Part shown: positions 1-64,000 of the stretch, in pieces
Position numbering within the stretch: the stretch's first letter is position 1
Layout of the letters: every line of letters begins with the position of its first letter
DNA from: an uncultured Enterobacteriaceae bacterium
Lineage (GTDB): Bacteria; Pseudomonadota; Gammaproteobacteria; Burkholderiales; SG8-39
Reading direction: 5' to 3'
Length of the DNA: 64,000 bases
NCBI GenBank assembly: GCA_964393745.1
Contig: CAYMVA010000013.1
Location: forward strand, 46,250 to 110,249
Made by a program: the position numbers and the translations under genes
The notes under the pieces: generated by a model
What the model was told of the DNA's origin: nothing
Seen by the model: the letters and a program-made list of their open reading frames with translations, nothing else
Databases searched by the model: none

Positions 1-1
1 C

Positions 2-454
2 GGCGCGCAGGGGACCGTTTGCGGCGGTGGCCGCTACGATGGCCTGTTCGCGCAGCTCGGCGGCAAGCCCGCGCCCGGGGTGGGCTTCGCGCTGGGTTGC
101 GAGCGGCTGATCGCGCTGATGAAGGACTCGGGCCGGGCGCCGGTGGCGCCGCTGCCCGACGCCTACGTGCTGCAGCAGGGCGAGGGCACGCTCGAGTATG
201 CCTTCGCCATCGCCGATGCGCTGCGTGCGGCGGGGCATTCGGTGGTGCAGCACGCAGGCGGCGGCGGCTTCAAGTCGCAGATGAAGAAGGCCGATGCGAG
301 CGGCGCGCGCGTCGCGCTGATCGTCGGCGAAGACGAGCTGCGCGCCGGCGAAGTGTCGCTCAAGCCGCTGCGCCGGGCCGAAGCGCAGCAGCGTGTCGCG
401 CGCGCGCGCGTTGCGCAGACGCTGGCGGAAATGTTGCGCAACCAAGGGAACTAG
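2..454 (+). CDS. hisS: Histidyl-tRNA synthetase, C-terminal part (5' end outside window)
   Basis: Open frame from the window edge. GGRYDGLF...GFALGxERL motif and an anticodon-binding-like tail. Followed by the conserved yfgM-bamB-der neighbours. Confidence 0.85.
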   Translation, partial: GAQGTVCGGGRYDGLFAQLGGKPAPGVGFALGCERLIALMKDSGRAPVAPLPDAYVLQQGEGTLEYAFAIADALRAAGHSVVQHAGGGGFKSQMKKADASGARVALIVGEDELRAGEVSLKPLRRAEAQQRVARARVAQTLAEMLRNQGN

Positions 455-464
455 GGAACTGGAC

Positions 465-1097
465 ATGGCATACGATCTGGAAGAACAGGAACAAATCGCC
501 ACGCTCAAGGGGTGGTGGAGCGATCACGGCAACCTGGTGCTTTCGGTGATCACCGCCGTGGCGCTCGCCGTGGCCGGCTGGTTCGGCTGGCGCACCTGGC
601 AGGCGAACCAGGCGATGCAGGCGGGGGCGCTGTACGAGACGCTGGCGCGCGCCATGCAGGCGGGCGACGCCAAGGCGCTGCGCGACGCGGGCGGGGCGCT
701 GGCGGAGAACTATCCGCGCACCCTCTATGCCTCTATGGGCGCGTTGGCGGCGGCGCGCTTTCATTTCGACCGCGGCGACCTGAAGAATGCCCGGGCGCAG
801 CTGCAGTGGGCGATCGAGCGCGCGCCGACCGAAGAGCTGCGCGACCTGGCGCGCCTGCGGCTCGCCGCGGTGCTGCTCGACGACAAGGCGCACGACGAGG
901 CCTTGCGGCTGCTCGAGGCGAAGCACGCCGAGCCGATGGCGGCGCAGTACGCGGCGCTCAAGGGCGACATCCTGGTGGCGAAGAACCAGGCCGCGGAGGC
1001 GAAAGCGGCCTACAAGCTGGCGCTGGAGAAGGCGGACCGCAAGAACGACGCTTTCCGCGCGAGCGTGCAAATGCGCCTCGACGCGCTCGGCGGCTGA
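465..1097 (+). CDS. YfgM-like membrane-anchored TPR protein
   Basis: ATG at 465 (MAYDLEEQEQI..LKGWW), a single N-terminal TM and a TPR-like C-terminus. Conserved position between hisS and bamB. Confidence 0.75.
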   Translation: MAYDLEEQEQIATLKGWWSDHGNLVLSVITAVALAVAGWFGWRTWQANQAMQAGALYETLARAMQAGDAKALRDAGGALAENYPRTLYASMGALAAARFHFDRGDLKNARAQLQWAIERAPTEELRDLARLRLAAVLLDDKAHDEALRLLEAKHAEPMAAQYAALKGDILVAKNQAAEAKAAYKLALEKADRKNDAFRASVQMRLDALGG

Positions 1098-1099
1098 GA

Positions 1100-2263
1100 G
1101 TGCGACGGCTGCTCGCCGCGGTGGCGGCGGCTTTGCTTTTCGGGTGCTCGTACGTTCCGAGCGTGCCGAGCCTCGACCCGACGGAGTGGTTCCGCTCGAC
1201 GCCGGCTTCGGCCAAGCCGGCCGATTTGCCGCCGCTCACCAATCCACAGGGCGTGCGCGTGCTCTGGACCGCCTCGGTGGGCGGCGCCGAGCGCTTCGCG
1301 TTCAGCCCGGCGCTTGCTGGCGGCGACGTCTACGCGGCGTCGCGCGACGGCACGGTGGTGCGGCTGGATGGCGCCACCGGCCAGACGCGCTGGCGTGTCA
1401 GCGCCGGCGCGCCGCTCTCCGCGGGCGTGGGCAGCGACGGCCGGATCGCGGTGGTGGCCTCGGACGAGGGGGAGGTTTTCGCGCTCGACGCCGATAACGG
1501 CAGCGTGCGCTGGCGGGCGCGAGTCTCGAGCGAGGTGCTAGCACCGCCCAAGGTCGGGGAGGGACTGGTGCTGGTGCGCAGTGCCGACAACCGCGTGTTT
1601 GCGTTCGGCGCGGAGGATGGCAAGCGCCGCTGGGTGTACCAGCGCGCTGCCGCCTCGCTGACGGTACGCTCGCCGACCGGGCTGACGCTGCACCAGGGCT
1701 CGGCCTACGCCGGGTTTCCGGGCGGCAAGCTGGTCGCGATCGCGCTTTCGAACGGCGGCGTGCGCTGGGAGGCGACCGTCGCGCTGCCCAAGGGATCCAC
1801 CGAGCTCGAGCGCGTCACGGACGTGGTCGGCGAGCCGGCGATTCAAGGGCGCGTGGTGTGCGCGGCGGCCTTCCAGGGCCGCGTCGCCTGCTACGACGTG
1901 CAGACCGGAAACCAGCTCTGGGCGCGCGACATGTCCACCGTCAGCGGCGTGTCGTTCGACGCGCGCTACGCCTACGTGAGCGACGATCGCGGCGCGGTGC
2001 ACGCGCTCGACCGCGCTAACGGCCGCAGCATCTGGAAGCAAGACCGGCTTGCGAACCGGCGTCTGTCGCTGCCGCTGCCGCTCGAGGGCGAGATCGCGTT
2101 CGGCGACTTCGAGGGCCAGGTCCACTTCGCGGCACGCGAATCGGGGGCGTTCGTGGCGCGCTTCGCCACCGACGGCGGCGCGATCCGCGCCGCGCCGCAG
2201 CGGCTCGCCGGCGGCGTGCTGGTGCAGACCGCCAACGGCGGCCTGTACGCGCTGTCGCTCTGA
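1100..2263 (+). CDS. bamB: Outer membrane protein assembly factor BamB (PQQ-like beta-propeller lipoprotein)
   Basis: GTG at 1100 gives VRRLLAAVAAALLFGCS (lipobox). Repeated propeller blades (G.VYA...DG.V.ALD..TG...W). Synteny with der. Confidence 0.85.
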   Translation: MRRLLAAVAAALLFGCSYVPSVPSLDPTEWFRSTPASAKPADLPPLTNPQGVRVLWTASVGGAERFAFSPALAGGDVYAASRDGTVVRLDGATGQTRWRVSAGAPLSAGVGSDGRIAVVASDEGEVFALDADNGSVRWRARVSSEVLAPPKVGEGLVLVRSADNRVFAFGAEDGKRRWVYQRAAASLTVRSPTGLTLHQGSAYAGFPGGKLVAIALSNGGVRWEATVALPKGSTELERVTDVVGEPAIQGRVVCAAAFQGRVACYDVQTGNQLWARDMSTVSGVSFDARYAYVSDDRGAVHALDRANGRSIWKQDRLANRRLSLPLPLEGEIAFGDFEGQVHFAARESGAFVARFATDGGAIRAAPQRLAGGVLVQTANGGLYALSL

Positions 2264-2280
2264 ATCCGATTCCTTAGCGC

Positions 2281-3648
2281 ATGAAGCCGATCATTGCCAT
2301 AGTGGGCAGGCCGAACGTCGGCAAGTCGACGCTGTTCAACCGCCTCACGCGCACGCGAGACGCCATCGTGGTCAACGTGCCCGGCGTGACGCGCGACCGG
2401 CACTACGGCGAGGGCAGGCTGGGAGGCCGGCCGTTCATCGCCATCGATACCGGTGGCCTGGCCCCGGAAGCGGCGCCGAGCATCTACGCGGAGATGGCGC
2501 GCCAGGCCGAACAGGCGATCGTGGAGGCGGATGCGGTCATCCTGGTGACCGACGCGCGCGCCGGCTTAACGCCAGCCGACCGCGCCATCGCCGAGCGCCT
2601 CCGCCGCATCAAGACGCGCCTCTGGATTGCCGCCAACAAGGCTGAGGGCCTTGCGCCGGGAGTCGCGGCTGCGGAGTTCCACGAGCTTGGCCTGGGCGCG
2701 CCGGCGCCGATTTCGGCGACCCACGGCGAGGGCGTTGGCGAGCTGCTCGAGGCGGTGCTGGACGATTTTCCGGAACAGGATGAGGAGGCCGACGCCGAAG
2801 CCGCGGACCGGCATCCGCGGGTGGCGATCGTGGGCCGGCCGAATGTCGGCAAATCCACCCTGGTGAACGCGCTGGTGGGCGAGGAGCGCGTCATCGCCCA
2901 CGGCGAGCCCGGCACCACGCGCGACGCCATCGAGGTGCCGTTCGAGCACCGCGGCAAGCGCTACACGCTGGTGGATACCGCCGGCCTTCGCAGGCGCGGC
3001 AAGAGCGGCGAGGATGTGGAGCGCTTCTCGATCGTGAAGACGCTGCAGGCGATCGAGTCCTCGAACGTCGCGGTGCTGGTGCTGGACGCCGCCGAAGGGA
3101 TCCTGGAGCAGGATGCGCACGTCGCCGGCTACATCCTCGAGCGCGGGCGCTCGGTGGCGATCGCGGTCAACAAGTGGGACGCCGCTGACAAGGAGTCGCG
3201 CGAGCGTGTCAAGTCCGAGCTGCGCTGGAAGATCGGCTTCCTCAGCTTCGCCGAGACCCACTTCATCTCGGCGAAGGAGGGCAAGGGCATAGGCGCGCTG
3301 ATGAAGGCGGTGGATACGGCCTATGCGGCCGCCATGGCGAAGCTGCCCACGCCCCGCCTGACGCGCGCGCTGATCGCCGCAGTCGAGCGCCAGTCGCCGG
3401 CGCGCAAGGGCTACTCGCGCCCCAAGCTGCGCTATGCGCACCAGGGCGGCTCGAACCCGCCGCGCATCGTGATCCACGGCAACTCGCTGCGCGACGTCAC
3501 CGACGCCTACCTGCGCTACCTGGAGAACTGGTTCCGCGAGGCATTCGAGCTGCACGGCACGCCGCTCAAGATCGAGCTGCGCACCGGAAAAAATCCCTAC
3601 GCGTCGCCGAACGCCAAGAGAAAAAGCAAGGGCAAGGCGCGCAGGTAA
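2281..3648 (+). CDS. der: Ribosome-associated GTPase Der/EngA (two GTPase domains plus KH-like C-terminus)
   Basis: Two [10 protein letters not shown]-loops, DTAG motifs and NKxD/NKWD motifs. 455 aa. Confidence 0.95.
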
Positions 3649-4377
3649 TCAATTCCTGCCGCGCAGGCTGCGCACCAGGCCCGGCAGGTAGAGCCCGCGC
3701 GACAGCAGCTTCCAGGCGACCATGCGCACGATGAGCGCGATGTCGGCGACCGGGCGGAAGTGGCTCGGGCGCGCGTACTGCGGGTAGAGCGCGGCGATGG
3801 GAACCGGAACGCTCTGCACGCCGATGCGCCCGGCTTCGATCAGGACTTCGCTCTCGAAGCAGAAGCGCGCACCCGCGTCGTGCGCCACGCGCACCCGCCT
3901 GAGAACGCCCGCCGGGTAGAGGCGAAAGCCGGATTGGCTGTCGGATATCGCGTAGCCGGCAGCCCAGGCGATCCAGAAGTTGGCGAAGCGGTTGGCGTAG
4001 TAGCGCATTCTCGGCACCGCATGCCGCTGCCACTGGCGGGCCCCGATCACGATCGCCTCGGGCCGCTCGCGCCAGGCAGCTAGCAGCCTTGGAATGTCCT
4101 CCGGCTCGTGCTGGCCGTCGCCGTCCAGGGTGACGACCGCGTCGGCGTCCTCCGCCAGCGCGATCGCCATGCCCCGCCAGAGGCTCGCCGCCTTGCCAAG
4201 CGTATGGGGGTTGGAGAGCAGCGTGACGGGCAGGCCATCCAGCGCCTGCGCGGTGCCGTCGCTCGAGCCGTCGTTCACCACGATCACCCAGTCGGATTGG
4301 CGCAGCGCGCGCTCGGCGACGTTGCGGATGGTCGCCTGCTCCTCCAGCGCAGGGATGACGATCGCGATGCGCGTCAT
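3649..4377 (-). CDS. Family-2 glycosyltransferase (last gene of the lipid cluster)
   Basis: MTRIAIVIPALEE...VVNDGSSDGT...LDGDGQHEP (GT2 DxD-type signature). I place the start at the internal ATG 4377. Confidence 0.8.
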   Translation of the reverse strand: MTRIAIVIPALEEQATIRNVAERALRQSDWVIVVNDGSSDGTAQALDGLPVTLLSNPHTLGKAASLWRGMAIALAEDADAVVTLDGDGQHEPEDIPRLLAAWRERPEAIVIGARQWQRHAVPRMRYYANRFANFWIAWAAGYAISDSQSGFRLYPAGVLRRVRVAHDAGARFCFESEVLIEAGRIGVQSVPVPIAALYPQYARPSHFRPVADIALIVRMVAWKLLSRGLYLPGLVRSLRGRN

Positions 4378-4465
4378 AGCAGAGGGGCCGGGCCCCTTCC
4401 GGTAGATGCACTCGGGGCCTTCCCGGCCCCCCCGCACCCCCCGAGCGCGGTCAATAAACGATCTC

Positions 4466-5200
4466 TCATGCGAGGCCGCCGCTGATCGAGATCACCTGGC
4501 CGGAGACGTAGCCCGCCGTATCCGAGGCGAGATACGCCACCAGCGCCGCCACTTCATCCGGGGTGCCCGCACGCTTCATCGGCACCAGCGACTTAACCGC
4601 TTCGGCGCTGAACGCCTGCGCGGCCATGGGCGATTCGATGATCCCGGGCGCCACCGCGTTCACCGTGATGCCGCGCGAGGCAAGCTCGAGCGCGAGCGAG
4701 CGGGTGGCGCCATGCAGCCCTGCCTTGGCAGCGGCGTAATTGACTTGGCCGCGATTGCCGCTGATGCCGGCCACCGAGGAGATGTTGACGATGCGGCCCC
4801 AGCGCGTGCCGATCATCGGCAAGAGCAGCGGCCGTGTGACGTTGAAGAAGCCTTGCAGGGACACGCCGATCACGCTGTCCCACTGTTGCGGCGACATTCC
4901 CGCCAGCGGCGCATCGGCGTGGATGCCCGCGTTGTTGACCAGCACCTGGACCGGGCCTTCCGCGAGCAGGAGCTCGAGGGCCGCCGCCGTCGCCTCGCGA
5001 TCCGTGACATCGAAACACGCCGTCGCGGCGCTGCCGCCGGCCGCGCGGATGCCGCCGGCGATCTGCTCGGCTCGCGACAGGTTGCGGTGCGCGTGCACTA
5101 TCACGTGCAGGCCCGCCTGCGCCAGCGCGCGGCAGATGGCCTCGCCGATGGCGCCGCTGCCTCCGGTGACCAGGGCGCGCCTTTTCTGCTGCGTCGTCAT
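4466..5200 (-). CDS. 3-oxoacyl-ACP reductase (SDR, FabG-like ketoreductase)
   Basis: TGGSGAIG Rossmann motif, NNAG, and the S...YxxxK (YAAAK) catalytic motif. The start ATG overlaps the upstream stop (ATGA). Confidence 0.9.
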   Translation of the reverse strand: MTTQQKRRALVTGGSGAIGEAICRALAQAGLHVIVHAHRNLSRAEQIAGGIRAAGGSAATACFDVTDREATAAALELLLAEGPVQVLVNNAGIHADAPLAGMSPQQWDSVIGVSLQGFFNVTRPLLLPMIGTRWGRIVNISSVAGISGNRGQVNYAAAKAGLHGATRSLALELASRGITVNAVAPGIIESPMAAQAFSAEAVKSLVPMKRAGTPDEVAALVAYLASDTAGYVSGQVISISGGLA

Positions 5201-5628
5201 TGCCGCTCGCGAAGCACCACCAGGGCGCGGCCCGCGACCAGTTCGCGGCCGCCCGCCTGAAGGTGGAAATCGTAAAGCAATTGCGGGCCGGCCGGGCTGA
5301 GCCGCGCCGCGGTCACCGTCAGGTCTGCGTCCAGGTCGTCGAGCCGGGAGACCGCGAGCACTACGTCGCGCACGCTCACCAGGTAGCCGGCGCGGCCTCG
5401 CGCACCGTTTTCGCACAGCGCGCCGTGCGCAGCCATCGCCTGCCCCGCATACTCGATGCCGGCGAGCGCCGGCAGCGCGCCATCGCTGCGCAAAGGGTTG
5501 CCGGCGTCACCGTGGCTGCGCGCGCGGCAGACGATTCGGGTGTCGTCCCATTCGAGCACCTCGTCGAGCAGGCACATGGCGCCGGCGTGCGGCACCAGCC
5601 GGGTGATTTCCTCGCGTCCCAGCTTCAT
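5197..5628 (-). CDS. Hotdog-fold dehydratase (FabA/FabZ-like, cluster-associated)
   Basis: 143-aa hotdog-sized protein (MKLGREEITRLVPHAGAMCLLDEV...). ATGA overlaps on both sides. Confidence 0.65.
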   Translation of the reverse strand: MKLGREEITRLVPHAGAMCLLDEVLEWDDTRIVCRARSHGDAGNPLRSDGALPALAGIEYAGQAMAAHGALCENGARGRAGYLVSVRDVVLAVSRLDDLDADLTVTAARLSPAGPQLLYDFHLQAGGRELVAGRALVVLRERQ

Positions 5629-6404
5629 CGGCGCACCGTGACGGCCAGAGCTTCGCCCGACGCACCGGCCAGCCGGACCGTGCCGCCGGCGCCGGCGAGC
5701 GCCTGCAGCAGCGGCAGGCAGGCGGCGGCGGAGTTGCCGGCGAACTCCTGCATTCCTTCCGGCAGCGGATCCGGGGCGCCGCCAGACTCGATTGCGAGTT
5801 GCAGGCGTGCGAGTGCGGGAGTGGTCGCGGGCGCCAGGACGAGCGCGGCAGCGAGTCCGTGGCGCACCTGGCGGTGCTCGAGCAGCGGCTCCGGATAGGG
5901 CAGGTCCACAGCGACCAGCAGGACGCGGCGCGATTCCACCGCAACCTGGCAGGCGGCCTCGATCAGGCCTGCCGCGACCGAGCCGTCGTGCGCGCACAGC
6001 GAGGTCGCCGGTCCTTCGGCTCGCGCGCCGATGCTCCAGTAGCCGGTCGCGGCGTTGTGCACCGAATTGTGGAAGTGGATCGGCGACAGGCGCCGGTCGC
6101 TGCTCGCCAGCGCGCTGCAGATCTGGTGCACGATCGCGCCGTCGCCGTCGCTCGAGGTGAATACGGCGCTCAGCTCGCGCGCCTCGATTGCGGCATGCGT
6201 CACCGCCTCGTGCGCAGCGCCGAGCGCCCAGAGCACGGTTTTGGCGCAGCGCCTGCGCTCCGCCGGTGGCAGCGTTTGTGGCGCGGGCGGCGCCACCGGA
6301 GCGGGGCTATAGCGCGCCCGCCCGGAAAAAATGCCCTCGGCCTCCGCCCAGTTGCGCAGGCCCGGTGCGAGCAGCCCGATGCCGAGCACGCCGAGTTCGA
6401 TCAT
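5625..6404 (-). CDS. Beta-ketoacyl synthase-like partner protein (chain-length-factor-like, short KS N-terminal-type domain)
   Basis: 259 aa, MIELGVLGIGLLAPG... Immediately downstream of the KS with an ATGA overlap. Typical KS-partner position in aryl-polyene-type clusters. Confidence 0.6.
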   Translation of the reverse strand: MIELGVLGIGLLAPGLRNWAEAEGIFSGRARYSPAPVAPPAPQTLPPAERRRCAKTVLWALGAAHEAVTHAAIEARELSAVFTSSDGDGAIVHQICSALASSDRRLSPIHFHNSVHNAATGYWSIGARAEGPATSLCAHDGSVAAGLIEAACQVAVESRRVLLVAVDLPYPEPLLEHRQVRHGLAAALVLAPATTPALARLQLAIESGGAPDPLPEGMQEFAGNSAAACLPLLQALAGAGGTVRLAGASGEALAVTVRR

Positions 6405-7579
6405 TCCCCGGCTCCAAACACCAGGCTGCAGTTGCTGCCGCCAAAGCCGAACGAATTGGACAGCACGCGCGCGAGCCGCCGGGGCGCCGATTGCCGCACG
6501 ATACCGCTGCGCAGGCCGGGATCCGGCGTGGCGGTGTTGAGCGTGCCCGGCAGCCAGCCGTGCTCCAGGCAAAGGCAGCAAAGGATCGCCTCTGTGATGC
6601 CGGCTGCGCCCAACGCGTGCCCGGTCCATCCCTTGGTCGAACTCACCGGAACCGCGGCGCCGAACAGCTCGAAGATGGCACCGTCTTCGGCGCGATCGTT
6701 CGCCGGTGTCGCGGTGCCATGGGCGTTGATGTAGTCGATCGCCCGCGCCTCGATCCCGGCAGCGTCGAGCGCTGCCTGCATCGCGCGCCGCGCGCCTGCG
6801 CCTTCTGGATGCGGCGCCGACATGTGATGCGCGTCGCTACTCTCGCCGTAGCCGAGCAATGCCACGCGCCCGCGCACGCCCCGCTCGAGCAGCGCGAATC
6901 CAGCCGCCTCGCCAATCGACAACCCCTTGCGCGCACTGTCGAACGGCGCGCAGCGCTCGTCCGAGAGCAGCTCCAACGAGGCAAAGCCGTAGAGCGTCGT
7001 CAGGCACAGGCTGTCGACCCCGCCCACGACCGCCGCATCCGCGAGCCCGGCCGCGAACAGACGGCGGGCGCTCGCAAACACCTTGGCACTGGAAGAGCAG
7101 GCCGTGGAAATGGTCGCTGCCGGGCCGGCCAGCGCGAGGCTGCGACGCACGAAATCGGTCACCGAGAAAAGATTGTGCGTGCCGCGGTAATTCAGCCGCG
7201 CCGGCAGGTGGCCGGCGGCGTCGCGCTCGCGATAAGCGAGCTCGGTCTGCAGGATTCCCGAGGTACTGGTCCCGATGAGCACCGCGACGCGGTGCGCGCC
7301 GTATCGCCCCCGGACGCCTCGCACTGCGGCGGCGAAGCCGTCTACGCTCAGCGCCGTGTGCGCCAGGCGGTTGTTGCGGCAATCGAACTCCGCCAGCGCA
7401 CGCGGTACCGGCTCGTCTTCGAGCCCGTCCACACGCCCGATCCAGGTGCGCAGCGTGGCGTCGTCGAAGTCGTTCGGGCGCAGACCGCTGCGTCCCTGCC
7501 GCAGCGCCTCGAGGGACGCGCCGAGCCCGCGCCCGAGGGCGTTGACGGCGGACATCGCGGTGATGGCGAGCGGTTCCAT
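6401..7579 (-). CDS. Beta-ketoacyl-ACP synthase (FabB/FabF-like KS)
   Basis: Active-site TACSSS Cys, HGTATP and GHALGAAG His motifs, and a GFGGSN C-terminus. 392 aa. Confidence 0.9.
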   Translation of the reverse strand: MEPLAITAMSAVNALGRGLGASLEALRQGRSGLRPNDFDDATLRTWIGRVDGLEDEPVPRALAEFDCRNNRLAHTALSVDGFAAAVRGVRGRYGAHRVAVLIGTSTSGILQTELAYRERDAAGHLPARLNYRGTHNLFSVTDFVRRSLALAGPAATISTACSSSAKVFASARRLFAAGLADAAVVGGVDSLCLTTLYGFASLELLSDERCAPFDSARKGLSIGEAAGFALLERGVRGRVALLGYGESSDAHHMSAPHPEGAGARRAMQAALDAAGIEARAIDYINAHGTATPANDRAEDGAIFELFGAAVPVSSTKGWTGHALGAAGITEAILCCLCLEHGWLPGTLNTATPDPGLRSGIVRQSAPRRLARVLSNSFGFGGSNCSLVFGAGE

Positions 7580-7603
7580 GGCGCGTGCGTGGCGCTGAGC
7601 GGT

Positions 7604-9955
7604 TTACCCTGATTCGCGGCGGCGCGCCAGCGCCGCGGAAGAGACCAGCGACAGCGCTGCGCCGAGCGCCACGGTGAGCCCTATGGCGCGCAGCACAGGA
7701 TTCGAGGACGCCGCGAGGGTGCCGAAAGCGATCACAGTGGTGAGGCTGCAGACCAGCACCGAAAGCAGCGTGCGCGAGCGCACCTGCGGGTCGCTCTCTG
7801 GCCGGTTGAAGAACAGCGCGTAGTTGAGGCCGATGCCGAGCACCAGCAGCAGCGCGATCAGGTGAAACACGCTCAGGCGGTGGCCGAGCAACTGCAGCAA
7901 GGCGATGGTGAGGGCGAGCGCTGCGAGCACCGGCGCCAGCACGCGCACGACCTCGCGCAGGCGCCGCAGGCCTGCGGTGAGCACGAGCGCGATCGCGAGC
8001 ATGCCGGCCCCGGTCAGCGTCAGCGACTGCATCCGGTAGCCGGCGATGAGGGCGTTGGACTCCTCCTTCAGGTCGAGCAGTGCGGTGTGCGGCACTGGCT
8101 GCCGTGCGGCCTCGTGCGCCAGCACGCGCGCGTCGCTGACGCCGTTCAGCGGCACCAGCGAGACCCACTGGCCGTCGCTTTGCGCCAGCAGCGATTGGAG
8201 TTTCAGGCCAAGCGCGCTGCCCTGCAGCTGCTCTGCAAGCACCGGGCCGTGGGCCCGGTTCTGCTCCAGCTCGCGCAGGAACGGCTCGAACAAGCCGGGG
8301 CGGAACGGCAGGCCGGCGAGCGCCTGCGCGAGGCTGGCACGCAGCGGCTCCGGCTCGGGCAGCGCCGCCCGCCGCTTCGCCTGCGTGGCGGCGCTAGGCA
8401 AATAGCGCGTTGCGGAATCGTAGCCTGCGATCACCCTGCGCGACACCAGGGAGACCAGCCAGGGCTCGGCCTGCTCGGTGCGCTGCATAGCGAGCTCGCG
8501 AGTGGCGCCGGTGATGACGACCAGCTGGCGCACGTCCGGCGCGCCGAGTTCCGACCGCAGCTGCCGGTCGAGCGCTTTTGCATGCTCGGGAATCGCGCTC
8601 AGGCTGGCGAGATCGTCGTCCCAGACGCGCTCTGCTCGCAGCAGCAGGAATACCGCCGCGAGCGCGCCCAGAACCAGGAACGTGCGGCCAAGCCGGCCGG
8701 CGCCGGCAGCCCACGCGGTGGCGCGTGCAGGGGCCTGGAACCCGCTCGTAGTGACCACGCGCTGCGCGGCGAGGGCGGGAACGACCCAGCGCGTCACCAG
8801 ACCTGCGGCCAGTACGCCGCAGATCAGCAGCAAGCCCAGCTGCGCCAGCCCGCCGAAGCTCGACATCGCCATGGTGACGCCGCCGATCAATGTGGTCAGA
8901 ACGGCCAGGCGCAGCGTCGGCCAGATTCGCTGCAGCGCATCGAGCACCCTTTCTCCGGGTGCCGAGTGGGTGAACACGTAGCTCGGGTAGTCCACCGCCT
9001 CGCCGATCAAAGTGGCGCCGAACGCCAGCGTGACCGCGTGCACCGAGCCAAACGCGAGGCTGACGGCCGCACTTCCAGCCAGCAGGCCGCTCGCAGCGGG
9101 GAGCATGCACAGCAGCACGATCCAGGGCGCACGGTAGACAAACAGCAGGAGGATCAGCACCAGCGCGCCGGCAATGGTGGAAAGCAGCCACGAGTCGCGC
9201 TCGATGCTCGCGCGCGTCTCTACCGCGAACACCGCGGGTCCGGACAAAGTGAGGCGCAACTCGCGGTGCGCGGGATCTTCAGCGAATGCGCTGCGCACCG
9301 ACTCAACGGCTTGCTGCTGCCGCGGGGCGTCGAATCCTCCGGCGACAGTCTCGGCGAGCAGCAGCGCGCGCCGCCCGTCTGGCGAGGACCATACGCCGGA
9401 GCGCGACACTGGACCCTCGGTGCGGATGCGCTCGAGGATGCGGCCGAGTTCGCCGGTGGGATCGCGCGGCAGCGTGGCGCGTGTCAGGGCGCCCGCCGGG
9501 GATGCGAGTTGTTGCAAAGCTGCCTGCAGCCTCTCCCGCAGCGCCTGCGCACTGAAGCGTTCGGCGTCGGCATCCGGGCTCAGCAGATAGCGGTAACCCA
9601 TCAGCAACTCGTAGTCGGCTTCCACTTCACCGGGCTCGCCGTTACGTACACTGACAAACAAGGGACTGCGGCGCAGCGCGGCCGCCAGAGCGCGACTGCC
9701 AGCGGCGCGCGCCTCGGCGTCCGCGCCTTCTATGGCGACGAGGACGATGCGCGAAGTCACGCCGCTGCGCAGTTGCTCGAGAAGCAGTTGCTGATTGCGC
9801 GACGCCGACGGCGGCAGGAACGCGGTTAGGTCGGTCTTGATCTGCGCGTTAGCGAGCAGCCAGGCGCTGGCCGTGAGCGCGAGCAGCCAGACGACCACTG
9901 CCGCGACCGGATAGCTGCGCAGACGCGGAGCCTCGCCGCCGGAGTCAGCGGTCAT
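7604..9955 (-). CDS. MMPL/RND-superfamily membrane exporter
   Basis: 783 aa with two blocks of multiple TM helices separated by large soluble loops. Follows the LolA-like gene with an 11-nt overlap. Confidence 0.8.
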   Translation of the reverse strand: MTADSGGEAPRLRSYPVAAVVVWLLALTASAWLLANAQIKTDLTAFLPPSASRNQQLLLEQLRSGVTSRIVLVAIEGADAEARAAGSRALAAALRRSPLFVSVRNGEPGEVEADYELLMGYRYLLSPDADAERFSAQALRERLQAALQQLASPAGALTRATLPRDPTGELGRILERIRTEGPVSRSGVWSSPDGRRALLLAETVAGGFDAPRQQQAVESVRSAFAEDPAHRELRLTLSGPAVFAVETRASIERDSWLLSTIAGALVLILLLFVYRAPWIVLLCMLPAASGLLAGSAAVSLAFGSVHAVTLAFGATLIGEAVDYPSYVFTHSAPGERVLDALQRIWPTLRLAVLTTLIGGVTMAMSSFGGLAQLGLLLICGVLAAGLVTRWVVPALAAQRVVTTSGFQAPARATAWAAGAGRLGRTFLVLGALAAVFLLLRAERVWDDDLASLSAIPEHAKALDRQLRSELGAPDVRQLVVITGATRELAMQRTEQAEPWLVSLVSRRVIAGYDSATRYLPSAATQAKRRAALPEPEPLRASLAQALAGLPFRPGLFEPFLRELEQNRAHGPVLAEQLQGSALGLKLQSLLAQSDGQWVSLVPLNGVSDARVLAHEAARQPVPHTALLDLKEESNALIAGYRMQSLTLTGAGMLAIALVLTAGLRRLREVVRVLAPVLAALALTIALLQLLGHRLSVFHLIALLLVLGIGLNYALFFNRPESDPQVRSRTLLSVLVCSLTTVIAFGTLAASSNPVLRAIGLTVALGAALSLVSSAALARRRESG

Positions 9956-10517
9956 CGCGCTGGATCGTCATGATGGAGCGATCGCCATTCGCTTCCCGGA
10001 TCTCGATCGAGCCGAGTTGGCTGTCCGTACCGGAGATCCGGATCGCCTGCAGATGCCTGCCGATCTGCGGATCTATCGGCTCGAGCGTCACGACCCAGGC
10101 GGTGCGCGTGCCCGAGAGCGCGACCCGGTAAAAGCGCTGCAGCAGCGACAGATCGCCGGCCAGCGTCGCGCGCAGGCCCTCCACCAGGCCCCAGACCACG
10201 GGATTGCGCTGCACCGGCATGGTTCGCGCCTCGCCGCGCGCCTTGTTCTCCACGGTGAGTGTGTCGCCTTCCACGCTGATGCGCTCCTCGAACGGCGCCA
10301 GCACGTGCTTGGTGATGCGGTCGGGGCGCACGTAGCTGAGCCTGCCGCGGACCTCGAGCGGCGCCGTGAGAATGGCAAGGTGCCGCGTTTCGGTGAAGCT
10401 GGCCTGGCTTGCAGGGACTTCGGCCATGCGCTTCATCAGGGCGCCAAGGTTCCATTCCTCGGCGCGGGCGGCGCTTGCAGCGGCCAGCAGCAGCGCGGCG
10501 ATGGCGAAACTACGCAC
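9945..10517 (-). CDS. LolA-like outer-membrane lipoprotein carrier family protein
   Basis: GTG start gives VRSFAIAALLLAAASAARA (signal peptide). ~190 aa LolA-sized beta protein. Paired with MMPL as in aryl-polyene clusters. Confidence 0.65.
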   Translation of the reverse strand: MRSFAIAALLLAAASAARAEEWNLGALMKRMAEVPASQASFTETRHLAILTAPLEVRGRLSYVRPDRITKHVLAPFEERISVEGDTLTVENKARGEARTMPVQRNPVVWGLVEGLRATLAGDLSLLQRFYRVALSGTRTAWVVTLEPIDPQIGRHLQAIRISGTDSQLGSIEIREANGDRSIMTIQRDDR

Positions 10518-11412
10518 GCGGCGCTTCCCAGAAGTCGTAGAAGTTGAACCAGTTGTAAGGCGCCAGACGGCAGTAGTGCTCCAGGCGCTCGGCGTAGCGC
10601 GCGATGCAGGGCGCAAGCTGCGCTGCCCGGTCGCCGCGGCGCGCGGGCGCGGCGTCGCAGGCAAAGCGCTCGAAGTGGATCGCGTAGCGATTGCCGCCCA
10701 GGTACAGACCGAAGAACAGCACCACCGGAACGCGAAACAGGACCGGCACCAGCAGCGGTCCTTGCGGAAAGCGCGCCGTGCCGCCGAGAAAGTCGCACGC
10801 GACCGCCTTGTCCTTGTCAAGGACCCGGTCGCCCAGAATGCCGACCGCCTCGCCGCGCTCCAGGCACTCGCGCACCCGCAGCAGCGTGTCCGGACGCCCC
10901 AGCGGAATGACGCGCTCGCGCATGTCAGGGGCGAGCTCACCGGCGATGGATTCGGTGTTGGCGGCGTTTTCCCGGAACATGAGGACGTTGATCGGAAGCT
11001 TGCGCATCCGGATCCCCAGCGCGCGCATCACTTCGAAGCTCCCCAGATGCGCGCCGAGCAGAACGCAGCCACGGCCTTGCGCCATCGCTTGCTCGAACTC
11101 CTCCAGCCCCCGGAACTCGAACTCGAAGCAGTCGTGGCGATCGGTCAGCAGGAAGATGCGGTCGTGCAGCGTCGAGGCGAAGGCGTGGTAGTGGCGAAAC
11201 AGGTCGCGCCAGCCCGCAGGCCGGCCGAGGACACGCTCCAGGTAGGCGCGCGAGCTGCGCCGCGCCTTGGGCGAAAACAGGATGAAGTAAAAGCAGATCG
11301 GGAACAGCAGCAGACGCCCCGCGCCGCGGCCGAGCGCGAGCGAGAGGCGGACCAGCATGCGCATCGCCGCTACGCTGCCGCGCTCGCGCTGCGCCCGCCA
11401 GCCGTTGCTCAT
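10510..11412 (-). CDS. Lysophospholipid/lipid A-type (LpxL-like) acyltransferase
   Basis: 300 aa, with an N-terminal TM and LLGAHLGSFE... in the position of the H(x4)D acyltransferase region. ATGA overlap with the upstream hotdog gene. Confidence 0.65.
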   Translation of the reverse strand: MSNGWRAQRERGSVAAMRMLVRLSLALGRGAGRLLLFPICFYFILFSPKARRSSRAYLERVLGRPAGWRDLFRHYHAFASTLHDRIFLLTDRHDCFEFEFRGLEEFEQAMAQGRGCVLLGAHLGSFEVMRALGIRMRKLPINVLMFRENAANTESIAGELAPDMRERVIPLGRPDTLLRVRECLERGEAVGILGDRVLDKDKAVACDFLGGTARFPQGPLLVPVLFRVPVVLFFGLYLGGNRYAIHFERFACDAAPARRGDRAAQLAPCIARYAERLEHYCRLAPYNWFNFYDFWEAPRA

Positions 11413-11729
11413 GGCGGATTCTTCGGCGAGCGCGCCATCGCCTGCATCGTTCCAGAGGCGATCAGGGTCGTTTCCCGCTTCAGCTGGTACTTGAACGTTG
11501 CTGCGTCGACGCGTTCGATCGTGCACACGAAGGGCTCGCCCGGCCGCAACGGCGCATGGAACCTCGCCAGCGGGATCGCCGCAGGCACAAAATCGCCGCC
11601 CATCGTTTGTCGTGCCGCGCGCAGCACTTCGCACAGGATCAGCGCGCCGGGAACGATCGGGTCCCCCGGGAAATGCCCTGCCAGTGCCGGATGGTTTGCG
11701 GCGACCGCGCCGCGGACTTCGACCGCCAT
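11409..11729 (-). CDS. Small hotdog-fold dehydratase/thioesterase (FabZ-like motif)
   Basis: HPALAGHFPGDPIVPGALI matches the FabZ/FabA active-site His region. TGATG overlap with the ligase stop. A TTG at 11732 is an alternative start. Confidence 0.7.
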   Translation of the reverse strand: MAVEVRGAVAANHPALAGHFPGDPIVPGALILCEVLRAARQTMGGDFVPAAIPLARFHAPLRPGEPFVCTIERVDAATFKYQLKRETTLIASGTMQAMARSPKNPP

Positions 11730-13093
11730 CAATCCTCTACCGCAACGTCGCGGCCGAGCGCCGCCGCCAGCTCGGCGAGCGCCCGCCGCGGAATCTTGCC
11801 GCTGTCGCCGCGCGGCAGCTCGGCGACCAGGTGCAGCGGACGCGGCAGGAATACGGCGTCGATGCGCTGCCGCAGGGCGGCGCGGATCTCCTTGGCCGAG
11901 ACGCCCGGCGCGACCGCGAAGGCGATCAATCGCCCGCCGGCTGGCTCATCGGGCACGAAGAACACTCCATCCTTGACCCCCTCCACCGCGAGCAACGCCG
12001 TCTCGAGCGCCTCGAGCGAAGTACGCTTGCCGGCGATTTTCACCACATCGGCTTTGCGCCCCTGGAGCGTGAAGCGCTCCGCATCGAGCTGCATGACGCG
12101 GTCGAGCACCGGCTGTGGTGCGCGCACGTGGTTGCCCTGCACCCAGAGCGTGCCGTCGCGCTCGCTGAAGCGCAGGCCGGGGACCAGGCGCCAGGTCTCG
12201 TCCTGCGCCGTGCGCCGCATCGCGATCATGCCCGCTTCGCTCGACCCATAGATCTCGTACAACGGCGCCTTCCAGAGACGCTCCACGGCTCGTGCCAGCT
12301 CTGGGGCGAGGGGCATGGTAGAGGAAAGCACGCCCGACACGCCCTGCAGGGCGAGCGATTCGGCGACGCAGGCGCGCAAGTGCAGGGGCGAGGTCATCAG
12401 CCACAGCGGCCGCGGCAGCGCCGCGACTGCGGCGCGCAGGTCGGCGGGCAGCAGGGGACGGCCGGCGTGAACCGCAAGCCCGTTCTGCATCGGCAGCATC
12501 ACCGTCGACTCGAGGCCGAACATGTGCTGCGGCGGGAGAGTGCCGAGGATCGTCGTGCCCGGGGAAAGCGCCAGTTGCTCGCCCAGCGTGCGTGCGCCCG
12601 CGACCAGCGATCCCAGGGTCTTCGGATGCGGCATGTGGCGCCCGGTGCTGCCCGAGGTGAACACGATTGCAGCGATCTGCTCGGCATCGACTTCGAGCGT
12701 GCCGGGCTCTGCGTGCGCGTCCGCTGGCGCGTCGCGATCCTCTACCCGCATCTCTACCCGTATCTCTACCGTATGCAGCTCAGTGGCGATCGCGCCCCGG
12801 TCGCTCAGGCAATACACGTCGGTGAAGTCGCTGCAGACCTCGCGCACCGCCAGCGCAGCACGACTCGGCGGCAGCAGCGTGGTCTGGCCCGCCAGCAGGC
12901 TCGCGGCGTAGCCGAGCATGAATGCGTAGCGCTCCTCGCACAGGTTAAGCACGTGGCGCCGGCGCGGCAGGCGCTCCGCGAGCGCCACCGCAGCCGCGGC
13001 AAAGCGGGAGGCGTAGAGCGGCTCTCCGCCTCGCCAGGCAAGCACGCCTTCGGTCTCGTAACCCGACAGGAGGGGCAGGGTGCGTGCCATCAC
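11729..13093 (-). CDS. AMP-dependent (adenylate-forming) ligase, probable starter-unit:ACP ligase
   Basis: FTSGSTGRHMPHP (A3-type core), YGSSE, and a C-terminal GKIPRRAL motif. The start is GTG 13093 or ATG 13090, both overlapping the upstream stop. Confidence 0.85.
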   Translation of the reverse strand: MMARTLPLLSGYETEGVLAWRGGEPLYASRFAAAAVALAERLPRRRHVLNLCEERYAFMLGYAASLLAGQTTLLPPSRAALAVREVCSDFTDVYCLSDRGAIATELHTVEIRVEMRVEDRDAPADAHAEPGTLEVDAEQIAAIVFTSGSTGRHMPHPKTLGSLVAGARTLGEQLALSPGTTILGTLPPQHMFGLESTVMLPMQNGLAVHAGRPLLPADLRAAVAALPRPLWLMTSPLHLRACVAESLALQGVSGVLSSTMPLAPELARAVERLWKAPLYEIYGSSEAGMIAMRRTAQDETWRLVPGLRFSERDGTLWVQGNHVRAPQPVLDRVMQLDAERFTLQGRKADVVKIAGKRTSLEALETALLAVEGVKDGVFFVPDEPAGGRLIAFAVAPGVSAKEIRAALRQRIDAVFLPRPLHLVAELPRGDSGKIPRRALAELAAALGRDVAVED

Positions 13094-13743
13094 TGGCGCC
13101 GCAGCAGGTCGGCGAGCCGGATGCGGCTCGCCAGCTTCACCGGGGAATCGTGGCGGTAGCGGCGGTAGCGGATGCGGCGGTACACGAACTCACCGAGAAA
13201 AAGCGCACCCACCAGCAGGTAGCTGACGAAGTTGGTGAACCAGGACCACGCCACCCGGTCGCCGCTTGCCGCGAGCCAGGCCGAGATTGCGGCGAGGGCG
13301 ACAAAGAACAGCGTCCAGATCCACGTCAGGCGCCGCGTATAGCTCGCAAGCTCGGCAGTCAGCACGCCGCCCTGCTCGAGCTCGGCGAAGCGGCTGATGA
13401 GCGGGGTGCCGCCCTTGACGAGCGTGCGGCCGAACAGCCAGCACAGCAGAACTGGAATCAGAATCGGAGGCAGGTCGAGCAGCAGGCTGCCGGCATCCGG
13501 CGCTGCGAGCGCGAGGGCCGCCGCGATCAGCGGCAACACCCAGCGCGCAAGCGATCCAATTGGAAGCAACGACGCCAGCACATACCCTGCAAGCGCTGCA
13601 AGCAGGGCGAGTGCTGGCGCTGGCCTTCCGGACACCACTGAGTAGTGCACGGCGAATGGATAAGCGAGCGCCAGCGCGACACCGGCGGCGCGCCACCACC
13701 CCCGGGCGCTGCGCGGCGCGCTACTTGGTGCGGTGCGCGGCAA
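13090..13743 (-). CDS. Cluster-associated integral membrane protein (about 6 TM)
   Basis: 217 aa and hydrophobic throughout. Overlaps the ACP stop by 23 nt. No recognisable catalytic motif. Confidence 0.6.
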   Translation of the reverse strand: MPRTAPSSAPRSARGWWRAAGVALALAYPFAVHYSVVSGRPAPALALLAALAGYVLASLLPIGSLARWVLPLIAAALALAAPDAGSLLLDLPPILIPVLLCWLFGRTLVKGGTPLISRFAELEQGGVLTAELASYTRRLTWIWTLFFVALAAISAWLAASGDRVAWSWFTNFVSYLLVGALFLGEFVYRRIRYRRYRHDSPVKLASRIRLADLLRRQ

Positions 13744-14011
13744 CGTGCGAGGCTAGCGCGCGCAAGGAAGCGAAAATCCGCTCGTTGTCGGGGTCGTCGG
13801 AGCGGATCTGGAAGCCATAGCGCTTGGAGATGGCGACCGCCATTTCGAGGATGTCGATCGAATCCAGGCCCAGTCCCTGGTCGCCGAACAGCGGCGCCAG
13901 CGGATCGAGCTCCCCGGGCGCCGAATCGAGGTTGAGCACCTCCGCGACGAGCGCCGCCAGCTCGAGCTCGATCGCCGGTGCTGCCGGCACAGCGGTCGCT
14001 ATCCTTGTCAT
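13721..14011 (-). CDS. Acyl carrier protein
   Basis: LGLDSIDILE phosphopantetheine-attachment Ser motif. ATG 14011 is preceded by GGAG. A TTG at 14047 is an alternative start. Confidence 0.85.
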   Translation of the reverse strand: MTRIATAVPAAPAIELELAALVAEVLNLDSAPGELDPLAPLFGDQGLGLDSIDILEMAVAISKRYGFQIRSDDPDNERIFASLRALASHVAAHRTK

Positions 14012-14085
14012 GCGGGGCTCCGCTCTCGCGGCATCCGCGATTTCCAAACCTGATTAAATAGTCGCAGAAATTATATGCCACAGGG

Positions 14086-14493
14086 TCAATGCGAGGGTGC
14101 CTGGAGGGGCCCGGATAAGCTTTGCACGCCCTCGTGCAGCAACCGGTCCGGGGCAAGGCTGGCAAGCCCTGCCGCCACCAGGCCGATGAACACCCCGACC
14201 ATGAACCCCTTGTGCGAGCGAACCTTGCCGCGCTTGATCGCCCATATCGCGCAGGCGAGGCAGAGCAGCGTCCACAGGGAAAGCAGGTGCAGCAGAGAGA
14301 ATCCGGCACCGTCCCGGATCTCCACGATCCAGAACGAGGACAGGGCGACCGACGCCATCGCCGCCACCCAGATCCAACCGAGCAGCTTGTGGCTGGGGGT
14401 GCCTTTGCGGCGCAGCAGGACCGCTATGCCGAGCGCAATCGCCGGCAGTGCCGCAGACAGGTGAAGCGCAATCGGCAGGCTGAGCTCTCTCAT
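14086..14493 (-). CDS. Small integral membrane protein (4 TM, DUF2306-like)
   Basis: Hydrophobic ORF directly upstream of, and co-directional with, the ACP gene. The start is uncertain (14493 or 14523). Confidence 0.55.
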   Translation of the reverse strand: MRELSLPIALHLSAALPAIALGIAVLLRRKGTPSHKLLGWIWVAAMASVALSSFWIVEIRDGAGFSLLHLLSLWTLLCLACAIWAIKRGKVRSHKGFMVGVFIGLVAAGLASLAPDRLLHEGVQSLSGPLQAPSH

Positions 14494-14526
14494 GGGGATC
14501 GCGGTTGACGGCTGCGCCGGCAAGTG

Positions 14527-14549
14527 TTATGTTGTCAATGACAACATAA
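14527..14549. promoter_or_regulatory. Perfect 11-1-11 inverted repeat, candidate TetR operator
   Basis: TTATGTTGTCA-A-TGACAACATAA lies between the divergent TetR gene and the membrane-protein/ACP operon. It is AT-rich in a GC-rich genome. Confidence 0.65.
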
Positions 14550-14561
14550 GTCTGAGGGTAA

Positions 14562-15179
14562 ATGTATACGATGTCAACATCAAGCTCGAGGAAGACGCGC
14601 AAAGCCGCCTACCACCATGGCGAACTCAAGGCAGCGCTGTTGACGGCGGCCGGGACTCTCATGGAAAAACAAGGGGTTGAATACCTCAGCCTGCGCGAGG
14701 CGGCGCGCCTTGCGGGGGTGTCGCACAATGCTCCGTACCGCCATTTTCCGGACCGGGAAGCGCTCCTTGCAGCGCTCGCCGCAGAGGGCTTCCGCTTGCT
14801 CGGGAGCGCGCTCGAAGAGGCCGGAAAAAGCGGGCCGCAAGCGCGCGGCGGGGCTTATGTGCGCTTCGCGCTGGAGCATCCGCGGCGCTTCCGGCTGATG
14901 TTCGGCGGCGGCATCCGGCTCGAGGCGCATCCGGCGCTGCGCGAGCACGCGGCGCGCGCCTACGACGACCTGGTGCGGGCGTTCGCCACGATGGGCGATG
15001 CGCGCGGCGCGGAAGTGGCTGCGGCCGCCGCCTGGTCGCTCACGCACGGGCTGGCGAACCTGCTGCTCGATGGCCATTTTCGGCGCGCCACCAACGACGG
15101 ACGCGAGACCCAGGAGTTCGTGCGTGCCGTGCTCGGCGCGATCCGCATCACCCTCGGCGCTCAGCGACCGGCCGCTTAG
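14562..15179 (+). CDS. TetR/AcrR family transcriptional regulator
   Basis: N-terminal HTH (SLREAARLAGVSHNAPYRHFPDREALL). 205 aa. Confidence 0.9.
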   Translation: MYTMSTSSSRKTRKAAYHHGELKAALLTAAGTLMEKQGVEYLSLREAARLAGVSHNAPYRHFPDREALLAALAAEGFRLLGSALEEAGKSGPQARGGAYVRFALEHPRRFRLMFGGGIRLEAHPALREHAARAYDDLVRAFATMGDARGAEVAAAAAWSLTHGLANLLLDGHFRRATNDGRETQEFVRAVLGAIRITLGAQRPAA

Positions 15180-18160
15180 CCGGCAAACGCCGCGGCGCAG
15201 GCCGCAGCATCGCTGGGCTCGGCGTGACAACGCAGCAGGCGGAAAAGCGGGCGGGAGGCGGCGCGCGGGATGCGCTCGGCGTAATAGCCCCACAGCGTGC
15301 GCGCGTGCTGCGGGGCGTTGGCAGCGATATAGCCCGCCATGCCCGCCATAAGCAGATATTCGCGCGCGTCGCTGCCGAGATCGCTCTGCGTGGCGAGCAG
15401 GCCGGAAGCGAGCTCGGCCATGCGGGTCGCATCGCGCAGCGCCACGGCGCGAAACAGCGCCACCCAGCGGCGCTGGAATTCGAGCAGCTCGCCATGGCAC
15501 GGCGCCGCGGCAATGCGCGCCCACACCTCGTCCGCCTCGCGCGGCGACAGGTAGGGATTGATGGTGCGCGCCACGTGTACCAGGCTATGCAGCCAGACGT
15601 CGAGTTCGCGGGGCTGGATGCATTCGAGCAACCGGAATTTGACCAGCTCGAGGTCCTTCTGCAGCAGCGTCCCGGTGCGCTCGGGCTCGGGCGCGCGCGG
15701 CGCGACCAGGAAATCGCGCGCGTAGCGCGCCGCGCGCGTATTCTCGATGCGTTCGAACGCGTAGCCGCCCTGGTGCAACGGGTTCACCGGCCGCAGGCTG
15801 CGCGCCGGCTCGAGCATCTCGAGCACCGGCACGCCCGCATTGAGCAGCGCGACCACGTCGGTGGCGCTGCGCTCCATGAAGCGGTAGCGCGCGGCGTTGA
15901 GGTCGAGCACCGGGTAATAGTCGGAATTCGCGGGCATGCCGTAGCTCGCGAACAGCGGCTCCAGCGTGGCTCGATTGCCGAGGTAACGCGCATCGAGATC
16001 GCCCGCCGTGAGCACATGCACCGTGAACAGCTCCTTGGCGAGCCCCGGTTGCTCGAACACCTTGGCGCCGACGGGTAGCGGGACCGGCGACTCGGAGGCG
16101 ACGATCAGCAGGTCATGGTCGCTCGGCGCGAATACCGCGTAGTGCGGAAACATCTCGCCCAGGGCCCGCATTACGGAGGCGAGCAGCGAGGCGTCGATTT
16201 CGTAGAGCTGGAACCATTGCACCAGCACGCCCCCGGGATTGAGGTGGCTTCGGATGCGGCGGTAGAACTCGCGCGTGAACAGGCTCGAGACGCCGCTCAC
16301 CCAGGGGTTCGAGGGTTCCGAGATCACGATGTCGTAGCGGCGGTTGTGGGTCGAGAAAAAGCTCTTGGCGTCGTCGATCAGGATGGCGCCGCGCGGGTCG
16401 GCGAACGCGGCACTGTTGCGCGGCGCGAAGCCACGTGCGGCCTCTGCCATCGCCGACTCGATCTCCACCGTCTCGACGCGCTCCAGCGCCATGCTCTGCA
16501 GCAGGGTGTGCGTGGTGAGGCCGGTGCCGATGCCGATCACGGCGGCGCTCCGCGCCTCCGGCTTGAGCGCGAGCGGCAGGGCGCCGGTCAGCACCATGGT
16601 GATCTCGTCGCTGCCGCGCTGTCCTTCGCGGTCGAGGTTGATCGAACCGTCGGACTTGCCGTTGGTGCGGATGCTGGTGGCGTCCGGATAGCGCACCAGG
16701 TGCACGGTCGCGGTTTTGCCGTCGCGGTTGTAGAGCACCTTGGCATCGCGCGACGCGGACAGCTCGCCGTAGCGGAAAACGCCCGCAGTCATCTTGTTGG
16801 CGTCCAGCTCGAAGGCAAGAGTCAGTGGCAGGAACAACGCCAGGCAGGCTAGCGCCGCGATTGCGAGCTCGCGCGCCGGCGCGAAGCGCCACAGCAGCAA
16901 GATGCCGAGCATGGCGTCAATCAGCGCACCGCCTGCGAGCGCGCCTTTCAGGCCGAGCAGCGGCAGCCCTACGTGCACCGCGAGCAGCACGCCGGCGATC
17001 GCGCCGAGGGTGTTGGCGGCGTACACCCGCCCGATCGCGCCTTCGCCGGCGCCGCGGCGCAGCAGCGCGCCGGTGATCAGCGGCAGCGTCATCCCGGCGC
17101 AGAAAGTCGCCGGCAGCATGACCAGCGCCGATATGCCCTGGCCGGTGAGGTTGAACAGAAGGTAGCCCGCCTCGGTACGCGCCAGCCCCTTCATCAGGTA
17201 CTCCATCAGCGCGAAGGTCTGGTCGTAGACCGGCAGCGTGGCGAGCGCGCACAGTCCCATCACCACCTGCACCCAGCCGAGCAGCCTCTCGGGATTCGCG
17301 GTTGCGTCCACTCGCCGGCGCACCGCGAGGCCGCCGAGCGCGAGTCCCAGGATGAAAGTCGAGAGCATCAGCTCGAAGGAATGCGTCGAGGCTCCGAGCA
17401 CGAGCGAGAGCATGCGGATCCAGCTGATCTCGTAGACGAACGACGCCAGGCCGGTGAAGAATGCGACCGCGAGCAGCAGCTGCGCCGCCTGCGCCTGCGC
17501 GCGCGGCGCCGACTGCAAGGGCGCGGCGTGCGCCGGTTGCGCCAGCCACCACACGGTTGCGGCGAGCGCGAGGTTGAGCACACCGGCGGTACGCAGCGTG
17601 CCCGGCAACCCGACCCAGGCGATCAGCACGAAGCCGCTCGCCAGCACGCCCAGCGCCGCGCCCAGGCTGTTGCTGAAATAGAGCATCGCCACGGACTCGC
17701 CCGAGGATGCCGGGTAGGCGCGCACCAGCCCGGCGCTCATCAGCGGGAACGTGGCCCCGAGCAGCACCGATTGCGGCAAGATCAGGAGGCAGGAAAGCGC
17801 GAGCTTGGCCGCCAGCGCCGGCCCCTCTGCTCCCAGGCCCGGCAACAGGCCTTCGTACGCCCAGTCGGTCGCGACGACGAACAACTCGTGAAACCCGAGC
17901 GCCAGCGTGCCGATCACGGCCTCCACCAGCGCATAGGCGGCGAGCGGATTGCGCACCCGCGTAGAGAACCGGCCGAGCAGCGCGCTGCCCAATGCCATGC
18001 CGCCCATGAACACCACCAGCACCAGCGATTGAGCGTAGGCGGCGTGGCCGAGAAACAGCTTCAGGTAATGCGTCCAGATCGACTCGTAGATGAGTCCCGC
18101 GAATCCGGACAAGGTGAACAGCGCGTAGTACGCCGCACGCGGCAGAGCGGGCGCAAGCAT
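15176..18160 (-). CDS. Fused polytopic membrane domain / spermidine synthase-like (aminopropyl- or methyltransferase fold) protein with an extra C-terminal domain
   Basis: 994 aa. The first ~450 aa carry many TM helices. The middle has VIGIGTGLTT...DIVISEPSNPWVSG (spermidine-synthase family signature). The last ~270 aa are uncharacterised. Confidence 0.75.
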   Translation of the reverse strand: MLAPALPRAAYYALFTLSGFAGLIYESIWTHYLKLFLGHAAYAQSLVLVVFMGGMALGSALLGRFSTRVRNPLAAYALVEAVIGTLALGFHELFVVATDWAYEGLLPGLGAEGPALAAKLALSCLLILPQSVLLGATFPLMSAGLVRAYPASSGESVAMLYFSNSLGAALGVLASGFVLIAWVGLPGTLRTAGVLNLALAATVWWLAQPAHAAPLQSAPRAQAQAAQLLLAVAFFTGLASFVYEISWIRMLSLVLGASTHSFELMLSTFILGLALGGLAVRRRVDATANPERLLGWVQVVMGLCALATLPVYDQTFALMEYLMKGLARTEAGYLLFNLTGQGISALVMLPATFCAGMTLPLITGALLRRGAGEGAIGRVYAANTLGAIAGVLLAVHVGLPLLGLKGALAGGALIDAMLGILLLWRFAPARELAIAALACLALFLPLTLAFELDANKMTAGVFRYGELSASRDAKVLYNRDGKTATVHLVRYPDATSIRTNGKSDGSINLDREGQRGSDEITMVLTGALPLALKPEARSAAVIGIGTGLTTHTLLQSMALERVETVEIESAMAEAARGFAPRNSAAFADPRGAILIDDAKSFFSTHNRRYDIVISEPSNPWVSGVSSLFTREFYRRIRSHLNPGGVLVQWFQLYEIDASLLASVMRALGEMFPHYAVFAPSDHDLLIVASESPVPLPVGAKVFEQPGLAKELFTVHVLTAGDLDARYLGNRATLEPLFASYGMPANSDYYPVLDLNAARYRFMERSATDVVALLNAGVPVLEMLEPARSLRPVNPLHQGGYAFERIENTRAARYARDFLVAPRAPEPERTGTLLQKDLELVKFRLLECIQPRELDVWLHSLVHVARTINPYLSPREADEVWARIAAAPCHGELLEFQRRWVALFRAVALRDATRMAELASGLLATQSDLGSDAREYLLMAGMAGYIAANAPQHARTLWGYYAERIPRAASRPLFRLLRCHAEPSDAAACAAAFAG

Positions 18161-18221
18161 GGCGGCGCTTTATATCACGCCGCAGCGCGCACTTAAGCGC
18201 CGGTGCTACAGTCGCGCCGGC

Positions 18222-19370
18222 ATGCGACATGCCCCGGCCCGGCTAGCGGCTTACTTCTTCGCCTATTTCGCGTATGCGGGCGCGCTGGTGCCGTACTTCG
18301 CGCTCTGGCTCGCGGCGCAGGAGTTCGCGCCGGCGCAAATTGCCCTGGTGCTGGCGATGCCGCAACTGGCGCGCATTTTCGCACCCGCTTTCTGGGGCTG
18401 GCTCGCCGACGAGTGGGGCGCGCGCTATGCGGGCGCGCGGCGCGCGATCGTCGTGTTCTCCGCGATTGCGGTGCTCGCCGGCTTCGTTTCGCTCTATGCA
18501 ATCGGCAGTTTCGCCGGCGTCGCGCTGGTGATGCTGGCGATGAGCGTGCTCTCGGCGGGGGCGCTGCCGCTGGTGGAGGCGATCACGCTCTCGGCGCTCG
18601 GCGGCGCAGCCGGCCGCTACGGCCCGGTGCGCTTGTGGGGCTCGATCGGATTCATCCTCGCGGTGCTCGGTGTCGGTGCCTGGCTCGATGCGCATTCGCC
18701 GCACAGCGTGCTCGACATCGTGGTCGTGCTCGCTGCCATCACTGTCGTCGTATCGCTCGCTGTGCCGCGCGCCGCTGGCGTGCAGCGCGCGCGCACCGAT
18801 ACGCCGCTAACGGCGGTGCTGCGCCGCCCCGAGGTGCTCGCCTTTTTCGGCGCCTGCTTCTGCATGGCGGTGGCGCACGGCGCGATGTACGTGTTTTACT
18901 CGCTCTATCTCGAGGCCGAGGGCTACTCCAAGACCACGATCGGGGCGCTGTGGACGCTCGGGGTGGTCGCCGAAGTGCTGCTGTTCCTGCGCCTGCCGCA
19001 GCTGATGCGGCGTTTTTCCCTGCGCACGCTGCTGATCGCGAGCTTCGCCTGTGCGGCGCTGCGCTTCCTCGCCATCGGCTGGGGCGTGAGCTCGCTCGCG
19101 GTGCTTGCCGCGGCGCAGTTGCTGCACGCAGCGACGTTCGGCGCCTACCACGCTGCGTCGGTGGCGGCGGTCCACCGCATGTTTGCCGGTGCGCTCGAAG
19201 CGCGCGGCCAGGCGCTTTATTCGAGCCTGTCCTACGGCTTGGGCGGTGCGGCCGGGACGCTGCTCGCCGGCTGGACCTGGGAGGCGTTCGGCGCGGCGCC
19301 GAGTTTTGCCGTGAGTGCGCTGTTTGGTGCTCTTGGCGGCGTGCTTGTGGCCTGGAAAGTAAAAATTTAG
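18222..19370 (+). CDS. MFS transporter (HcaT/PPP-like subfamily)
   Basis: 12-TM-type hydrophobic profile. MRHAPARLAAYFFAYFAYAGALVPYFALWL is typical of the MFS_1_like N-terminus. Confidence 0.75.
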   Translation: MRHAPARLAAYFFAYFAYAGALVPYFALWLAAQEFAPAQIALVLAMPQLARIFAPAFWGWLADEWGARYAGARRAIVVFSAIAVLAGFVSLYAIGSFAGVALVMLAMSVLSAGALPLVEAITLSALGGAAGRYGPVRLWGSIGFILAVLGVGAWLDAHSPHSVLDIVVVLAAITVVVSLAVPRAAGVQRARTDTPLTAVLRRPEVLAFFGACFCMAVAHGAMYVFYSLYLEAEGYSKTTIGALWTLGVVAEVLLFLRLPQLMRRFSLRTLLIASFACAALRFLAIGWGVSSLAVLAAAQLLHAATFGAYHAASVAAVHRMFAGALEARGQALYSSLSYGLGGAAGTLLAGWTWEAFGAAPSFAVSALFGALGGVLVAWKVKI

Positions 19371-19383
19371 GTTAGATTTCTGC

Positions 19384-20184
19384 ATGAGGACGCTCCTCGT
19401 TCTGCTCGCCCTTACGCTGGCGGCCTGCCAGACCGTGCGCACGACCCAGCCCGGGGTGGTCGGCGTGGATCGCGAGCAATCGATGCTCGTGTCCTCGGCC
19501 TCGATCAATCGCAGCGCCGAACAGGCTTACGCCAAGGTGCTGGCGGAGGCGCAGCGCAAGGGCCAGCTCAACCGCGACGCGGCCCAGCTCGAGCGGGTGC
19601 GCACCATCGCGCGCCGCCTGATTCCGCACAGCGGTGCATTCCGCAGCGACGCGCCGGGCTGGAAATGGGAAGTCAATTTGATCAGCTCCAAGGAAGCGAA
19701 TGCCTGGTGCATGCCTGGCGGCAAGATCGCGTTCAATACCGGCCTGATCGAGCGCCTGCGGCTGAGCGACGACGAAATCGCCGCAGTGATGGGCCACGAG
19801 ATCGCGCATGCGCTGCGCGAGCATGCCCGCGAGCGCGCCTCACAGGCGATGGCGCAGAGCGTGGGCATCGCGGTCATCGCGGCCGCGGCGCGCGTTCCGG
19901 CTGCTGCCGACCTGACGCAGTTGGTGCTCGATGTGACCTTCAACTTGCCCAACTCGCGCACCGACGAAATCGAAGGCGACCGCATCGGCGTCGAGCTCGC
20001 CGCGCGCAGCGGCTACGACCCGCGTGCCGCGGTGACGCTGTGGGAGAAGATGCAGCAAACGGGCGGCGGCCAATCGCCCGAGTTCCTCTCGACCCACCCG
20101 GCGCACGAGAACCGGATCGCCGACCTGCGGGTCTATGCGCAGCGCGTGATGCCGCTCTACGAGCAGGCGCGCGCGCCGCGCTGA
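19384..20184 (+). CDS. M48-family zinc metalloprotease lipoprotein
   Basis: Lipobox LTLAAC, HEIAHALREH (HExxH) and a downstream E...GDRIG. 266 aa. Confidence 0.85.
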   Translation: MRTLLVLLALTLAACQTVRTTQPGVVGVDREQSMLVSSASINRSAEQAYAKVLAEAQRKGQLNRDAAQLERVRTIARRLIPHSGAFRSDAPGWKWEVNLISSKEANAWCMPGGKIAFNTGLIERLRLSDDEIAAVMGHEIAHALREHARERASQAMAQSVGIAVIAAAARVPAAADLTQLVLDVTFNLPNSRTDEIEGDRIGVELAARSGYDPRAAVTLWEKMQQTGGGQSPEFLSTHPAHENRIADLRVYAQRVMPLYEQARAPR

Positions 20185-20247
20185 GCGCAGGGTTTTCCAG
20201 CACGCGCGCTGTGCCATAATTCCACGCTTTCGCAGCGCGAGAATCAG

Positions 20248-21663
20248 ATGGGCCGGACGCTTTACGACAAGCTTTGGGACAGCCACGTGGTGCACGTCGA
20301 GGACGACGGCACCGCGCTGCTCTACGTCGACCGGCACCTGGTGCACGAGGTGACCAGCCCGCAGGCCTACGAAGGGCTGCGGCTCGCCGGGCGCAAGCCG
20401 TGGCGCGTCGAATCGATCGTCGCCACCGCCGACCACAACACGCCGACCACGGGCTGGGAGCGCGGCCTCGACGGCATCGTCGATCCGATCTCGCGCATCC
20501 AGGTGGAGACGCTCGACGCCAACATCCGCAAGCACGGCGCCAAGGCCTACTTCCCGTTCCTCGACAAGCGCCAGGGCATCGTGCACGTGATCGGCCCGGA
20601 GAACGGCGCCACGCTGCCCGGCATGACGGTGGTGTGCGGCGACTCGCACACCAGCACGCACGGCGCCTTCGCCTGCCTGGCGCAGGGCATCGGCACCTCG
20701 GAAGTCGAGCACGTGCTCGCCACGCAGTGCCTGGTGCAGAGGAAGATGAAGAACATGCGCGTCACCGTAGAGGGCAAGACGGCACGCGGCGTCGGTGCGA
20801 AGGACATGGTGCTGGCGATCATCGGCCGCATCGGTATCGCGGGCGGCAGCGGGCACGCGATCGAGTTCGCCGGCGGCGCCATGCGCGCGTTGTCGATGGA
20901 AGGCCGCATGACCGTCTGCAACATGGCGATCGAGGCCGGCGCGCGCGCCGGCATGGTGGCGCTCGACGACACCACGATCGAATATCTGAAAGGGCGGCCG
21001 TTCGCGCCGAGCGGCGACGAGTGGCACGCGGCGGTGGCGCACTGGAAGACGCTCAAGAGCGACCCGGACGCGAAGTTCGAGCGCGAAGTCCAGCTGCGCG
21101 CGGAGGAGATCCCGCCGCAGGTGACCTGGGGCACCTCGCCGGAAATGGTCGCCTCGATCGCCGACACGGTGCCCGACCCGGAGAAGGAGAAAGACGCGCA
21201 GAAGCGAGAGGGGATCGAGCGCGCGCTGCAGTACATGGGCCTCGCGCCGCGCACCCGGATCAGCGATATCCGCCTCGACAAGGTATTCATCGGCTCCTGC
21301 ACCAACTCGCGCATCGAAGACCTGCGCATCGCCGCCGCGGTGGCGAAAGGGCGGCGCGTCGCGCAAAGCATCCGCCTGGCGATGGTGGTGCCGGGCTCGG
21401 GCCTGGTGAAGGCGCAGGCCGAGAAGGAAGGCCTGGACCGTATTTTCCGAGACGCCGGCTTCGAGTGGCGCGAGCCGGGCTGCTCGATGTGCCTGGCGAT
21501 GAACGCCGACCGCCTCGAGCCCGGCGAGCGCTGCGCCTCGACCTCGAACCGCAACTTCGAGGGGCGACAGGGCGCGGGCGGGCGCACGCACCTGGTGAGC
21601 CCCGCGATGGCGGCCGCGGCCGCGATCGCGGGCCATTTCGTAGACGTCCGGCAGTGGCGCTGA
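20248..21663 (+). CDS. leuC: 3-isopropylmalate dehydratase large subunit
   Basis: [15 protein letters not shown]... with aconitase-family Cys motifs ([15 protein letters not shown]). Confidence 0.95.
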
Positions 21664-21667
21664 GAAT

Positions 21668-22309
21668 ATGGAAAAGTTCAGTACGCTGACCGGGATCGTG
21701 GCGCCGCTCGACCGCGCCAACGTCGACACCGACCAGATCATCCCGAAGCAGTTCCTGAAGTCGATCCACCGCTCGGGCTACGGTCCCAACCTGTTCGATG
21801 CCTGGCGCTATCTCGATCACGGCGAGCCCGGCATGGACAACACGCGGCGCCCGACGAACCCGCAGTTCGTGCTCAACCAGCCGCGCTACCAGGGCGCCGC
21901 GATCCTGCTGGCGCGCAAGAACTTCGGCTGCGGCTCCTCGCGCGAGCATGCGCCCTGGGCGCTGCAGGATTACGGCTTTCGCTGCGTGATCGCGCCTTCG
22001 CACGCCGACATCTTCTTCAACAACTGCTTCAAGAACGGCTTTCTGCCGGTGGTGCTCGCTGAGAGCGAGGTGGAGGCGCTGTTCCACGACTGCGCTGCGT
22101 TCCCGGGATTCCGCCTGACGGTTGACCTCGCCGAGCAAACGGTGGCGACCGAGAACCGCTCCAAGGTGTTCCGCTTCGAGATCGACCCGTTCCGCAAGTA
22201 TTGCCTGCTCAACGGCCTGGATGAGATCGGGCTGACGCTGCGCCAAGCGGACAAGATCCGCGCCTACGAGGCGAAGCGCCACGCCGAGCTGCCCTGGCTC
22301 TACCGGTAA
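21668..22309 (+). CDS. leuD: 3-isopropylmalate dehydratase small subunit
   Basis: [23 protein letters not shown]...[13 protein letters not shown]. Confidence 0.95.
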
Positions 22310-22313
22310 GGCC

Positions 22314-23375
22314 ATGAAGATCGCGGTATTGCCGGGCGACGGCATCGGCGGTGAGATCGTTGCGCAGGCGCTCAAGGTACTGCAGCGGCTGGAGCTTCCC
22401 CTCGAGCTGGCGCAGGCTCCGGTCGGCGGCGCTGGCTACGACGCCGCAGGGGACCCGCTGCCCGAAGCGACGCTGGCGCTCGCCAGGGGCGCCGACGCGA
22501 TCCTGTTCGGCGCCGTCGGCGGCCCGCGCTACGACCAGCTGCCGCGCGCCAAGCGCCCCGAGCAGGCGATCCTGGGATTGAGGAAGGCGCTCGGGCTGTT
22601 CGCCAACTTGCGGCCGGCACAGGTCTACAGCGAGCTCGCGGGCGCTTCCGCGCTCAGGCCCGAGGTGGTCGCGGGGCTCGACCTGCTGATCGTGCGCGAG
22701 CTGACCGGCGACATCTACTTCGGCCAGCCGCGCGGCGTGCGCGCGGCCGAGGACGGTGGCCGCGAAGGCTTCGACACCATGCGCTATAGCGAAAGCGAGA
22801 TCCGGCGCATCGCCAAGGTGGCATTCGAGGCGGCGCGCAAGCGCGCCCGGCGCGTCTGCTCGGTGGACAAGGCGAACGTGCTCGAGACCTCGCAGCTGTG
22901 GCGCGAGGTGGTGAGCGCCGAAGCCGCGCACTACCCGGACATCGAGCTGTCGCACATGTACGTCGACAACTGCGCGATGCAGCTGGTGAGGAACCCCAAG
23001 CAGTTCGACGTCATCGTCACCGGCAACCTGTTCGGCGACATCCTGTCGGACGAAGCCTCGATGCTCACCGGGTCGATCGGCATGCTGCCATCGGCATCGC
23101 TGGATGCAAACGGCAAGGGCCTGTACGAGCCGATCCACGGCTCGGCGCCGGACATCGCCGGGCAGGACGTCGCCAATCCGCTCGCGACCATTCTCTCGGC
23201 GGCGATGATGCTGCGCCATTCGCTCGCGCAGCCGCAGGCCGCCGAGCGCATCGAGCGCGCGGTGCAGCGCGTGCTGCGCGAGGGCCTGCGCACCGCCGAC
23301 ATATATACTGCGGGGACGAAAAAAGTGGGCACGCAAGAGATGGGCGACGCGGTGGTCGCGGCGCTCGGCAAATAG
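22314..23375 (+). CDS. leuB: 3-isopropylmalate dehydrogenase
   Basis: [15 protein letters not shown]...[26 protein letters not shown]. Confidence 0.95.
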
Positions 23376-23392
23376 TGCTCGCAGGACACGCA

Positions 23393-24517
23393 ATGCTCAG
23401 AATCGGAATCGTCGGCTGGCGCGGAATGGTGGGCTCGGTGCTCGTGCAACGCATGCGCGAGGAGCGGGACTTCGACCATCTCGAGCCGGTGTTCTTCTCC
23501 ACCTCGCAGGCGGGCGCCAAGGGCCCCGCGATCGGCAAGGAGGCGGCGCCGGTGCAGGACGCGATGAACCTGGAGCAGCTGCGGCAGCTCCCGGTGATCA
23601 TTTCCTGCCAGGGCGGCGACTACACCAACGAAATCTATCCCCGGTTGCGGCAGGCGGGCTGGAACGGCTACTGGATCGACGCCGCGAGCGCGCTGCGCAT
23701 GAAGGACGATGCTGTGATCATCCTCGACCCGGTCAACCTGGCGCTGATCCGGGACTCGGTGCGCAACGGCGGGCGCAACTTCATCGGCAGCAACTGCACG
23801 GTCGGCCTGATGATGATGGGCATGGCGGGCCTGTTCCAGCACGATCTGGTGGACTGGATGACCTGCATGACCTACCAGGCGGCCTCCGGCGCCGGCGCGG
23901 CCAACATGCGCGAGCTGGTGGCGCAGATGAGGAAACTGAGCGATGGCGCCTCGCGGCTGCTCGACGATCCTGCAGCGAGCGCGCTCGACATCGACCGCAA
24001 TGTCACCGAGACGTTGCGCGCGCCCGGGCTGCCGAAAGAGCACACCGGCTTTCCGCTCGCCGCCAGCCTGCTGCCATGGATCGACAAGGACCTCGGCAAT
24101 GGCCAGAGCCGCGAGGAGTGGAAAGCGGGCGCCGAAGCCAACAAGATCCTCGGCCGCAGCGAGCGGCCGATTCCCGTGGACGGCATCTGCGTGCGCGTGG
24201 GCGCGATGCGCTGCCACAGCCAGGCGCTTACGGTGAAGCTGCGCCGCGACGTGCCGCTGGACGAGATCGAGGGCATGCTCGCCGAGGCAAACGAATGGGT
24301 GAAGCTGGTTCCCAACCGGCGCGAGGAGTCTTTGGCGGAGCTCACGCCCGCCGCGGTCACCGGCAAGCTGTCGGTGCCGGTGGGCAGGCTGCGCAAAATG
24401 CAGATGGGCGGCGAGTATCTTGCCGCTTTCACCGTTGGCGATCAGCTGCTATGGGGTGCGGCCGAGCCGCTTCGCCGCATGGTTCATATCCTGCTCGATG
24501 CAGGGGTCCGTTCGTGA
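23393..24517 (+). CDS. asd: Aspartate-semialdehyde dehydrogenase
   Basis: [17 protein letters not shown]...GSNCTV (active-site Cys). In-frame ATG at 23393. Confidence 0.93.
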
Positions 24518-24649
24518 CCCCGCGCAGGGAAAAATTCCTTTTCCTGCAAGGTACTACAGTAGCAATATCAAGACTCTCTCTCAGGTTGCACGCCTAACGC
24601 CATGATGTTATGGTACTCAATCCCAGAAGAACGACTCAGGGTGGTGCCA

Positions 24650-27094
24650 GTGAGTAAATGGGTCACCGGATTTCGGCTTGCTTTAGCCGCGCTGCTCTTT
24701 GTGCCGCTGCTCGCGCATGCCGCCGGACTGGGCAGGCTGACGGTGCAGTCCGCCTTGGGCCAGCCGCTCGCGGCCGAGATCGAGATCGTCTCGCTGCAAC
24801 CGGGCGAGGACGATAGCCTGAATGCGCGGCTCGCTTCGCAGGAAGCGTTCCGCCAGGCTGGAATCGAGATGAGTTCCGCGCTCATAGGCGTGCGCTTCGC
24901 AATCGAGCGCCGCGCCGGGCGGCCAGTGATCCGCGTCAGCACCCTGCAGGCGGTGAACGAGCCGTTTCTCGATCTGCTGGTGGAATTGCAATGGGCTACT
25001 GGCCGGCTGGTGCGGGAATACACGTTCCTGCTCGACCCGCCCGAGTACAAGGGACCGCAGCCGATCGCGGCGGCGCCCGCGCCCGCGGCGAAACCGGCGC
25101 CCGCAGTTGAGGCGGTGAAGCCGGCGCCAAGCGTCGAAGCGAGACCGATTACGCCTGCGCCGTCGGCAGCGGCGCCGGCTGGCTCGTACGAAGTGAAAAA
25201 GGGCGACACCCTCGGCGCGATCGCGCGGGACAACCGGCCGGCTGGCGTCACCTTCAACCAGATGCTGATCGCGCTGTACCGCGCGAACCAATCGGCATTC
25301 ATCCGTGAAAACATCAACCTGGTTCGCGCCGGGCGCATCCTGACGATTCCGGACCGCAGCGCCATCGAGGCCGTGGATGTGGCGGAGGCCAACCGCCTAG
25401 TGCAAACGCATCACGCGGAATTCGCCGAGTACCGGCGGCAGCTCGGCATGGCGGTTGCGGCAGCGCCGGCGGCGCCAGCGCCGCGCGAGCGCGAGGTCGC
25501 TGGCCGCATCACCGCCAAGCCCGGCGCGCCTGCGCCGGCTGAGTCGAAGGACCAGCTGAAACTGTCTCGCGCCGACGTTGCCCCCGCGACTGCGGCCGGG
25601 CGTGCTGCGCGCGAAGACGACCGCATCGCGCGAGAGCGGGCGCTGAAGGATGCGCAGTCGCGCGCCACCGATCTGGAAAAGAACGTCACCGACCTGCAAA
25701 AGCTGGTGGAGCTGAAAAACCAGCAACTGGCGGAACTCGAGAAGAAGGCGGGAGCCAAGCCCGCTCCAGAGGCGCCCAAGCCTGCTCCAGAAGCACCCAA
25801 GCCCGCGGCAGAGGCGCCCAAGCCGGCGCCGGAAGCAGCCAAGGCACCGGAGGCAGCGAAGCCTGCGGCTGAAGCGCCGAAGCCGGCTGTCGCAGCGGCC
25901 AAGCCCAAGCCGAGGCCTGCGGCACCTCCGCCGCCGCCTCCGCCAAGCTTGGTGGACGAGTTCCTCGACAACCCGGTCGCTCTGGGCGGGCTCGGCGGCG
26001 TGGTGGTGCTGCTGGCTGGCTACGGCATCTGGGCATGGCGGCGCCGGAAAGGGTCGGCGACCAAGTTCCAGGACAGCGTGCTCACCGGCCAGGGCGCCGG
26101 ACCTGCCGCAGGCGCCGCAGTTGGCCCTGTTGCAGCCGCCGGTGCCGCCGCGACCTCGGTAGCCTCGGTCAGCCAGACTGCCGTCGGCGGGGGGAGCGAA
26201 GAAGTCGATCCGATCGCCGAGGCGGACGTTTACATGGCGTACGGGCGCGATGCCCAGGCCGAGGAAATCCTGAAAGAGGCCCTAGCCAAGGACGCCAATC
26301 GCGTGCCGGTGCACGTAAAGCTGCTCGAGATCTACGCCAACCGGCGCGACAAGCGGGGCTTCGAGCAGACCGCGCTCAAGGTGAAGAACCTGACCCATGG
26401 CACCGGGCCGGAGTGGGAGAAGGCTGCCGCTCTGGGCCGCACCGTCGATCCCGGCAGCGGTCTGTATGGCGGGGCGCCCGACGCCACACAGGCGATCGCG
26501 CCAAAGGCGATCGCACAGAGCGCCGCTGCGCCTACGATCGACATCGACATCACGGGCGGCGGACTGGCGCGCACCGCGACGGCGCCGGCGAGCACCGCGG
26601 CAGGGCTCGATTTCGACCTCGGCGCGACCACGCCCGGGATGCCCAAGCCGAAGAGCGATTTCACGGCCGAAGGCACGCTCATCATGGACAGGCCGTCGGG
26701 TTCCGCCGAAGTGCCGGCGCTCGACTTCAATCTGGGCGATACCACCACCCTCAAGACCGACACACTGCCGACTAGAGCCGCCTCGCCGTCCGCCGGTAGC
26801 GGCTCGATCGACTTCGACCTGAACATCGATCTGGGCGGCGCGCAACCGGCACTGGCTGCGGATGCGCCCCTCGACCTCGGTGCGCTGAACCTCGATCTGG
26901 GCGCGCCCGCGGGCGGCGGGCCGGCGGCGTCCGATCCCAAGTGGCAGGAGGTGGCGACCAAGCTCGACCTCGCCAAGGCCTACGAAGAGATGGGCGACAA
27001 GGATGGCGCGCGCGAGTTGCTCAACGAAGTGCTCAGGGAAGGCGACGCCGCGCAGAAGGGTCAGGCCAAGCAGATGCTCTCCAACCTGCGCTAG
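24650..27094 (+). CDS. fimV: FimV-like peptidoglycan-binding protein (FimV N-domain, LysM, coiled coil, TM, FimV C-terminal TPR-like motif)
   Basis: LGRLTVQSALGQPL.AEIEI...LLDPPEY, LysM (YEVKKGDTLGAIAR), and a C-terminal KLDLAKAYEEMGDKDGARELLNEVL. asd-fimV-truA synteny. GTG 24650 after AGGGTGG is preferred; ATG 24602 is possible. Confidence 0.85.
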   Translation: MSKWVTGFRLALAALLFVPLLAHAAGLGRLTVQSALGQPLAAEIEIVSLQPGEDDSLNARLASQEAFRQAGIEMSSALIGVRFAIERRAGRPVIRVSTLQAVNEPFLDLLVELQWATGRLVREYTFLLDPPEYKGPQPIAAAPAPAAKPAPAVEAVKPAPSVEARPITPAPSAAAPAGSYEVKKGDTLGAIARDNRPAGVTFNQMLIALYRANQSAFIRENINLVRAGRILTIPDRSAIEAVDVAEANRLVQTHHAEFAEYRRQLGMAVAAAPAAPAPREREVAGRITAKPGAPAPAESKDQLKLSRADVAPATAAGRAAREDDRIARERALKDAQSRATDLEKNVTDLQKLVELKNQQLAELEKKAGAKPAPEAPKPAPEAPKPAAEAPKPAPEAAKAPEAAKPAAEAPKPAVAAAKPKPRPAAPPPPPPPSLVDEFLDNPVALGGLGGVVVLLAGYGIWAWRRRKGSATKFQDSVLTGQGAGPAAGAAVGPVAAAGAAATSVASVSQTAVGGGSEEVDPIAEADVYMAYGRDAQAEEILKEALAKDANRVPVHVKLLEIYANRRDKRGFEQTALKVKNLTHGTGPEWEKAAALGRTVDPGSGLYGGAPDATQAIAPKAIAQSAAAPTIDIDITGGGLARTATAPASTAAGLDFDLGATTPGMPKPKSDFTAEGTLIMDRPSGSAEVPALDFNLGDTTTLKTDTLPTRAASPSAGSGSIDFDLNIDLGGAQPALAADAPLDLGALNLDLGAPAGGGPAASDPKWQEVATKLDLAKAYEEMGDKDGARELLNEVLREGDAAQKGQAKQMLSNLR
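25755..25910 (+). repeat. In-frame ~15-nt tandem repeats encoding (A/P)KPAPEA units inside fimV
   Basis: Direct reading: APKPAPEAPKPAPEAPKPAAEAPKPAPEAAKAPEAAKPAAEAPKPA. Confidence 0.8.
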
Positions 27095-27125
27095 CCCCGG
27101 CGCGGGACACGGAGGCGGAATCTCG

Positions 27126-27160
27126 AAGCCGCGGCGCGCAAGCGACCGCGGCTTTTCGTT
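27126..27160 (+). terminator. Rho-independent terminator after fimV
   Basis: AAGCCGCGG-loop-CCGCGGCTT followed by TTCGTTT. Confidence 0.7.
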
Positions 27161-27161
27161 T

Positions 27162-27971
27162 ATGGCGATGAGAATTGCACTCGGTATTGAATACGACGGC
27201 AGCCGCTTCCTCGGTTGGCAGACGCAACCTGGCGGCGGCACGGTGCAGGACGCGCTCGAAAGCGCGATCGGCGTGATCGCAGGCGAGCAGGTTGCGCTCA
27301 CCTGCGCCGGGCGCACCGACCGCGGCGTGCATGCGCGCGCCCAGGTGGCGCATTTCGACACCCCCGCCCAGCGGCCGCTGGGCGCCTGGGTGCGCGGCGT
27401 CAATGCGCTGCTGCCGGAATCTGCGGCGGTGCAGTGGGCGCTGCCGGTGCCCGCCGAGTTCCATGCGCGCTATGCGGCGCGCTCGCGCAGCTACCGTTAC
27501 GTGCTGCTCAACCGCGCGGTGCGGCCGGCGCTCGCGGCGCGCTACGCCGGCTGGCTGCATGCGCCGCTCGAGCTTGAGGCGATGCGCGCAGCGGCGCTGC
27601 TGCTCGCCGGCGAGCACGACTTCTCCGCCTTTCGCTCGGCCGAGTGCCAGGCCAAGAACCCGGTGCGCACGCTGTACGCGCTCGACATCGAGCGCCGCGG
27701 CGAGCGCCTCGATTTCGTGGTGCGCGCCAACGCCTTCCTGCATCACATGGTGCGCAACCTGGTGGGCACCCTGGTCCTGATCGGCAGGGGCAAGCGGCCG
27801 CCGCTGTGGGCGCGCGAAGTGCTCGAATCTCGCGACCGCACGCTTGCGGCGCCGACCTTCGCGGCCGAGGGCCTGTACCTCGAGGCGGTCGAATACGAAC
27901 CGCATTGGGGCCTGCCGCAGGCACCCGGCGGGCTGGTCGGCGTGCCGGTCTTGCAGGCGGCGCAGCCGTGA
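27162..27971 (+). CDS. truA: tRNA pseudouridine(38-40) synthase
   Basis: MAMRIALGIEYDGSRFLGWQ.Q...CAGRTDRGVHA (catalytic Asp). Confidence 0.93.
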   Translation: MAMRIALGIEYDGSRFLGWQTQPGGGTVQDALESAIGVIAGEQVALTCAGRTDRGVHARAQVAHFDTPAQRPLGAWVRGVNALLPESAAVQWALPVPAEFHARYAARSRSYRYVLLNRAVRPALAARYAGWLHAPLELEAMRAAALLLAGEHDFSAFRSAECQAKNPVRTLYALDIERRGERLDFVVRANAFLHHMVRNLVGTLVLIGRGKRPPLWAREVLESRDRTLAAPTFAAEGLYLEAVEYEPHWGLPQAPGGLVGVPVLQAAQP

Positions 27972-28574
27972 GAACACGCGTCAAGATCTGCGGCCTTACC
28001 CGCGAGAGCGACGTGCAGGCCGCGGCCGATGCGGGAGCGGACGCGCTCGGGCTGGTGTTCTATCCGCCCAGCCCGAGGTTCCTTGCGCTCGAGCAGGCGC
28101 GCGCGCTGCGCCGTGCGGTGCCGCCGTTCGTGAGCGCGATCGCGCTGTTCGTCAACCCATCGGCCGAGGAAGTCGAGCGCGTGCTCGAGCGCGTGCAGCC
28201 CGACGCGCTGCAGTTCCATGGCGAGGAAACGCCCGAATTCTGCGCCCGCTTCGGCGTGCCCTACATCAAGGCATGCCGCGTGAGGCAGGGGGTCGATTTG
28301 CTAGAATACTGGCGGCCGTTTTCCGGCGCCAGCGGCTGGCTGGCGGACGCTTTCGTTGAGGCATACGGCGGCGCCGGAGCGAGCTTCGACTGGACGCTGG
28401 TGCCGGCGAAATTGGACCGGCCGCTGATCGTTTCCGGCGGGCTGAGACGCGACAACGTGCGCCAGGCGATCCGCGCGCTGCGGCCGTGGGCAGTGGACGT
28501 GTCGAGCGGCGTCGAATCCGCCAAAGGCATCAAGGACGCGGCCAGGATCGCCGCCTTCATCGGAGAGGTCAGGA

Positions 28575-28588
<14 letters not shown>
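27968..28588 (+). CDS. trpF: Phosphoribosylanthranilate isomerase
   Basis: GTG overlaps the truA stop (GTGA). [12 protein letters not shown]...LSGGL..DNV. Confidence 0.9.
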
Positions 28589-29773
<1,185 letters not shown>

Positions 29774-29774
<1 letters not shown>

Positions 29775-30601
29775 TGTCGCGCATCCGCGGGCGCTTCGAG
29801 GCGCTGGCGGCGGCCGGGCGCAAAGCGCTCATCCCGTACCTCACCGCCGGCGATCCGGATCCCTCGCTTACGGTGCCGCTGATGCGCGCCCTGGTCGAGG
29901 CGGGCGCCGACATCGTAGAACTGGGCGTGCCGTTCTCCGACCCGATGGCGGACGGCCCGGCGCTGCAACGCTCTTCGGAGCGCGCGCTCGCCAAGGGCAT
30001 GTCGCTGGCACGGGTGCTCGACCTGGTGCGCGAGTTCCGCGCCGCGGACGCCAAGACACCGGTGGTCCTGATGGGCTACGCCAACCCCATCGAGGCGATG
30101 GGCGCGGACAAGTTCATCGCCGGCGCCAAGGACGCGGGAGTCGACGGCGTGATCGTGGTCGATTACCCGCCCGAGGAATGCGTCGAGTTCGCCGCGCGCG
30201 CCAAGGCTAACGGCATCGATCCCATCTTCCTGCTGGCGCCGACTTCGACCGACCGGCGCATCGACGAGGTGGCGCGCGTTGCGAGCGGCTTCATTTACTA
30301 CGTGTCGTTGCGCGGCACTACCGGCGCCAGGCATCTGGACGCCGCCAGCGTCGCCGACAGGATGCCGCGCCTGCGCGCCGCCACCAAGCTGCCGATCGGC
30401 GTCGGCTTCGGCATCCGCGACGCCGAATCGGCGCGCCGCGTGGCCGCGGTTGCGGACGCGGTGGTGATCGGCGCGCGCATCATGGAGGAGATCGAGTCGG
30501 GCGGCGCCGAAAGCGCGCCGGCGCGCGTCAAGGCGTTGCTGCGGCCGATCCGCGCCGCGCTGGACGACATGGTCTCCGGCAAGACCAAGGCATTGGCATG
30601 A
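29774..30601 (+). CDS. trpA: Tryptophan synthase alpha chain
   Basis: ATG overlaps the trpB stop. [11 protein letters not shown]...[14 protein letters not shown]. Confidence 0.93.
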
Positions 30602-31467
30602 GCTGGCTGCAGAAGCTGCTGCCGCCCAAGATCCAGCGCGGCACCGGGCCGAAGAAGACCGTGCCCGAGGGCCTTTGGACCAAGTGCCCGGCGTGCAATG
30701 CGGTGCTCTACAGCACCGACCTGGAAAAGAACCTCAACGTCTGTCCCAAGTGCGGCGATCATCAGCGCATCGGCGCGCGCGCGCGGCTCGACGGCCTGCT
30801 CGACCCCGACGGCCGCTTCGAGATCGGCGCCGAGGTGCTGCCGGTGGACAGCCTGAAGTTCAAGGATTCCAAGCGCTATCCAGACCGGCTGCAGGAGGCG
30901 CAGGCGGCGACCGGCGAGAGCGACGCGCTGGTGGTGATGCAGGGCTCGATCAAGTCGCTGGGTGTGGTGTGCGCGGCGTTCGAGTTCGAGTTCATGGGCG
31001 GCTCGATGGGCTCGGTGGTGGGCGAGCGCCTGGTGCGCGGGGTGCACGTCGCGGTCGAGCAGAAGCTGCCGTTGATCATAGTCACCGCGACCGGCGGCGC
31101 GCGCATGCAGGAAGGGCTGCTGTCGCTCATGCAGATGGCGAAGACCACGGCCGCGCTCACCGAGCTCGCGGAGCGCGGGCTGCCGTTCGTCACCGTGCTC
31201 ACCGACCCGACCATGGGCGGCGTCTCGGCAAGCTTCGCCATGATCGGCGACATCGTGCTCGCGGAGCCTAAGGCGCTGATCGGCTTTGCCGGGCCGCGCG
31301 TCATCGAGCAGACCGTGCGCCAGAAGTTGCCCGAGGGTTTCCAGCGCGCCGAATTTCTGCTGGAGAAGGGCGCGGTCGACATGATCGTGGACCGCCGGCA
31401 GCTGCGCGACAAGCTGCACGCGCTGCTCGCGCTGCTGCTCGGGAAACCTTCCGACTCGGCCTCGTGA
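30598..31467 (+). CDS. accD: Acetyl-CoA carboxylase carboxyltransferase beta subunit
   Basis: Zn-ribbon CPAC...CPKC, and [10 protein letters not shown]...GGARMQEG. Confidence 0.95.
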
Positions 31468-32747
31468 GCGGGCGCACGCTCGGCGCGTGGCTAGACCACG
31501 TCGAGCGCCAGCACCCCAAGGAAATCGCCCTCGGGCTGGAGCGCGTCGGCGAAGTGCTGGCGCGCCTGGGCGTGTCGCCGGCTTGCCCGGTGATCACCGT
31601 CGGCGGCACCAATGGCAAAGGCTCCGCCTGCGCGATGCTGGAGAGCATCCTGCGTGCGGCCGGCTATCGCGCCGGGCTCTACAGCTCGCCGCACCTGCTG
31701 CGCTACAACGAGCGCGTGCGCATCGCCGGGCGCGAGGCCGACGATGCGGCGCTGTGCGAGGCCTTTCAAGCGGTGGAGAGTGCGCGCGGCCAGGTGCCAC
31801 TCACCTATTTCGAGTTCGGCACCCTCGCCGCGGCGTGGCTGTTCGCGCGCGAGCGCCTCGACGCGCTGGTGCTGGAGGTCGGCCTCGGTGGGCGGCTCGA
31901 CGCAGTGAACGCGATCGAGCCCGACTGCGCGCTGCTCACCAGCGTGGGCGTGGACCATGTTGGGTACCTTGGCGCCACGCGCGAAGAAATCGGCCGCGAG
32001 AAGGCGGGCATCTTCCGCGCCGGCAAGCCGGCGGTGGTCGCCGAGCCCGAGCCGCCCGCGAGCGTTCTCGAGGAAGCGGCGAGGGTCGGCGCGAAGTTGC
32101 TGCTGGTGGGGCGCGACTTCGGCTTTCGCGCCGAAGCCGGGCAGTGGTCCTGCTGGGGACCGGGCGGCAAGCGCGCCGGGCTGGCGTATCCGGCACTGCG
32201 CGGCGCCATCCAGTTGCGCAACGCGAGCGCCGTGATCGTCGCGCTGGATGCGCTGCGCGAGCGCCTTCCAGTGGGCATGCAGGAAGTGCGGCGCGGGCTG
32301 GCCGAGGTGAACCTGCCGGGCCGCTTCCAGGTATTGCCGGGCCGGCCTCAGGTCGTGCTCGACGTCGCGCACAACCCGCAAGCGGCGGCGGTGCTGGCGG
32401 CGAACCTGCAGGCGAGCGGCTTTGCGCCGCAAACTATCGCGGTGCTGGGCATGCTGGCGGACAAGGACATCGGTGGCGTGGTGAGTGCGGTCGCGCCGCG
32501 CATCACGCGTTGGCACCTTGCGACGCTGGGCGGATCGCGCGGCGCGAGCGCGCACCAGCTTGCGGCGGCGCTTGTGGCGTGCGGCGTGAGCGCGCCGGCG
32601 ACCGAGCACGCCTCCGTCGCGCGAGCGCTTGCTGCAGCGCAGGGTGAAGCAGGTGAGGGTGATAAAATCATCGTCTTTGGATCATTCCTCACGGTAGCCG
32701 AAGCGATGGCTCAACTCCAGGCGCAACGACGCCCCGGGCATGGCTGA
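31464..32747 (+). CDS. folC: Bifunctional folylpolyglutamate synthase / dihydrofolate synthase
   Basis: GTG overlaps the accD stop. [10 protein letters not shown]-loop-like motif. accD-folC synteny. Confidence 0.9.
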
Positions 32748-33420
32748 AGCGCGCGACGTCGAAGCGCTCAAGCGCCGCGGCCGGCGCCGGCTCGTGGGCG
32801 CGATCGCGCTGGTGCTCGCTGCGGTCATCGTCCTGCCGATGGTGTTCGACTCGGCGCCGAAACAGGCTCCGCCGCCGGTGAGCGTTCGCATTCCCTCCGA
32901 GGACGACGCCGGATTCAAGCCGAAGGTCACGCCGACTGTGCCTGCGCAGCCGCCCGTGGCAGCCAAGCCGGCGGCACCCGCTCCCGCGCCAGTCGCGCCG
33001 GAGAAAGCGGAAACTAAGGCGTCAGAGGTTGCGCCTGCGAAGCCCGCCGCGCCCGAGCCTGCCAAGCCGATCGTGAAGCGGGCGCCCGAAAAGCCCGCCG
33101 CGCCCGAGCCCGCCAAGCCGATCGTGAAGCCGGCGCCCGAAAAGCCCGCCGCGGCGGCTGAGGAAAAAGCGCGCGCCCAAAGCGCGCTCGCGGGCGAGCA
33201 GTATTACGTCCAGGTGGGCGCGTTCGCCGAACCCAGCGGCGTGCTCGAGAAGCTCAAGGCGGCGAAGATTCCCTACTACACCGAGCCGGTCGCCACCAAG
33301 GCGGGCAAGGTGTTGCGCGTGCGCGCGGGCCCGTTTGCGAGCCGCGAAGCGGCACAGAAGGCCCTGGAGCAGCTCAAAGGCCTGGGCTTAAAGCCGGCCG
33401 ACGTCGCGGCCAAGTCCTAG
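32740..33420 (+). CDS. SPOR-domain cell-division protein (DedD-like)
   Basis: N-terminal TM, a Pro/Ala/Lys-rich linker, and a C-terminal SPOR domain (YYVQVGAF...RVRAGPFASREAA). The stop TAG (33418-33420) is partly supplied by the adjacent repeat element. Confidence 0.85.
   Translation: MAEARDVEALKRRGRRRLVGAIALVLAAVIVLPMVFDSAPKQAPPPVSVRIPSEDDAGFKPKVTPTVPAQPPVAAKPAAPAPAPVAPEKAETKASEVAPAKPAAPEPAKPIVKRAPEKPAAPEPAKPIVKPAPEKPAAAAEEKARAQSALAGEQYYVQVGAFAEPSGVLEKLKAAKIPYYTEPVATKAGKVLRVRAGPFASREAAQKALEQLKGLGLKPADVAAKS
33040..33154 (+). repeat. 51-nt in-frame tandem duplication (about 2.2 copies) in the SPOR protein linker
   Basis: KPAAPEPAKPIVK(R/P)APE is repeated, and the DNA units are near-identical. 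Confidence 0.85.
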
Positions 33421-33846
33421 GGAAGCTCTGAGCAAGTTCCGCGTGCGCGACGGTGGCGATTTTCGTGCAGGGCGAGCCAGCGGACGCCGCCGTGTGCTTG
33501 ACGCCCACAAGGCGGCCGATGGCGATGGCATGCGCGAACGCGCAGGCGCTTGCGCCTGCGCTCCTCGCGCTTTAGCGCGACCGAGGGGCGCGCAGCGGCA
33601 AAGCCGCTGCTCAGCGCCCCGTCCCTTTGGGCGGCGAGGCCGGCCGCAAAGGTTCAAGGCAAAAGCCCTCGCCGCCCTCGGGTTGCGACCGGAAGTCGCG
33701 TAACCGGGGGTACGATAGCGCGATGACACGGGCGCCTGCGTTGTTGCTCGACCTTGCGATATCGACATATCGCTGCAGTCGAGCGCCTAGCAGGCGCCGC
33801 GTTCCGGCCGCAACGCGCATGCGCGCAACTTGCTCAGAGCTTCCCT
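33419..33846 (+). mobile_element. MITE-like structured intergenic element, copy 1 (428 bp, perfect 20-bp TIR AGGGAAGCTCTGAGCAAGTT)
   Basis: The termini are exact reverse complements. The interior is homologous to 41483-41839 (inverted). It has multiple nested GC hairpins and no credible ORF. Confidence 0.8.
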
Positions 33847-33847
33847 G

Positions 33848-34339
33848 ATGACCTGGCTCGATTACGCCGTGTTCGGCGTGTTCTCGTTTTCCGTCCTCTG
33901 GGGCGCATGGCGCGGATTGGTGCGCGAAGTCATCTCGGTGCTGGGCTGGGTGATCGCGTTCCTCGCCGCCAATCTGTTCGCGGGTCCGCTTGGCGAGGCG
34001 CTGCCGCTATCCATCCCGACCCCCGAACTGCGGGTGCTGGCGGCCTTCCTCGGCATTTTCGTAGGCGTGCTGATCGTCTCGACGCTGCTGGCGCTGCTCC
34101 TGTCCAGGCTGATACAGGCGGTGGGGCTTGGCGGACTCAATAGCCTGCTGGGAGGGTTGTTCGGCGTCGCCAGGGGCGTGCTGATCGTGCTGGCCGTGGC
34201 GTTGCTCGCCGGGCTGACGAGCGCCCCGAAACAGGCGTTCTGGCGCGACTCCGCGGCCGGCGCGGGCATGGCGCGCGCCGCGCTCGCGCTCAAGCCGTGG
34301 CTGCCGCATACGCTTACCGAGCGGCTGCGCTATGATTGA
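33848..34339 (+). CDS. cvpA: Colicin V production / membrane integrity protein CvpA
   Basis: MTWLDYAVFGVFSFSVLWGAWRGLVREV.S resembles the E. coli CvpA N-terminus. dedD-cvpA-purF synteny. Confidence 0.88.
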   Translation: MTWLDYAVFGVFSFSVLWGAWRGLVREVISVLGWVIAFLAANLFAGPLGEALPLSIPTPELRVLAAFLGIFVGVLIVSTLLALLLSRLIQAVGLGGLNSLLGGLFGVARGVLIVLAVALLAGLTSAPKQAFWRDSAAGAGMARAALALKPWLPHTLTERLRYD

Positions 34340-34367
34340 TCCTTAATACACCCGGGAGCCGGGTCCC

Positions 34368-35885
34368 ATGTGTGGAATTCTGGGCATCGTCGCCCGCTCG
34401 CCCGTCAACCAGCTGCTCTACGACGGCCTGCTGCTGCTGCAGCACCGCGGCCAGGACGCGGCGGGCATCGTCACCAGCGAACGCAAGACGCTGCACATGC
34501 ACAAGGGCAGCGGCACGGTGCGCGACGTGTTCCGCACCCGCAACATGCGCGCACTGCCGGGCAACATCGGCATCGCGCACTGCCGCTACCCGACTGCCGG
34601 CTCGGCCTTCAACTCGGCCGAGGCGCAGCCCTTCTATGTCAACTCGCCCTTCGGCATCGTCCTCGGGCACAACGGCAACCTGACCAATTCGGACGCGCTC
34701 AAGGAGGAGATGTTCCGCCTCGACCTGCGCCACATAAATACCAACTCCGACTCGGAAGTGCTGCTCAACGTGCTGGCGCACGAGCTGGAGCGGGCCTCGG
34801 TGCGCCAGCGCCTCGACCCGCCGACCATCTTTGCCGCGGTGGCGGCGGTGCACCGGCGCGTGCGCGGCGCCTATGCCGTGATCGCGATGATCGCGGGCTA
34901 CGGCGTGCTCGCGTTTCGCGACCCGTACGGCATTCGCCCCGCGGTGATCGGCTACAACGACACCGCCCAGGGCATCGAATACATGGTGGCCTCCGAATCG
35001 GTGGCGGTGGAGGCGCTCGGCTTTCGCGTGCTGCGCGACGTGGCGCCGGGCGAAGCGGTGCTTATCGACGAGGAGGGCCGCCTCCACAGCCAACCCTGCA
35101 CCCCAGAGGCCTCGCTCAACCCGTGCATCTTCGAGTACGTCTACTTGGCGCGCCCCGACTCGATGATGGACGGCGCCTCGGTGTACGAGTCGCGCCTGCA
35201 CATGGGCGAGAAGCTGGCGGAGAAGATCCAGCGCCAGTATCGCCACCTGCAGATCGACGTCGTAATCCCGATCCCGGACTCCAGCCGCCCCTCGGCGCTG
35301 CAGCTGGCGATGGGCCTGGGGGTGCCGTACCGCGAGGGCTTCGTCAAGAACCGCTACATCGGGCGCACCTTCATCATGCCCGGTGCGGCGCTGCGCACGC
35401 GCTCGGTGCGCCAGAAGCTGAACGTGATCGGCGTCGAGTTCAAGGGCAAGAACGTGCTGCTAGTGGACGACTCGATCGTGCGCGGCACCACCAGCCGCGA
35501 GATCGTGCAGATGGCGCGCGAGTCGGGCGCGAAAAAGGTGTTCTTCGCCTCCTCGGCGCCGCCGGTGCGCTTCCCCAATGTCTACGGCATCGACATGCCG
35601 ACGCGCGCCGAGCTGATCGCCGCGCATCGCAGCGAGCAGGAGGTGGCGGCCGAGATCGGCGCCGACGCGCTCATCTACCAGAATCTGGACGCCCTCAAGG
35701 ACGCGGTGCGCAAGGCCAACCCGCGGCTGGCGCGCTTCGAGACCTCGTGCTTCGACGGCATCTACGTCACCGGCGACGTCACCAGCGACTACCTGCAGGC
35801 CATCGAGACCCGGCGCGACGCCGCACGCGACGCCGGCGAGGACGAAACCGCCCAGCTCGACCTCAACCTGGTGGCGAGCGGCTGA
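34368..35885 (+). CDS. purF: Amidophosphoribosyltransferase
   Basis: MCGILGI (N-terminal nucleophile Cys) and the PRTase motif VLLVDDSIVRGTT. Confidence 0.96.
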   Translation: MCGILGIVARSPVNQLLYDGLLLLQHRGQDAAGIVTSERKTLHMHKGSGTVRDVFRTRNMRALPGNIGIAHCRYPTAGSAFNSAEAQPFYVNSPFGIVLGHNGNLTNSDALKEEMFRLDLRHINTNSDSEVLLNVLAHELERASVRQRLDPPTIFAAVAAVHRRVRGAYAVIAMIAGYGVLAFRDPYGIRPAVIGYNDTAQGIEYMVASESVAVEALGFRVLRDVAPGEAVLIDEEGRLHSQPCTPEASLNPCIFEYVYLARPDSMMDGASVYESRLHMGEKLAEKIQRQYRHLQIDVVIPIPDSSRPSALQLAMGLGVPYREGFVKNRYIGRTFIMPGAALRTRSVRQKLNVIGVEFKGKNVLLVDDSIVRGTTSREIVQMARESGAKKVFFASSAPPVRFPNVYGIDMPTRAELIAAHRSEQEVAAEIGADALIYQNLDALKDAVRKANPRLARFETSCFDGIYVTGDVTSDYLQAIETRRDAARDAGEDETAQLDLNLVASG

Positions 35886-35963
35886 CAGTGCTATAATTTT
35901 CGCACGCGCCGATTTGAGCCACAGCTTGCGGGCGCGCTATAAATTCAGCTAAAGCGTGCCGAC

Positions 35964-35993
35964 AAAACCCGGTCCGCTTGGCCGGGTTTTTTT
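35964..35993 (+). terminator. Rho-independent terminator after purF
   Basis: AAACCCGG-loop-CCGGGTTT followed by a T7 run. Confidence 0.75.
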
Positions 35994-36019
35994 ATTCCCG
36001 CAAGCGAAGGATGGGGATC

Positions 36020-37189
36020 ATGAAAAATTCGCTTGCCACGCTGGGGGTGCGCGCCGGACAGGCCCGCACCGAGTTCCACGAGCACTCCGAGGCGCTGTTC
36101 CTCACCTCGAGCTTCGTGTTCGACAACGCCGCGCAGGCCGCGGCGCGCTTCACCGGCGGCGAGGACGGCTTCGTCTACTCGCGCTTCACCAATCCCACGG
36201 TCGCCATGTTCCAGGACCGGCTCGCGGCGCTGGAAGGGGCGGAGGCCTGCGTCGCCACCGCCTCGGGGATGTCGGCGATCCTCGCCGTGAACATGGCGCT
36301 GCTCAAGTCGGGCGACCATGTGGTTTGTTCGAATGCCGTGTTCGGCGCCACGGTGCAGCTGTATTCAGGGATCCTGGCGCGCTTCGGCATCCAGACCACG
36401 TTCGTTTCCCCGACCGAGATTGGCGACTGGCAGCGGGCGCTGAAACCGAACACCCGGCTGCTTTTTCTGGAGACGCCGTCCAATCCGCTTGGCGTGGTCT
36501 CTGACATCGCGGCGATCGCCGCCGTGGCGAAGAATGCTGGCGCGCTGCTCGCGGTGGACAACGCGCTGTGCACCCCGGCGCTGCAGCGGCCGCTCGAATT
36601 CGGCGCCGACCTGGTGATCCATTCCGCGACCAAGTACCTGGACGGGCAGGGCAGGGTGCTCGGCGGCGCGGTGCTCGGCTCCAAGGCGCTGGTGATGGAC
36701 GGCGTGTTCGGCTTCCTGCGCACTGCGGGGCCGACGCTGTCGGCGTTCAACGCCTGGGTGATCCTGAAGGGCATGGAGACCCTCGAACTCCGCATGTTGG
36801 CGCAATCGGAGCGCGCGCTGGAGTTGGCGCGCTGGCTGGAGGCGCATCCCAAGGTAGCGCGCGTGTTCTATCCCGGCCTGGCATCGCACCCGCAGCACGC
36901 GCTCGCCATGCGCCAGCAGCGCGCCGGCGGCGCGATCGTGTCGTTCGAGGTGCAGGGCGGGCGCGAGGCGGCGTGGAAAGTGGTCGACTCGACGCAACTG
37001 ATCTCGATCACCGGCAACCTCGGCGACGTCAAGACCACCATCACCCATCCGGCCACCACCACCCACGGGCGCATCACGCCCGAGGCGCGCGCCGCGGCCG
37101 GGATTGGCGATGGTCTGCTGCGCGTCGCGGTCGGCCTGGAAGCGGTCGAGGACGTGAAAGCCGACTTGGCGCGGGGGCTGGGCGAATAG
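36020..37189 (+). CDS. metZ: O-succinylhomoserine sulfhydrylase (Cys/Met PLP-dependent family)
   Basis: SRFTNPTV...HSATKYLDGQGR (PLP Lys). ATG 36020 follows AAGGATGGGG; ATG 36011 is an alternative. Confidence 0.88.
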   Translation: MKNSLATLGVRAGQARTEFHEHSEALFLTSSFVFDNAAQAAARFTGGEDGFVYSRFTNPTVAMFQDRLAALEGAEACVATASGMSAILAVNMALLKSGDHVVCSNAVFGATVQLYSGILARFGIQTTFVSPTEIGDWQRALKPNTRLLFLETPSNPLGVVSDIAAIAAVAKNAGALLAVDNALCTPALQRPLEFGADLVIHSATKYLDGQGRVLGGAVLGSKALVMDGVFGFLRTAGPTLSAFNAWVILKGMETLELRMLAQSERALELARWLEAHPKVARVFYPGLASHPQHALAMRQQRAGGAIVSFEVQGGREAAWKVVDSTQLISITGNLGDVKTTITHPATTTHGRITPEARAAAGIGDGLLRVAVGLEAVEDVKADLARGLGE

Positions 37190-37250
37190 AGCCGGGCTGG
37201 AAGGGCCGAAGTGTAAAGTCACGCTTTACACTCTGCCGCGGCGCGCCTGA
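37174..37250 (+). repeat. Copy A of the triplicated metZ-stop/hairpin region
   Basis: GGGCTGGGCGAATAG-AGCCGGGCTGGAAGGGCCGAAGTGTAAAG-TCACG-CTTTACACT. It carries the authentic metZ 3' end and is homologous to 39127-39216 and 40686-40776. Confidence 0.85.
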
Positions 37251-37336
37251 ATTCGCTCGCGAACTCAGGCGCAAAGAAATCGGGCACCGTTTGCAGCGAC
37301 AGGCTCTAAATCAAACTGCTGCTAAAACGGGACTCA

Positions 37337-37375
37337 CGTCGGCTGCGCTGGGTCGTCAGTTCGCGGGCCAATAAG
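37337..37375 (+). pseudogene. Possible 3'-terminal remnant of a paralog of the 40216-40671 lipoprotein gene
   Basis: Encodes ..SAALGRQFAGQ*, compared with ..AAALGRQFAGR* at 40637-40671. About three-quarters nucleotide identity by eye over ~35 nt, with no upstream coding continuity. Confidence 0.35.
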
Positions 37376-37382
37376 AACCGAT

Positions 37383-39014
37383 TTATGCGGCGCCCCTGAG
37401 CCACGTCACCCGTACGCGGTCGTAATCCTGGTCGCGCTCGATCAGCTCTTCGAACCGCACCTGCGTCATCTGCTCGCCCATCATGACTTCGTATTTGAGG
37501 CCGGGGACGAAGCCCTCGCGCTCCAGAAGGATCTCGTGAGGCGTGCCGGAGGCGGCGCTCTCGGCCAGGATCAGCGCGTTCACGAAAGTGAACTTGAACG
37601 ACCCGGAGGAGGTCCGCCAGTTCTCGGCACTCTCAGCACCCTCGCCGAGGCCGCGCAGGTACACCGAAACCGGCTTCTTGGCGAGGATTTCGATTTCGGC
37701 GCGCATGCGCTCCTGCAGGTCGCGTTGCAGGCGCCGGATCGTGCCCAACCACCATGACTTTTGCCCCGCCACCTGGAACACGCATAGCGCGCCGATTTTC
37801 GCCCAGGGCTCGTCCTGGCGCGGGATGTCCACGCCGATTCCCCATGTGCTGCCCTCGTGCTGCATCCATTCGGTGATCACGGCGGTCACCTCCTGGGCCT
37901 GGAGCGCGATGCCGGTCTGCTTTTTCACCTCCAGGCGCTGGTCTTCCGTCATCTCCGCCATGCCGCTGAACTCGATGCGGGTCACCAGCTCGGACGCTGC
38001 GGAGAATCCGTGCGAGACCTTTATTTTTGCCTCGATCTTCACGCGCGGCCCGCGCGGTTCGGGCGGGGAGTCGCCCCAGTAGAGCAGCAGGCGCTTGAGC
38101 ACGAGCAGCTTCTCCGGGATCGTGAAATCGTCTCCGAAGCGCTTTTCCGGCTCCTGCGGGTTGGCGGTGTGGCGGTCTATCACTTCCTGGATCGAGGCGC
38201 CGGCGTCGCCGGCTCCGAAGCAGCGCAGAGTGGCGCTCTGCGCGACCTCCGGCGAGTGACGGATCGGCCGGTTCGGATGGGCGAGATCGATACAGAAGTT
38301 GCACCTCTCCCCGGGCTTCGCCTTGAGAGCGAAGCCGGAAGCCGTCCGCGAGATGATTCGCGCCGAGAGCTCCACCTCGAGCATCCGCTCGGCGTCCGGG
38401 TTGGCCGCGTCCATCATCGGCAGTCGCAGGAATTCCTGGCGCGCATGGCTGTGGAAGGCGTCGCTCGCGTAGGCCTTGATGCGTTCTGCGACGAACCTTT
38501 CCTTTTCGGCCTGGCCGTAGAGCACCGCGAGCTCCTGCCAGATGCGCGGCTTCACCGGCAGGTAGCGGAATTGGAGGAGCTTGCCTTCGTTGGTGAGGGC
38601 GCGGAGTGCGCGCAAAGCCAGGAGCGTGCGCTCCGGATGCACGGCCTCGCCCGGCTTCGCCGCCTGGGCGATCTCCCGGAGGCAGACGCGGTAGGCGGAA
38701 GAAACATGCTCCCAGAACCCGACCAGCGCCTGCCAGAGTTGGAACCGCTCGATCTCCTTGAGCTTGTCGTTGCGCAGGAATTCGGACAGCGCGGCGGCTT
38801 CCCGCTTCTGCCCCGTCTCATCGAGCAGCTTGATCACCCCGATCCGGTCGGAGAGGCCAAATCCGGGGGTCGCGGCGACCGTCTCGAGCGAGGAGGACAC
38901 TTCCTCCACGGCCTTGCCGTGCGCGGCAGGCAGGTCGGCGAGCAACCTGCCCGCCTCCTCGACGTTGTACATCGGATGGTCGGCCTTCTTGCTGCCGCTC
39001 AACCATTCAAGCAT
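37383..39014 (-). CDS. Hypothetical 543-aa cytoplasmic protein (island cargo 1)
   Basis: Long ORF with good codon periodicity and no signal peptide or TM. The N-terminal two-thirds are helical. The C-terminal ~150 aa look like a beta-barrel with a GSTWGIGV-type motif. No family confidently recognised. Confidence 0.7.
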   Translation of the reverse strand: MLEWLSGSKKADHPMYNVEEAGRLLADLPAAHGKAVEEVSSSLETVAATPGFGLSDRIGVIKLLDETGQKREAAALSEFLRNDKLKEIERFQLWQALVGFWEHVSSAYRVCLREIAQAAKPGEAVHPERTLLALRALRALTNEGKLLQFRYLPVKPRIWQELAVLYGQAEKERFVAERIKAYASDAFHSHARQEFLRLPMMDAANPDAERMLEVELSARIISRTASGFALKAKPGERCNFCIDLAHPNRPIRHSPEVAQSATLRCFGAGDAGASIQEVIDRHTANPQEPEKRFGDDFTIPEKLLVLKRLLLYWGDSPPEPRGPRVKIEAKIKVSHGFSAASELVTRIEFSGMAEMTEDQRLEVKKQTGIALQAQEVTAVITEWMQHEGSTWGIGVDIPRQDEPWAKIGALCVFQVAGQKSWWLGTIRRLQRDLQERMRAEIEILAKKPVSVYLRGLGEGAESAENWRTSSGSFKFTFVNALILAESAASGTPHEILLEREGFVPGLKYEVMMGEQMTQVRFEELIERDQDYDRVRVTWLRGAA

Positions 39015-39126
39015 GGCAGGCCCTCCTCGTGGAGCGCCGCCGGCGGCGAATCACCGCAGCGTGATCCACAGGTTACTATGATCGCTGGGTGTCTGGAGCG
39101 AGCGGCGAGCCAGCTTGAGGAACTTT

Positions 39127-39216
39127 CGCTGCGCAGGTAACGCACGGGCTGGCAGGGCAAAAGTGTAAAGTCTGTCTTTACACTTCGCCGAACTGCACCA
39201 GTCGCACCGCAGCGCA
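39127..39216 (+). repeat. Copy B of the triplicated region (degenerate metZ end + hairpin + degenerate lpxH 3' end)
   Basis: CTGCGCAGGTAA..CGGGCTGGCAGGGCAAAAGTGTAAAG-TCTGT-CTTTACACTTCGCCGAACTGCACCAGTCGCACC. The reverse strand reads a pseudo VQFGEV* identical to the lpxH C-terminus. Confidence 0.85.
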
Positions 39217-39362
39217 GCAACCCGGGCGAGCACCGTGTCACGATTCGGTAAGGGCATATTGCACGAATCGCTCGCACCGCCAGTCGATTTCAGCAGACTG
39301 TCTTAAGTTGTCGCGTTTCGGTCTATTATCATTGCGTCAGTGATCTCGAAAGGGAGGTTGCC

Positions 39363-40178
39363 ATGAAACGTCTATTGAGTGTGCTCCTGGTTCTGTTAGG
39401 ACTGGCCGCGTTCCCGGGGCTTATCTATGCAGATCATTCGTGGGGCGCCTATCATTGGGCGCGTACTGGCGGCTCATTCACCTTGAAGCTCGGTGACAAC
39501 GTGTCGAGCGCGTGGGATCCGTACCTCATTGAGGCGTCGAACGATTGGAGCGCCTCTAGCGTGCTTAACACCGTAATCGATACGGGCTTGACTACGCCAA
39601 AGAGGTGCAGGCCCAGCAGCGGGCGCGTGGAAGTTTGCGCTACCACCTATGGCAAAAACGGATGGCTGGGGTTGGCTTCGATCTGGGCGAGCGGGAGCCA
39701 CATCACGCAGGGCACTGCCAAGATGAACGACTCGTACTTCAACACCGCGCCGTACAACACCCCAGCATGGAGACGGCTGGTGATGTGTCAGGAGATCGCC
39801 CACACCTTCGGCCTCGATCACCAGGACGAGAATTTCTCCAACCTGAACTTTGGCAGTTGCATGGACTACACGTCCAACCCGGTCGGCCCGCCCAGCAACG
39901 AGCATCCAAACCAGCATGACTACGATCAACTGGTGACGATTTACGGCGGCCATACCGACACCACCACCACGGCCACCCAGACCAGCGCACAGGGCGCGAT
40001 GCCCCCGGCGATGTCCGACATCGACTTCGAGGGGCCGGGCCAATGGGGCAAGCTCCTCCGTTCGACCAACCGCGGCCGGACCGAGGTGTATGAACTCGAT
40101 TTCGGCGGCGGGCACAAGGTCTTCACCTTCGTCATCTGGGCGGACGAAGAAGACCGCGGACGCGGCAATCGACACTGA
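39363..40178 (+). CDS. Secreted metzincin-like protein with a variant motif QEIAHTFGLDH (island cargo 2)
   Basis: Strong RBS AAGGGAGG and signal peptide MKRLLSVLLVLLGLAAFPGLIYA. The ExxHxxGxxH core has Gln where the first Zn-binding His is expected. AT-richer codons (cta, tta, ttg, agt). Confidence 0.75.
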   Translation: MKRLLSVLLVLLGLAAFPGLIYADHSWGAYHWARTGGSFTLKLGDNVSSAWDPYLIEASNDWSASSVLNTVIDTGLTTPKRCRPSSGRVEVCATTYGKNGWLGLASIWASGSHITQGTAKMNDSYFNTAPYNTPAWRRLVMCQEIAHTFGLDHQDENFSNLNFGSCMDYTSNPVGPPSNEHPNQHDYDQLVTIYGGHTDTTTTATQTSAQGAMPPAMSDIDFEGPGQWGKLLRSTNRGRTEVYELDFGGGHKVFTFVIWADEEDRGRGNRH

Positions 40179-40215
40179 TTGCGCGCGGGCCTCGGGCGCG
40201 TCGTGAGGCCATGGA

Positions 40216-40671
40216 ATGCGGCTGCTTGCAGTCCGCTTGGCTGTGGTCGCAGCGGCTGGTGCCGTTAGCTGCACCTCGAGCGCATCGGGATTAGACCAGC
40301 CTCGGCAGGGTGAGTCGCGCCCAAGCCGCGTGACCGGCTACGCAAGTCTCGCGGCCTACTTGCGTGCCGCGGGCGCAAGCGTCAAGCCGGGAGGGGAAGT
40401 CGATCAGCCATTCTTCCCCGTCACCGGAAAGATGCTCCAAGTCCACGGCGAGGATGTGCAGGTCTTCGAGTTCGCAGCTGCCGCAGTGGCGGATGCGCAG
40501 GCCGCCCGGATCTCGCCGACTGGCGGCACGGTAGGGACGACGAACGTCCATTGGATCGGCTCGCCGCATTTTTACAAGGCGGGAAAACTCCTCGTGCTGT
40601 ACGTGGGAGACAACGACAAGGTGCTGCAAGCACTCGCCGCCGCGCTCGGCCGGCAGTTCGCCGGCAGGTAG
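40216..40671 (+). CDS. Small lipoprotein of unknown function (island cargo 2)
   Basis: Lipobox AAGAVSC. 151 aa. Conserved-looking C-terminal half (VQVFEF...ISP.GG.VGTT.V.W...PHFYK.G.L.VLYVG.ND). Confidence 0.65.
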   Translation: MRLLAVRLAVVAAAGAVSCTSSASGLDQPRQGESRPSRVTGYASLAAYLRAAGASVKPGGEVDQPFFPVTGKMLQVHGEDVQVFEFAAAAVADAQAARISPTGGTVGTTNVHWIGSPHFYKAGKLLVLYVGDNDKVLQALAAALGRQFAGR

Positions 40672-40685
40672 CTGACCTCGGTCTA

Positions 40686-40776
40686 GGGCTGCGCGGGTAG
40701 ACCCGGGCTGGCAGGGCCAAAGTGTAAAGTCAGACTTTACACTTCGCCGAATTGCACCATGCGCACCACGTCGCGC
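40686..40776 (+). repeat. Copy C of the triplicated region (degenerate metZ end + hairpin + authentic lpxH 3' end)
   Basis: GGGCTGCGCGGGTAG-ACCCGGGCTGGCAGGGCCAAAGTGTAAAG-TCAGA-CTTTACACTTCGCCGAATTGCACC. The lpxH stop codon lies in the hairpin arm. Confidence 0.85.
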
Positions 40777-41480
40777 TCGACCGCGAGGTAGCCGCCGCGA
40801 TCGTACCAGTCCGGCAGCACCCAGCGCTCGCAGGCTTTGCCGTCCACCCTGTGCTGGTGGTGCGCCGGGCGGTGGGTGTGGCCGTGGATGAGGCGCGTCA
40901 CGCCCAGCCTGCGGAACGCCTCGCACACCGCGCCCACGTTGGCGTCCATGATCTCGGGCGCTTTGGCGCGTACCGCGGCCTTGCTCTGCTCGCGGTAGCC
41001 GAGCACCGCGACGCGGCGCTGGTCGCGCGGCTTGGCGAGGAACTCCTGCTGCCAGGCCGCCGAGCGGGCGATGTGGCGCCATGCCTGGTAAGGCAAATCG
41101 TCGGTGCACAGCGTGTCGCCGTGCAGCAGCGCGAAGCGCTCGCCATCCAGCTCGGCGACGGCGGGATCGTCGAGCAGCTGCGCGCCGGCGGCGGCGCAAA
41201 AGCGCTCGCCGATGAGGAAGTCGCGGTTGCCGTGCATCAGGCGCAGCGCAACGCCGGCCTCGGAGAGCTGCCGCAGCCCTTGCGCCACTTGCCGCCCAAG
41301 CGGGTCGCCGGGAACGTCCTCCAGTTCGTCGTCGCCGATCCAGTATTCGAACAGGTCGCCCAGGATGTAGAGCGCCTGCGCGTCGCGCGCCTCGTGGCGC
41401 AGGAAACGGATGAACTGCTCGCTGGCCTGCGGGCGCTCCCCTGAAAGGTGCAGGTCGGAGATGAACAGCGCCCGGCTCAC
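40737..41480 (-). CDS. lpxH: UDP-2,3-diacylglucosamine diphosphatase
   Basis: SDLHL...LYILGDLFE.WIGDD...HGNRDFL...HGDTLCTDD...IHGHTHRP metallophosphoesterase motifs match LpxH. GTG start at 41480. Confidence 0.92.
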   Translation of the reverse strand: MSRALFISDLHLSGERPQASEQFIRFLRHEARDAQALYILGDLFEYWIGDDELEDVPGDPLGRQVAQGLRQLSEAGVALRLMHGNRDFLIGERFCAAAGAQLLDDPAVAELDGERFALLHGDTLCTDDLPYQAWRHIARSAAWQQEFLAKPRDQRRVAVLGYREQSKAAVRAKAPEIMDANVGAVCEAFRRLGVTRLIHGHTHRPAHHQHRVDGKACERWVLPDWYDRGGYLAVERDVVRMVQFGEV

Positions 41481-41482
41481 CC

Positions 41483-41839
41483 AGGGACCCTCTGATCAAT
41501 TCACGCGCATGCGCGTTGCGGCCGGAACGCGGCGCCTGCTAGGCGCGAGGCCGCAGCGATATGTCGATATCGCAAGGCCGAGCAACAACGCAGGCGCCCG
41601 TGTAGCCGCGATGACCGTCGCCCGAGATACCGACTTCCGGCCGCAACCCGGGGGCGGCGAGGGCCTCTGTCTTGCACTCCTGCGGCACGGCCTCGCCGCC
41701 CAGAGGGACGGGGCGAGTTTTCGCGCATGGCATCGCCATCGGCCGCCTTGTGGACGTCAAGTACACGGCGGCGTCCGCTGGCTCGCCCTGCACGAAAATC
41801 GCCGCCGTCGCGCACGCGGGAATTGATCAGAGGGTCCCT
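41483..41839 (-). mobile_element. MITE-like structured intergenic element, copy 2 (357 bp, perfect 20-bp TIR AGGGACCCTCTGATCAATTC)
   Basis: Inverted homolog of 33419-33846. It fills the ppiA-stop to lpxH-start spacer, leaving 2 nt on each side. Confidence 0.8.
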
Positions 41840-41841
41840 AG

Positions 41842-42423
41842 TTACTTGGCGTCGACCACGCTCATGGATTCGATCACTACCGCCTCGCGCGGCACGTCGC
41901 TGCGGAACGGGCCGCCCGCGCCGGTCGGCATTTTGGCGATCTTCGTCACCACGTCCATCCCCGATACCACTTTGCCGAACACCGCGTAGCCCCAGCCGTC
42001 CTGCGCCGCGGCGGCGTTCAGGAAATCGTTGTTCTTGCCGTTGATGAAGAACTGCGCGCTCGCCGAGTGCGGCGCGCTGGTGCGCGCCATGGCGACGGTG
42101 CCGAGGTCGTTCTTGAGGCCGTTCTTGGCCTCGTTCTCGACCGGCGGGCGCGTCGGCTTCTGGTTGAACTTCGGGTCGAAGCCGCCGCCCTGGATCATGA
42201 AGCCGTCGATGACGCGATGGAACACGGTGCCGCTGTAATGGCCGTCCTTCACGTACTGCAGAAAGTTGTCGACGGTTTTCGGCGCTTTGGCCGGATAGAG
42301 CTCCAGCCGGATGGTGCCGGCATTGGTTTTCACGTCCACCTGCGGATCGGCGGCCGCCGCGCCGGGCGCGGCCGCGGCCGCGGAAAGCACTACCAGGGAC
42401 TTGCAGAAATCAGCGAGCTTCAT
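41842..42423 (-). CDS. ppiA: Periplasmic cyclophilin-type peptidyl-prolyl cis-trans isomerase
   Basis: Signal peptide plus FHRVIDGFMIQGGGF...WGYAVFGKV cyclophilin motifs. Confidence 0.92.
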   Translation of the reverse strand: MKLADFCKSLVVLSAAAAAPGAAAADPQVDVKTNAGTIRLELYPAKAPKTVDNFLQYVKDGHYSGTVFHRVIDGFMIQGGGFDPKFNQKPTRPPVENEAKNGLKNDLGTVAMARTSAPHSASAQFFINGKNNDFLNAAAAQDGWGYAVFGKVVSGMDVVTKIAKMPTGAGGPFRSDVPREAVVIESMSVVDAK

Positions 42424-43592
42424 GCGCCACCCTCATAGAGAATTTTCCATTGCGCGCCTTCCTTGATCCAGTACTGGCGCTTGTGCATCGCGTTCGACAG
42501 GTTGCTCGAGCTGTAGTTTTGCTCGAAGCTCACCACCACAAAGCGTTCGCGCGGATACTGGAACATGGCGACGCGCGACACGCCCACCTTGATCCAGCTC
42601 TTGGCGGCGTTCACCTTGCGCTTGTGCTCCGACCAGGCGGCGAGGTCCTGGTCGCCCGAGTGGAAGCGCGGCGAATAGTGGCCCAGGTACCTGCCGGTGT
42701 CGCGGCTTTCCCAGTCCGCGCGCCAGCTCTCGAGCGCGGCGCCGAGTGACTTGCGCTCCGCCTCGAGCGCCGCGGCGCTCACCCACTCGATCTCGTCGGC
42801 GATGATCACCGGCGTCAGCCCGACCTGCAGGTTGCGGCCGAGCGATTCGATGTCGGCGTTTGCCAGTACGATGCAGCCGTCGCTGGCGCGCGGCGGCCGG
42901 CTGTAGGTATCCGAGGGCGTGCCGTGCAGCCAGATGCCGTAGCCGTTGCGGCCCTGGCGCCGGTCCCAAGCGTTGGGATAGTTGATCGGGTACGCCCCGG
43001 CGCCGTAGAAATCGGTCAGCTTCTGCCGCGGCAGGTTGGCCGTGACGTGATACACGCCGATCGGCGTCTTCTGGTCGCCTTCGCGCGTTTTCTCCATGCC
43101 GTTCTTGCCCAGCGTGACGTAGTAGTCCGACACGAGCTGCGGCCGGCCGCCTTCGTTCTGGTACAGGAACAGGCGCGAGCGTTTCGAGTCCACCACGATG
43201 GCGTGCTTCTGCTCCGCATGCAGCTGCAGCACGTAACGCGGCAGGCGGTCGCTGGTGGGCCGTTCGCGCAGCGCCTGCAGCCGAGACAGCGCCTCGGCGC
43301 GCAAATCCTCGACCTTCTCGCGCGGCACGGTCTTGGGGACGTTGCCGAAAGTCTCGAGCGGGCGCGCGCGCGCGAACAGCAGGTCGCCGCGGATCAGGTG
43401 CGCAAGACGGAAATTCGGGTGTGCGGCGAGCAATGCCTCGGTGCGCTCGAGCGCCAGGTCGAAGCGGTGCGCTTCGATCGCCTGCACGATTCCAGAGAGC
43501 GCCTTTTCCGGCCCGGCGCCAAGGGCTGCGCCCGCCGCGGCCAGGAGCAGGGCGGCGAGCAGGCTGCGCAGCGGGGCGCGTGCGGCGATCAA
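42420..43592 (-). CDS. L,D-transpeptidase (YkuD) family protein with a C-terminal ~110-aa accessory module
   Basis: YGIWLHGTP...SDGCIVLAN (His/Cys catalytic motif). Proposed TTG start overlaps the upstream stop (TTGA), preceded by AAGGTGG. Confidence 0.8.
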   Translation of the reverse strand: MIAARAPLRSLLAALLLAAAGAALGAGPEKALSGIVQAIEAHRFDLALERTEALLAAHPNFRLAHLIRGDLLFARARPLETFGNVPKTVPREKVEDLRAEALSRLQALRERPTSDRLPRYVLQLHAEQKHAIVVDSKRSRLFLYQNEGGRPQLVSDYYVTLGKNGMEKTREGDQKTPIGVYHVTANLPRQKLTDFYGAGAYPINYPNAWDRRQGRNGYGIWLHGTPSDTYSRPPRASDGCIVLANADIESLGRNLQVGLTPVIIADEIEWVSAAALEAERKSLGAALESWRADWESRDTGRYLGHYSPRFHSGDQDLAAWSEHKRKVNAAKSWIKVGVSRVAMFQYPRERFVVVSFEQNYSSSNLSNAMHKRQYWIKEGAQWKILYEGGA

Positions 43593-44629
43593 CGTCCCAC
43601 CTTTTCCTGCCGGATCAGCCAGCGGCCGTCGGCTTTCGCAAGCAGCAGCGTCTTGGTGCTGGAGGCTTTGACTACGTCGGAGCGATAGTTCTGTCTGAAG
43701 GTGACGCTTGCTTGGCCATCGGACGCAAGCGTGACCCTGGGCGAGTCCACCGCCACCGCGATCGACTTCGGCGCGGCGATGCGCTGGCGCCGGCTTTTCT
43801 CCCACTCGGCGCGCGCCTCGCCGCCGGGAGTCACGAAATCCCTTGCATAGAACGCGAGGTAGCCGTCCACGTCCTTGGCCGACCAGGCCTTCGCCCAGGC
43901 GTTGACAGTCTTGAGCACGTCTGCGCTGGCCGGCGGGGCCGCCTGTGCGGGCTTCGCGACCGCAACCGCCGTGGTTTGCGCTGCTGGCTGTGGTTGCGCC
44001 GGTGGCGGCGGTTGTGCCGAGGGCGGTGCCGCAGCCACAACCGTTTGCGTCACCGGCCCCGTTTGCGTCATCGGCCGTTTGTCCGCGGCAGCGGCGCGCA
44101 CCGGGCGCGGCGCAGCCCCGCTCATTTCCCTGACCAGCACGAGCTTGTTCTGCGCGCCGGCATTGGTGGAATCGGTTTGCAGCGCCTTGTCGTAAGCCTG
44201 GCTGGCGAGCTTTGCGTAGACGCCGCCGAGGTTCTCGTAGGCGATCGCATAACTAGGGTGCGTGCGCAGCGAGCGCTCGAGCGCAGCGCGCGCCTTGTCG
44301 TATTGCCCTTGCGAGGCGTAGATCACGGCGAGATTGTTATAGGGCTCGGGCAGGTCGGGGAAATCCTGCGTCAGCTTGAGGAAAATCTCGCTCGCCTCCT
44401 TGACATTGCCCTGCTCGGCGAGGATCAGGCCCTTGAGGAAGCGCGGCTGCGCGTCGCGCGGGTTGGCCGCGAGCGCCTTGTTCACCTGATCCAGCGCCTG
44501 GGGATGCTGCCCCGCCTTCAGCAGCTTGCTTGCCTCCTGCAGCTCGTCCGCCCATCCCGCACCAGGGCCCAGCGCGAGCGCGGCCACGAACGCCCGGAGC
44601 GCCGCTGGTAGGGCTGGAAACATAGGCAT
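43589..44629 (-). CDS. TPR-repeat protein with the same C-terminal ~110-aa module
   Basis: Signal peptide, then TPR repeats (A..YNNLAVIYASQGQYDKA). C-terminus VNAWAKAWSAKDVDGYLAFYARDF... Confidence 0.8.
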   Translation of the reverse strand: MPMFPALPAALRAFVAALALGPGAGWADELQEASKLLKAGQHPQALDQVNKALAANPRDAQPRFLKGLILAEQGNVKEASEIFLKLTQDFPDLPEPYNNLAVIYASQGQYDKARAALERSLRTHPSYAIAYENLGGVYAKLASQAYDKALQTDSTNAGAQNKLVLVREMSGAAPRPVRAAAADKRPMTQTGPVTQTVVAAAPPSAQPPPPAQPQPAAQTTAVAVAKPAQAAPPASADVLKTVNAWAKAWSAKDVDGYLAFYARDFVTPGGEARAEWEKSRRQRIAAPKSIAVAVDSPRVTLASDGQASVTFRQNYRSDVVKASSTKTLLLAKADGRWLIRQEKVGR

Positions 44630-44666
44630 TGTCTTATACTTTTCAAGGCCCTACGATAACTTGTTC

Positions 44667-44695
44667 ATTCTAGACCAAGCACTCCGCGTTCACAA
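44667..44695 (-). promoter_or_regulatory. Candidate sigma70 promoter for the TPR/L,D-transpeptidase/ppiA/lpxH operon
   Basis: TTGTGA-17 nt-TAGAAT on the minus strand, in an AT-rich spacer. Confidence 0.4.
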
Positions 44696-44730
44696 CTTGG
44701 AGTGCATCTGCGCAGAATGTGTCGTAGGGA

Positions 44731-47103
44731 TTATGCGAGGCTTGCGAGGATCTGCTTCGCCTGCGCCTGCTGCGCAGCATCGCCTTCCTGGAGGACCTCG
44801 TTCAGGAGTTCCCGGGCGCCGTCGTTGTCGCCCATCTCCTGGTAGGCAATGGCAACGTCGAGTTTGACCGCGACGTCCTGCCATTTCTTGTCGCGACCGC
44901 CCGCACTCTTGGCAGCGGACTTGACCTCGTCCAGATCCAAGCTGATCGTGGAAAGATCCATTTCGCTCGCCGAGGGTGCCGCGGCTTTCGTCACCACGGG
45001 CGTCTCGCCCGTCGTTCCGCCGAGGTCGAAGTCCAGTATCGAATCGGCCGACGCCGGCGCCGCTGCAGGCGCCGGGGACTGCCTTGGGGCGGGTTCCATC
45101 ATCGTGTCGAGATCGAAGTCGACTTTGGGCAACTCGGCCGAGTCGGCTGCAGCCGCCACTTCGGCGCCTTCACCCTGACCGTACAGCGCATTGCGCGGGT
45201 CGATCGACCGGCCAAGCGCCAGCGCCTTGTCCCACTCCGGCCCTTCGCTGTTCACCAGACCCTTCAGCTTGCGTGCCTCGGCTTCGAACTTCTGCGTCTC
45301 TTGCCGCTTGGCGTAAATCTGAAGCAGTTTGAGGTAAACGACTGGCCGGGCCTCGCCCTCCTGGAGCGCCTTGCGCAGGATTTCCTCGGCCTGTCCGTCG
45401 CGTCCGTAGGCCATGTAAACATCCGCCTCCGCAAGCGGGTCGATCTCTTCGGCGGCCGCCGCAGCGGCGGCGCTTCTCATGTCGACCGCTGCGGCAACGC
45501 CCGGGTCCGACACGGTCGCCACTGGCATGGCCGGCGGCCTGGCGCCGAGCTGCGCGAGCGCCGCGCGCTTCTTCTGCCGCCACGCATAAGCCCCGTATCC
45601 GGCGAGCAACAGCAGCACCACTCCGAGCCCACCTAGCATGACCGGGTCTTCGAGGTACTCCTCGAGCAGGCTCCGCTCCGGCGCGGGCGGCGGCGGTGCC
45701 GGTCGCGGCTTTGCCGCCGGCTTCGGTCCAGGCGCGGGCTTGGGAGCCTCAACTGCGGGCCTGGGGGTCTCAATTGCGGGCTTGGGCGCTTCGACCGCGG
45801 GTTTCGCGACCGGCGCCACCGCCGGCGCGGGCGGCGTTTCTGCAGCGCGCCTTTCCAGCGCGGCAATCTGCAGATTCCTGATCTCGACCAGCTTCGCGAG
45901 ATCCGCGGCGCTCTTCTCGAGTTCATTGATACGAGATTGCACGTCCTTCATGGCGCGCGCGTGCGCCTCGCGATCGTCAGCGCTCGCCGCAGCCGCAACC
46001 TCCGGCTTTCTGGCTTCGGCGCCCGCGAGCTTCACGCGCGCCTTTGGAGCGGCAGGCGCTGCTGGGTCGCCCTGCGACCTGATCCTCCCCTCCGCGATAC
46101 GCCTGCCCTCGCTGCGGGGTGGGGGCGGCGCAGTGGGCTGGGCAACGGGTGGGGCGACGGGCGGAGCAGCCGAAGGCGGCGGTGCCGCAGCCGCCGGCGC
46201 CGTCGGGGCCATCACTGCGACGGCGGGTGCACGCGGGACATCGGTCGGTGGGTCGAGCAGGACGGTGTATTCGCGCACCAGGCGCCCGGATTTCGACTCC
46301 AGCTCGATCAGTATCTTGAGGAACGGCTCGTTCACCGGACGGTCCGTCGTCACTGCGATGAACGGTTTGCCGTCGCGCCGCTGAATCGACATGTTGACGC
46401 CGTTCAGCGCGGCAATGAATTCGATTCCAGCCTGCCGGTAGGCGTCGGGCGAGGCGAGGCGCACCGCCAGAATCCCCTGCTCGCCGGGCTTAAGCGCCCC
46501 GACCTCGACTTCAGCTCGCAAGGGCTGGCCGAGCGAGGACCGCACGTGAAGAGTTCCCAGGGCCGTGGAAACGCCGGATTCTGCGGCAGGCGCGGTTGGA
46601 ACCGCCGCGCCGGCATCTGGCGCAACTGAATCGACCCGTTCTTCGACGATCAGCCAGCGTTCCCCATCCCGGATGAATTCAAGCGTCTTGTTGGTCTCGT
46701 CCTGATACCTGTCCGAGCGGTAGCGCTGGCGAAAGGATGCCGCAGCCCTGGCGTCGTCGCGCCGCAGAACCTTGAGGTCGCTGGTGGATACCTCGATGAA
46801 GCGCGGCGCCGTGATACGCGCGAGGCGCTGCTTCTCCCATGCGGCGCGCGCCTGGCCGCCAGGCGGCTTGAACGCCGGCGCGTAGAAGGCGAGGTAGCGC
46901 TCCGCATCCTTTGCCGACCACGCCTGCGCCCACGCAGCGACGCTCTCCAGAATCGCAGCGTCCGGGGCCGTGTGTGTCGCGGCCGCTGCCGTCGATGGCG
47001 CCCCCAGCCACAGCGCGCACAGCGCCGCGGCAACGCCTGGCTTCAATGCGCGCGGCAGCGCGGCGAAAAAGTGCTGTGCTAGACTTTTTATGCTTTTGGG
47101 CAC
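44731..47103 (-). CDS. Second FimV-like protein (paralog; N-terminal accessory module instead of LysM)
   Basis: FimV N-domain (LGTLHVRSSLGQPLRAEVEV...LLDPPT), coiled coil, TM, and FimV C-motif (KLDVAIAYQEMGDNDGARELLNEVL). The N-terminus has AWAQAWSAKDAERYLAFYAPAF... Confidence 0.8.
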   Translation of the reverse strand: MPKSIKSLAQHFFAALPRALKPGVAAALCALWLGAPSTAAAATHTAPDAAILESVAAWAQAWSAKDAERYLAFYAPAFKPPGGQARAAWEKQRLARITAPRFIEVSTSDLKVLRRDDARAAASFRQRYRSDRYQDETNKTLEFIRDGERWLIVEERVDSVAPDAGAAVPTAPAAESGVSTALGTLHVRSSLGQPLRAEVEVGALKPGEQGILAVRLASPDAYRQAGIEFIAALNGVNMSIQRRDGKPFIAVTTDRPVNEPFLKILIELESKSGRLVREYTVLLDPPTDVPRAPAVAVMAPTAPAAAAPPPSAAPPVAPPVAQPTAPPPPRSEGRRIAEGRIRSQGDPAAPAAPKARVKLAGAEARKPEVAAAASADDREAHARAMKDVQSRINELEKSAADLAKLVEIRNLQIAALERRAAETPPAPAVAPVAKPAVEAPKPAIETPRPAVEAPKPAPGPKPAAKPRPAPPPPAPERSLLEEYLEDPVMLGGLGVVLLLLAGYGAYAWRQKKRAALAQLGARPPAMPVATVSDPGVAAAVDMRSAAAAAAAEEIDPLAEADVYMAYGRDGQAEEILRKALQEGEARPVVYLKLLQIYAKRQETQKFEAEARKLKGLVNSEGPEWDKALALGRSIDPRNALYGQGEGAEVAAAADSAELPKVDFDLDTMMEPAPRQSPAPAAAPASADSILDFDLGGTTGETPVVTKAAAPSASEMDLSTISLDLDEVKSAAKSAGGRDKKWQDVAVKLDVAIAYQEMGDNDGARELLNEVLQEGDAAQQAQAKQILASLA

Positions 47104-47252
47104 AGACGCCGCATTCTAGGATGATGCATCGTGCCACTCAACTTCGGCGCAACTTGGTGCAATGCGGAAGCAACGGCCGAAGGCCCTGAAAAACGCCCGC
47201 CCAGCCGGGGTCCGGTGCCCCTGGCCGGAGCTCGAAAGCGCGCGCCGCGGCC

Positions 47253-48623
47253 ATGCTGAAAATTCATAACTCGTTGTCCCGGCAGCAGGTTGCGTTGGTC
47301 CCACTGCGCCCCGGCGAAGTGCGCATGTACGTCTGCGGCATGACCGTGTACGACTACTGCCATCTTGGGCACGCCCGCGTGCTGGTGGTGTTCGACATGG
47401 TGCGCCGCTGGCTGCGCGCGAGCGGCTACCGCGTCACCTACGTGCGCAACATCACCGACATCGACGACAAGATCATCCGCCGCGCGCTGGAGAACCGCGA
47501 AACCATCGGCGATCTCACCGCGCGCTTCATCCGCTACATGGACGAGGATGCGGCCGCGCTGGGCGTGGAGAAGCCCGACCACGAGCCGCGCGCCACGCAG
47601 TACGTGCCGCAGATGGTCGAGCTGATCGGGCGGCTGGAGGCGCGCGGCCTTGCCTACCGGGCCGCCGACGGCGACGTCAACTTCGCGGTGCGAAAGTTCG
47701 CCGGCTACGGCAAGCTCTCGGGCAAGTCGCTCGACGAGCTGCGCGCCGGCGAGCGCGTGGCGGTGGACGCCGCCAAGCAGGACCCGCTCGATTTCGTGCT
47801 CTGGAAGCGCTCCAAGCCCGAGGAGCCGCACTGGCCGTCGCCCTGGGGCGAGGGGCGCCCCGGCTGGCACATCGAGTGCTCGGCGATGAGCTGCGCGCTG
47901 CTCGGCGAGCATTTCGACATTCATGGCGGCGGCCAGGACCTGCAGTTCCCGCACCACGAGAACGAGATCGCCCAGTCCGAGGGAGCGATGGGGCCGGGCA
48001 GCCGCTTCGTCAACTACTGGATGCACAACGGCTTCGTGCGCGTGGACCAGGAGAAGATGTCGAAGTCGCTCGGCAATTTCTTCACCATCCGCGAGATCCT
48101 GAAGCATTTCGACCCCGAAGTGGCGCGCTTTTTCATCCTGCGCGCGCACTACCGCAGCCCGCTGAACTACTCCGACCAGAACCTCGAGGACGCGCGCCAG
48201 GCGCTGGCGCGGCTCTACACCGCGCTCAAGGGCGCGCCTGCCGGCGCCGTGCCGGTGGACTGGGCCGAGCCGCACGCGCAGCGCTTTAAGCTGGCGATGG
48301 ACGACGATTTCGGCACCCCGCAGGCGGTGGCGGCGCTGTTCGAGCTGGCGCACCAGATCGGCCGCGGCAACGCAGGGCTCGCGCCGCAGCTGCGCGCGCT
48401 CGGCGGCGTGCTCGGCCTGCTGCAGCGCGACGCGCAAGCGTTCCTGCGGGCAGGTCCGGGCGGCGACCTGGATGACGCCGGGATCGAGCGCCGCATCGGC
48501 GAGCGCACCAAGGCGCGCAAGGCACGTGATTTTGGCGCCGCCGACCGGATTCGGGTGGAACTCGAAGCCGCGGGCATCGTGCTCGAAGACGGCCCTGGCG
48601 GCACCACCTGGCGGCGGGCCTAA
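47253..48623 (+). CDS. cysS: Cysteinyl-tRNA synthetase
   Basis: [18 protein letters not shown] (HIGH) and KMSKSLGN. Confidence 0.96.
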
Positions 48624-48625
48624 TC

Positions 48626-48646
48626 GAGCCGGCCGAAGGCCGGCTC
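48626..48646. terminator. Bidirectional terminator hairpin between the convergent cysS and SBP genes
   Basis: GAGCCGGCC-GAA-GGCCGGCTC, a perfect 9-bp stem. Confidence 0.6.
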
Positions 48647-48649
48647 CAA

Positions 48650-49834
48650 TCAATGTTTGAACAGTAGGTCCTTGCCGATGATGGTCAGCTCGACGAACGA
48701 GCTGCCATTGTGGTTGGTCGGGGTGAAGCCCACCATATAGCCGCCAGTGTCGTAGTTCGACAGGTTGTCGAGCGCCTGCATGAACGATTCGCGCGTCAGC
48801 TTCGGCCCGGCGCGGCGGATCGCCTCGACGGTCACCTTGGCGGCGATGTAGGCCTCGAGCGAGGTGAACGAGTACTCCTTGCGCCCGAGCTGCTTCTCTA
48901 TCGCGAGGCGGTACTCGGCGACCACGGGCACCGACTGCTTGCTCGGCGGCGGCACCACTTGCGCGATCGCCACCCCGGCGCCCTCCTTGCCGAGCTCCTT
49001 GGCGAGCGGTGTCGAGCCGGGGAAGGAGTTGCTCACCATCTGCGCCGTCGAGCCCGACTTGCGCGCCAGCTTGATGAAATCCGAGCTCGCCTTGTATAGC
49101 GTGGTGAGGATCACCACTTCGGGATTGCCCTTGAGCACCGCCTTGACGCCGACGTCGATGTCGGGCTTGGCGCGGTCCTTGAATGCCGCCACCGCGACCG
49201 CCGCCAGGTTGCGCTTTTTCAGCGCCCGGTCCACGGCGGTGAAGTTCTCGTTTCCGACCACGTCGTCGTAGTGCACGATGGCAAAGCGCTTGATGCCGAA
49301 GAGCGAATAATGGTCGACGATCTTCTCCAGCTCGTCGGCGTAGCTGGCGCGCATGTTGTAGACGTAGCGGTTGAACACGCGCATCGGGTCGGCGCCGGTG
49401 AACGGCGCGAGGAACGGCACCTGGTACTTTTCCACGTGCGGCAACGCCGGCCGCGACAAGGTCGCGCTGGCGTAGCCGAACAGCGCGAACACGCGGCGCT
49501 CCTCGATCAGCCGCTGGGTGTTCTCGCCGGCGCGCTGCACCACGTTGCCGTCGTCCAGCGTCACCATCTCGATGCGCCGGCCGTTGACGCCGCCCGCCTC
49601 GTTGACTTTCTTGAAGTAGGCCAGCGCCCCGTTGCGGATGTCCTCGCCCAGGTCCTTGTTGGCGCCCGAGAGCGGCACCGACTGGCCGATGAGGATGCCT
49701 GTGGCGGTCACTCCCGGAACGACAGTCACGCCTGGCGCCTTGGCCTGCGCTCGCGCGGGTGGCGCGGCGAGCGCCAGGACAGTCAGCGCCATTACTGCCG
49801 TAATCGCTGCCCTGATCGCTCTATCGAGCGCCAT
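48650..49834 (-). CDS. ABC transporter periplasmic substrate-binding protein (LivK/branched-chain amino acid-binding family)
   Basis: Signal peptide (MALDRAIRAAITAVMALTVLALAAPPARA). Type-I PBP-like (GQSVPLSGAN..LG). Confidence 0.8.
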   Translation of the reverse strand: MALDRAIRAAITAVMALTVLALAAPPARAQAKAPGVTVVPGVTATGILIGQSVPLSGANKDLGEDIRNGALAYFKKVNEAGGVNGRRIEMVTLDDGNVVQRAGENTQRLIEERRVFALFGYASATLSRPALPHVEKYQVPFLAPFTGADPMRVFNRYVYNMRASYADELEKIVDHYSLFGIKRFAIVHYDDVVGNENFTAVDRALKKRNLAAVAVAAFKDRAKPDIDVGVKAVLKGNPEVVILTTLYKASSDFIKLARKSGSTAQMVSNSFPGSTPLAKELGKEGAGVAIAQVVPPPSKQSVPVVAEYRLAIEKQLGRKEYSFTSLEAYIAAKVTVEAIRRAGPKLTRESFMQALDNLSNYDTGGYMVGFTPTNHNGSSFVELTIIGKDLLFKH

Positions 49835-49921
49835 GCCTTCACCTGAGCGGGTTGTGGCGGACGCCCGGATTTTGGGTCCCGCCCCCCGAACGGTCAAGCG
49901 CGCAACTTGCGCAGGGCTTGC

Positions 49922-51043
49922 CTAGCCCTCGAAAAACTCGCGGACTTTGTCGAGCCAGCCCTTGGCGCGGGGGTTGTGGCGCGCCGCGTCCTTCTGGCTG
50001 AGGGTCTCGAATTCGTGCAGCAGCTCGCGCTGGCGGGCGGTCAGGTTGACCGGCGTTTCCACAACCACGTGGCAGAACAGGTCCCCCGGCGCGTGGCTGC
50101 GCACGCCCTTGATGCCCTTGCCGCGCAGGCGGAAGGTCTTGCCGCTCTGCGTCTCGGCCGGCACCTTGATACGCGCGCTGCCATCGAGAGTGGGGATCTC
50201 GATGTCGCCGCCGAGCGCCGCGGCCGAGAACGACACCGGCATCTCGCAGTGCAAGTCGTCGTGGTCGCGCTGGAACACGGCGTGCGGCTTGATATGCGCC
50301 TGCACGTACAGGTCTCCCGGCGGGCCGCCGTTGACGCCGGCCTCGCCTTCGCCGGTGAGCCGCACCCGGTCGCCCTCGTCGATGCCTGTGGGGATGCGCA
50401 CCGATAGCGTCTTCTGGTGCTTGACGCGGCCGGCGCCGCCGCACGCGGCACAGGGGTGCGCCACCATCTTGCCGCTGCCGTGGCAGCGCGGGCAGGTCTG
50501 CGCGATCGAGAACGGGCCCTGCGACACCCTGACCTGTCCCGCGCCGCGGCAGGTGGTGCAGGTTTGCGGCTGGGTGCCGGGCTTGGCGCCGCTGCCGTGG
50601 CAGGTGTCGCAGGCGGCTAGCGTCGGGATGCGGATCTTGGTCTCGAAGCCGTGCGCCGCCTGCTCGAGTGTGATTTCGAGGTTGTAGCGTAGGTCAGCGC
50701 CCCGAAACACGTTGGAGCGCCCGCCGCGCCCGCCGCCGAAGATCTCGCCGAAGATGTCGCCGAAGATGTCGCCGAAGCCGCCGCCCGCGCCGGCGCCCGC
50801 GCCCGCGGCCGCAGAGGGATCGACCCCGGCGTGGCCGAACTGGTCGTAGGCCTGGCGCTTCGGCGCCTCCGACAGGATCTCGTAGGCCTCTTTCGCCTCC
50901 TTGAACCGCTCCTCGGACTTGGGATTGTCCGGATTGCGGTCCGGATGCCACTTCATGGCGAGCTTGCGGTACGCCTTCTTGATGTCCTCGTCGGAGGCGT
51001 CCCGGTTGACTCCCAGCACCTCGTAGAAATCACGCTTCGCCAT
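49922..51043 (-). CDS. dnaJ: Chaperone DnaJ
   Basis: J-domain HPD, a G/F region and four CxxCxGxG zinc-finger repeats. Confidence 0.96.
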
Positions 51044-51051
51044 GTCGCTCC

Positions 51052-51109
51052 TAACGCAAAACGGCCGGATTGAGCGGCGGCGGTTCTAGCCGTCCGCTCC
51101 AATCCGGCC
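51052..51109 (-). terminator. Hairpin/partial terminator in the dnaK-dnaJ spacer
   Basis: Minus strand: GGCCGGATTGGAGCGG...CCGCTCAATCCGGCC (15 bp, one bulge) followed by GTTTTGCGTT. Confidence 0.55.
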
Positions 51110-51128
51110 AGACGGAACCGGCGCGCCC

Positions 51129-53075
<1,947 letters not shown>

Positions 53076-53109
53076 GTCGTTTCCCGTAAGAGTGCTAAGC
53101 CACTGTACT

Positions 53110-53137
53110 AAGTGGGGTTTCGGCGCCGGATTTCAAG
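53110..53137 (-). promoter_or_regulatory. Sigma32 (RpoH)-type heat-shock promoter for dnaK
   Basis: Minus strand: CTTGAA-14 nt-CCCCACTT (consensus CTTGAA-13/17-CCCCATNT). The -35 overlaps the grpE stop codon. Confidence 0.6.
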
Positions 53138-53675
53138 GCTGCGCCGCTTCGTCCGAGGCGCGCGCCTTGGCCACCGTGACCAGCGCCGGCCGGATCACGC
53201 GCTCGTGCAGGCTGTAGCCCTTCTGGATCACGGCGACGATGGAATTGGGCTCGGCGTCCGCCTCGACCGCGGCGATCGCCTGGTGCCGGTGCGGGTCGAA
53301 GCGCTCGCCCGCGGCCGGGCTGATCTCCGCCACGCGCGCCCGCTCCAAGGAGCCGCGCAGCTGCTTGAGCGTCAGCTCCACGCCGCTTTTCAGCGCCGCG
53401 GCGTCGGCGGACTCGGCTCCGAGCGCCGCTTCCAGGCTGTCTAATACCGGAAGCAGGCTCTCCGCGAGGCGCTCGATGCCGTACTTATGAGCGGCAGCGA
53501 TTTCCGTCTGGGCTCGCTTGCGCGCGTTTTCCGCTTCGGCGAGCGCGCGCAACCAGGTTTCCCGCTGCTCCTCGATCTTCGCCTGCGCCTCGGCGAGCAG
53601 CTGATCGAGGGACTTCTCCTCTACAGGAGCGGGCTCGGTGGGCAGGGACTCGGCCTGCGGGGGTGTTTGCGTCAT
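53133..53675 (-). CDS. grpE: Nucleotide exchange factor GrpE
   Basis: 180 aa, with ...RKRAQ.E...A.KYG......LLPV.DSLE.A and a C-terminal beta domain. Lies upstream of dnaK. Confidence 0.93.
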
Positions 53676-53709
53676 GTTGTTTTGGGCGGCTCGGTTTAAA
53701 GCCCAAAAG

Positions 53710-53737
53710 ACATGGGGGCGGTAAGTGCTGCTTCAAG
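53710..53737 (-). promoter_or_regulatory. Sigma32 (RpoH)-type heat-shock promoter for grpE
   Basis: Minus strand: CTTGAA-14 nt-CCCCATGT, about 35 nt upstream of the grpE ATG. Confidence 0.7.
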
Positions 53738-53838
53738 AGTTCGTTCGAAATCCCTCGAGTCCTGGACGGTGTGCAGATAACTCATTGTTTCTCAGAGGTA
53801 AATGGCGACGCGCGCCGGCGCCGTGCTACCTTCAAGGC

Positions 53839-54573
53839 ATGCCCGAAACCATGCTTCAGGCCGCCCGCGCTGAACTCGGGCCCAAAGGGCGGCTGCGCGC
53901 CGCGCTCAACCTCGCCAATTTCCTGCTCGTGACCAAGACGCCTGCGGGCCCGCGCGGCATCGTGGTCGATCTCGCCGAGGAGCTCGCCAAGCGCGCGCAG
54001 CTGCCGGTCGAGTTCATCGGCTACGACAGGCCGGGCGACGTCGCGGACGCAGCGAGCAAGGACGCCTGGGACGTCGCTTTCATCGGCGCCGAGCCGGCGC
54101 GGGCGAACGAGATCGCGTTCAGCGCCGCCTACCTGGAAATAGAGGTTACCTACCTGGTGCCCGCGGGCTCCAAATTGCGCTCGCTCGCGGACGTGGACCG
54201 CCCCGGGGTGCGCATCGCTGTCTCGGCGCGCAGCGCCTACGACCTGTACCTGTCACGCACGCTCAAGCACGCCGAGCTGGTGCGCGCCGAGGGCATCGAC
54301 GCCTCCTGCGAGCTGTTCGTGTCCCGCAAGCTCGAGGCGCTTGCCGGCTTGCGGCCGCGGCTGTTGCAGGACGTCGTCAAGCTCACCGGTGCGCGAATTC
54401 TCGATGGGCGCGTGACCGCGGTCCAGCAGGCCATCGGAACGCCGAAACGGAACGCAGCGGCTGCGGCCTACCTGCGTGGATTCGCCGAGGAGATCAAGGC
54501 CTCAGGGCTGGTCGCCGAGCTGATCGCGCGCCACGGCGTGCGCGGCGTCAACGTGGCGCCGCCGACGGGATAG
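53839..54573 (+). CDS. Type-2 periplasmic-binding-fold (solute-binding family 3-like) protein with no evident signal peptide
   Basis: LRAALNLANFLLV...DVAFIGAEPARA..I.FS.AY..IE. is typical of PBPb-type domains. The 3' end overlaps hemH by 26 nt (convergent). Confidence 0.6.
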   Translation: MPETMLQAARAELGPKGRLRAALNLANFLLVTKTPAGPRGIVVDLAEELAKRAQLPVEFIGYDRPGDVADAASKDAWDVAFIGAEPARANEIAFSAAYLEIEVTYLVPAGSKLRSLADVDRPGVRIAVSARSAYDLYLSRTLKHAELVRAEGIDASCELFVSRKLEALAGLRPRLLQDVVKLTGARILDGRVTAVQQAIGTPKRNAAAAAYLRGFAEEIKASGLVAELIARHGVRGVNVAPPTG

Positions 54574-55498
54574 AGGCTTCGCCGCGCGCGGCGCCGCCGA
54601 TCTGCGCCAGCGCGTCGATCCACGCCGGAGTCTCGTTCAGGCAGGGCAGGGCGCGGAACTCGCCGCCGCCCGCGTCGCGAAAGATCTGCGCGCCCTCGAT
54701 CGCAATCTCCTCCAGCGTTTCCAGGCAATCGGCGACGAAGCCCGGGCAGAAGACGTCCACGCGCCGGGCGCGTGCCGCCCCTAGCTGGACCAGGATGTCG
54801 GAGGTGTACGGCTCGATCCACTGCGCCGGCCCGAAGCGCGACTGGAAGCCGACCCGGTAGCGCTCCTTGTCGAGCCCGAGCGCGCTCGCCAGCAGGTGCG
54901 CGGTTGCCATGCAGTGCTTGAAGTAGGGATCGCCGCGCTCGATCGTCCGGCGTGGCAGGCCGTGAAAGCTCAGCACCAGCACCTCCGGCTCGCCGTTTGC
55001 GTCCCAGTATTCGCGCACCAGCCGACGCAACGCGCCGATGTACGCCGGATGGTCGTGGAAATTCTCGATCATGCGCGTGTTCGCCGGCAGGCGGTCGCGC
55101 ACGCTCTCGGTGGTGCTCGCGGCGTATTGAGGGTAGAGCGGAAGCACGGTGACCGGGTCGCAGCCTGAGAGCCGGTCGAGGGCGGCGGCGATCGACGGCT
55201 CGCCATAGCGCATCGCGTGCTCGATGCGCCAGCTTGGAAGCCGGGCCCGCAGCAGTTCCGCCTGCCGCGCGCTGTGTACGGCTAGCGGGGATCCCTCCGG
55301 CGTCCAGATCGCGGCGTACTTCGCGGCCGATTTTGAAGGTCGCACGTTCAGGATCACGCCGTAGAGGAGCGGCAGCCAGAGGATGCGCGGCAGCTCGACC
55401 ACGCGCCTGTCGGACAGGAACTCGGCGAGGTAGCGCCGCACCGCGGCCGGGGTGGGGGCCGCAGGGGTGCCGAGATTGACGAGCAGCAGGCCGTTCAG
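54548..55498 (-). CDS. hemH: Ferrochelatase (start codon unresolved; CTG at 55498 proposed)
   Basis: [32 protein letters not shown]...FSFHGLP. The conserved N-terminus lies upstream of the first ATG/GTG/TTG (55441). Confidence 0.8.
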
Positions 55499-56514
55499 GG
55501 CTGCGACAGCGCGCTGGAAAGCAGCTTGGCGGTGACGTCCACGATCGGCACCACCCGGTCGTAGGCCATGCGCGTCGGCCCGATCACGCCGACCGTGCCG
55601 ACCACCTCGCCGTCCACCTTGTAGGGCGAAATAACGACGCTCACCTCGTCGGGTGCGCCCACGCCCGACTCGCCGCCGATGAAGATCTGCACGCCCTCGC
55701 CGTGCAGCGACAGGTCGAGGATATGCAACAGCGAGGTCTTGTGCTCGAACAGATCGAACAATTGCCTCAGGCGCGGCATGTTCTGCGACAGGTCGTGCAC
55801 ACCGAGCAGGTTGCGCTCGCCGGAAATCACGTACTGGTTCCTGCCCTCGGCGACCGCCTCGCTGCCCGCTTCCACCGCGGCGCTCATCAGGCCGATGATG
55901 TCCTGCCGGATCTCGTGCAGCTCCTCGCGCAGGTGCGTGCGCACGCCCTCGAAGCTCTGCCCGGTGTAGTTCTGGTTGAGGTAGTTCGCCGCCGCCACCA
56001 GCTCCGAGGGCGTGTAGTCGCGCTCGGTGACCAGGATGCGGTTCTGCACCTCGCCCTCGGGCGTCACCACGATCAGCAGCATGCGCTTTTCCGAGAGCCG
56101 CAGGAACTCGATCTGGCGGAAGGTGAGGGCGCGGCGCCGCGGCGCCATGACGACGCCGGCGAAATGCGTCAGCTGCGACAGCAGCTGCGAGGCGGCCTGG
56201 ATCACGCGCTGCGGGTTGTCCGGGTGCAGCTGGTCTTCGATCTGAAGCAGCTCGCCGGACTCGATCTGCTTCACCACCAGCAGCGTATCGACGAAGAAGC
56301 GGTAGCCGAGCGGCGTCGGCACGCGGCCCGCGGAGGTGTGCGGGCTGGAGATCAGGCCGAGCTCCTCGAGATCGGCCATCACGTTGCGGATCGTCGCCGG
56401 CGACAGGTCCAGGCCGGCGAAGCGCGACAGCGTGCGCGAGCCGACCGGCTGTCCCTCGACGATGTAGCGCTCGATGAGCGTCTTCAGCAGCAGCTGCGCG
56501 CGCTTGTCCAGCAT
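55495..56514 (-). CDS. hrcA: Heat-inducible transcription repressor HrcA
   Basis: [29 protein letters not shown]...[28 protein letters not shown]. Confidence 0.93.
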
Positions 56515-56550
56515 GCGCCGGATTTTACGGCATCCCGCTACAATGCGGCG

Positions 56551-57432
56551 ATGCTGCCCGCGTTCCGCCGCGTCGCCGTGATCGGCAAGCACACCCCCGA
56601 GATTTCGCAGTCGGTGCGCGATCTGCGCGAGCTGCTGCGCGCGCGCGGCTGCGAGGTGATGGTGGAGCGCGACACCGCGGCCAGCGTCGGCGACGCCGGC
56701 GGCCTGAGCTTTGACGAGATCGGGGCCAGGGCCGACCTCGCCATCGTGGTCGGGGGCGATGGCACGATGCTCGCGGCGGCGCGCAACCTGGTGCGCCACG
56801 GCGTGCCGCTCACCGGCGTCAACCAGGGGCGGGTGGGATTCATGACCGACATCGCGCTCGAGGCGATGCACGATTCGGTCGGCGCGATCCTCGAGGGGCG
56901 GCACACGGTCGAGGAGCGCGCGCTGCTGGATGCCGAGATCCGGCGCGACGGCGCGGTGCTGCTGCGCACCCTGGCGCTCAACGATGCCGTGGTCGGCAAG
57001 GGGGCCCAGGGTCGGCTGATCGAATTCGAGGTCTACGTCAACGGCGAGTATCTCTACACGCAGCGCTCCGACGGCGTGATCGTCGCCACGCCCACCGGCT
57101 CCACCGCCTACGCTCTGTCGGCGCAGGGGCCGATTTTGCAGCCCACGGTGCCGGCGTTCGCGCTGGTGCCGCTCAACCCGCACACGCTGTCGGCGCGCCC
57201 GGTGAGCGTGAGCGACTCGAGCGTCATCGAGATCGTGCTCTTGCGGGCGTTGGACGCCCGGGCTCACTTTGATGGTTTCGCCCTCGCCGACATGGCGCAG
57301 GGCGACCGGCTGGTGCTGCGGCGCTCGAAAGATCCGATCCGCTTCGTGCATCCGCCCGGCTACAGCTATTTCGTGATGCTGCGCGAGAAGCTGCGCTGGA
57401 GCGAGGCGGTCGAACGGCGCAAGCCGCGCTGA
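56551..57432 (+). CDS. nadK: NAD kinase
   Basis: VVGGDGTML...GVN.GRVGF...NDAV...STAY.LSA.GPI motifs. Confidence 0.92.
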
Positions 57433-59087
57433 TGCTGCGCGCGCTGGCGATCCGCGACTTCGTCATTGTCGAGCGGGTCGAGCTCGAGACCGCGCGCGGC
57501 TTCGCCGTGCTCACCGGCGAGACCGGCGCCGGCAAATCCATCCTGGTGGACGCGATCGAGCTGCTGGTGGGCGGCCGCGCCGACGCCGCGGTAGTGCGCG
57601 AAGGGTCGGAACGGGCCGAGCTCTCGGCCGAGTTCGACGCAGCGCCCGCGGACGCGCTTGCCGCGTGGCTCGGGGAGCGCGAGCTGGAGGGCGATCCGGG
57701 CACGTTGATCCTCAGGCGCACGATCGACCGCGGCGGCCGTTCGCGCTGCTTCATCAACGGCCACACGGCGACGCTGGCGCAGTTGAAGGAGGTCGGCGAG
57801 TTCCTGGTGGACATCCACGGCCAGCACGAGCACCAGTCGCTGCTGCGCCCGGCGGCGCAGCGCGAGCTGCTCGATGCGCACGGCGGCTGTGCGCCGCTGG
57901 CGCGCGAGTGCGCCGAGGCCTGGCGCACCTGGCGGCGGCTCGAGGCGCTCATGGCGGAGGTGCAGGAGCAGTTCGCGAAGCGCGAGAGCGAGCGCGCCGA
58001 GATCGAGGAAAAGCTGGACGACCTGGGTAAGCTCGCGCCGCGTGAAGGCGAGTGGGAGGCGCTGGCCGCCGAGCACAAACGCCTCGCCCACGGCTCGAGC
58101 CTGCTCGCCGGGGCGCAGTCGGCCTTGGAGGCGCTGTCCGAGTCCGAGGGCGCCTGCCTGCCGCAGCTCGGCGCTGTGCTTGGCCGCATGCGCGCCCTCT
58201 CGGAGCACGACGAGCGCCTGAAGCCGGTGGTAGAGATGCTGGTTTCCGCGGAGGCGGAAACCAGCGAGGCACTGCGCGAGCTGCGGCACTACGCCTCGCG
58301 GGTCGAGCTTGATCCCGAAGCGCTGCGCGAAGCCGAGGCGCGCATCGAGGCGCTGCACACGGCGGCGCGCCGCCACCGCACCAAGCCCGGCGAGTTGGCG
58401 CGGCTCGCGCAGGAACTGAAGGCGCGGCTCGCGGAGCTCGAGCTCGCTGCGAGCCCCGAGGCGCTCGAGCGCGAGGTGGCAGCGGCGAAGCAGAAATACG
58501 GGGCGGCGGCAACGAAGCTGTCAGGCAAGCGGAAAAGCGCGGCGCAAGCGTTCGGACGCGCGGTCAGCGAAGCGATGCAGGGACTGGCGATGCAGGGCGG
58601 GCGATTCTCGGTTGCGCTGCGGCCGCTCGATGAGCCCGCTGCGAGCGGCCTCGAGGAGGTGGCATTCGAAGTCGCCTCGCACCCGAGCCTGCCGCTGCGG
58701 CCGCTGGCGAAAGTCGCCTCGGGCGGCGAGCTCTCGCGCGTGAGCCTCGCGATCCAGCTGGTCGCGGCGCGCGAATCGCCGGTCGGGACGCTGGTGTTCG
58801 ACGAGGTCGACGCGGGCATCGGCGGCAAGGTCGCGGACACTGTCGGCAAGGCCCTCAAGCGCCTCGGCCGCGAGCGGCAAGTGCTGTGCGTGACGCACCT
58901 GCCGCAGGTCGCGGCTCAGGCCGACGAGCAGTGGTCGGTCACCAAGACCGGCGCGCGCGGCAAGGTCGCATGCAGCGTGGCGCGCCTCGACCGCCAGGCG
59001 CGCGTGGAAGAACTCGCCCGCATGCTCGGCGGAGCTGAAATCACCGCGACCACGCGCAAGCACGCCGCCGAATTACTCGGCAAATAG
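57432..59087 (+). CDS. recN: DNA repair protein RecN
   Basis: Walker A GETGAGKS, long coiled coils, and the SGGELSR signature with a FDEVD Walker B. Confidence 0.95.
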
Positions 59088-59108
59088 AATCGGGGACAGA
59101 CCCCGATT
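59088..59108. repeat. REP-type palindrome (left flank of RAYT)
   Basis: AATCGGGG-ACAGA-CCCCGATT, immediately after the recN stop. Confidence 0.8.
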
Positions 59109-59128
59109 TCTTCGTCTAAGGCGCTGAA

Positions 59129-59860
59129 TCAGGACGGAAATTCACCTGACCTGTCCCTCGCGCCCTTTCTAGGCCCGGTCGAGAGAGGGCGGCCAACTCG
59201 CCCCGGCATGACCGGGCGCGCCGCGGCTCTCGCGAGCAAGCCCTTGAACGCGTCACTACCGAGTGCGTTGCTGCCGTTAGTTGCGGCGCGAATTTCGCTA
59301 AGCAGCTCCGCGCTGAGCGCATCGTCGAACATGCCTCGATACGCCCTCCGGCGCGCGGCCTCGTCGTGCGCGAGGGCGAGAAACTCCTGATGCGGCGTGA
59401 GGATGGGATCCGATCTGCCTTCAGCGTTTGCCCGGTAGCTCGACCATTGATACTTGCCTGGATCGTCAACGATCGCGGCGCGAACGGGGTTCAATTCTAT
59501 ATAGCGGTAACACGCGAGGACGTAGCGCTCCGACTGCGCGAGGCAGGATCGGAAGCGCCCCTCCCACAGGCAGCCGGTTCGCCCGTAAGTGCGATTGACG
59601 TACTGCACGTAGCGCTGGCCCAGATTCTTCATCAGCAGCCCGCACGAATCAGGCCGCAGCGGCGTGACAAGAAGGTGAACGTGATTGCCCATCAGGCAAT
59701 AGGCGTGCACGTCGCATCCGTGGTGCCGACTGAGGTCGCCGAGCTGCGCGAGGTAGATCAGCCGATCGGCGTCCGAGAAGAAGCACGCGCCGCGGTTGTT
59801 GCCGCGCTGGACGATATGCGTGGCGACCTCAGGGATGATCGTGCGCGCGTGACGCGGCAT
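59129..59860 (-). mobile_element. REP-associated tyrosine transposase (RAYT; IS200/IS605-like Y1 transposase family)
   Basis: HIVQRGNNR..CFF...YCLMGNHVHLLV (HUH)...YRYIELNPVRA (catalytic Tyr region). Flanked by inverted GGGGACAGACCCC hairpins. Confidence 0.85.
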
Positions 59861-59908
59861 GTCCTGAGAACGATGACACCGTGCCCTCCGTTGACACTGC
59901 CGAAATGG

Positions 59909-59980
59909 ATTGGGGACAGACCTCGGAGAAACTATCGCCCCGTCAATGAGTTGCGACTTGAAATCGGGGTCTGTCCCCGG
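59909..59980. repeat. Pair of REP-type sequences (right flank of RAYT), in mutually inverted orientation
   Basis: ATTGGGGACAGACCTCGG (59909-59926) and AATCGGGGTCTGTCCCCGG (59962-59980, the reverse complement of the left-flank REP). Confidence 0.8.
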
Positions 59981-59988
59981 TCTACGGT

Positions 59989-60411
59989 CTAGCGGTAGGG
60001 GCAGTTGGCCTTGGCGCAGTCGGCGTACAGCGCGAGCGAATGGCCGCGCAGCTCGAAGCCGCGGCTCTTGGCGATCTCGCCCTGGCGCTTCTCGATCTCG
60101 TCGTCGAAAAACTCCTCGACGCGGCCGCACTGCAGGCACACGAGGTGATCGTGGTGCCCGCCCTGGTTGAGCTCGAACACCGCTTTGCCCGCCTCGAAAT
60201 GCTGGCGCGAAAGCAGCCCCGCCTGCTCGAACTGCGTCAGCACGCGGTACACGGTGGCGAGCCCGACATCGAGCCCTTCGCCGAGCAGCGCCTTGTAGAC
60301 GTCCTCGGCGGACAGGTGCCGCACCTTGCTCGCCTCGAACAACTCCAGGATCTTGCGCCGCGGCAGCGTTGCTTTGAGGCCGATGTGCTTGAGGCTCTGC
60401 GCGGAGGTCAT
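59989..60411 (-). CDS. fur: Ferric uptake regulator
   Basis: ...ATVYRVL.QFE.AGL...HHDHL.C..CG.V.EF... 140 aa. Confidence 0.94.
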
Positions 60412-60480
60412 GGCGTGGCGATGCGAGGGAGGGGTTCGGCTATCATATTAGCTTTGTTGCACTCTGAAAATCGCGTTTCG

Positions 60481-61041
60481 ATGTCCGCCGCGCTCCGCGC
60501 GCTCCTCGCCGCTGCGACGCTGGCGCTCGGCGCCTGCGGCGTGCCGCAGATCGTCACGCCCTACCGGATGGAAATCCAGCAGGGCAACTATCTTTCACAG
60601 GAAATGGTGGCGCAGCTCAAGCCCGGGATGTCCCGGGAGCAGGTACGCTTCATCCTCGGCACGCCGCTCGTGACCGACATCTTCCACGCCGACCGCTGGG
60701 ATTACGTGTTTTATCGCGAGCTTCCCTACGGCAAGCGCGAGCAGCGCGTGCTGTCGGTGCATTTCGAGGGCGGAAAGCTGGCGCGTGTGGCGGGCGACGT
60801 GGTACCGGCAGCCTCGGGCCCGGCTACCCCTGCCGCGCCGCCACCGCGCGCGGCGCCTGCAGTGACACCTGCACCCCCGGCACCTCAAAAACCAGCCGCC
60901 GAAGCCGCAGCTGGAACGGCGGCGGCGACGGCAGCCGATAAACCCGAAGCGCCAAGCACAGAAAGCAAGGCAGACAAGCCCGCCGCGCAAGCGAGCGAGC
61001 GCGGATTCTTCGGCCGCATGCTCGAGAAAATCGGATTCTGA
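60481..61041 (+). CDS. bamE: Outer membrane protein assembly factor BamE (SmpA/OmlA) with a long Ala/Pro-rich tail
   Basis: Lipobox [39 protein letters not shown]...RWDYVY. Confidence 0.88.
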
Positions 61042-61052
61042 ATGGAGCGCAC

Positions 61053-61829
61053 ATGAAGATCGCGATTGCAGGCGCGACCGGGCGCATGGGGCGCACGCTG
61101 ATCGAGGCGGTGCTGGCCGACCCCGAGTTGTCGCTCGCCGCCGCGCTCGAAGCGGCAGACAGCCCGGCGCTCGGCACCGAGATCGCTGGCGTGACGATCG
61201 GCGAGGACATCGCCGCCGCGGTGGTGGCCGCCGACGTGCTGATCGACTTCACGCGCCCGCAAGGCACGCTCGCGCATCTCGTGGCCTGCGCAGCGGCGGG
61301 CAAGCCCATAGTCATCGGCACCACCGGTTTCTCCGAAAACGAACGGGCAAATATCGTGCACGCAGCGGAGCGCATCGCGGTGGTGCTGTCCCCCAACTTC
61401 GCCATCGGCGTCAACGCCGTGTTCAAGCTCGCCGAGACCGCGGCAAAAATCCTCGGCGACTCTTACGACGTAGAGATCATCGAGGCGCATCACCGCCACA
61501 AGGTAGATGCGCCCTCGGGCACCGCGCTCGAGCTGGGCAGGATCGTCGCCCGGGCGCTCGGCCGGGATCTCAACACGGTGGCGGTGCACGGCCGCGAGGG
61601 CGACACCGGCGAGCGCCCCGGCAAGGCGATCGGCTTTCACGCCATCCGCGGCGGCGACATCGTGGGCGAGCACAGCGTGATCTTTGCCGGCACCGGCGAG
61701 CGCGTCGAGCTGACCATCCGCTCGCAAAGCCGCATGACCTACGCGCTGGGCGCGCTGCGCGCAGCCAAGTTCCTGCGCGGCCGCAAGCCCGGCCTGTACG
61801 GCATGGAGCACGTCCTCGGCCTGAAGTAG
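61053..61829 (+). CDS. dapB: 4-hydroxy-tetrahydrodipicolinate reductase
   Basis: [13 protein letters not shown]...[16 protein letters not shown]. Confidence 0.95.
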
Positions 61830-61843
61830 CGCCTGAAGTAGCG

Positions 61844-61909
61844 TATAATTTTTTTCTCAAGCCGAGCGGGAAGGGCCAGAGCCTAACGGCGGCCCCTCCC
61901 GCTTTTCAC
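61844..61909 (+). promoter_or_regulatory. TATAAT + T7 tract followed by a strong hairpin + TTTT upstream of carA (dapB terminator and/or carA leader attenuator)
   Basis: TATAAT at 61844-61849 runs into TTTTTTT. The hairpin is GCGGGAAGGGCC...GGCCCCTCCCGC (61866-61902), followed by TTTTCAC. Confidence 0.45.
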
Positions 61910-61930
61910 ATCTACTCCTGGAGTGTCGTT

Positions 61931-63070
61931 TTGGCTGCGCTCGAACCTGCCGTGCTCGTCCTTGCCGACGGGACGGCGTTTCGGGGCCGATCGGTCGGCG
62001 CGCACGGCATTTCCTCCGGCGAAGTGGTGTTCAACACCGCGATGACCGGCTACCAGGAAATCCTCACCGATCCCTCGTACTGCCGCCAGATCGTCACCCT
62101 GACGCACCCGCACATCGGCAACACCGGCGTCAATGCCGAGGACGAGGAGTCGGGCGCGGTCTACGCCGCCGGGCTGGTAGTGCGCGATGTGCCGGCGCGG
62201 ATGTCGAGCTGGCGCGCGCAGGAATCGCTCGGCGCGTACCTCGAGCGGCACAAGGTGGTCGCGATCGCCGATCTCGACACGCGCAAACTGACGCGCATCC
62301 TGAGGGAGAAGGGCGCGCAAGCCGGCTGCCTGATGGCGGGCGATACGGACATGGACCGGGCGCTCGCCGAGGCGCGTGCGTTTCCCGGGCTCGCCGGCAT
62401 GGACCTGGCAAAGGTGGTCAGCACCGCGAAGCCCTACGAGTGGACCGAGGGCCGGTGGGAACTGGGCAAGGGATTCCGGCGCATCGAGGGGGCGGCGCGC
62501 CACGTCGTCGCCTACGATTTCGGCATCAAGCGCAACATCCTGCGGCTGCTCGCCGAGCGCGGCGCGCGCATCACCGTGGTGCCGGCGCAAACCCCGGCGC
62601 GCGAGGTGCTCAAGCTCAAGCCCGACGGCGTGTTCCTGTCCAACGGCCCGGGCGATCCCGAGCCCTGCGACTACGCCGTCGAGGCGATCGGGCAGATCCT
62701 CGACGCGAGCCCGATCCCCGTGTTCGGCATCTGCCTCGGCCACCAGCTGATGGGGCTCGCATCGGGCGCGAAGACCGTGAAGATGAAGTTTGGCCACCAC
62801 GGCGCCAACCATCCGGTGAAAGACCTCGATACCGGGCAGGTGGTGATCACCAGCCAGAACCACGGCTTCGCGGTGGATCCGAACAGTCTGCCCAAGACGC
62901 TGCGCCCGACGCACGTGTCGCTGTTCGACGGCTCGTTGCAGGGCCTGGCGCGCACCGACCGGCCGGCGTTCTGCTTCCAGGGGCATCCCGAAGCCAGCCC
63001 CGGCCCGCACGACATCGCCTACCTCTTCGACCGCTTCGCCGCGCTGATGGACGATGCCAAAAAGAACTGA
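61931..63070 (+). CDS. carA: Carbamoyl-phosphate synthase small (glutaminase) subunit
   Basis: TTG start after CTGGAG. LADGT.F.G...G...GEVVFNT.MTGYQE..TDPSY and the GICLGHQ catalytic Cys. Confidence 0.93.
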
Positions 63071-64000
63071 CATCAAGTCGATCCTGATCATCGGCGCGGG
63101 GCCGATCGTCATCGGCCAGGCTTGCGAGTTCGACTACTCCGGCGCGCAGGCCTGCAAGGCGCTCAAGGCCGAGGGCTACCGCGTGGTGCTGGTCAATTCC
63201 AACCCCGCCACCATCATGACCGACCCGGAGATGGCCGACGCCACCTACATCGAGCCGATCACCTGGCAGACGGTGGCGCGGATCATCGAGAAAGAGCGCC
63301 CCGACGCGCTGCTGCCGACCATGGGCGGGCAGACCGCGCTCAACTGTGCGCTGGATCTCGCGCGCGAAGGGGTGCTGGAAAAATTCGCGGTCGAGATGAT
63401 CGGCGCCTCGCGCGCCGCCATCGACAAGGCCGAGGACCGCGAGAAATTCAAGCAGGCGATGGCGCGCATCGGCCTTGCCAGCCCGCGCTCGTCGCTCGCG
63501 CACTCGCTCGAGGAGGCGCTGCAGATCCAGGCGGGAATCGGCTTCCCGGTGGTGATCCGGCCCTCGTTCACCCTCGGCGGCACCGGCGGCGGCATCGCCT
63601 ACAACCGCGAGGAGTTCGTCGCCATCTGCGAGCGCGGCCTGGAAGCCTCGCCCACGCACGAGCTGCTGATCGAGGAATCGGTGCTGGGCTGGAAAGAGTT
63701 CGAGATGGAGGTGGTGCGCGACTGCAAGGACAACTGCATCATCATCTGCTCGATCGAGAACCTCGATCCGATGGGGGTGCACACTGGCGACTCGATCACG
63801 GTGGCGCCTGCGCAGACCCTCACCGACAGGGAATACCAGATCCTGCGCGACGCCTCGATCGCGGTGCTGCGCGAGATCGGCGTGGAAACCGGCGGCTCTA
63901 ACGTGCAGTTCGCGATCAATCCGCAGGACGGGCGGCTGCTGATCATCGAGATGAACCCGCGCGTGTCGCGCTCGTCGGCCCTCGCCTCCAAGGCGACCGG
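63054..64000 (+). CDS. carB: Carbamoyl-phosphate synthase large subunit, N-terminal part (continues beyond the window)
   Basis: [30 protein letters not shown]. The frame is open to the window end (not in the ORF track because there is no stop). The ATG overlaps the carA 3' end. Confidence 0.95.

Follow-up and report, generated by a model that had tools for sequence, protein, structure and literature searches.

The 428-bp insert that separates a dedD-like gene from cvpA in the window (the whole stretch of 64,000 nucleotides analyzed here) is a mobile element and not an ancestral spacer, and very probably it is a nonautonomous transposon (MITE) with ends of the IS5 family. It is short and noncoding, it has terminal inverted repeats and a target duplication, and it occurs as dispersed copies with insertion polymorphism, as MITEs do. 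The family is undescribed yet represents a standard kind of element; its spread to at least 50 sites in related uncultured Burkholderiales is an ordinary finding, and what is known of MITEs remains unchanged in kind. The result matters for annotation, as dozens of operon junctions in one uncultured lineage of Burkholderiales are occupied by a repeat of ~355 or ~425 nt that gene callers mistake for arginine-rich hypothetical proteins.

Two copies of the element in the window

The insert ends in a perfect 20-bp terminal inverted repeat, with AGGGAAGCTCTGAGCAAGTT at positions 33419 to 33438 and its exact reverse complement at 33827 to 33846; shuffles of the window gave no match to this repeat pair. 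Both arms had been recorded in a previous reading made from the sequence alone (the sequence-only reading), together with a further pairing inside them. This pairing was found as CGCGTGCGCG with CGCGCATGCGCG, and it extends the terminal repeats to a helix of ~31 bp with a duplex energy of -59 kcal/mol. The three-tier hairpin described in the same reading is likewise present in the minimum-energy fold. The limits that suit the element best are GGG...CCC, flanked by TA and TG (Table 1). With folC upstream and purF downstream of the dedD-cvpA pair, the TAG stop codon of the SPOR/DedD-like gene occupies 33418 to 33420, and the ATG of cvpA occupies 33848 to 33850, 1 base past the repeat.

A second copy, suspected near 41483 to 41839, was confirmed, on the minus strand. 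The stop codon of the isomerase gene is at 41842 to 41844 and the GTG of the lpxH-like gene is at 41480; the flanks are TA (41839 to 41840) and TG (41482 to 41483). Both copies have the same orientation relative to their own neighbor genes, and their alignment shows that a hairpin block of ~70 nt in copy 1 is missing from copy 2.

Table 1. Features of the two element copies and their surroundings in the window
Feature	Position	Strand	Basis or context
SPOR-domain (DedD-like) gene	32740..33420	+	ORF list; PF05036 SPOR in orthologs of relatives
Left target dinucleotide, TA	33418..33419	+	TA at the 5' flank in 55/71 family copies
Copy 1 (probable MITE), long form, 426 nt, GGGAAGC...GCTTCCC	33420..33845	+	
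5' terminal inverted repeat, IS5-type	33420..33438	+	Pairs with 33827-33845
Optional module of ~70 nt, GC-rich hairpins	33540..33612	+	Alignments of copies
Three-tier hairpin, almost invariant across the family	33731..33798	+	Fold and helices 13-16
3' terminal inverted repeat	33827..33845	+	
Right target dinucleotide, now TG	33846..33847	+	3' flank: TA in 59/71 copies, TG in 6/71
cvpA (PF02674), start immediately after the element	33848..34339	+	
Copy 2 (probable MITE), short form, 355 nt	41484..41838	-	Junction of the peptidyl-prolyl isomerase gene and the lpxH-like gene

The orthologous junctions are empty

The dedD-cvpA junction was empty in every orthologous locus examined, namely, in nine contigs from four relative lineages with CvpA identities of 58 to 91%. 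One of them, L040 from the MAG MFD10007, holds the orthologs of both window neighborhoods, and neither junction contains the element: the dedD-cvpA junction reads TCCTGACATGAC and the isomerase-lpxH junction measures 13 nt, a family copy lying instead directly 3' of lpxH. The eight other contigs (L083 to L090) were found through CvpA homologs with identities of 82 to 91%. Their junction is TCGTGACATG in L083 (CvpA identity, 91%), GTCTGATATG in L086 to L090, and ATCGTGACC, an overlap, in L084 and L085, so the relatives have junctions of the TGA-N-ATG type or a GTGA overlap. Three more filled/empty pairs at other loci showed a single CTAG, or diverged sequence, at the empty site. When metagenomes were scanned for the exact predicted empty-site sequence, nothing matched. 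The CvpA and PurF proteins of the window had no identical record either, which places its genome outside the collections used. We also considered a preexisting palindrome that the element might have entered and rejected it, since the empty sites hold only CTAG.

Given its extreme predicted structure, the insert could have been a conserved ancestral regulatory spacer, or a structured noncoding RNA gene, of the folC-dedD-cvpA-purF operon. However, this explanation is already refuted by the empty site in all relatives, the same sequence is carried with target duplications by ~70 unrelated sites, and Rfam has no match for it, leaving it next to no probability. The sequence-only reading had proposed a MITE-like element in the tight stop/start junction of cotranscribed genes and had named two observations that would speak against it: the same 0.43 kb conserved in relatives without terminal repeats, and no copies beyond the one at 41483 to 41839. 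The orthologous junctions proved empty and ~70 further copies lie at different loci, which bears out the proposal.

A family of dispersed copies in two main size forms

Five metagenome loci with complete copies emerged from a protein search that used a spurious ORF of the element as the query, and an invariant 22-mer derived from these copies was scanned against a species-representative genome collection. It matched 73 stretches, and a single long-read MAG, the uncultured betaproteobacterium MFD10007.bin.2.212, accounts for ~50. Matches came from four other MAGs, of which two are named Burkholderiales, one is an uncultured beta proteobacterium, and one is labeled Enterobacteriaceae; two matches in Poribacteria, inside a gene, were discarded as chance. 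The Enterobacteriaceae label belongs to CAZVHU01 ([quoted passage not shown]), whose loci L029 and L062 contain a GC-rich MITE of the Burkholderiales type in a 386-nt form. It looks as if this label is wrong or the bin is mixed.

We delimited 71 copies, whose lengths cluster at ~355 and ~425 nt; a few measure 384 to 386 nt. The long form contains the hairpin module of ~70 nt and the short form does not. At two pairs of orthologous sites (L033/L028 and L015/L035), one MAG has the short form (356 nt) and the other MAG has the long form (424 nt); thus, either resident copies gain and lose the module or copies convert each other. The terminal inverted repeats measure 19 to 20 bp, are perfect in both window copies, and are free of mismatches in 33 of 66 family copies. 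Shortened derivatives comprise one 125-nt copy, in which an internal deletion has spared both ends and the TA flanks (L043 4050-4176), plus solo ends of ~58 nt fused to adjoining gene ends (L049 4188-4244 and L070 574-630).

The only ORFs inside the element are arginine-rich frames that are interrupted by 1- to 2-nt indels between copies, and Pfam has no domain on record for those called within it. A coding role was rejected, as the frame differs between copies. Such frames are annotated as spurious "hypothetical proteins" in L001 (3364-3588), L003 (5001-5279), L004 (4601-4894), and L005 (1266-1616). The whole element had no match in a plasmid collection, and a literature search did not find its sequence strings in a microbial context.

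The ends of the element are of the IS5 type

The sequence-only reading did not recognize the terminal repeat as that of a named IS family; end comparisons place it in the IS5 family. With a one-base offset, the commonest A-type end, GGGAAGCTCTGAACAAGTCC, is identical at 17 of 20 positions to the right end of E. coli IS5, GGAAGGTGCGAACAAGTCCC. The left end of an autonomous 1,168-bp IS from a metagenome (L099:1333-2500) agrees with that of the MITE over 21 of 21 nt. The best matches to the end in the plasmid collection precede, by 55 to 70 bp, genes annotated as IS5-family transposases; they belong to ISs of 1,163 to 1,200 bp from Achromobacter xylosoxidans pA81 (19 of 20 positions identical), Pseudomonas syringae, and Xanthomonas citri, each of which has TA at its left flank (as CTA or TTA) and TAG at its right flank. 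A metagenome scan with a degenerate end matched more than 120 loci, including autonomous IS5-family elements.

The element has the terminal repeat GG(G)AAGSTCTGAACAAGTCC in common with E. coli IS5, the 1,200-bp IS of pA81, and L099:1333-2500, and it shares with this group insertion at YTAR/CTAG with the flanks cTA-GGG...CCC-TAg. It differs from the group in having no transposase gene, in its length (355 to 426 nt versus ~1.2 kb), and in its unrelated interior; moreover, its arms are far more perfectly complementary, whereas autonomous ends show 2 to 4 mismatches in 18.

In agreement with the sequence-only reading, no transposase was found nearby: tblastn with IS5 InsH detected none in the 64 kb of the window or in related loci totaling 630 kb, and the matching autonomous IS occurred in an unrelated metagenome contig. 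Extra matches to the terminal repeat in L038 and L058, where an autonomous partner was sought, had only ordinary genes around them. Because no transposase lies nearby, we infer that the element is mobilized in trans by an IS5-type transposase. A DDE transposase of this type, encoded elsewhere, would insert it at YTAR, mostly CTAG, and duplicate at least the central TA. The insertion part of this explanation is largely shown. A cognate IS5-family transposase gene would be expected to have the flanks GGGAAGCTCTGAACAAGTC or GGGAGCCTCTGATCTATTC.

The IS5-type end was also seen on other noncoding metagenome elements (L124 9216, L120 2341, L195 3414, and L210 513; L122 2100 and L176 918). Among them are a related MITE family, which has a similar subterminal block (GTCCCGCGTGGCCGCGACGGAGGC...), and perfect palindromic mini-MITEs of 43 to 56 nt.

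Insertion at TA/CTAG and the rebuilding of stop codons

TA flanks the element on both sides in 47 of the 71 copies, against a background of 1.1% (counts for each side are in Table 1), and the next outer bases are C in 51 copies and G in 59. The inferred targets are CTAG in 43 copies, ATAG in 10, CTAA in 6, and TTAG in 3. In the two window copies, which read TA...TG, the duplication is imperfect, the right-hand copy having become TG. A target-site duplication, not visible in the sequence-only reading, exists at the level of the family. Duplications of 2 and 4 bp look alike here because the termini of the element are G...C. The data lean toward a duplication of TA only, because the inner G and C are conserved at ~98%, whereas the outer C and G (72 to 83%) are conserved less than TA itself.

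Transposons of the IS630/Tc1-mariner type also insert at CTAG or TA and duplicate the TA, with a preference for CTAG in IS630. A MITE of this type would account for the TA pairs and would suit the better fit of a 2-bp duplication, but the ends, in a comparison made with those of the IS5 family, match beside IS5 transposase genes in three plasmids and in one metagenome IS. In addition, CTAG is preferred by IS5 itself, whose target duplication is Py-T-A-Pu, mostly CTAG, a tetranucleotide rare in bacteria (PMC5493358), and the inferred targets follow this rule; we consider an IS630/Tc1-mariner origin improbable. The GC-rich hairpin build and the gain and loss of hairpin modules are reminiscent of REP/BIME-type or IS200/IS605-derived palindromes mobilized by a tyrosine (HUH) transposase. 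To our knowledge, however, HUH-mobilized elements have neither terminal inverted repeats nor a target duplication. The element has long terminal inverted repeats, a TA/CTAG duplication, and ends that match the IS5 family, making such an origin extremely unlikely.

The family loci have a G+C content of 69%. In a genome of about this composition, TA and CTAG are scarce and lie mainly at TAG and TAA stop codons; surviving insertions therefore accumulate where genes end and in stop/start junctions. The left TA and the first G of the element always rebuild a TAG stop. We found that TA plus the G of the element forms the stop codon of the adjacent gene in 28 of 45 cases at the 5' end and in 10 of 17 at the 3' end, and six further genes read on to a TGA within the repeat (CTCTGA). 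The downstream gene starts within 20 nt of the element in 25 of 36 cases, typically with the junctions TAGTG, TAGATG, or TGATG, or with TAG followed by GGAGG. The family offers a clean example of how the choice of CTAG/TA targets in a GC-rich genome steers a transposon into stop codons and rebuilds them.

According to this scheme, copy 1 entered the TA of the stop codon of the dedD-like gene, and copy 2 entered a CTAG in the isomerase-lpxH junction, where the inferred target is TAAC-TA-GGTG. The insert had been said to supply the AG of the dedD stop codon. The TAG does lie at its edge, but the TA is the target and the element contributes only the G; the stop codon appears to be supplied because insertion into its TA, plus the terminal G, rebuilds TAG. 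Excision of 33419 to 33846 indeed yields TCCTGATGACC with the TGATG that had been predicted. However, TGATG is probably not the ancestral junction, given the TGA-N-ATG and GTGA arrangements of the relatives. Under the TA/YTAR rule, the most economical preinsertion junction would be TCC-TAATG-ACC, with CTAA as the target and one later A>G change needed in the right-hand TA.

Orientation relative to genes

Between codirectional genes, 23 copies are in the sense orientation and 3 are antisense (5 with the JGI gene calls for L003 and L004; P of ~1e-4). In 45 cases a gene is directed into the 5' end of the element and in 17 into the 3' end; genes lead away from the 3' end in 37 cases and from the 5' end in 12 (P = 5e-4 for both contrasts). 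The ends of the element are symmetric. An internal promoter or terminator was rejected as the cause of this bias, consensus sites being absent. Because no promoter or intrinsic-terminator consensus was found in it, the element probably forms part of the operon transcript.

Fold of the element and covariation of its arms

Copy 1 folds with a predicted energy of -271 kcal/mol, compared to -211 ± 6 kcal/mol for its shuffles (z = -9.5), and copy 2 folds with -232 kcal/mol (z = -10.2). Rfam gave no match at the gathering score and only chance-level ones in a permissive search (E of up to 10). In the terminal helix, both sides have changed in 15 of 23 pairs and 98.1% of the cells are paired; all five measures of covariation exceeded 500 of 500 shuffles and every slid control. 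Between copies, the arms diverge by 22% versus 8.9% for the interior, and the two arms of a copy differ by just 0.74 mismatches per 19 bp. The arm type varies independently of the interior markers and the 70-nt module, and no copy has mixed arm types. Guide-like or target-matched arms were looked for in the per-copy listing, where no relation between arm and flank was visible by eye. Candidate causes of the matched arms are selection on a folded single strand, correction by template switching, or old arm lineages whose interiors have been homogenized by gene conversion.

Besides being mobile, the element might also be kept for a working RNA, either because the helix recouples translation of the two cistrons or because it provides a processing site for RNase III. 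Selection on such an RNA would explain the matched arms together with the orientation bias, and it would fit the extent of the covariation beyond all controls and the contrast between divergent arms among copies and paired arms within each. Nevertheless, template-switch correction of imperfect inverted repeats at the DNA level gives the same pattern (PMC7202029), and any one mismatch in a helix of 31 bp would be under very weak host selection. The co-orientation with genes and the closeness of downstream starts also point to an RNA role, as does the energy of the helix (-59 to -65 kcal/mol with the stop codon included), but copies are found between convergent and divergent genes too. The ratio of G-U to A-C mismatches in the terminal helix is 22:14, with G-U not significantly favored, and sense and antisense folding differ by 1.8 of 228 kcal/mol, for which reason we rejected strand asymmetry as a sign of a functional RNA strand. 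Neither measure gives proof of selection at the RNA level. We regard an RNA function as rather unlikely, with some precedent in other repeats.

Correia elements (nemis) of Neisseria resemble the element as high-copy MITEs with a TA duplication that are often cotranscribed between genes, and in their RNA the terminal repeats pair into a long double-stranded helix that RNase III cleaves (PMC10969869). They are 100 to 160 bp long, AT-rich, and from another lineage, whereas the element measures 355 to 426 nt, has a G+C content of ~70%, and has a multibranched interior. ERIC in Enterobacteriaceae and bcr1 in the Bacillus cereus group are likewise intergenic repeats that are transcribed and that affect mRNA according to their orientation, and in bcr1 compensatory changes preserve the fold (PMC3184786). 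The element, known here from its sequence, differs from both in sequence, size, duplication, and host.

If transcribed, the element RNA would close as a multihairpin body sealed by the ~31-bp helix, with the dedD stop codon on one strand and the other strand ending 1 nt short of the AUG of cvpA. Ribosomes that terminate at the TAG would have to melt this helix, which would expose the cvpA start region and keep the translation of the two genes coupled across 0.43 kb; alternatively, RNase III might cut the terminal helix, as in Correia elements. It is conceivable, though unlikely, that the family has been shaped to be "operon compatible" in this manner, the paired helix placing the stop codon of the upstream gene beside the start codon of the downstream one so that coupling, or a defined RNase III cut, survives a 0.4-kb insertion. 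If true, this would account for both the covarying arms and the co-orientation with genes of at least 4:1, and the transposon would possess its own device for neutralizing polar effects. The covarying arms and the orientation bias make the family a usable system for setting RNA-level selection against DNA template switching in MITE stems.

Other repeats in the window

A repeat of 70 to 80 nt with the hairpin AAGTGTAAAGTC-N4-CTTTACACTT occurs in three copies (37159-37263, 39145-39215, and 40670-40774), and the two that were checked start at or just before a gene stop codon (37189 and 40671). It appears to represent another family of small repeats in this part of the window. A 21-nt tandem repeat lies at 25755 to 25898. 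Finally, 24951-27087 and 44738-46337 share a long inverted similarity of 75 to 80%, and both include coding repeats rich in Pro, Ala, and Lys; they are probably paralogous genes in opposite orientation.

What the first reader, a model, noticed from the sequence alone, without database searches (positions are those of the whole stretch)
37174..40776. Accessory island between metZ and lpxH, bounded and subdivided by three direct copies of the ancestral convergent intergenic region
Three ~80-90 bp direct repeats (37174-37250, 39127-39216, 40686-40776) share this layout: a metZ-like 3' end with a stop (GGGCTG.GC...TAG/TAA), then CCGGGCTGG(A/C)AGGGC..AAGTGTAAAG, a 5-nt loop, CTTTACACT, and then the reverse complement of the lpxH 3' end.
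- Copy A keeps the authentic metZ end and diverges on the lpxH side.
- Copy C keeps the authentic lpxH end (its TAA sits in the hairpin arm) and has a degenerate metZ end.
- Copy B is degenerate on both sides, yet still encodes a pseudo ...VQFGEV* on the reverse strand, identical to the LpxH C-terminus.

This is the footprint expected if circular DNA carrying a copy of this region integrated twice (Campbell-type or site-specific) at the bidirectional terminator hairpin. That would have created two cargo modules: the 543-aa gene (A-B) and the metzincin-like gene plus lipoprotein (B-C).

No integrase, transposase or tRNA is present. The B-C module is compositionally foreign. My hand count is about 50% G+C over 39241-39360 and about 53% over 39421-39480, against a visibly much higher background, and it uses rare cta/tta/agt codons.
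Basis: seen in the sequence. Interest (0 to 1): 0.7.

Follow-up and report, generated by a model that had tools for sequence, protein, structure and literature searches.

The report
Recombination scars at gene-insertion hotspot
The three repeats are real copies of the native metZ–lpxH gene junction, left when ordinary recombination reshuffled three long-resident accessory genes at a recombinase-free insertion hotspot; it is a clear example of a known process, not a new mobile element.

Summary
Three direct copies of a spacer plus hairpin (AAGTGTAAAG-N5-CTTTACACT) lie at 37159-37238, 39126-39221 and 40670-40776 and nowhere else in the window. A relative with an empty site (L166) shows metZ stop, 19-nt spacer, one hairpin and the lpxH stop in the hairpin arm, so this is the ancestral junction. 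Against it, the 3.45-kb island is bracketed by a 64-nt duplication (copies A and C).

The cargo is not newly acquired. Relatives carry orf271-orf151 alone (L169, L175) or orf271-orf151-orf543 (L082, L083, L177) at this junction, each with one hairpin. The window's order, orf543 then orf271-orf151, is a circular permutation of that block. A fossil of the orf151 3' end still abuts orf543. Copy B joins the orf543-linked hairpin and 32 nt of pseudo-lpxH to the upstream region of orf271.

Junction positions differ between genomes, the hairpin loops differ, and no recombinase or tRNA is present. The hairpin occurs only at lpxH across 1.9 Mb of relatives.

Most likely, two duplicative single-crossover (Campbell-type) or unequal-exchange events used junction homology to reassort alleles of one hotspot. 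Site-specific integration at the hairpin is not supported. Interest is modest.

The parts
35978..37189 (+). metZ (O-succinylhomoserine sulfhydrylase), the left core flank. Its start codon is uncertain; relatives are called at 389 aa.
   Evidence: NCBIfam NF006003 equivalog, 699 bits. Pfam Cys_Met_Meta_PP. Collinear with L166, L082 and L083.
37159..37238 (+). Copy A: the authentic last ~30 nt of metZ with stop TAG (37187-37189), the 19-nt spacer (37190-37208), and the hairpin (37209-37233, loop TCACG).
   Evidence: Collinear with the empty-site relative L166 up to 37238. 28/34 identical to the L166 metZ end.
37239..37341 (.). Filler of unknown origin between hairpin A and the orf151 fossil. It contains its own 14-bp palindrome at 37243-37272.
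   Evidence: No homolog in the window or in any fetched locus. Not lpxH-like (11/34).
37342..37374 (+). Fossil of the orf151 3' end (...GRQFAGQ*, stop TAA at 37372-37374), 8 nt from the orf543 stop, exactly as in L082 and L083.
   Evidence: blastn collinearity of window 37342-39085 with L082. 32/33 identical to the L082 orf151 end, but only about 24/33 to the window's own orf151 end.
37383..39014 (-). orf543, a FimW-like protein (cargo module 1).
   Evidence: Precomputed PF27104 FimW_N and PF27125 FimW_C. More than 100 full-length homologs. 93.7% nt identity to L082. No hit in the local Pfam, NCBIfam or PDB searches.
39126..39221 (+). Copy B: the orf543-linked spacer, the hairpin (39161-39185, loop TCTGT), and a ~32-nt pseudo-lpxH 3' end (39185-39216). 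It is joined at about 39217-39221 to the region upstream of orf271.
   Evidence: The left part is orthologous to the orf543-upstream/hairpin region of L082 and L083. The right flank is 25/34 identical to lpxH.
39221..39362 (+). Region upstream of orf271. It is orthologous to a decayed pseudo-copy of metZ positions about -130 to -70 that is seen in L082 and L083.
   Evidence: Collinear with L082. The pseudo-metZ is significant in L082 (59 nt, 80-81%, E=1e-8) and in L083 (42 nt, 71%). It is not detectable against the window's own metZ.
39363..40178 (+). orf271: a secreted protein with an invariant QExxHxxGLxH motif (cargo module 2, gene 1).
   Evidence: Only sub-threshold Reprolysin_4/5 hits, E 0.05-0.09.
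40216..40671 (+). orf151: a probable lipoprotein (cargo module 2, gene 2). Its last codon and stop differ from those of all relatives.
   Evidence: Always adjacent to orf271 in relatives.
40670..40776 (+). Copy C: a ~30-nt pseudo-metZ 3' end (40672-40700, pseudo-stop TAG at 40698-40700), the spacer, the hairpin (40720-40744, loop TCAGA), and the authentic lpxH 3' end.
   Evidence: 22/34 identical to the metZ end, P<2e-5. Collinear with L166 from 40686. Confirmed by independent contigs L182-184.
40737..41480 (-). lpxH (UDP-2,3-diacylglucosamine diphosphatase), the right core flank. Its stop lies inside the hairpin's right arm.
   Evidence: NCBIfam NF003743 equivalog, 288 bits.

Best explanation
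The metZ/lpxH convergent junction is an insertion hotspot with no recombinase in this betaproteobacterial lineage. Its native form is metZ stop, a 19-nt spacer, one conserved hairpin, and the lpxH stop in the hairpin arm.

Two accessory modules have lived at this junction for a long time in the genus. One is orf271-orf151. The other, orf543 (FimW-like), arrived later.

In the window's lineage the locus was rebuilt by two duplicative recombination events. These were single-crossover (Campbell-type) integration of circularised DNA, or the equivalent unequal exchange. The homology used was the ~45-95 nt native junction: the metZ tail, spacer, hairpin and lpxH tail. Each event added one more copy of that junction.

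- One event placed orf271-orf151 between a copy carrying a pseudo-lpxH tail (now the right half of B) and a copy carrying a pseudo-metZ tail (C).
- The other inserted an orf543 segment into the left copy. That segment came from an L082/L083-type allele and still carries the last 33 nt of orf151. This created copy A and the left half of B.

Shown:
- the anatomy of the copies
- the empty site
- the graded states of the junction in relatives
- the circular permutation of gene order
- the gene-end fossils
- the locus-specificity of the hairpin

Inferred:
- the order and number of events
- the circular intermediates
- that host homologous and illegitimate recombination, not a dedicated enzyme, did the joining

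Today the hairpin copies probably act only as gene-end or RNA-stabilising stem-loops. This is an inference: the left arm is invariant across lineages while the spacer and loop vary.
For: - **Empty site.** L166-168 have a single hairpin. The window is collinear with L166 over about 25 kb, and 64 nt of L166 align to both A and C.
- **Graded states, all with exactly one hairpin at lpxH.** L180 has an 85-nt palindromic insert. L169-176 have orf271-orf151 only. L083, L084 and L177 have orf271-orf151-orf543. L082 adds an ABC/MFS block. L178/179 have another gene and a broken hairpin.
- **Segment map.** The window island equals the L082 segment [pseudo-metZ, 271, 151, 543, spacer, hairpin, lpxH+40] cut in the orf151 3' end and circularly permuted, with a 27-nt overlap.
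- **orf151 fossil.** It is 32/33 identical to L082 but about 24/33 to the window's own orf151. C's left flank is closer to the true metZ end (22/34) than to B's left flank (15/34). Both results argue for distinct alleles rather than one intragenomic duplication.
- **Heterogeneous junction positions**.
- **Locus-specific hairpin.** It is found only at the lpxH stop across 1.9 Mb of loci.
- **No recombinase or tRNA**. In L166 and L082, no recombinase family is listed within 10 kb of the junction.
- **Hotspot.** 41 of 89 related loci carry inserts of 0.3-10 kb of unrelated ordinary genes at this junction.
- **Literature.** Many HGT hotspots lack mobile-element genes and evolve by recombination at flanking core genes (PMC5635113). 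Anchor-mediated insertion that leaves displaced gene 3' ends is described in PMC5361080.
Against: - No sampled genome shows the predicted intermediate, namely orf271-orf151 flanked by two junction copies without orf543.
- The allele arguments rest on 27-34 nt stretches (P about 0.02-0.04 for the orf151 fossil).
- orf271 and orf151 evolve faster than core genes in every comparison, so the lower identity of that module is not proof of import.
- A circularised chromosomal fragment is a rare substrate, and 45-95 nt is short for RecA-mediated crossover.
- The ~103-nt filler after hairpin A and the 46-48 nt extra before hairpin B are unexplained.
- The pseudo-metZ left edge is the same (-110/-112) in copy B and in L083/L175. 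This needs an extra assumption, a deletion at a CCGGGC microhomology.
Confidence: 0.55

Rival explanations
1. A purely intrachromosomal rearrangement. An ancestor with the L083-type block underwent tandem duplication of the whole island, by unequal exchange between junction copies or by illegitimate or template-switch replication. Two deletions then removed the first orf271-orf151 and the second orf543. This left a circularly permuted order, with copy B as the duplication joint.
For: - The gene order is an exact circular permutation with a 27-nt overlap at the breakpoint.
- Copy B reads as the right end of the block (hairpin plus lpxH+32) fused to its left end (the pseudo-metZ upstream of orf271).
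- No foreign DNA is needed.
- Filler DNA at junctions is typical of template-switch events.
Against: - The two orf151 3' ends should have started identical. Instead the fossil is 32/33 to L082 and about 24/33 to the resident gene.
- C's left flank should be a copy of B's left flank. Instead it is closer to the true metZ end (22/34 against 15/34).
- The metZ-spacer-hairpin contiguity seen in A and C exists only in empty-site genomes, not in L083-type genomes.
- At least three events are required.
Confidence: 0.22
2. The hairpin is a dedicated recombination site for a recombinase encoded elsewhere in the host genome (Xer-like, integron-like or other). The two modules would be cassettes that excise as circles and reinsert at any hairpin copy, in the manner of IMEX elements or dif modules.
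For: - The modules are bounded by a conserved 10-5-10 palindrome that is relatively A+T-rich in a ~67% G+C genome and has no U-tract.
- The two modules vary independently between genomes, and their order is permuted.
- No recombinase is needed in cis.
- The stems are invariant across lineages while the spacer and loop vary.
Against: - Relatives that carry the modules have only one hairpin, so the modules are not hairpin-bounded there.
- Junctions lie at many different positions, mostly outside the hairpin.
- The three central loops differ, which would block strand exchange by a tyrosine recombinase.
- The hairpin is never seen away from lpxH in 1.9 Mb.
- By inspection there is no resemblance to the dif 11-6-11 consensus or to the attC GTTRRRY cores.
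- The right arm is constrained simply by encoding the LpxH C-terminus and stop.
Confidence: 0.07
3. The repeat is a dispersed REP/MITE-like element that spread into the island. The flank similarity to metZ and lpxH would then be coincidental.
For: - The sequence is palindromic.
- A different REP/MITE-like palindrome sits at the same insertion point in L180.
- A MITE-like element lies next to lpxH in the window.
Against: - The hairpin occurs only at this locus in the window and only at the lpxH stop in relatives.
- The flank homologies are statistically significant and in register with the stop codons.
Confidence: 0.02

Closest known systems
Integrase-free horizontal-transfer hotspots between conserved core genes (Oliveira, Touchon, Cury and Rocha 2017, PMC5635113)
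   Same: - Variable accessory content sits between the same two core genes across relatives.
- Empty sites coexist with filled ones.
- No mobile-element genes are present.
- Turnover is attributed to host recombination that uses flanking homology.
   Different: The classical model is double crossover in the flanking genes, which leaves no scars. Here the junction itself is triplicated and gene-end fossils are preserved. That implies single-crossover or unequal duplicative events plus illegitimate joints.
Homology-facilitated illegitimate recombination and 'sequential displacement' arrays (Vibrio T6SS effector-immunity modules, PMC5361080; rhs C-terminal displacement cited there)
   Same: - A conserved anchor next to a variable region is used.
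- Successive insertions push older material along.
- Orphaned 3' gene ends are left behind as fossils.
   Different: - Those arrays grow in one direction from a 5' anchor inside a gene and concern toxin-immunity pairs.
- Here the anchor is an intergenic hairpin region between convergent housekeeping genes, and the anchor itself is duplicated.
- A strict linear-fragment event of this kind cannot duplicate its anchor, so a circular donor or a sister-chromatid exchange is needed.
Campbell-type (single-crossover) integration of circular DNA
   Same: The inserted DNA is flanked by direct repeats of the shared homologous segment (64 nt between A and C). Tandem events give n+1 copies.
   Different: No replicon, phage or plasmid functions are present. 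The homology is only ~45-95 nt. The circles, if any, would be circularised chromosomal fragments from sister alleles of the same locus.
Modules mobilised by host XerC/D (IMEX elements, dif modules)
   Same: Cargo modules without their own recombinase are bounded by short palindromic sites. Module order can vary.
   Different: - There is no dif-like 11-6-11 sequence.
- The central regions are not identical.
- Junctions fall outside the palindrome.
- Relatives carry the modules with a single palindrome.
- Membership is not supported.

Membership tests
Integrase-free HGT hotspot flanked by core genes | Different accessory gene content between the same two orthologous core genes in related genomes | tested here: met
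   There are at least seven states of the metZ/lpxH junction within the genus-level clade. 41 of 89 related loci carry inserts of 0.3-10 kb of unrelated genes.
Integrase-free HGT hotspot flanked by core genes | Empty sites exist in relatives | tested here: met
   L166-168 have a 36-nt spacer with a single hairpin. 48 of 89 loci have gaps of 166 nt or less.
Integrase-free HGT hotspot flanked by core genes | No integrase, transposase or other mobile-element gene in the spot | tested here: met
   No recombinase family matched the cargo ORFs. None is listed within 10 kb in L166 or L082. The window has no tRNA.
Integrase-free HGT hotspot flanked by core genes | Elevated homologous recombination or phylogenetic incongruence in the flanking core genes | tested here: inconclusive
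   Module identity matrices disagree on which genomes are closest, but only 3-6 genomes are available.
Campbell-type / duplicative single-crossover integration | Insert flanked by direct repeats of a segment that is single-copy in the empty site | tested here: met
   L166 positions 9950-10013 (64 nt) align both to window ...37238 and to window 40686.... A and C are 79% identical over 80 nt.
Campbell-type / duplicative single-crossover integration | A circular donor molecule carrying the homologous segment | not testable with these tools
   This needs read-level or PCR evidence for circular joints. Only the circular permutation of gene order hints at it.
Site-specific integrative element (attL/attR plus integrase) | A cognate tyrosine or serine recombinase encoded in or next to the element | tested here: not met
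Site-specific integrative element (attL/attR plus integrase) | Crossover at one fixed position, with an identical core in all att copies | tested here: not met
   The loops are TCACG, TCTGT and TCAGA. Junctions fall at six different positions relative to the hairpin across genomes.
Integron cassette array (attC sites) | Imperfect palindromes with RYYYAAC...GTTRRRY core sites after each cassette, plus intI/attI | tested here: not met
   No such cores appear in the three copies on direct reading. No integrase was found. The copies are near-identical in sequence rather than conserved only in structure.
XerC/D dif-module / IMEX | A 28-bp dif-like site (11-nt XerC arm, 6-nt centre, 11-nt XerD arm) at the module boundaries | tested here: not met
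   The palindrome is 10-5-10 and shows no similarity to the dif consensus as I recall it. The consensus comes from memory, not from a database search.
REP / BIME / MITE dispersed repeat | Many copies dispersed in intergenic regions of the genome | tested here: not met
   It occurs only at this locus in 64 kb and only at the lpxH stop in 1.9 Mb of related loci. The complete genome was not available.
Intrinsic (Rho-independent) bidirectional terminator | A G+C-rich stem followed by a U-tract | tested here: not met
   The consensus scan does not call the hairpins. The stem is relatively A+T-rich, and at most UUU follows it on the lpxH strand. Function as a non-canonical terminator or RNA-end stabiliser remains possible.

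The most novel reading that the evidence does not exclude
The conserved 10-5-10 palindrome overlapping the lpxH stop is a genuine recombination site used by a recombinase encoded elsewhere in the host genome. On this reading, orf543 and orf271-orf151 are integrase-less cassettes that excise as circles and reinsert at any copy of the site. That would be a chromosomal, gene-end-anchored analogue of dif modules or IMEX elements. It would explain why module order is permuted between sister lineages, and why the left arm of the hairpin stays invariant while everything around it drifts.
Probability: 0.07. Interest if true: 0.7.

Novelty: new member of a known kind. Interest (0 to 1): 0.3.

Why it matters
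Most horizontal-transfer hotspots that lack mobile-element genes are explained by clean double crossovers in the flanking core genes, which leave no trace. This locus keeps the traces:
- a triplicated native junction
- four gene-end fossils: the orf151 tail, the lpxH tail, and two metZ tails
- a series of relatives running from an empty site to one module, two modules, and two permuted modules

It is therefore a readable worked example of how host recombination alone can add, move and reorder accessory genes between two essential genes without disrupting either. It does not reveal a new mechanism or element. Its value is as a case study and as a caution: 'direct repeats flanking cargo' does not by itself imply a site-specific mobile element.

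Tried and rejected
- **LpxH-anchored scans** of genome contigs and metagenome contigs returned only relatives with 66% identity or less and no cargo genes. Close relatives had to be reached through protein homolog searches plus contig look-ups.
- **Rfam** (E up to 1) found nothing at the repeats.
- **The promoter/terminator consensus scan** did not call the hairpins.
- **Whole-repeat folds** gave only modest z-scores (-1.3 to -3.6), so I did not pursue an extended attC-like structure.
- **The filler at 37239-37341** has no homolog anywhere.
- **The pseudo-metZ upstream of orf271** is not detectable against the window's own metZ. It is claimed only by collinearity with L082 and L083.
- **Import of the orf271-orf151 module from a distant lineage** was considered. 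It was dropped as unproven, because that module evolves faster than core genes in every pair.
- **The AlphaFold model of orf271** from a 26-sequence alignment had pLDDT 51, so no fold search was run. PDB sequence searches for orf271 and orf543 gave nothing meaningful.
- **The alternative home of the orf543 family** (L085, next to lpdA and sox genes) has no counterpart in the window beyond orf543 itself.
- **My first left-flank test** was one base out of register for copy C and was redone.


Full report
**1. The observation**

The region contains three direct copies of a spacer (CGGGCTGG[A/C]AGGGC) followed by a 10-5-10 hairpin (AAGTGTAAAG-N5-CTTTACACT). They lie at about 37159-37238 (A), 39126-39221 (B) and 40670-40776 (C). 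The hairpin occurs only at these three places in the 64-kb window, against none expected from shuffles. B and C are 87% identical over 71 nt. A and C are 79% identical over 80 nt.

I tested the flank claims ungapped, in the register set by the hairpin, against 50,000 random windows of the same sequence.
- The 34 nt ending at the pseudo-stop of C match the true metZ end at 22/34 (P<2e-5).
- The 34 nt after hairpin B match the lpxH end at 25/34 (P<5e-5). On the reverse strand they read ...VQFGEV*.
- The right flank of A is not lpxH-like (11/34).
- The metZ-like left flank of B is only marginal (13/34 and 15/34).

metZ and lpxH are confirmed by NCBIfam equivalog models. The three ORFs between them have no Pfam or NCBIfam hit above threshold. 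The window has no tRNA. G+C falls to 0.54-0.60 over 39150-39750. Contigs assembled independently from four other sequencing runs reproduce the B and C junctions, one of them as a 98.2% strain variant. The layout is therefore not an assembly artefact.

**2. The repeat unit is the native junction**

The arrangement ppi-lpxH converging on metZ-purF is conserved widely in uncultured Betaproteobacteria. The closest informative relatives were reached through protein homologs and their contigs.

L166-168 (LpxH 73% identical) have an empty site. It reads metZ TAG, 19-nt spacer, one hairpin (AAGTGTAAAG-TGTGA-CTTTACACT), and the lpxH stop inside the right arm. The window is collinear with L166 over about 25 kb. 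L166 positions 9950-10013 (64 nt: the last ~30 nt of metZ, the spacer and the hairpin) align both to the end of copy A (...37238) and to the start of copy C (40686...). Relative to an empty site, the island is therefore a 3447-nt insertion bracketed by a 64-nt direct duplication, with a third copy inside.

Across 1.9 Mb of fetched loci the hairpin is found only at the lpxH stop. It appears only in relatives with LpxH identity of 73% or more, and once per genome. It is not a dispersed REP. In six lineages the left arm is invariant in five, while the adjacent spacer and the loop vary freely. This suggests the stem-loop is functional. It is not a canonical intrinsic terminator and matches no Rfam family.

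**3. The cargo is old and shared**

The same junction in graded relatives shows a series of states.
- L180 (LpxH 81%): an 85-nt REP/MITE-like palindrome between the metZ stop and the spacer.
- L169-174 (74%) and L175/176 (78%): [pseudo-metZ, orf271, orf151] between the metZ stop and the spacer-hairpin, with no orf543.
- L083, L084 and L177 (about 90%): metZ, pseudo-metZ, orf267, orf151, then 8 nt, then orf543 on the opposite strand, its upstream region, spacer-hairpin and lpxH.
- L082 (91%): the same, plus a five-gene ABC peptide transporter and an MFS gene between metZ and the pseudo-metZ, and a truncated orf151.
- L178/179 (85%): a different gene directly after lpxH, with the left arm of the hairpin lost.

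All of these have exactly one hairpin.

Core genes of L082 and L083 are 90-93% identical to the window at the nucleotide level. orf543 is 89-94% identical, and orf271 and orf151 are 80-87%. The latter two evolve faster in every pair, so the lower identity and lower G+C of the B-C module do not show that it is recent or foreign. It is in fact the older resident, present in both subclades.

In more distant relatives, 41 of 89 loci carry 0.3-10 kb of other ordinary genes at this junction. These include a recurrent MASE1-PAS histidine kinase, a HAMP-cyclase, a patatin, an ABC ATPase and a TPR protein. None is a recombinase. The junction is a hotspot.

**4. What is special in the window**

A segment-by-segment comparison shows how the window island relates to L082. 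It is the contiguous L082 segment [pseudo-metZ, 271, 151, 543, spacer, hairpin, first ~40 nt of lpxH], cut within the last codons of orf151 and circularly permuted. About 27 nt are present at both ends.

Consistent with this:
- A 33-nt fossil of the orf151 3' end (...GRQFAGQ*, 37342-37374) still sits 8 nt from the orf543 stop, exactly as in L082 and L083.
- Copy B is the orf543-linked spacer-hairpin with 32 nt of pseudo-lpxH, fused at about 39217-39221 to the sequence that lies upstream of orf271 in all relatives.
- Copy A is the authentic metZ end with spacer and hairpin, followed by ~103 nt of filler with no homolog anywhere.
- Copy C is orf151, with its last codon and stop changed, joined to a 30-nt pseudo-metZ end, spacer, hairpin and the authentic lpxH.

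**5. Mechanism**

Site-specific recombination at the hairpin is not supported.
- Junctions across genomes fall at metZ stop +0-2 (L169, L175, L083, L180), metZ -30 (C), metZ -110 to -145 (left edges of the pseudo-metZ), the right edge of the hairpin (A), lpxH +32 (B), and inside the hairpin (L178).
- The three loops differ.
- Relatives carry the modules without flanking hairpins.
- No recombinase is nearby.

A direct duplication of a segment that is single-copy in the empty site is the signature of a single-crossover (Campbell-type) or unequal exchange. A linear double crossover cannot duplicate its own anchor.

Two small observations disfavour a purely intragenomic route of tandem duplication followed by deletions.
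- The orf151 fossil is 32/33 identical to L082 but only about 24/33 to the window's own orf151 end.
- C's pseudo-metZ flank is closer to the real metZ end (22/34) than to B's left flank (15/34). Under that model, C's and B's left flanks should have been duplicates.

I therefore favour two duplicative recombination events that used the 45-95 nt native junction as homology and reassorted alleles of the same locus. One event gave orf271-orf151 flanked by a copy with a pseudo-lpxH tail and a copy with a pseudo-metZ tail. The other inserted a circularised orf543 fragment from an L082/L083-type allele into the left copy. This is inference. The intermediate was not found, and the allele arguments rest on short stretches. 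The intrachromosomal model remains a serious rival.

**6. Comparison with what is known**

The locus fits the class of horizontal-transfer hotspots that lack mobile-element genes and are thought to evolve by host recombination at flanking core genes (PMC5635113). Its fossils recall anchor-mediated 'sequential displacement' by homology-facilitated illegitimate recombination in Vibrio T6SS clusters and in rhs loci (PMC5361080).

It fails the tested defining features of the following:
- site-specific integrative elements
- integron cassettes
- dif modules
- REP elements
- canonical terminators

Details are in the membership table.

**7. Verdict**

The ideas of hairpin-targeted or site-specific integration, and of two foreign circles, are not supported.

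The feature is a well-preserved example of a known process, so it is a new member of a known kind with modest interest. The residual novel possibility is a host-recombinase site defining integrase-less cassettes. I put it at about 7%.

Noticed in passing
window 41483-41839: A MITE-like 357-nt element with 25-nt terminal inverted repeats (AGGGACCCTCTGATCAATTCACGCG and its reverse complement) sits between the lpxH start (41480) and the ppi stop (41842). L082, L083 and L166 have only 4 nt there. No other copy exists in the window or in the 184 fetched loci.
   Followed up: partly
window 39363-40178 (orf271): This secreted ~270-aa protein belongs to a very large family (at least 8,000 hits). Members are still 65-70% identical in Acidobacteria, Terriglobales and 'Xenobia' MAGs, and there is no Pfam domain. 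The family has an invariant C-Q-E-x-x-H-x-x-G-L-x-H-Q motif, in which Gln replaces the first His of the metzincin HExxHxxGxxH. The AlphaFold model was poor (pLDDT 51).
   Followed up: partly
window 37383-39014 (orf543); L082:1399-3651; L166:4659-7133: orf543 carries precomputed FimW_N and FimW_C hits (FimW is a c-di-GMP-binding regulator of type IV pili). In this genus it has landed four genes away from a FimV_N-domain gene upstream of ppi-lpxH. In a 73% homolog (L085) the gene sits at an unrelated locus next to lpdA and sox genes.
   Followed up: no
L180:1565-1680 (between lpxH and metZ): An ~85-nt REP/MITE-like palindrome (CTGTCGTCCCCGCG...CGCGGGGACGACAG) is inserted at exactly the same point (metZ stop / spacer) where orf271-orf151 sits in other relatives.
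   Followed up: no
window hairpin loops 37219-37223, 39171-39175, 40730-40734, and relatives: The stems are invariant, but the 5-nt loops look like flipped versions of one another between copies and lineages. A is TCACG, against TGTGA (reverse complement TCACA) in L166 and L083. B is TCTGT, against TCAGA in C. This suggests loop inversion by intrastrand template switching.
   Followed up: no
window 40737-40748 and relatives' lpxH 3' ends: In the clade with the hairpin, LpxH ends ...FG-x-V*, with the Val and stop codons forming part of the hairpin's right arm. Relatives with 66% identity or less end ...LVSF* without it. The hairpin therefore coincides with a 3-residue C-terminal extension.
   Followed up: no
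L013, L015, L019, L117, L119, L136 (between lpxH and metZ): A homologous MASE1-PAS-HisKA-HATPase sensor kinase recurs at the same metZ/lpxH junction in several more distant relatives. Other relatives carry a HAMP-adenylate cyclase (L003/L089) or a patatin (L133).
   Followed up: partly
L085:1006-1122: Three tandem 39-nt repeats (CCCCCACCCCCCCTTTGCTAAAGGGGGGCG...) lie inside or next to the lpdA-like gene of the contig that carries the orf543 homolog at its alternative locus.
   Followed up: no

Follow-up and report, generated by a model that had tools for sequence, protein, structure and literature searches.

Tourist and mPing elements are non-autonomous derivatives of PIF/Harbinger transposons, the eukaryotic relatives of IS5, and their T(N)A-centred target resembles that of the bacterial repeat family described here; they differ from it in their eukaryotic hosts, in a 3-bp TAA/TTA duplication, and in having no operon context. 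Among bacterial transposons, IS630 targets CTAG and duplicates TA. The preferred target of IS5 is YTAR, most often CTAG (PMC5009759, PMC5493358). Members of the IS5 group (E. coli IS5, ISKpn26, and an insertion sequence on plasmid NZ_CP089552) resemble our family in their ends (GGGAAKCTCYGAACAAGTCCC compared with GGGAAGCTCTGAACAAGTCCC in the repeat), in their C-TA-G flanks, and in a CTAG/YTAR target. Relative to these insertion sequences, the repeats are small (355-426 bp), carry no transposase gene, and have an unrelated interior. Their ends are perfect and covary, whereas those of real insertion sequences are imperfect (14-15 of 19 positions match), and their target duplication reads best as TA rather than as the 4 bp usually stated for IS5.

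Correia elements of Neisseria (NEMIS) and ERIC elements of enterobacteria are also small, intergenic, and bounded by terminal inverted repeats, and they form the long RNA hairpins that in our family are predicted only. They differ in being simple hairpins of ~100-200 bp, much shorter than the repeats described here and without sequence similarity to them, and we know of no report of concerted end change in either group. Both are co-transcribed with their neighbours and have orientation-dependent or RNase-mediated effects on adjacent genes (PMC10969869). REPINs are likewise non-autonomous, multicopy, and hairpin-forming, with frequent compensatory changes on both sides of the hairpin (PMC3116915). 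The pattern is nevertheless reversed, as the terminal REP 16-mers of REPINs are conserved and the spacer is variable and compensated. REPINs also make no target duplication and rely on a Y1/HUH enzyme (RAYT), in contrast to the TA flanks and IS5-like ends seen here; we rejected a REPIN/RAYT-mobilised element given that here it is the ends that vary and that a TA duplication accompanies the element. The MITE Chunjie of Geobacter uraniireducens lies inside an operon without abolishing it and has a highly stable predicted RNA fold (PMC3184786, PMC10969869). It was set aside as the closest analogue on account of its 9-bp direct repeats, and it further differs in its 21-bp terminal inverted repeats, A+T-rich sequence, length of 178-235 bp, and other parent family.

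The window (the whole 64,000-nt stretch of DNA analysed) contains two copies of the repeat, each filling the space between the stop codon of one gene and the start codon of the next (Table 1). Re-reading of the window sequence reproduced the coordinates and anatomy given for copy 2 in the original prediction, which had also described homologous interiors with long identical runs; in alignment, the two copies share a mean column identity of 85%, with such runs and a single 72-nt indel. Copy 2 reads AGGGACCCTCTGATCAATTC...GAATTGATCAGAGGGTCCCT on the minus strand. Both copies have a perfect 19- to 20-bp terminal inverted repeat, and the 20-nt ends do differ between them at five positions, all of which (5 of 5) are mirrored at the opposite end of the same copy. 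The end motif occurs four times in the window, at the four ends of the two copies, compared with 0.74 occurrences expected. Their shared orientation relative to transcription, also claimed at the outset, is confirmed. The lpxH start lies 3 nt past the copy 2 core, and its position is the same in syntenic L053, where this site is empty.

Table 1. Coordinates of the two repeat copies and their neighbouring genes within the window.
Feature	Position	Strand	Remarks
Copy 2, full repeat	41483-41839	-	357 bp; between ppiA stop and lpxH GTG
Copy 2 core, GGG...CCC (short MITE form)	41484..41838	-	355 bp; 82-88% identity to 50+ Burkholderiales MAG copies
Copy 2 left arm, GGGACCCTCTGATCAATTC	41820..41838	-	Fully complementary to 41484-41502; terminal helix of predicted fold
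Copy 2 right arm, GAATTGATCAGAGGGTCCC	41484..41502	-	Includes GAGGG, 7 nt 5' of lpxH GTG
Copy 2 left flanking TA (C-TA)	41839..41840	-	ppiA stop TAA 1 nt upstream
Copy 2 right flanking dinucleotide	41482..41483	-	TG; family has TA
ppiA, cyclophilin-type PPIase (upstream of copy 2)	41842..42423	-	Pfam PF00160, E=2e-47; stop TAA 41842-41844
LpxH-like metallophosphoesterase (downstream of copy 2)	40737..41480	-	Pfam PF00149; GTG 41480-41478
Copy 1, full repeat	33419-33847	+	429 bp; between SPOR-domain gene TAG and cvpA ATG
Copy 1 core (long MITE form)	33420..33845	+	426 bp
Copy 1 left arm, GGGAAGCTCTGAGCAAGTT	33420..33438	+	First G completes SPOR gene TAG stop
Copy 1 right arm, AACTTGCTCAGAGCTTCCC	33827..33845	+	Followed by TG, then cvpA ATG (33848)
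Copy 1 extra hairpin module, ~72 nt	33540..33612	+	Boundaries good to ~3 nt; separates long and short forms
SPOR-domain protein (upstream of copy 1)	32740..33420	+	Pfam; stop TAG = target TA + element G
cvpA, Colicin_V (downstream of copy 1)	33848..34339	+	Pfam PF02674, E=7.5e-34

A single scan of public genomes recovered at least 53 further full-length copies in five uncultured Burkholderiales MAGs, and 55 copies were analysed with the window pair included. All were retrieved through one exact internal 18-mer, which biases the sample and makes the counts lower bounds; matches to the 18-mer at L055, L029, L052, L077, L008, and L091 were chance matches and were excluded. Copies fall into two size classes, short (353-357 bp, ~355) and long (424-426 bp, ~425), and the 72-nt module is present in 10 of the 55, with either end type. 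One MAG alone harbors at least 44 copies (40 of them full-length) over contigs of 1.3 and 2.2 Mb. The family is undescribed and abundant in uncultured soil Burkholderiales, with dozens of copies per genome.

The two open reading frames of the element (86 and 104 aa) have no Pfam match, and, the DNA being G+C-rich, their predicted products are rich in Arg. We rejected a coding element because the length variation of 353-357 nt breaks every frame and because no Pfam match was obtained; an open reading frame bridging the element to the right-hand TAG is found only in the 356-nt class. Searches for known RNA families across the whole window gave 0 Rfam matches at gathering thresholds (the best sub-threshold match was sX7, 22.8 bits against a threshold of 55), as did a separate search with copy 1. 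BLAST found no match for the element among plasmids and phages or for the end sequence among E. coli genomes, and no promoter or terminator motif was found inside the element.

Most copies are flanked as C-TA-GGG...CCC-TA-G, with TA on both sides. The original prediction had read the right-hand junction of the window copies as TG before the start codon; this is accurate for those two copies, but the form with TA is the general one for the family. Empty and filled sites can be paired at L007/L004 (GACTGAC-TA-GAATG) and L060/L005 (..GCC-TA-GGGGCG), and both of these clear empty sites are C-TA-G, with TA duplicated on insertion. In syntenic L053, neither window site is occupied, and a copy of the element lies elsewhere. 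Empty sites in related genomes demonstrate that the element is mobile, and the recent mobility that they indicate agrees with the earlier view that this is not a dead, decaying MITE. Outer flank bases disagree in 14 copies, which favours a 2-bp TA duplication, with the proviso that TA and a 4-bp CTAG duplication are inseparable because the element itself ends G...C.

The target is scarce in this 68% G+C genome. CTAG occurs 32 times in the window against 187 expected, a six-fold depletion, and 14 of the 32 occurrences lie at stops or between genes, though non-coding DNA makes up only 7% of the window. With CTAG enriched at TAG stops and in intergenic DNA, the insertions that survive would accumulate at gene ends, where the first G of the element and the target TA would rebuild a TAG stop. 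The CTAG target would thus account for the stop-to-start placement of the element.

We propose that the element is a MITE, a non-autonomous transposon that owes its origin or its mobility to an IS5-group DDE transposase, and we give this reading a probability of about 0.7. The assignment is based on ~25 nt of end similarity and on the target site, with IS5-group ends as the references compared. The element end GGGAAGCTCTGAACAAGTCCC matches the left end of IS5-family insertion sequences at 23 of 25 bases, and CTAGGGAAGCTCTGAACAAGTCCCG has 23/25 identity to the terminus of the CTAG-flanked insertion sequence on NZ_CP089552 (49.5-50.7 kb), which encodes an NF033581 IS5-family transposase (357.7 bits). 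The same end recurs in seven metagenomic IS5-group loci with C-TA-GGG...CCC-TA-G flanks, and the block GAACAAGTCCC is common to E. coli IS5 (left end GGAAGGTGCGAACAAGTCCC), the seven metagenomic elements, and the MITE. Together, the end match to an annotated IS5-family element and the CTAG preference argue for an IS5-type MITE; both the family and the target go beyond what the original prediction had named. The family has the features of a MITE (terminal inverted repeats, a TA duplication with empty sites, and a small, multicopy, non-coding sequence) and those of an IS5 derivative (homologous ends and a YTAR target, here CTAG). The original prediction had suggested looking for a related full-length insertion sequence, and this search was successful for the end match but not for an autonomous partner. 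A search by tblastn with IS5 transposase and by end-motif scans, both loose and strict, covered the window and ~700 kb of MAG loci and yielded no autonomous IS5-family element with the ends seen here, and a metagenome scan combining the IS5 left end with the coding motif PYPLETM had only Pseudomonas-like relatives among the matches listed.

An IS630/Tc1-mariner-type MITE was the first hypothesis and was replaced after the end had matched an annotated IS5-family element. The GGG...CCC core is bracketed by TA, beyond which the bases vary, and the G and C beside the TA are invariant (54-55 of 55 copies), fitting a 2-bp duplication with G/C inside the element. A TA duplication with CTAG preference, as in IS630, is indeed present, but it does not discriminate between the two groups because IS5-group elements have it too: those that match our ends have the same C-TA-GGG...CCC-TA-G flanks. 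The match to IS5-group termini, including the GAACAAGTCCC block of E. coli IS5, also speaks against an IS630 origin, which we consider very unlikely.

The ends of the element vary in concert. Pairing in the terminal helix amounts to 98.4% over all 55 copies, compared with 83.5% when right arms are shuffled (0/500), and a test for covariation, as the original prediction had called for, places the helix far beyond both shuffled and slid controls. There are 25 end haplotypes among the 55 copies, many of them singletons with perfect arms, and two-sided changes occur at 15 of the 20 terminal pairs. Within a copy, the 19-nt arms have a mean of 0.53 mismatches, compared with 1.9-2.2 between copies of the same type (permutation p<5e-5). 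The ends fall into two deep types, A (n=24) and B (n=30), with 0 mixed A/B ends among the 55 copies; by type, mismatches within and across copies are 0.58 vs 2.18 and 0.50 vs 1.90 (p<5e-5). The termini are more diverged than the interior, as first reported (pi 0.218 vs 0.085), but this divergence is largely that between the two deep end types. The end positions that vary here also distinguish the left end from the right in real IS5-group elements.

Types A and B bear on the possibility that this is an ordinary decaying MITE family from two parent elements, in which covariation would reflect subfamily structure only. The two types account for much of the terminal diversity, and the cognate-end needs of two transposases would eliminate mixed A/B copies. 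The within-type permutation test (p<5e-5) contradicts such an origin, as do the number of haplotypes, with their many perfect-armed singletons, and the recent movement seen from empty sites; we regard it as extremely improbable. Random, uncompensated terminal differences had been named in advance as a sign of decay, yet 33 of the 55 copies have perfect 19-nt arms and the differences are compensated.

Conservation is higher in the interior than at the ends, with pi of 0.01-0.06 in long blocks, which is unusual for a MITE and hints at a further function of this part of the sequence. The internal hairpin change initially described as compensatory is mostly G.U to A.U; elsewhere, the interior stems hardly vary.

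End covariation is not accounted for by the standard MITE model, in which a DDE transposase binds double-stranded ends. Within an IS5-type MITE, complementarity may be kept by the element's own process, either through a transposition intermediate that is single-stranded with paired ends or through correction of one end against the other. A more radical alternative is that transposition proceeds through single-stranded DNA that either requires its arms to pair or lets one arm serve as template for resynthesis of the other (panhandle or template switch), with an enzyme that recognises interior hairpins and an IS5 likeness that is ancestral and not functional. This would accommodate arms that covary while the interior sequence is conserved (the invariance of the internal 18-mer, as the search key, being by construction), the absence of mixed A/B ends among the 55 copies, and within-lineage series of arm intermediates (GCGCAAG/GCGCAAG, GCGCAAG/GCACAAG, GCACAAG/GCACAAG). 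A Rhodocyclaceae family with quite different arms (GGGCCTGTTCTCA) has the internal hairpin CTTGCGATATCGACATATCGCTGC in common with ours, and compensatory arm changes are known from REPINs (PMC3116915). However, the TA duplication and CTAG target are typical of DDE cut-and-paste elements, and the invariant arm positions (GGGA, CTCTGA, A16, T18) are those conserved between real IS5-group left and right ends, which suggests that a transposase reads the arm sequence. In one lineage of copies, an identical uncompensated T.G mismatch recurs at four separate loci, so pairing cannot be an absolute requirement, and constant mismatches (e.g., at arm position 20 and in interior G.U pairs) argue against a general hairpin correction. 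We consider this more radical alternative unlikely.

The orientation of the element is far from random relative to transcription. Of the copies between co-directional genes, 29 lie forward and 5 reverse (p=3.9e-5; 25 vs 4 with strict gene scores), and the random orientation that would also have marked a decaying family is therefore not observed. Start codons lie 2-5 nt past the right end in 16-17 copies and past the left end in one copy at most, a weakly supported candidate (coding score 18); within 40 nt, there are 30 gene starts at the right end and 2-3 at the left. The right flanking TA is lost in 6 of 17 start-abutting copies compared with 2 of 38 others (p=0.008). Convergent contexts have no orientation preference (5 vs 4). 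The forward bias is strong beside abutting gene starts, which implies selection on the expression of the downstream gene. Replication direction was rejected as the cause, given that orientation tracks transcription and not GC skew (12 leading, 7 lagging), and so was strand asymmetry, with fold energy, G/C skew (overall and in loops), and local C/G ratio about equal on both strands; among fold energy, skew, C/G ratio, and replication direction, no asymmetric feature behind the bias was found.

The strong orientation bias, the start codons abutting the right end, and the altered right flank beside them could also point to a functional RNA in operon transcripts, with host selection keeping the 5' and 3' ends paired (e.g., as an RNase III site or a stop-start coupling device). 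The predicted fold is very stable (z ~ -10), and Correia elements (RNase III) and ERIC (orientation-dependent RNase E; PMC10969869) offer precedents. Nothing RNA-specific emerged, however, in favour of the RNA-level selection on end pairing that had originally been entertained. Predicted folds are about equally stable on the forward and reverse strands (-229.8 and -228.2 kcal/mol, respectively), and uncompensated mismatches have no strand preference, with G.U (14) not in excess over A.C (10). Convergent, divergent, and reverse contexts pair as well as operons do (0.69, 0.5, and 0.4 end mismatches, compared with 0.41), and pairing that is equally good in all contexts indicates a property of the element and not selection at each locus. 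The element is, moreover, demonstrably mobile, with empty sites in relatives; host selection would need a separate compensatory history at more than 50 independent loci, and no Rfam family matches the element. We judge a host-maintained RNA quite unlikely.

For an IS5-type MITE, the sequence next to the downstream gene may nonetheless matter. Immediately upstream of the next start codon, the right arm finishes as ...GAGG(C/G)TCCC-TA, with GAGG 8 nt before abutting starts, and the GAGGG motif claimed for copy 2 is present ahead of lpxH at the distance given. This fits a right arm that may supply the ribosome-binding site of the downstream gene; the case is weaker for the type-A end (GAGC), carried by copy 1. 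With TAG rebuilt at the left and the right arm placed before a start codon, the element could sit between translationally coupled genes. In the transcript, the ribosome-binding site of the downstream gene would be sequestered in the perfect terminal helix, and a ribosome finishing the upstream gene would unzip the left arm and expose that site, such that coupling would be preserved. Ribosome unzipping leaves the orientation bias unexplained because the model is symmetric. We give a small but real chance to a further reading, in which the mobile element is specified by structure: a paired stem of free sequence and a conserved multi-hairpin core would be recognised in a single-stranded intermediate, and the core would be shaped to sit, in one orientation only, between coupled genes without uncoupling them. 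If true, this would be a bacterial 'operon-safe' transposon with concerted end evolution.

Beyond routine annotation, the family combines 25 changing yet complementary end haplotypes with reverse copies that are almost never directly before a start codon. It is a natural data set for asking whether transposition of a MITE needs the pairing of its ends, and how a 350-nt structured insert is compatible with translational coupling. The family also explains why some tightly linked genes, ppiA and lpxH among them, are separated by odd 'spacers' of 360-430 bp. On a practical level, the family causes assembly breaks and errors in the annotation of gene ends.

In the window, copy 1 of the element lies between a SPOR-domain gene and cvpA, and copy 2 lies between ppiA and an lpxH-like gene. 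The original prediction described them correctly in coordinates, in their long identical blocks, and in the mirrored end differences; the 20-nt ends of the two copies differ at five positions, and each change is mirrored at the opposite end of the same copy (5/5). When aligned, the copies have a mean column identity of 85% with one 72-nt indel. Copy 1 starts inside the TAG of the SPOR-domain gene and ends one base before the cvpA ATG. The end motif occurs at only four places in the window, all of them copy ends (4 found vs. 0.74 expected). The predicted fold of both copies is a terminal helix closing three internal hairpins, with energies of -228 and -269.7 kcal/mol (z ~ -10.5 and -9.2 against shuffled sequence). 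Rfam contained no family match, and the plasmid and phage collections contained nothing similar to the element.

Coordinates of the element copies, their variants and relics, and other features (window positions unless an L-numbered locus, matched in public genomes, is given)
Feature	Position	Strand	Description
Copy 2	41483-41839	-	357 bp; reads AGGGACCCTCTGATCAATTC ... GAATTGATCAGAGGGTCCCT
ppiA, cyclophilin gene	41842-42423		copy 2 begins 2 nt from its TAA
LpxH-like metallophosphoesterase gene	40737-41480		GTG 2 nt from copy 2
Copy 1	33419-33847	+	429 bp; SPOR-domain gene/cvpA spacer
Changed right-hand TA	41482-41483; 33846-33847		also at L034, L030, L017, L061
Long form	L034 95-521		427 bp
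Short forms	L043 3496-3853; L010 3744-4101		358 bp each; same site after same upstream gene as L034
Copies between convergent genes	L062 5004-5361; L039 2274-2628; L022 3579-3936		both stops use the flanking TA
Insert variant	L038 6272-6659		386-388 bp; extra 31-nt palindromic insert CCCCGGGAAGGGACAGGGCCCCTTCCCCGTC in second hairpin
Distinct MITE	L059 266-541 (also L026, L083, L085)		~270 bp, TA-flanked; Rhodocyclaceae MAG L.E.AP.42
Joined-arm relic	L045 6483-6506		~35 bp; two arms joined directly, CA-GGGAAGCGCTGCGCGAGTCGCGCGCAGCTTCCC-TA
Deleted copy	L021 4534-4784		first internal hairpin missing
Solo arm	L076 5979-6003		type-A right arm; TA shared with adjoining full type-B copy
Arm-like sequence	49895-49925	-	CTAGGCAAGCCCTGCGCAAGTTGCGCG, directly at TAG stop; ~23/27 bases like type-A arm (by eye)
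Second repeat family	37159-37263; 39145-39215; 40670-40774		~70-105-nt intergenic copies, 63-87% identical
Segment absent from L053	37190-40736		~3.5 kb, bracketed by second-family copies
Inverted matches	24701-27094	+	several long matches to next row, 75-80% identity
Inverted matches	~44700-46400	-	
Tandem repeats	25755-25898		21-nt units encoding PAPEAPK-like units

Further copies were collected with one exact internal 18-mer, GCGATATCGACATATCGC, scanning one genome per species, and at least 101 loci matched; BLAST of both window copies against the 101 listed loci returned 67 intervals. Among the matches listed, there are 55 distinct full-length elements, including the two window copies, and the full-length copies belong to five MAGs of uncultured bacteria: “beta proteobacterium” MFD10007.bin.2.212 (at least 44 copies, dispersed on contigs of 1.3 and 2.2 Mb), MFD02242.bin.2.37, Burkholderiales SMAG_U682, Burkholderiales SMAG_U2685, and a MAG labelled Enterobacteriaceae. 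The remaining 18-mer matches, outside the family, were chance matches. Elements fall into size classes of 353-357 bp and 424-426 bp, plus one 386-bp variant, and paralogous copies are ~82-88% identical. The MAG carrying the insert variant is labelled “uncultured Enterobacteriaceae,” at odds with its G+C-rich, Burkholderiales-like flanks. The Rhodocyclaceae MITE reads TA-GGGCCTGTTCTCA...TGAGAACAGGCCC-TA; it has a ~60-nt internal hairpin, including CTTGCGATATCGACATATCGCTGC, in common with the Burkholderiales family but little else. No second arm lies near the arm-like sequence at a window stop codon, which could be a relic or a chance likeness.

The element is mobile: empty counterparts of filled sites are present in related genomes. 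One MFD10007 locus, L053, is syntenic with the window (nucleotide identity 75-81%) and lacks the element at both window sites; its SPOR-cvpA junction reads TCCTGACATG, its ppiA-lpxH junction consists of TAG, 10 nt, and GTG, and it has its own copy downstream of lpxH. Two further comparisons pair an empty site GACTGAC-TA-GAATGCGG (L007) with a filled one (L004), and an empty ...GCC-TA-GGGGCG (L060) with another (L005). A single TA thus marks each empty site, whereas filled sites have TA at both edges of the element, and most copies read C-TA-[GGG...CCC]-TA-G. Because the element itself begins with G and ends with C, 2-bp (TA) and 4-bp (CTAG) duplications are not strictly separable; duplication of TA is favoured, since 14 copies have discordant outer bases and the inner G and C never vary. 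One site is occupied by the long form in one MAG (L034) and by the short form in two others (L043 and L010, the latter with a different right flank), which implies site reuse, conversion between copies, or assembly chimera at the repeat.

We file the element as a putative IS5-type MITE based on its end match to IS5-group termini, its C-TA-G target, and the matching pattern of invariant arm positions. A 60-nt left-end query aligned with 23/25 identical bases to the very terminus of an IS on the Pseudomonas plasmid NZ_CP089552. This ~1.17-kb IS reads CTAG-GGAATCTCCGAACAAGTCCCGG ... CGGAGCATCC-CTAG with 20-nt inverted repeats, and it encodes a 326-aa protein that reaches 357.7 bits against NF033581 (“IS5 family transposase”) and shares 59% identity with the E. 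coli IS5 transposase; the left end of E. coli IS5 is GGAAGGTGCGAACAAGTCCC. A metagenome scan for this type of left end with a conserved transposase motif after it recovered seven further IS5-group elements; those with both ends readable are all alike in left end (GGGAAKCTCYGAACAAGTCCC), right end (GGGATGCTCCGATCAACTTGC), and C-TA-G flanks. The target duplication of IS5 is Py-T-A-Pu, with CTAG the commonest form (PMC5493358, PMC5009759). The invariant MITE arm positions (GGGA, CTCTGA, A16, T18) are those conserved between the left and right ends of these IS5-group elements, and the variable positions (5, 6, 13, 17, 19) are where their two ends differ. An IS630-type MITE, our first reading, is now a minor alternative to the IS5-type assignment. 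No autonomous partner was found in the window, the 101 listed loci, or the metagenome matches. Overall, this is a real, mobile, and apparently undescribed IS5-type MITE family, ordinary in kind.

Concerted change of the ends is a well-supported feature of the population. As originally stated for the window copies, the termini have diverged more than the interior (nucleotide diversity 0.218 in the arms vs. 0.085), the latter ranging from 0.01-0.06 in long blocks to 0.22-0.29 in two loops. Over the first 19 nt, the arms match perfectly in 33 of 55 copies, with a mean of 0.53 mismatches. The ends fall into two deeply separated types, A (GGGAAGC..., n=24) and B (GGGAGCC..., n=30), apart from copy 2, whose ends are a third variant (GGGACCC...); 25 left-arm haplotypes occur, and none of the 55 copies is of mixed type. 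Mismatches within a copy average 0.58 (A) and 0.50 (B) vs. 2.18 and 1.90 for arms drawn from different copies of the same type (within-type permutation, p<5e-5). Standard pairs make up 98.4% of the aligned terminal-helix cells vs. 83.5% after shuffling (0/500 shuffles reach 98.4%), 15 of 20 terminal pairs have changes on both sides, and the covariation score (0.387 vs. 0.115) collapses when partners slide by 1-3 columns. RNAalifold places nearly all covariation in the terminal helix; the interior stems barely vary. Some lineages contain graded series, for example G/G, G/A, A/A at arm position 13 of the GCGCAAG lineage. In one lineage an identical uncompensated T.G mismatch recurs at several separate loci, so a mismatch is no bar to spread.

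Selection on end-to-end pairing, as the original prediction had it, stands as a pattern of covarying ends but not in its RNA or host-function form. Pairing is equally good in all contexts (mean arm mismatches: operon 0.41, convergent 0.69, divergent 0.5, reverse 0.4), which makes selection at each host locus unlikely. Nothing points to one RNA strand either; forward and reverse strands fold equally well (-229.8 vs. -228.2 kcal/mol), and uncompensated mismatches comprise 14 G.U, 10 A.C, and 8 others. A transposase binding double-stranded ends would, if A and B have different cognate enzymes, account for mixed A/B elements not spreading, but it does not explain why changes are compensated at positions that the enzyme seems not to read. 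General hairpin correction is likewise unlikely given that constant mismatches persist, for example at arm position 20, and several interior G.U pairs are invariant across copies. What remains is a matching process tied to the element's own propagation and confined to the terminal 19 bp. Transposition may favour a single-stranded intermediate with paired ends, or else one end may be corrected from the other. A precedent among bacterial non-autonomous elements is the REPINs, which also have compensated arms (PMC3116915).

Placement between stop and start codons probably follows from the target. The window is 68% G+C and contains 32 CTAG vs. 187 expected from base composition; 14 of the 32 are at stop codons or between genes, although non-coding sequence makes up 7% of the window. 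An element needing CTAG and surviving only where harmless would accumulate at ...C-TAG gene ends, and an upstream TAA or TAG stop is preserved because target TA plus the element's first G restores TAG, as in the SPOR gene. To the right, the sequence beyond the retained TA is that which stood there before insertion. The next start codon lies 2-5 nt after the core in 16-17 copies (TAATG, TAGATG, TAGTG, or TGATG), and these are former overlapping or abutting stop/start junctions. Their sole possible Shine-Dalgarno is a right-arm GAGG (type B and copy 2) or GAGC (type A and copy 1) 8 nt upstream of the start. The three convergent gene pairs whose stops use the flanking TA apparently once overlapped in a single CTAG, with TAG on both strands.

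Orientation relative to flanking genes is likewise non-random, as predicted. Gene calls came from a codon-usage model for which long ORFs of these loci served as training set; the model reproduces the known window genes. Between co-directional genes, 29 copies are forward, as both window copies are, and 5 are reverse (binomial p 3.9e-5; 25 vs. 4 with strict gene scores, p=1e-4); 13 copies lie in convergent and 6 in divergent contexts. The bias is concentrated at tight junctions: the abutting start codons stand at the right end, the left end has no more than a single, weakly supported candidate (coding score 18), and gene starts within 40 nt number 30 (right) vs. 2-3 (left). The right-hand gene starts nearer the element in 6/6 divergent contexts, and convergent contexts have no preference (5 vs. 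4). Orientation tracks transcription rather than local GC skew (12 leading- vs. 7 lagging-strand copies). The right-hand TA is lost (TG, CA, or GC) in 6/17 start-abutting copies vs. 2/38 others (Fisher p=0.008, post-hoc), which may reflect adaptation of start-codon context after insertion; TG after the right arm in both window copies produced the TCCCT-G-start pattern noted originally. These patterns indicate selection on downstream-gene expression after insertion. The element has no promoter or terminator motif, no conserved ORF, and no strand difference in composition or loop content that would supply an asymmetric cause; the bias at start codons is a well-supported population feature.

A ribosome-melting model would account for tolerance of the element at ppiA-lpxH. 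In the empty allele, lpxH is without an evident Shine-Dalgarno and its start lies 10 nt beyond the ppiA stop; from sequence it is therefore probably translationally coupled to ppiA. The 19-23-bp terminal helix of copy 2 includes GAGGG and ends 2-3 nt from the lpxH GTG and, if kept folded, would block initiation. A ribosome halted at the ppiA TAA, 2 nt before the left arm, could melt roughly the first 10 bp, freeing the right arm with GAGG and the start codon, and coupling would thus survive the 357-nt insertion. This model is symmetric and therefore does not explain the orientation bias.

Other repeats were also observed in the window. The second repeat family carries the palindrome AAGTGTAAAGTC-nnn-GACTTTACACTT. 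The long inverted matches suggest a pair of diverged paralogues, oppositely oriented and ~18-21 kb apart, of which one contains the 21-nt tandem repeats.
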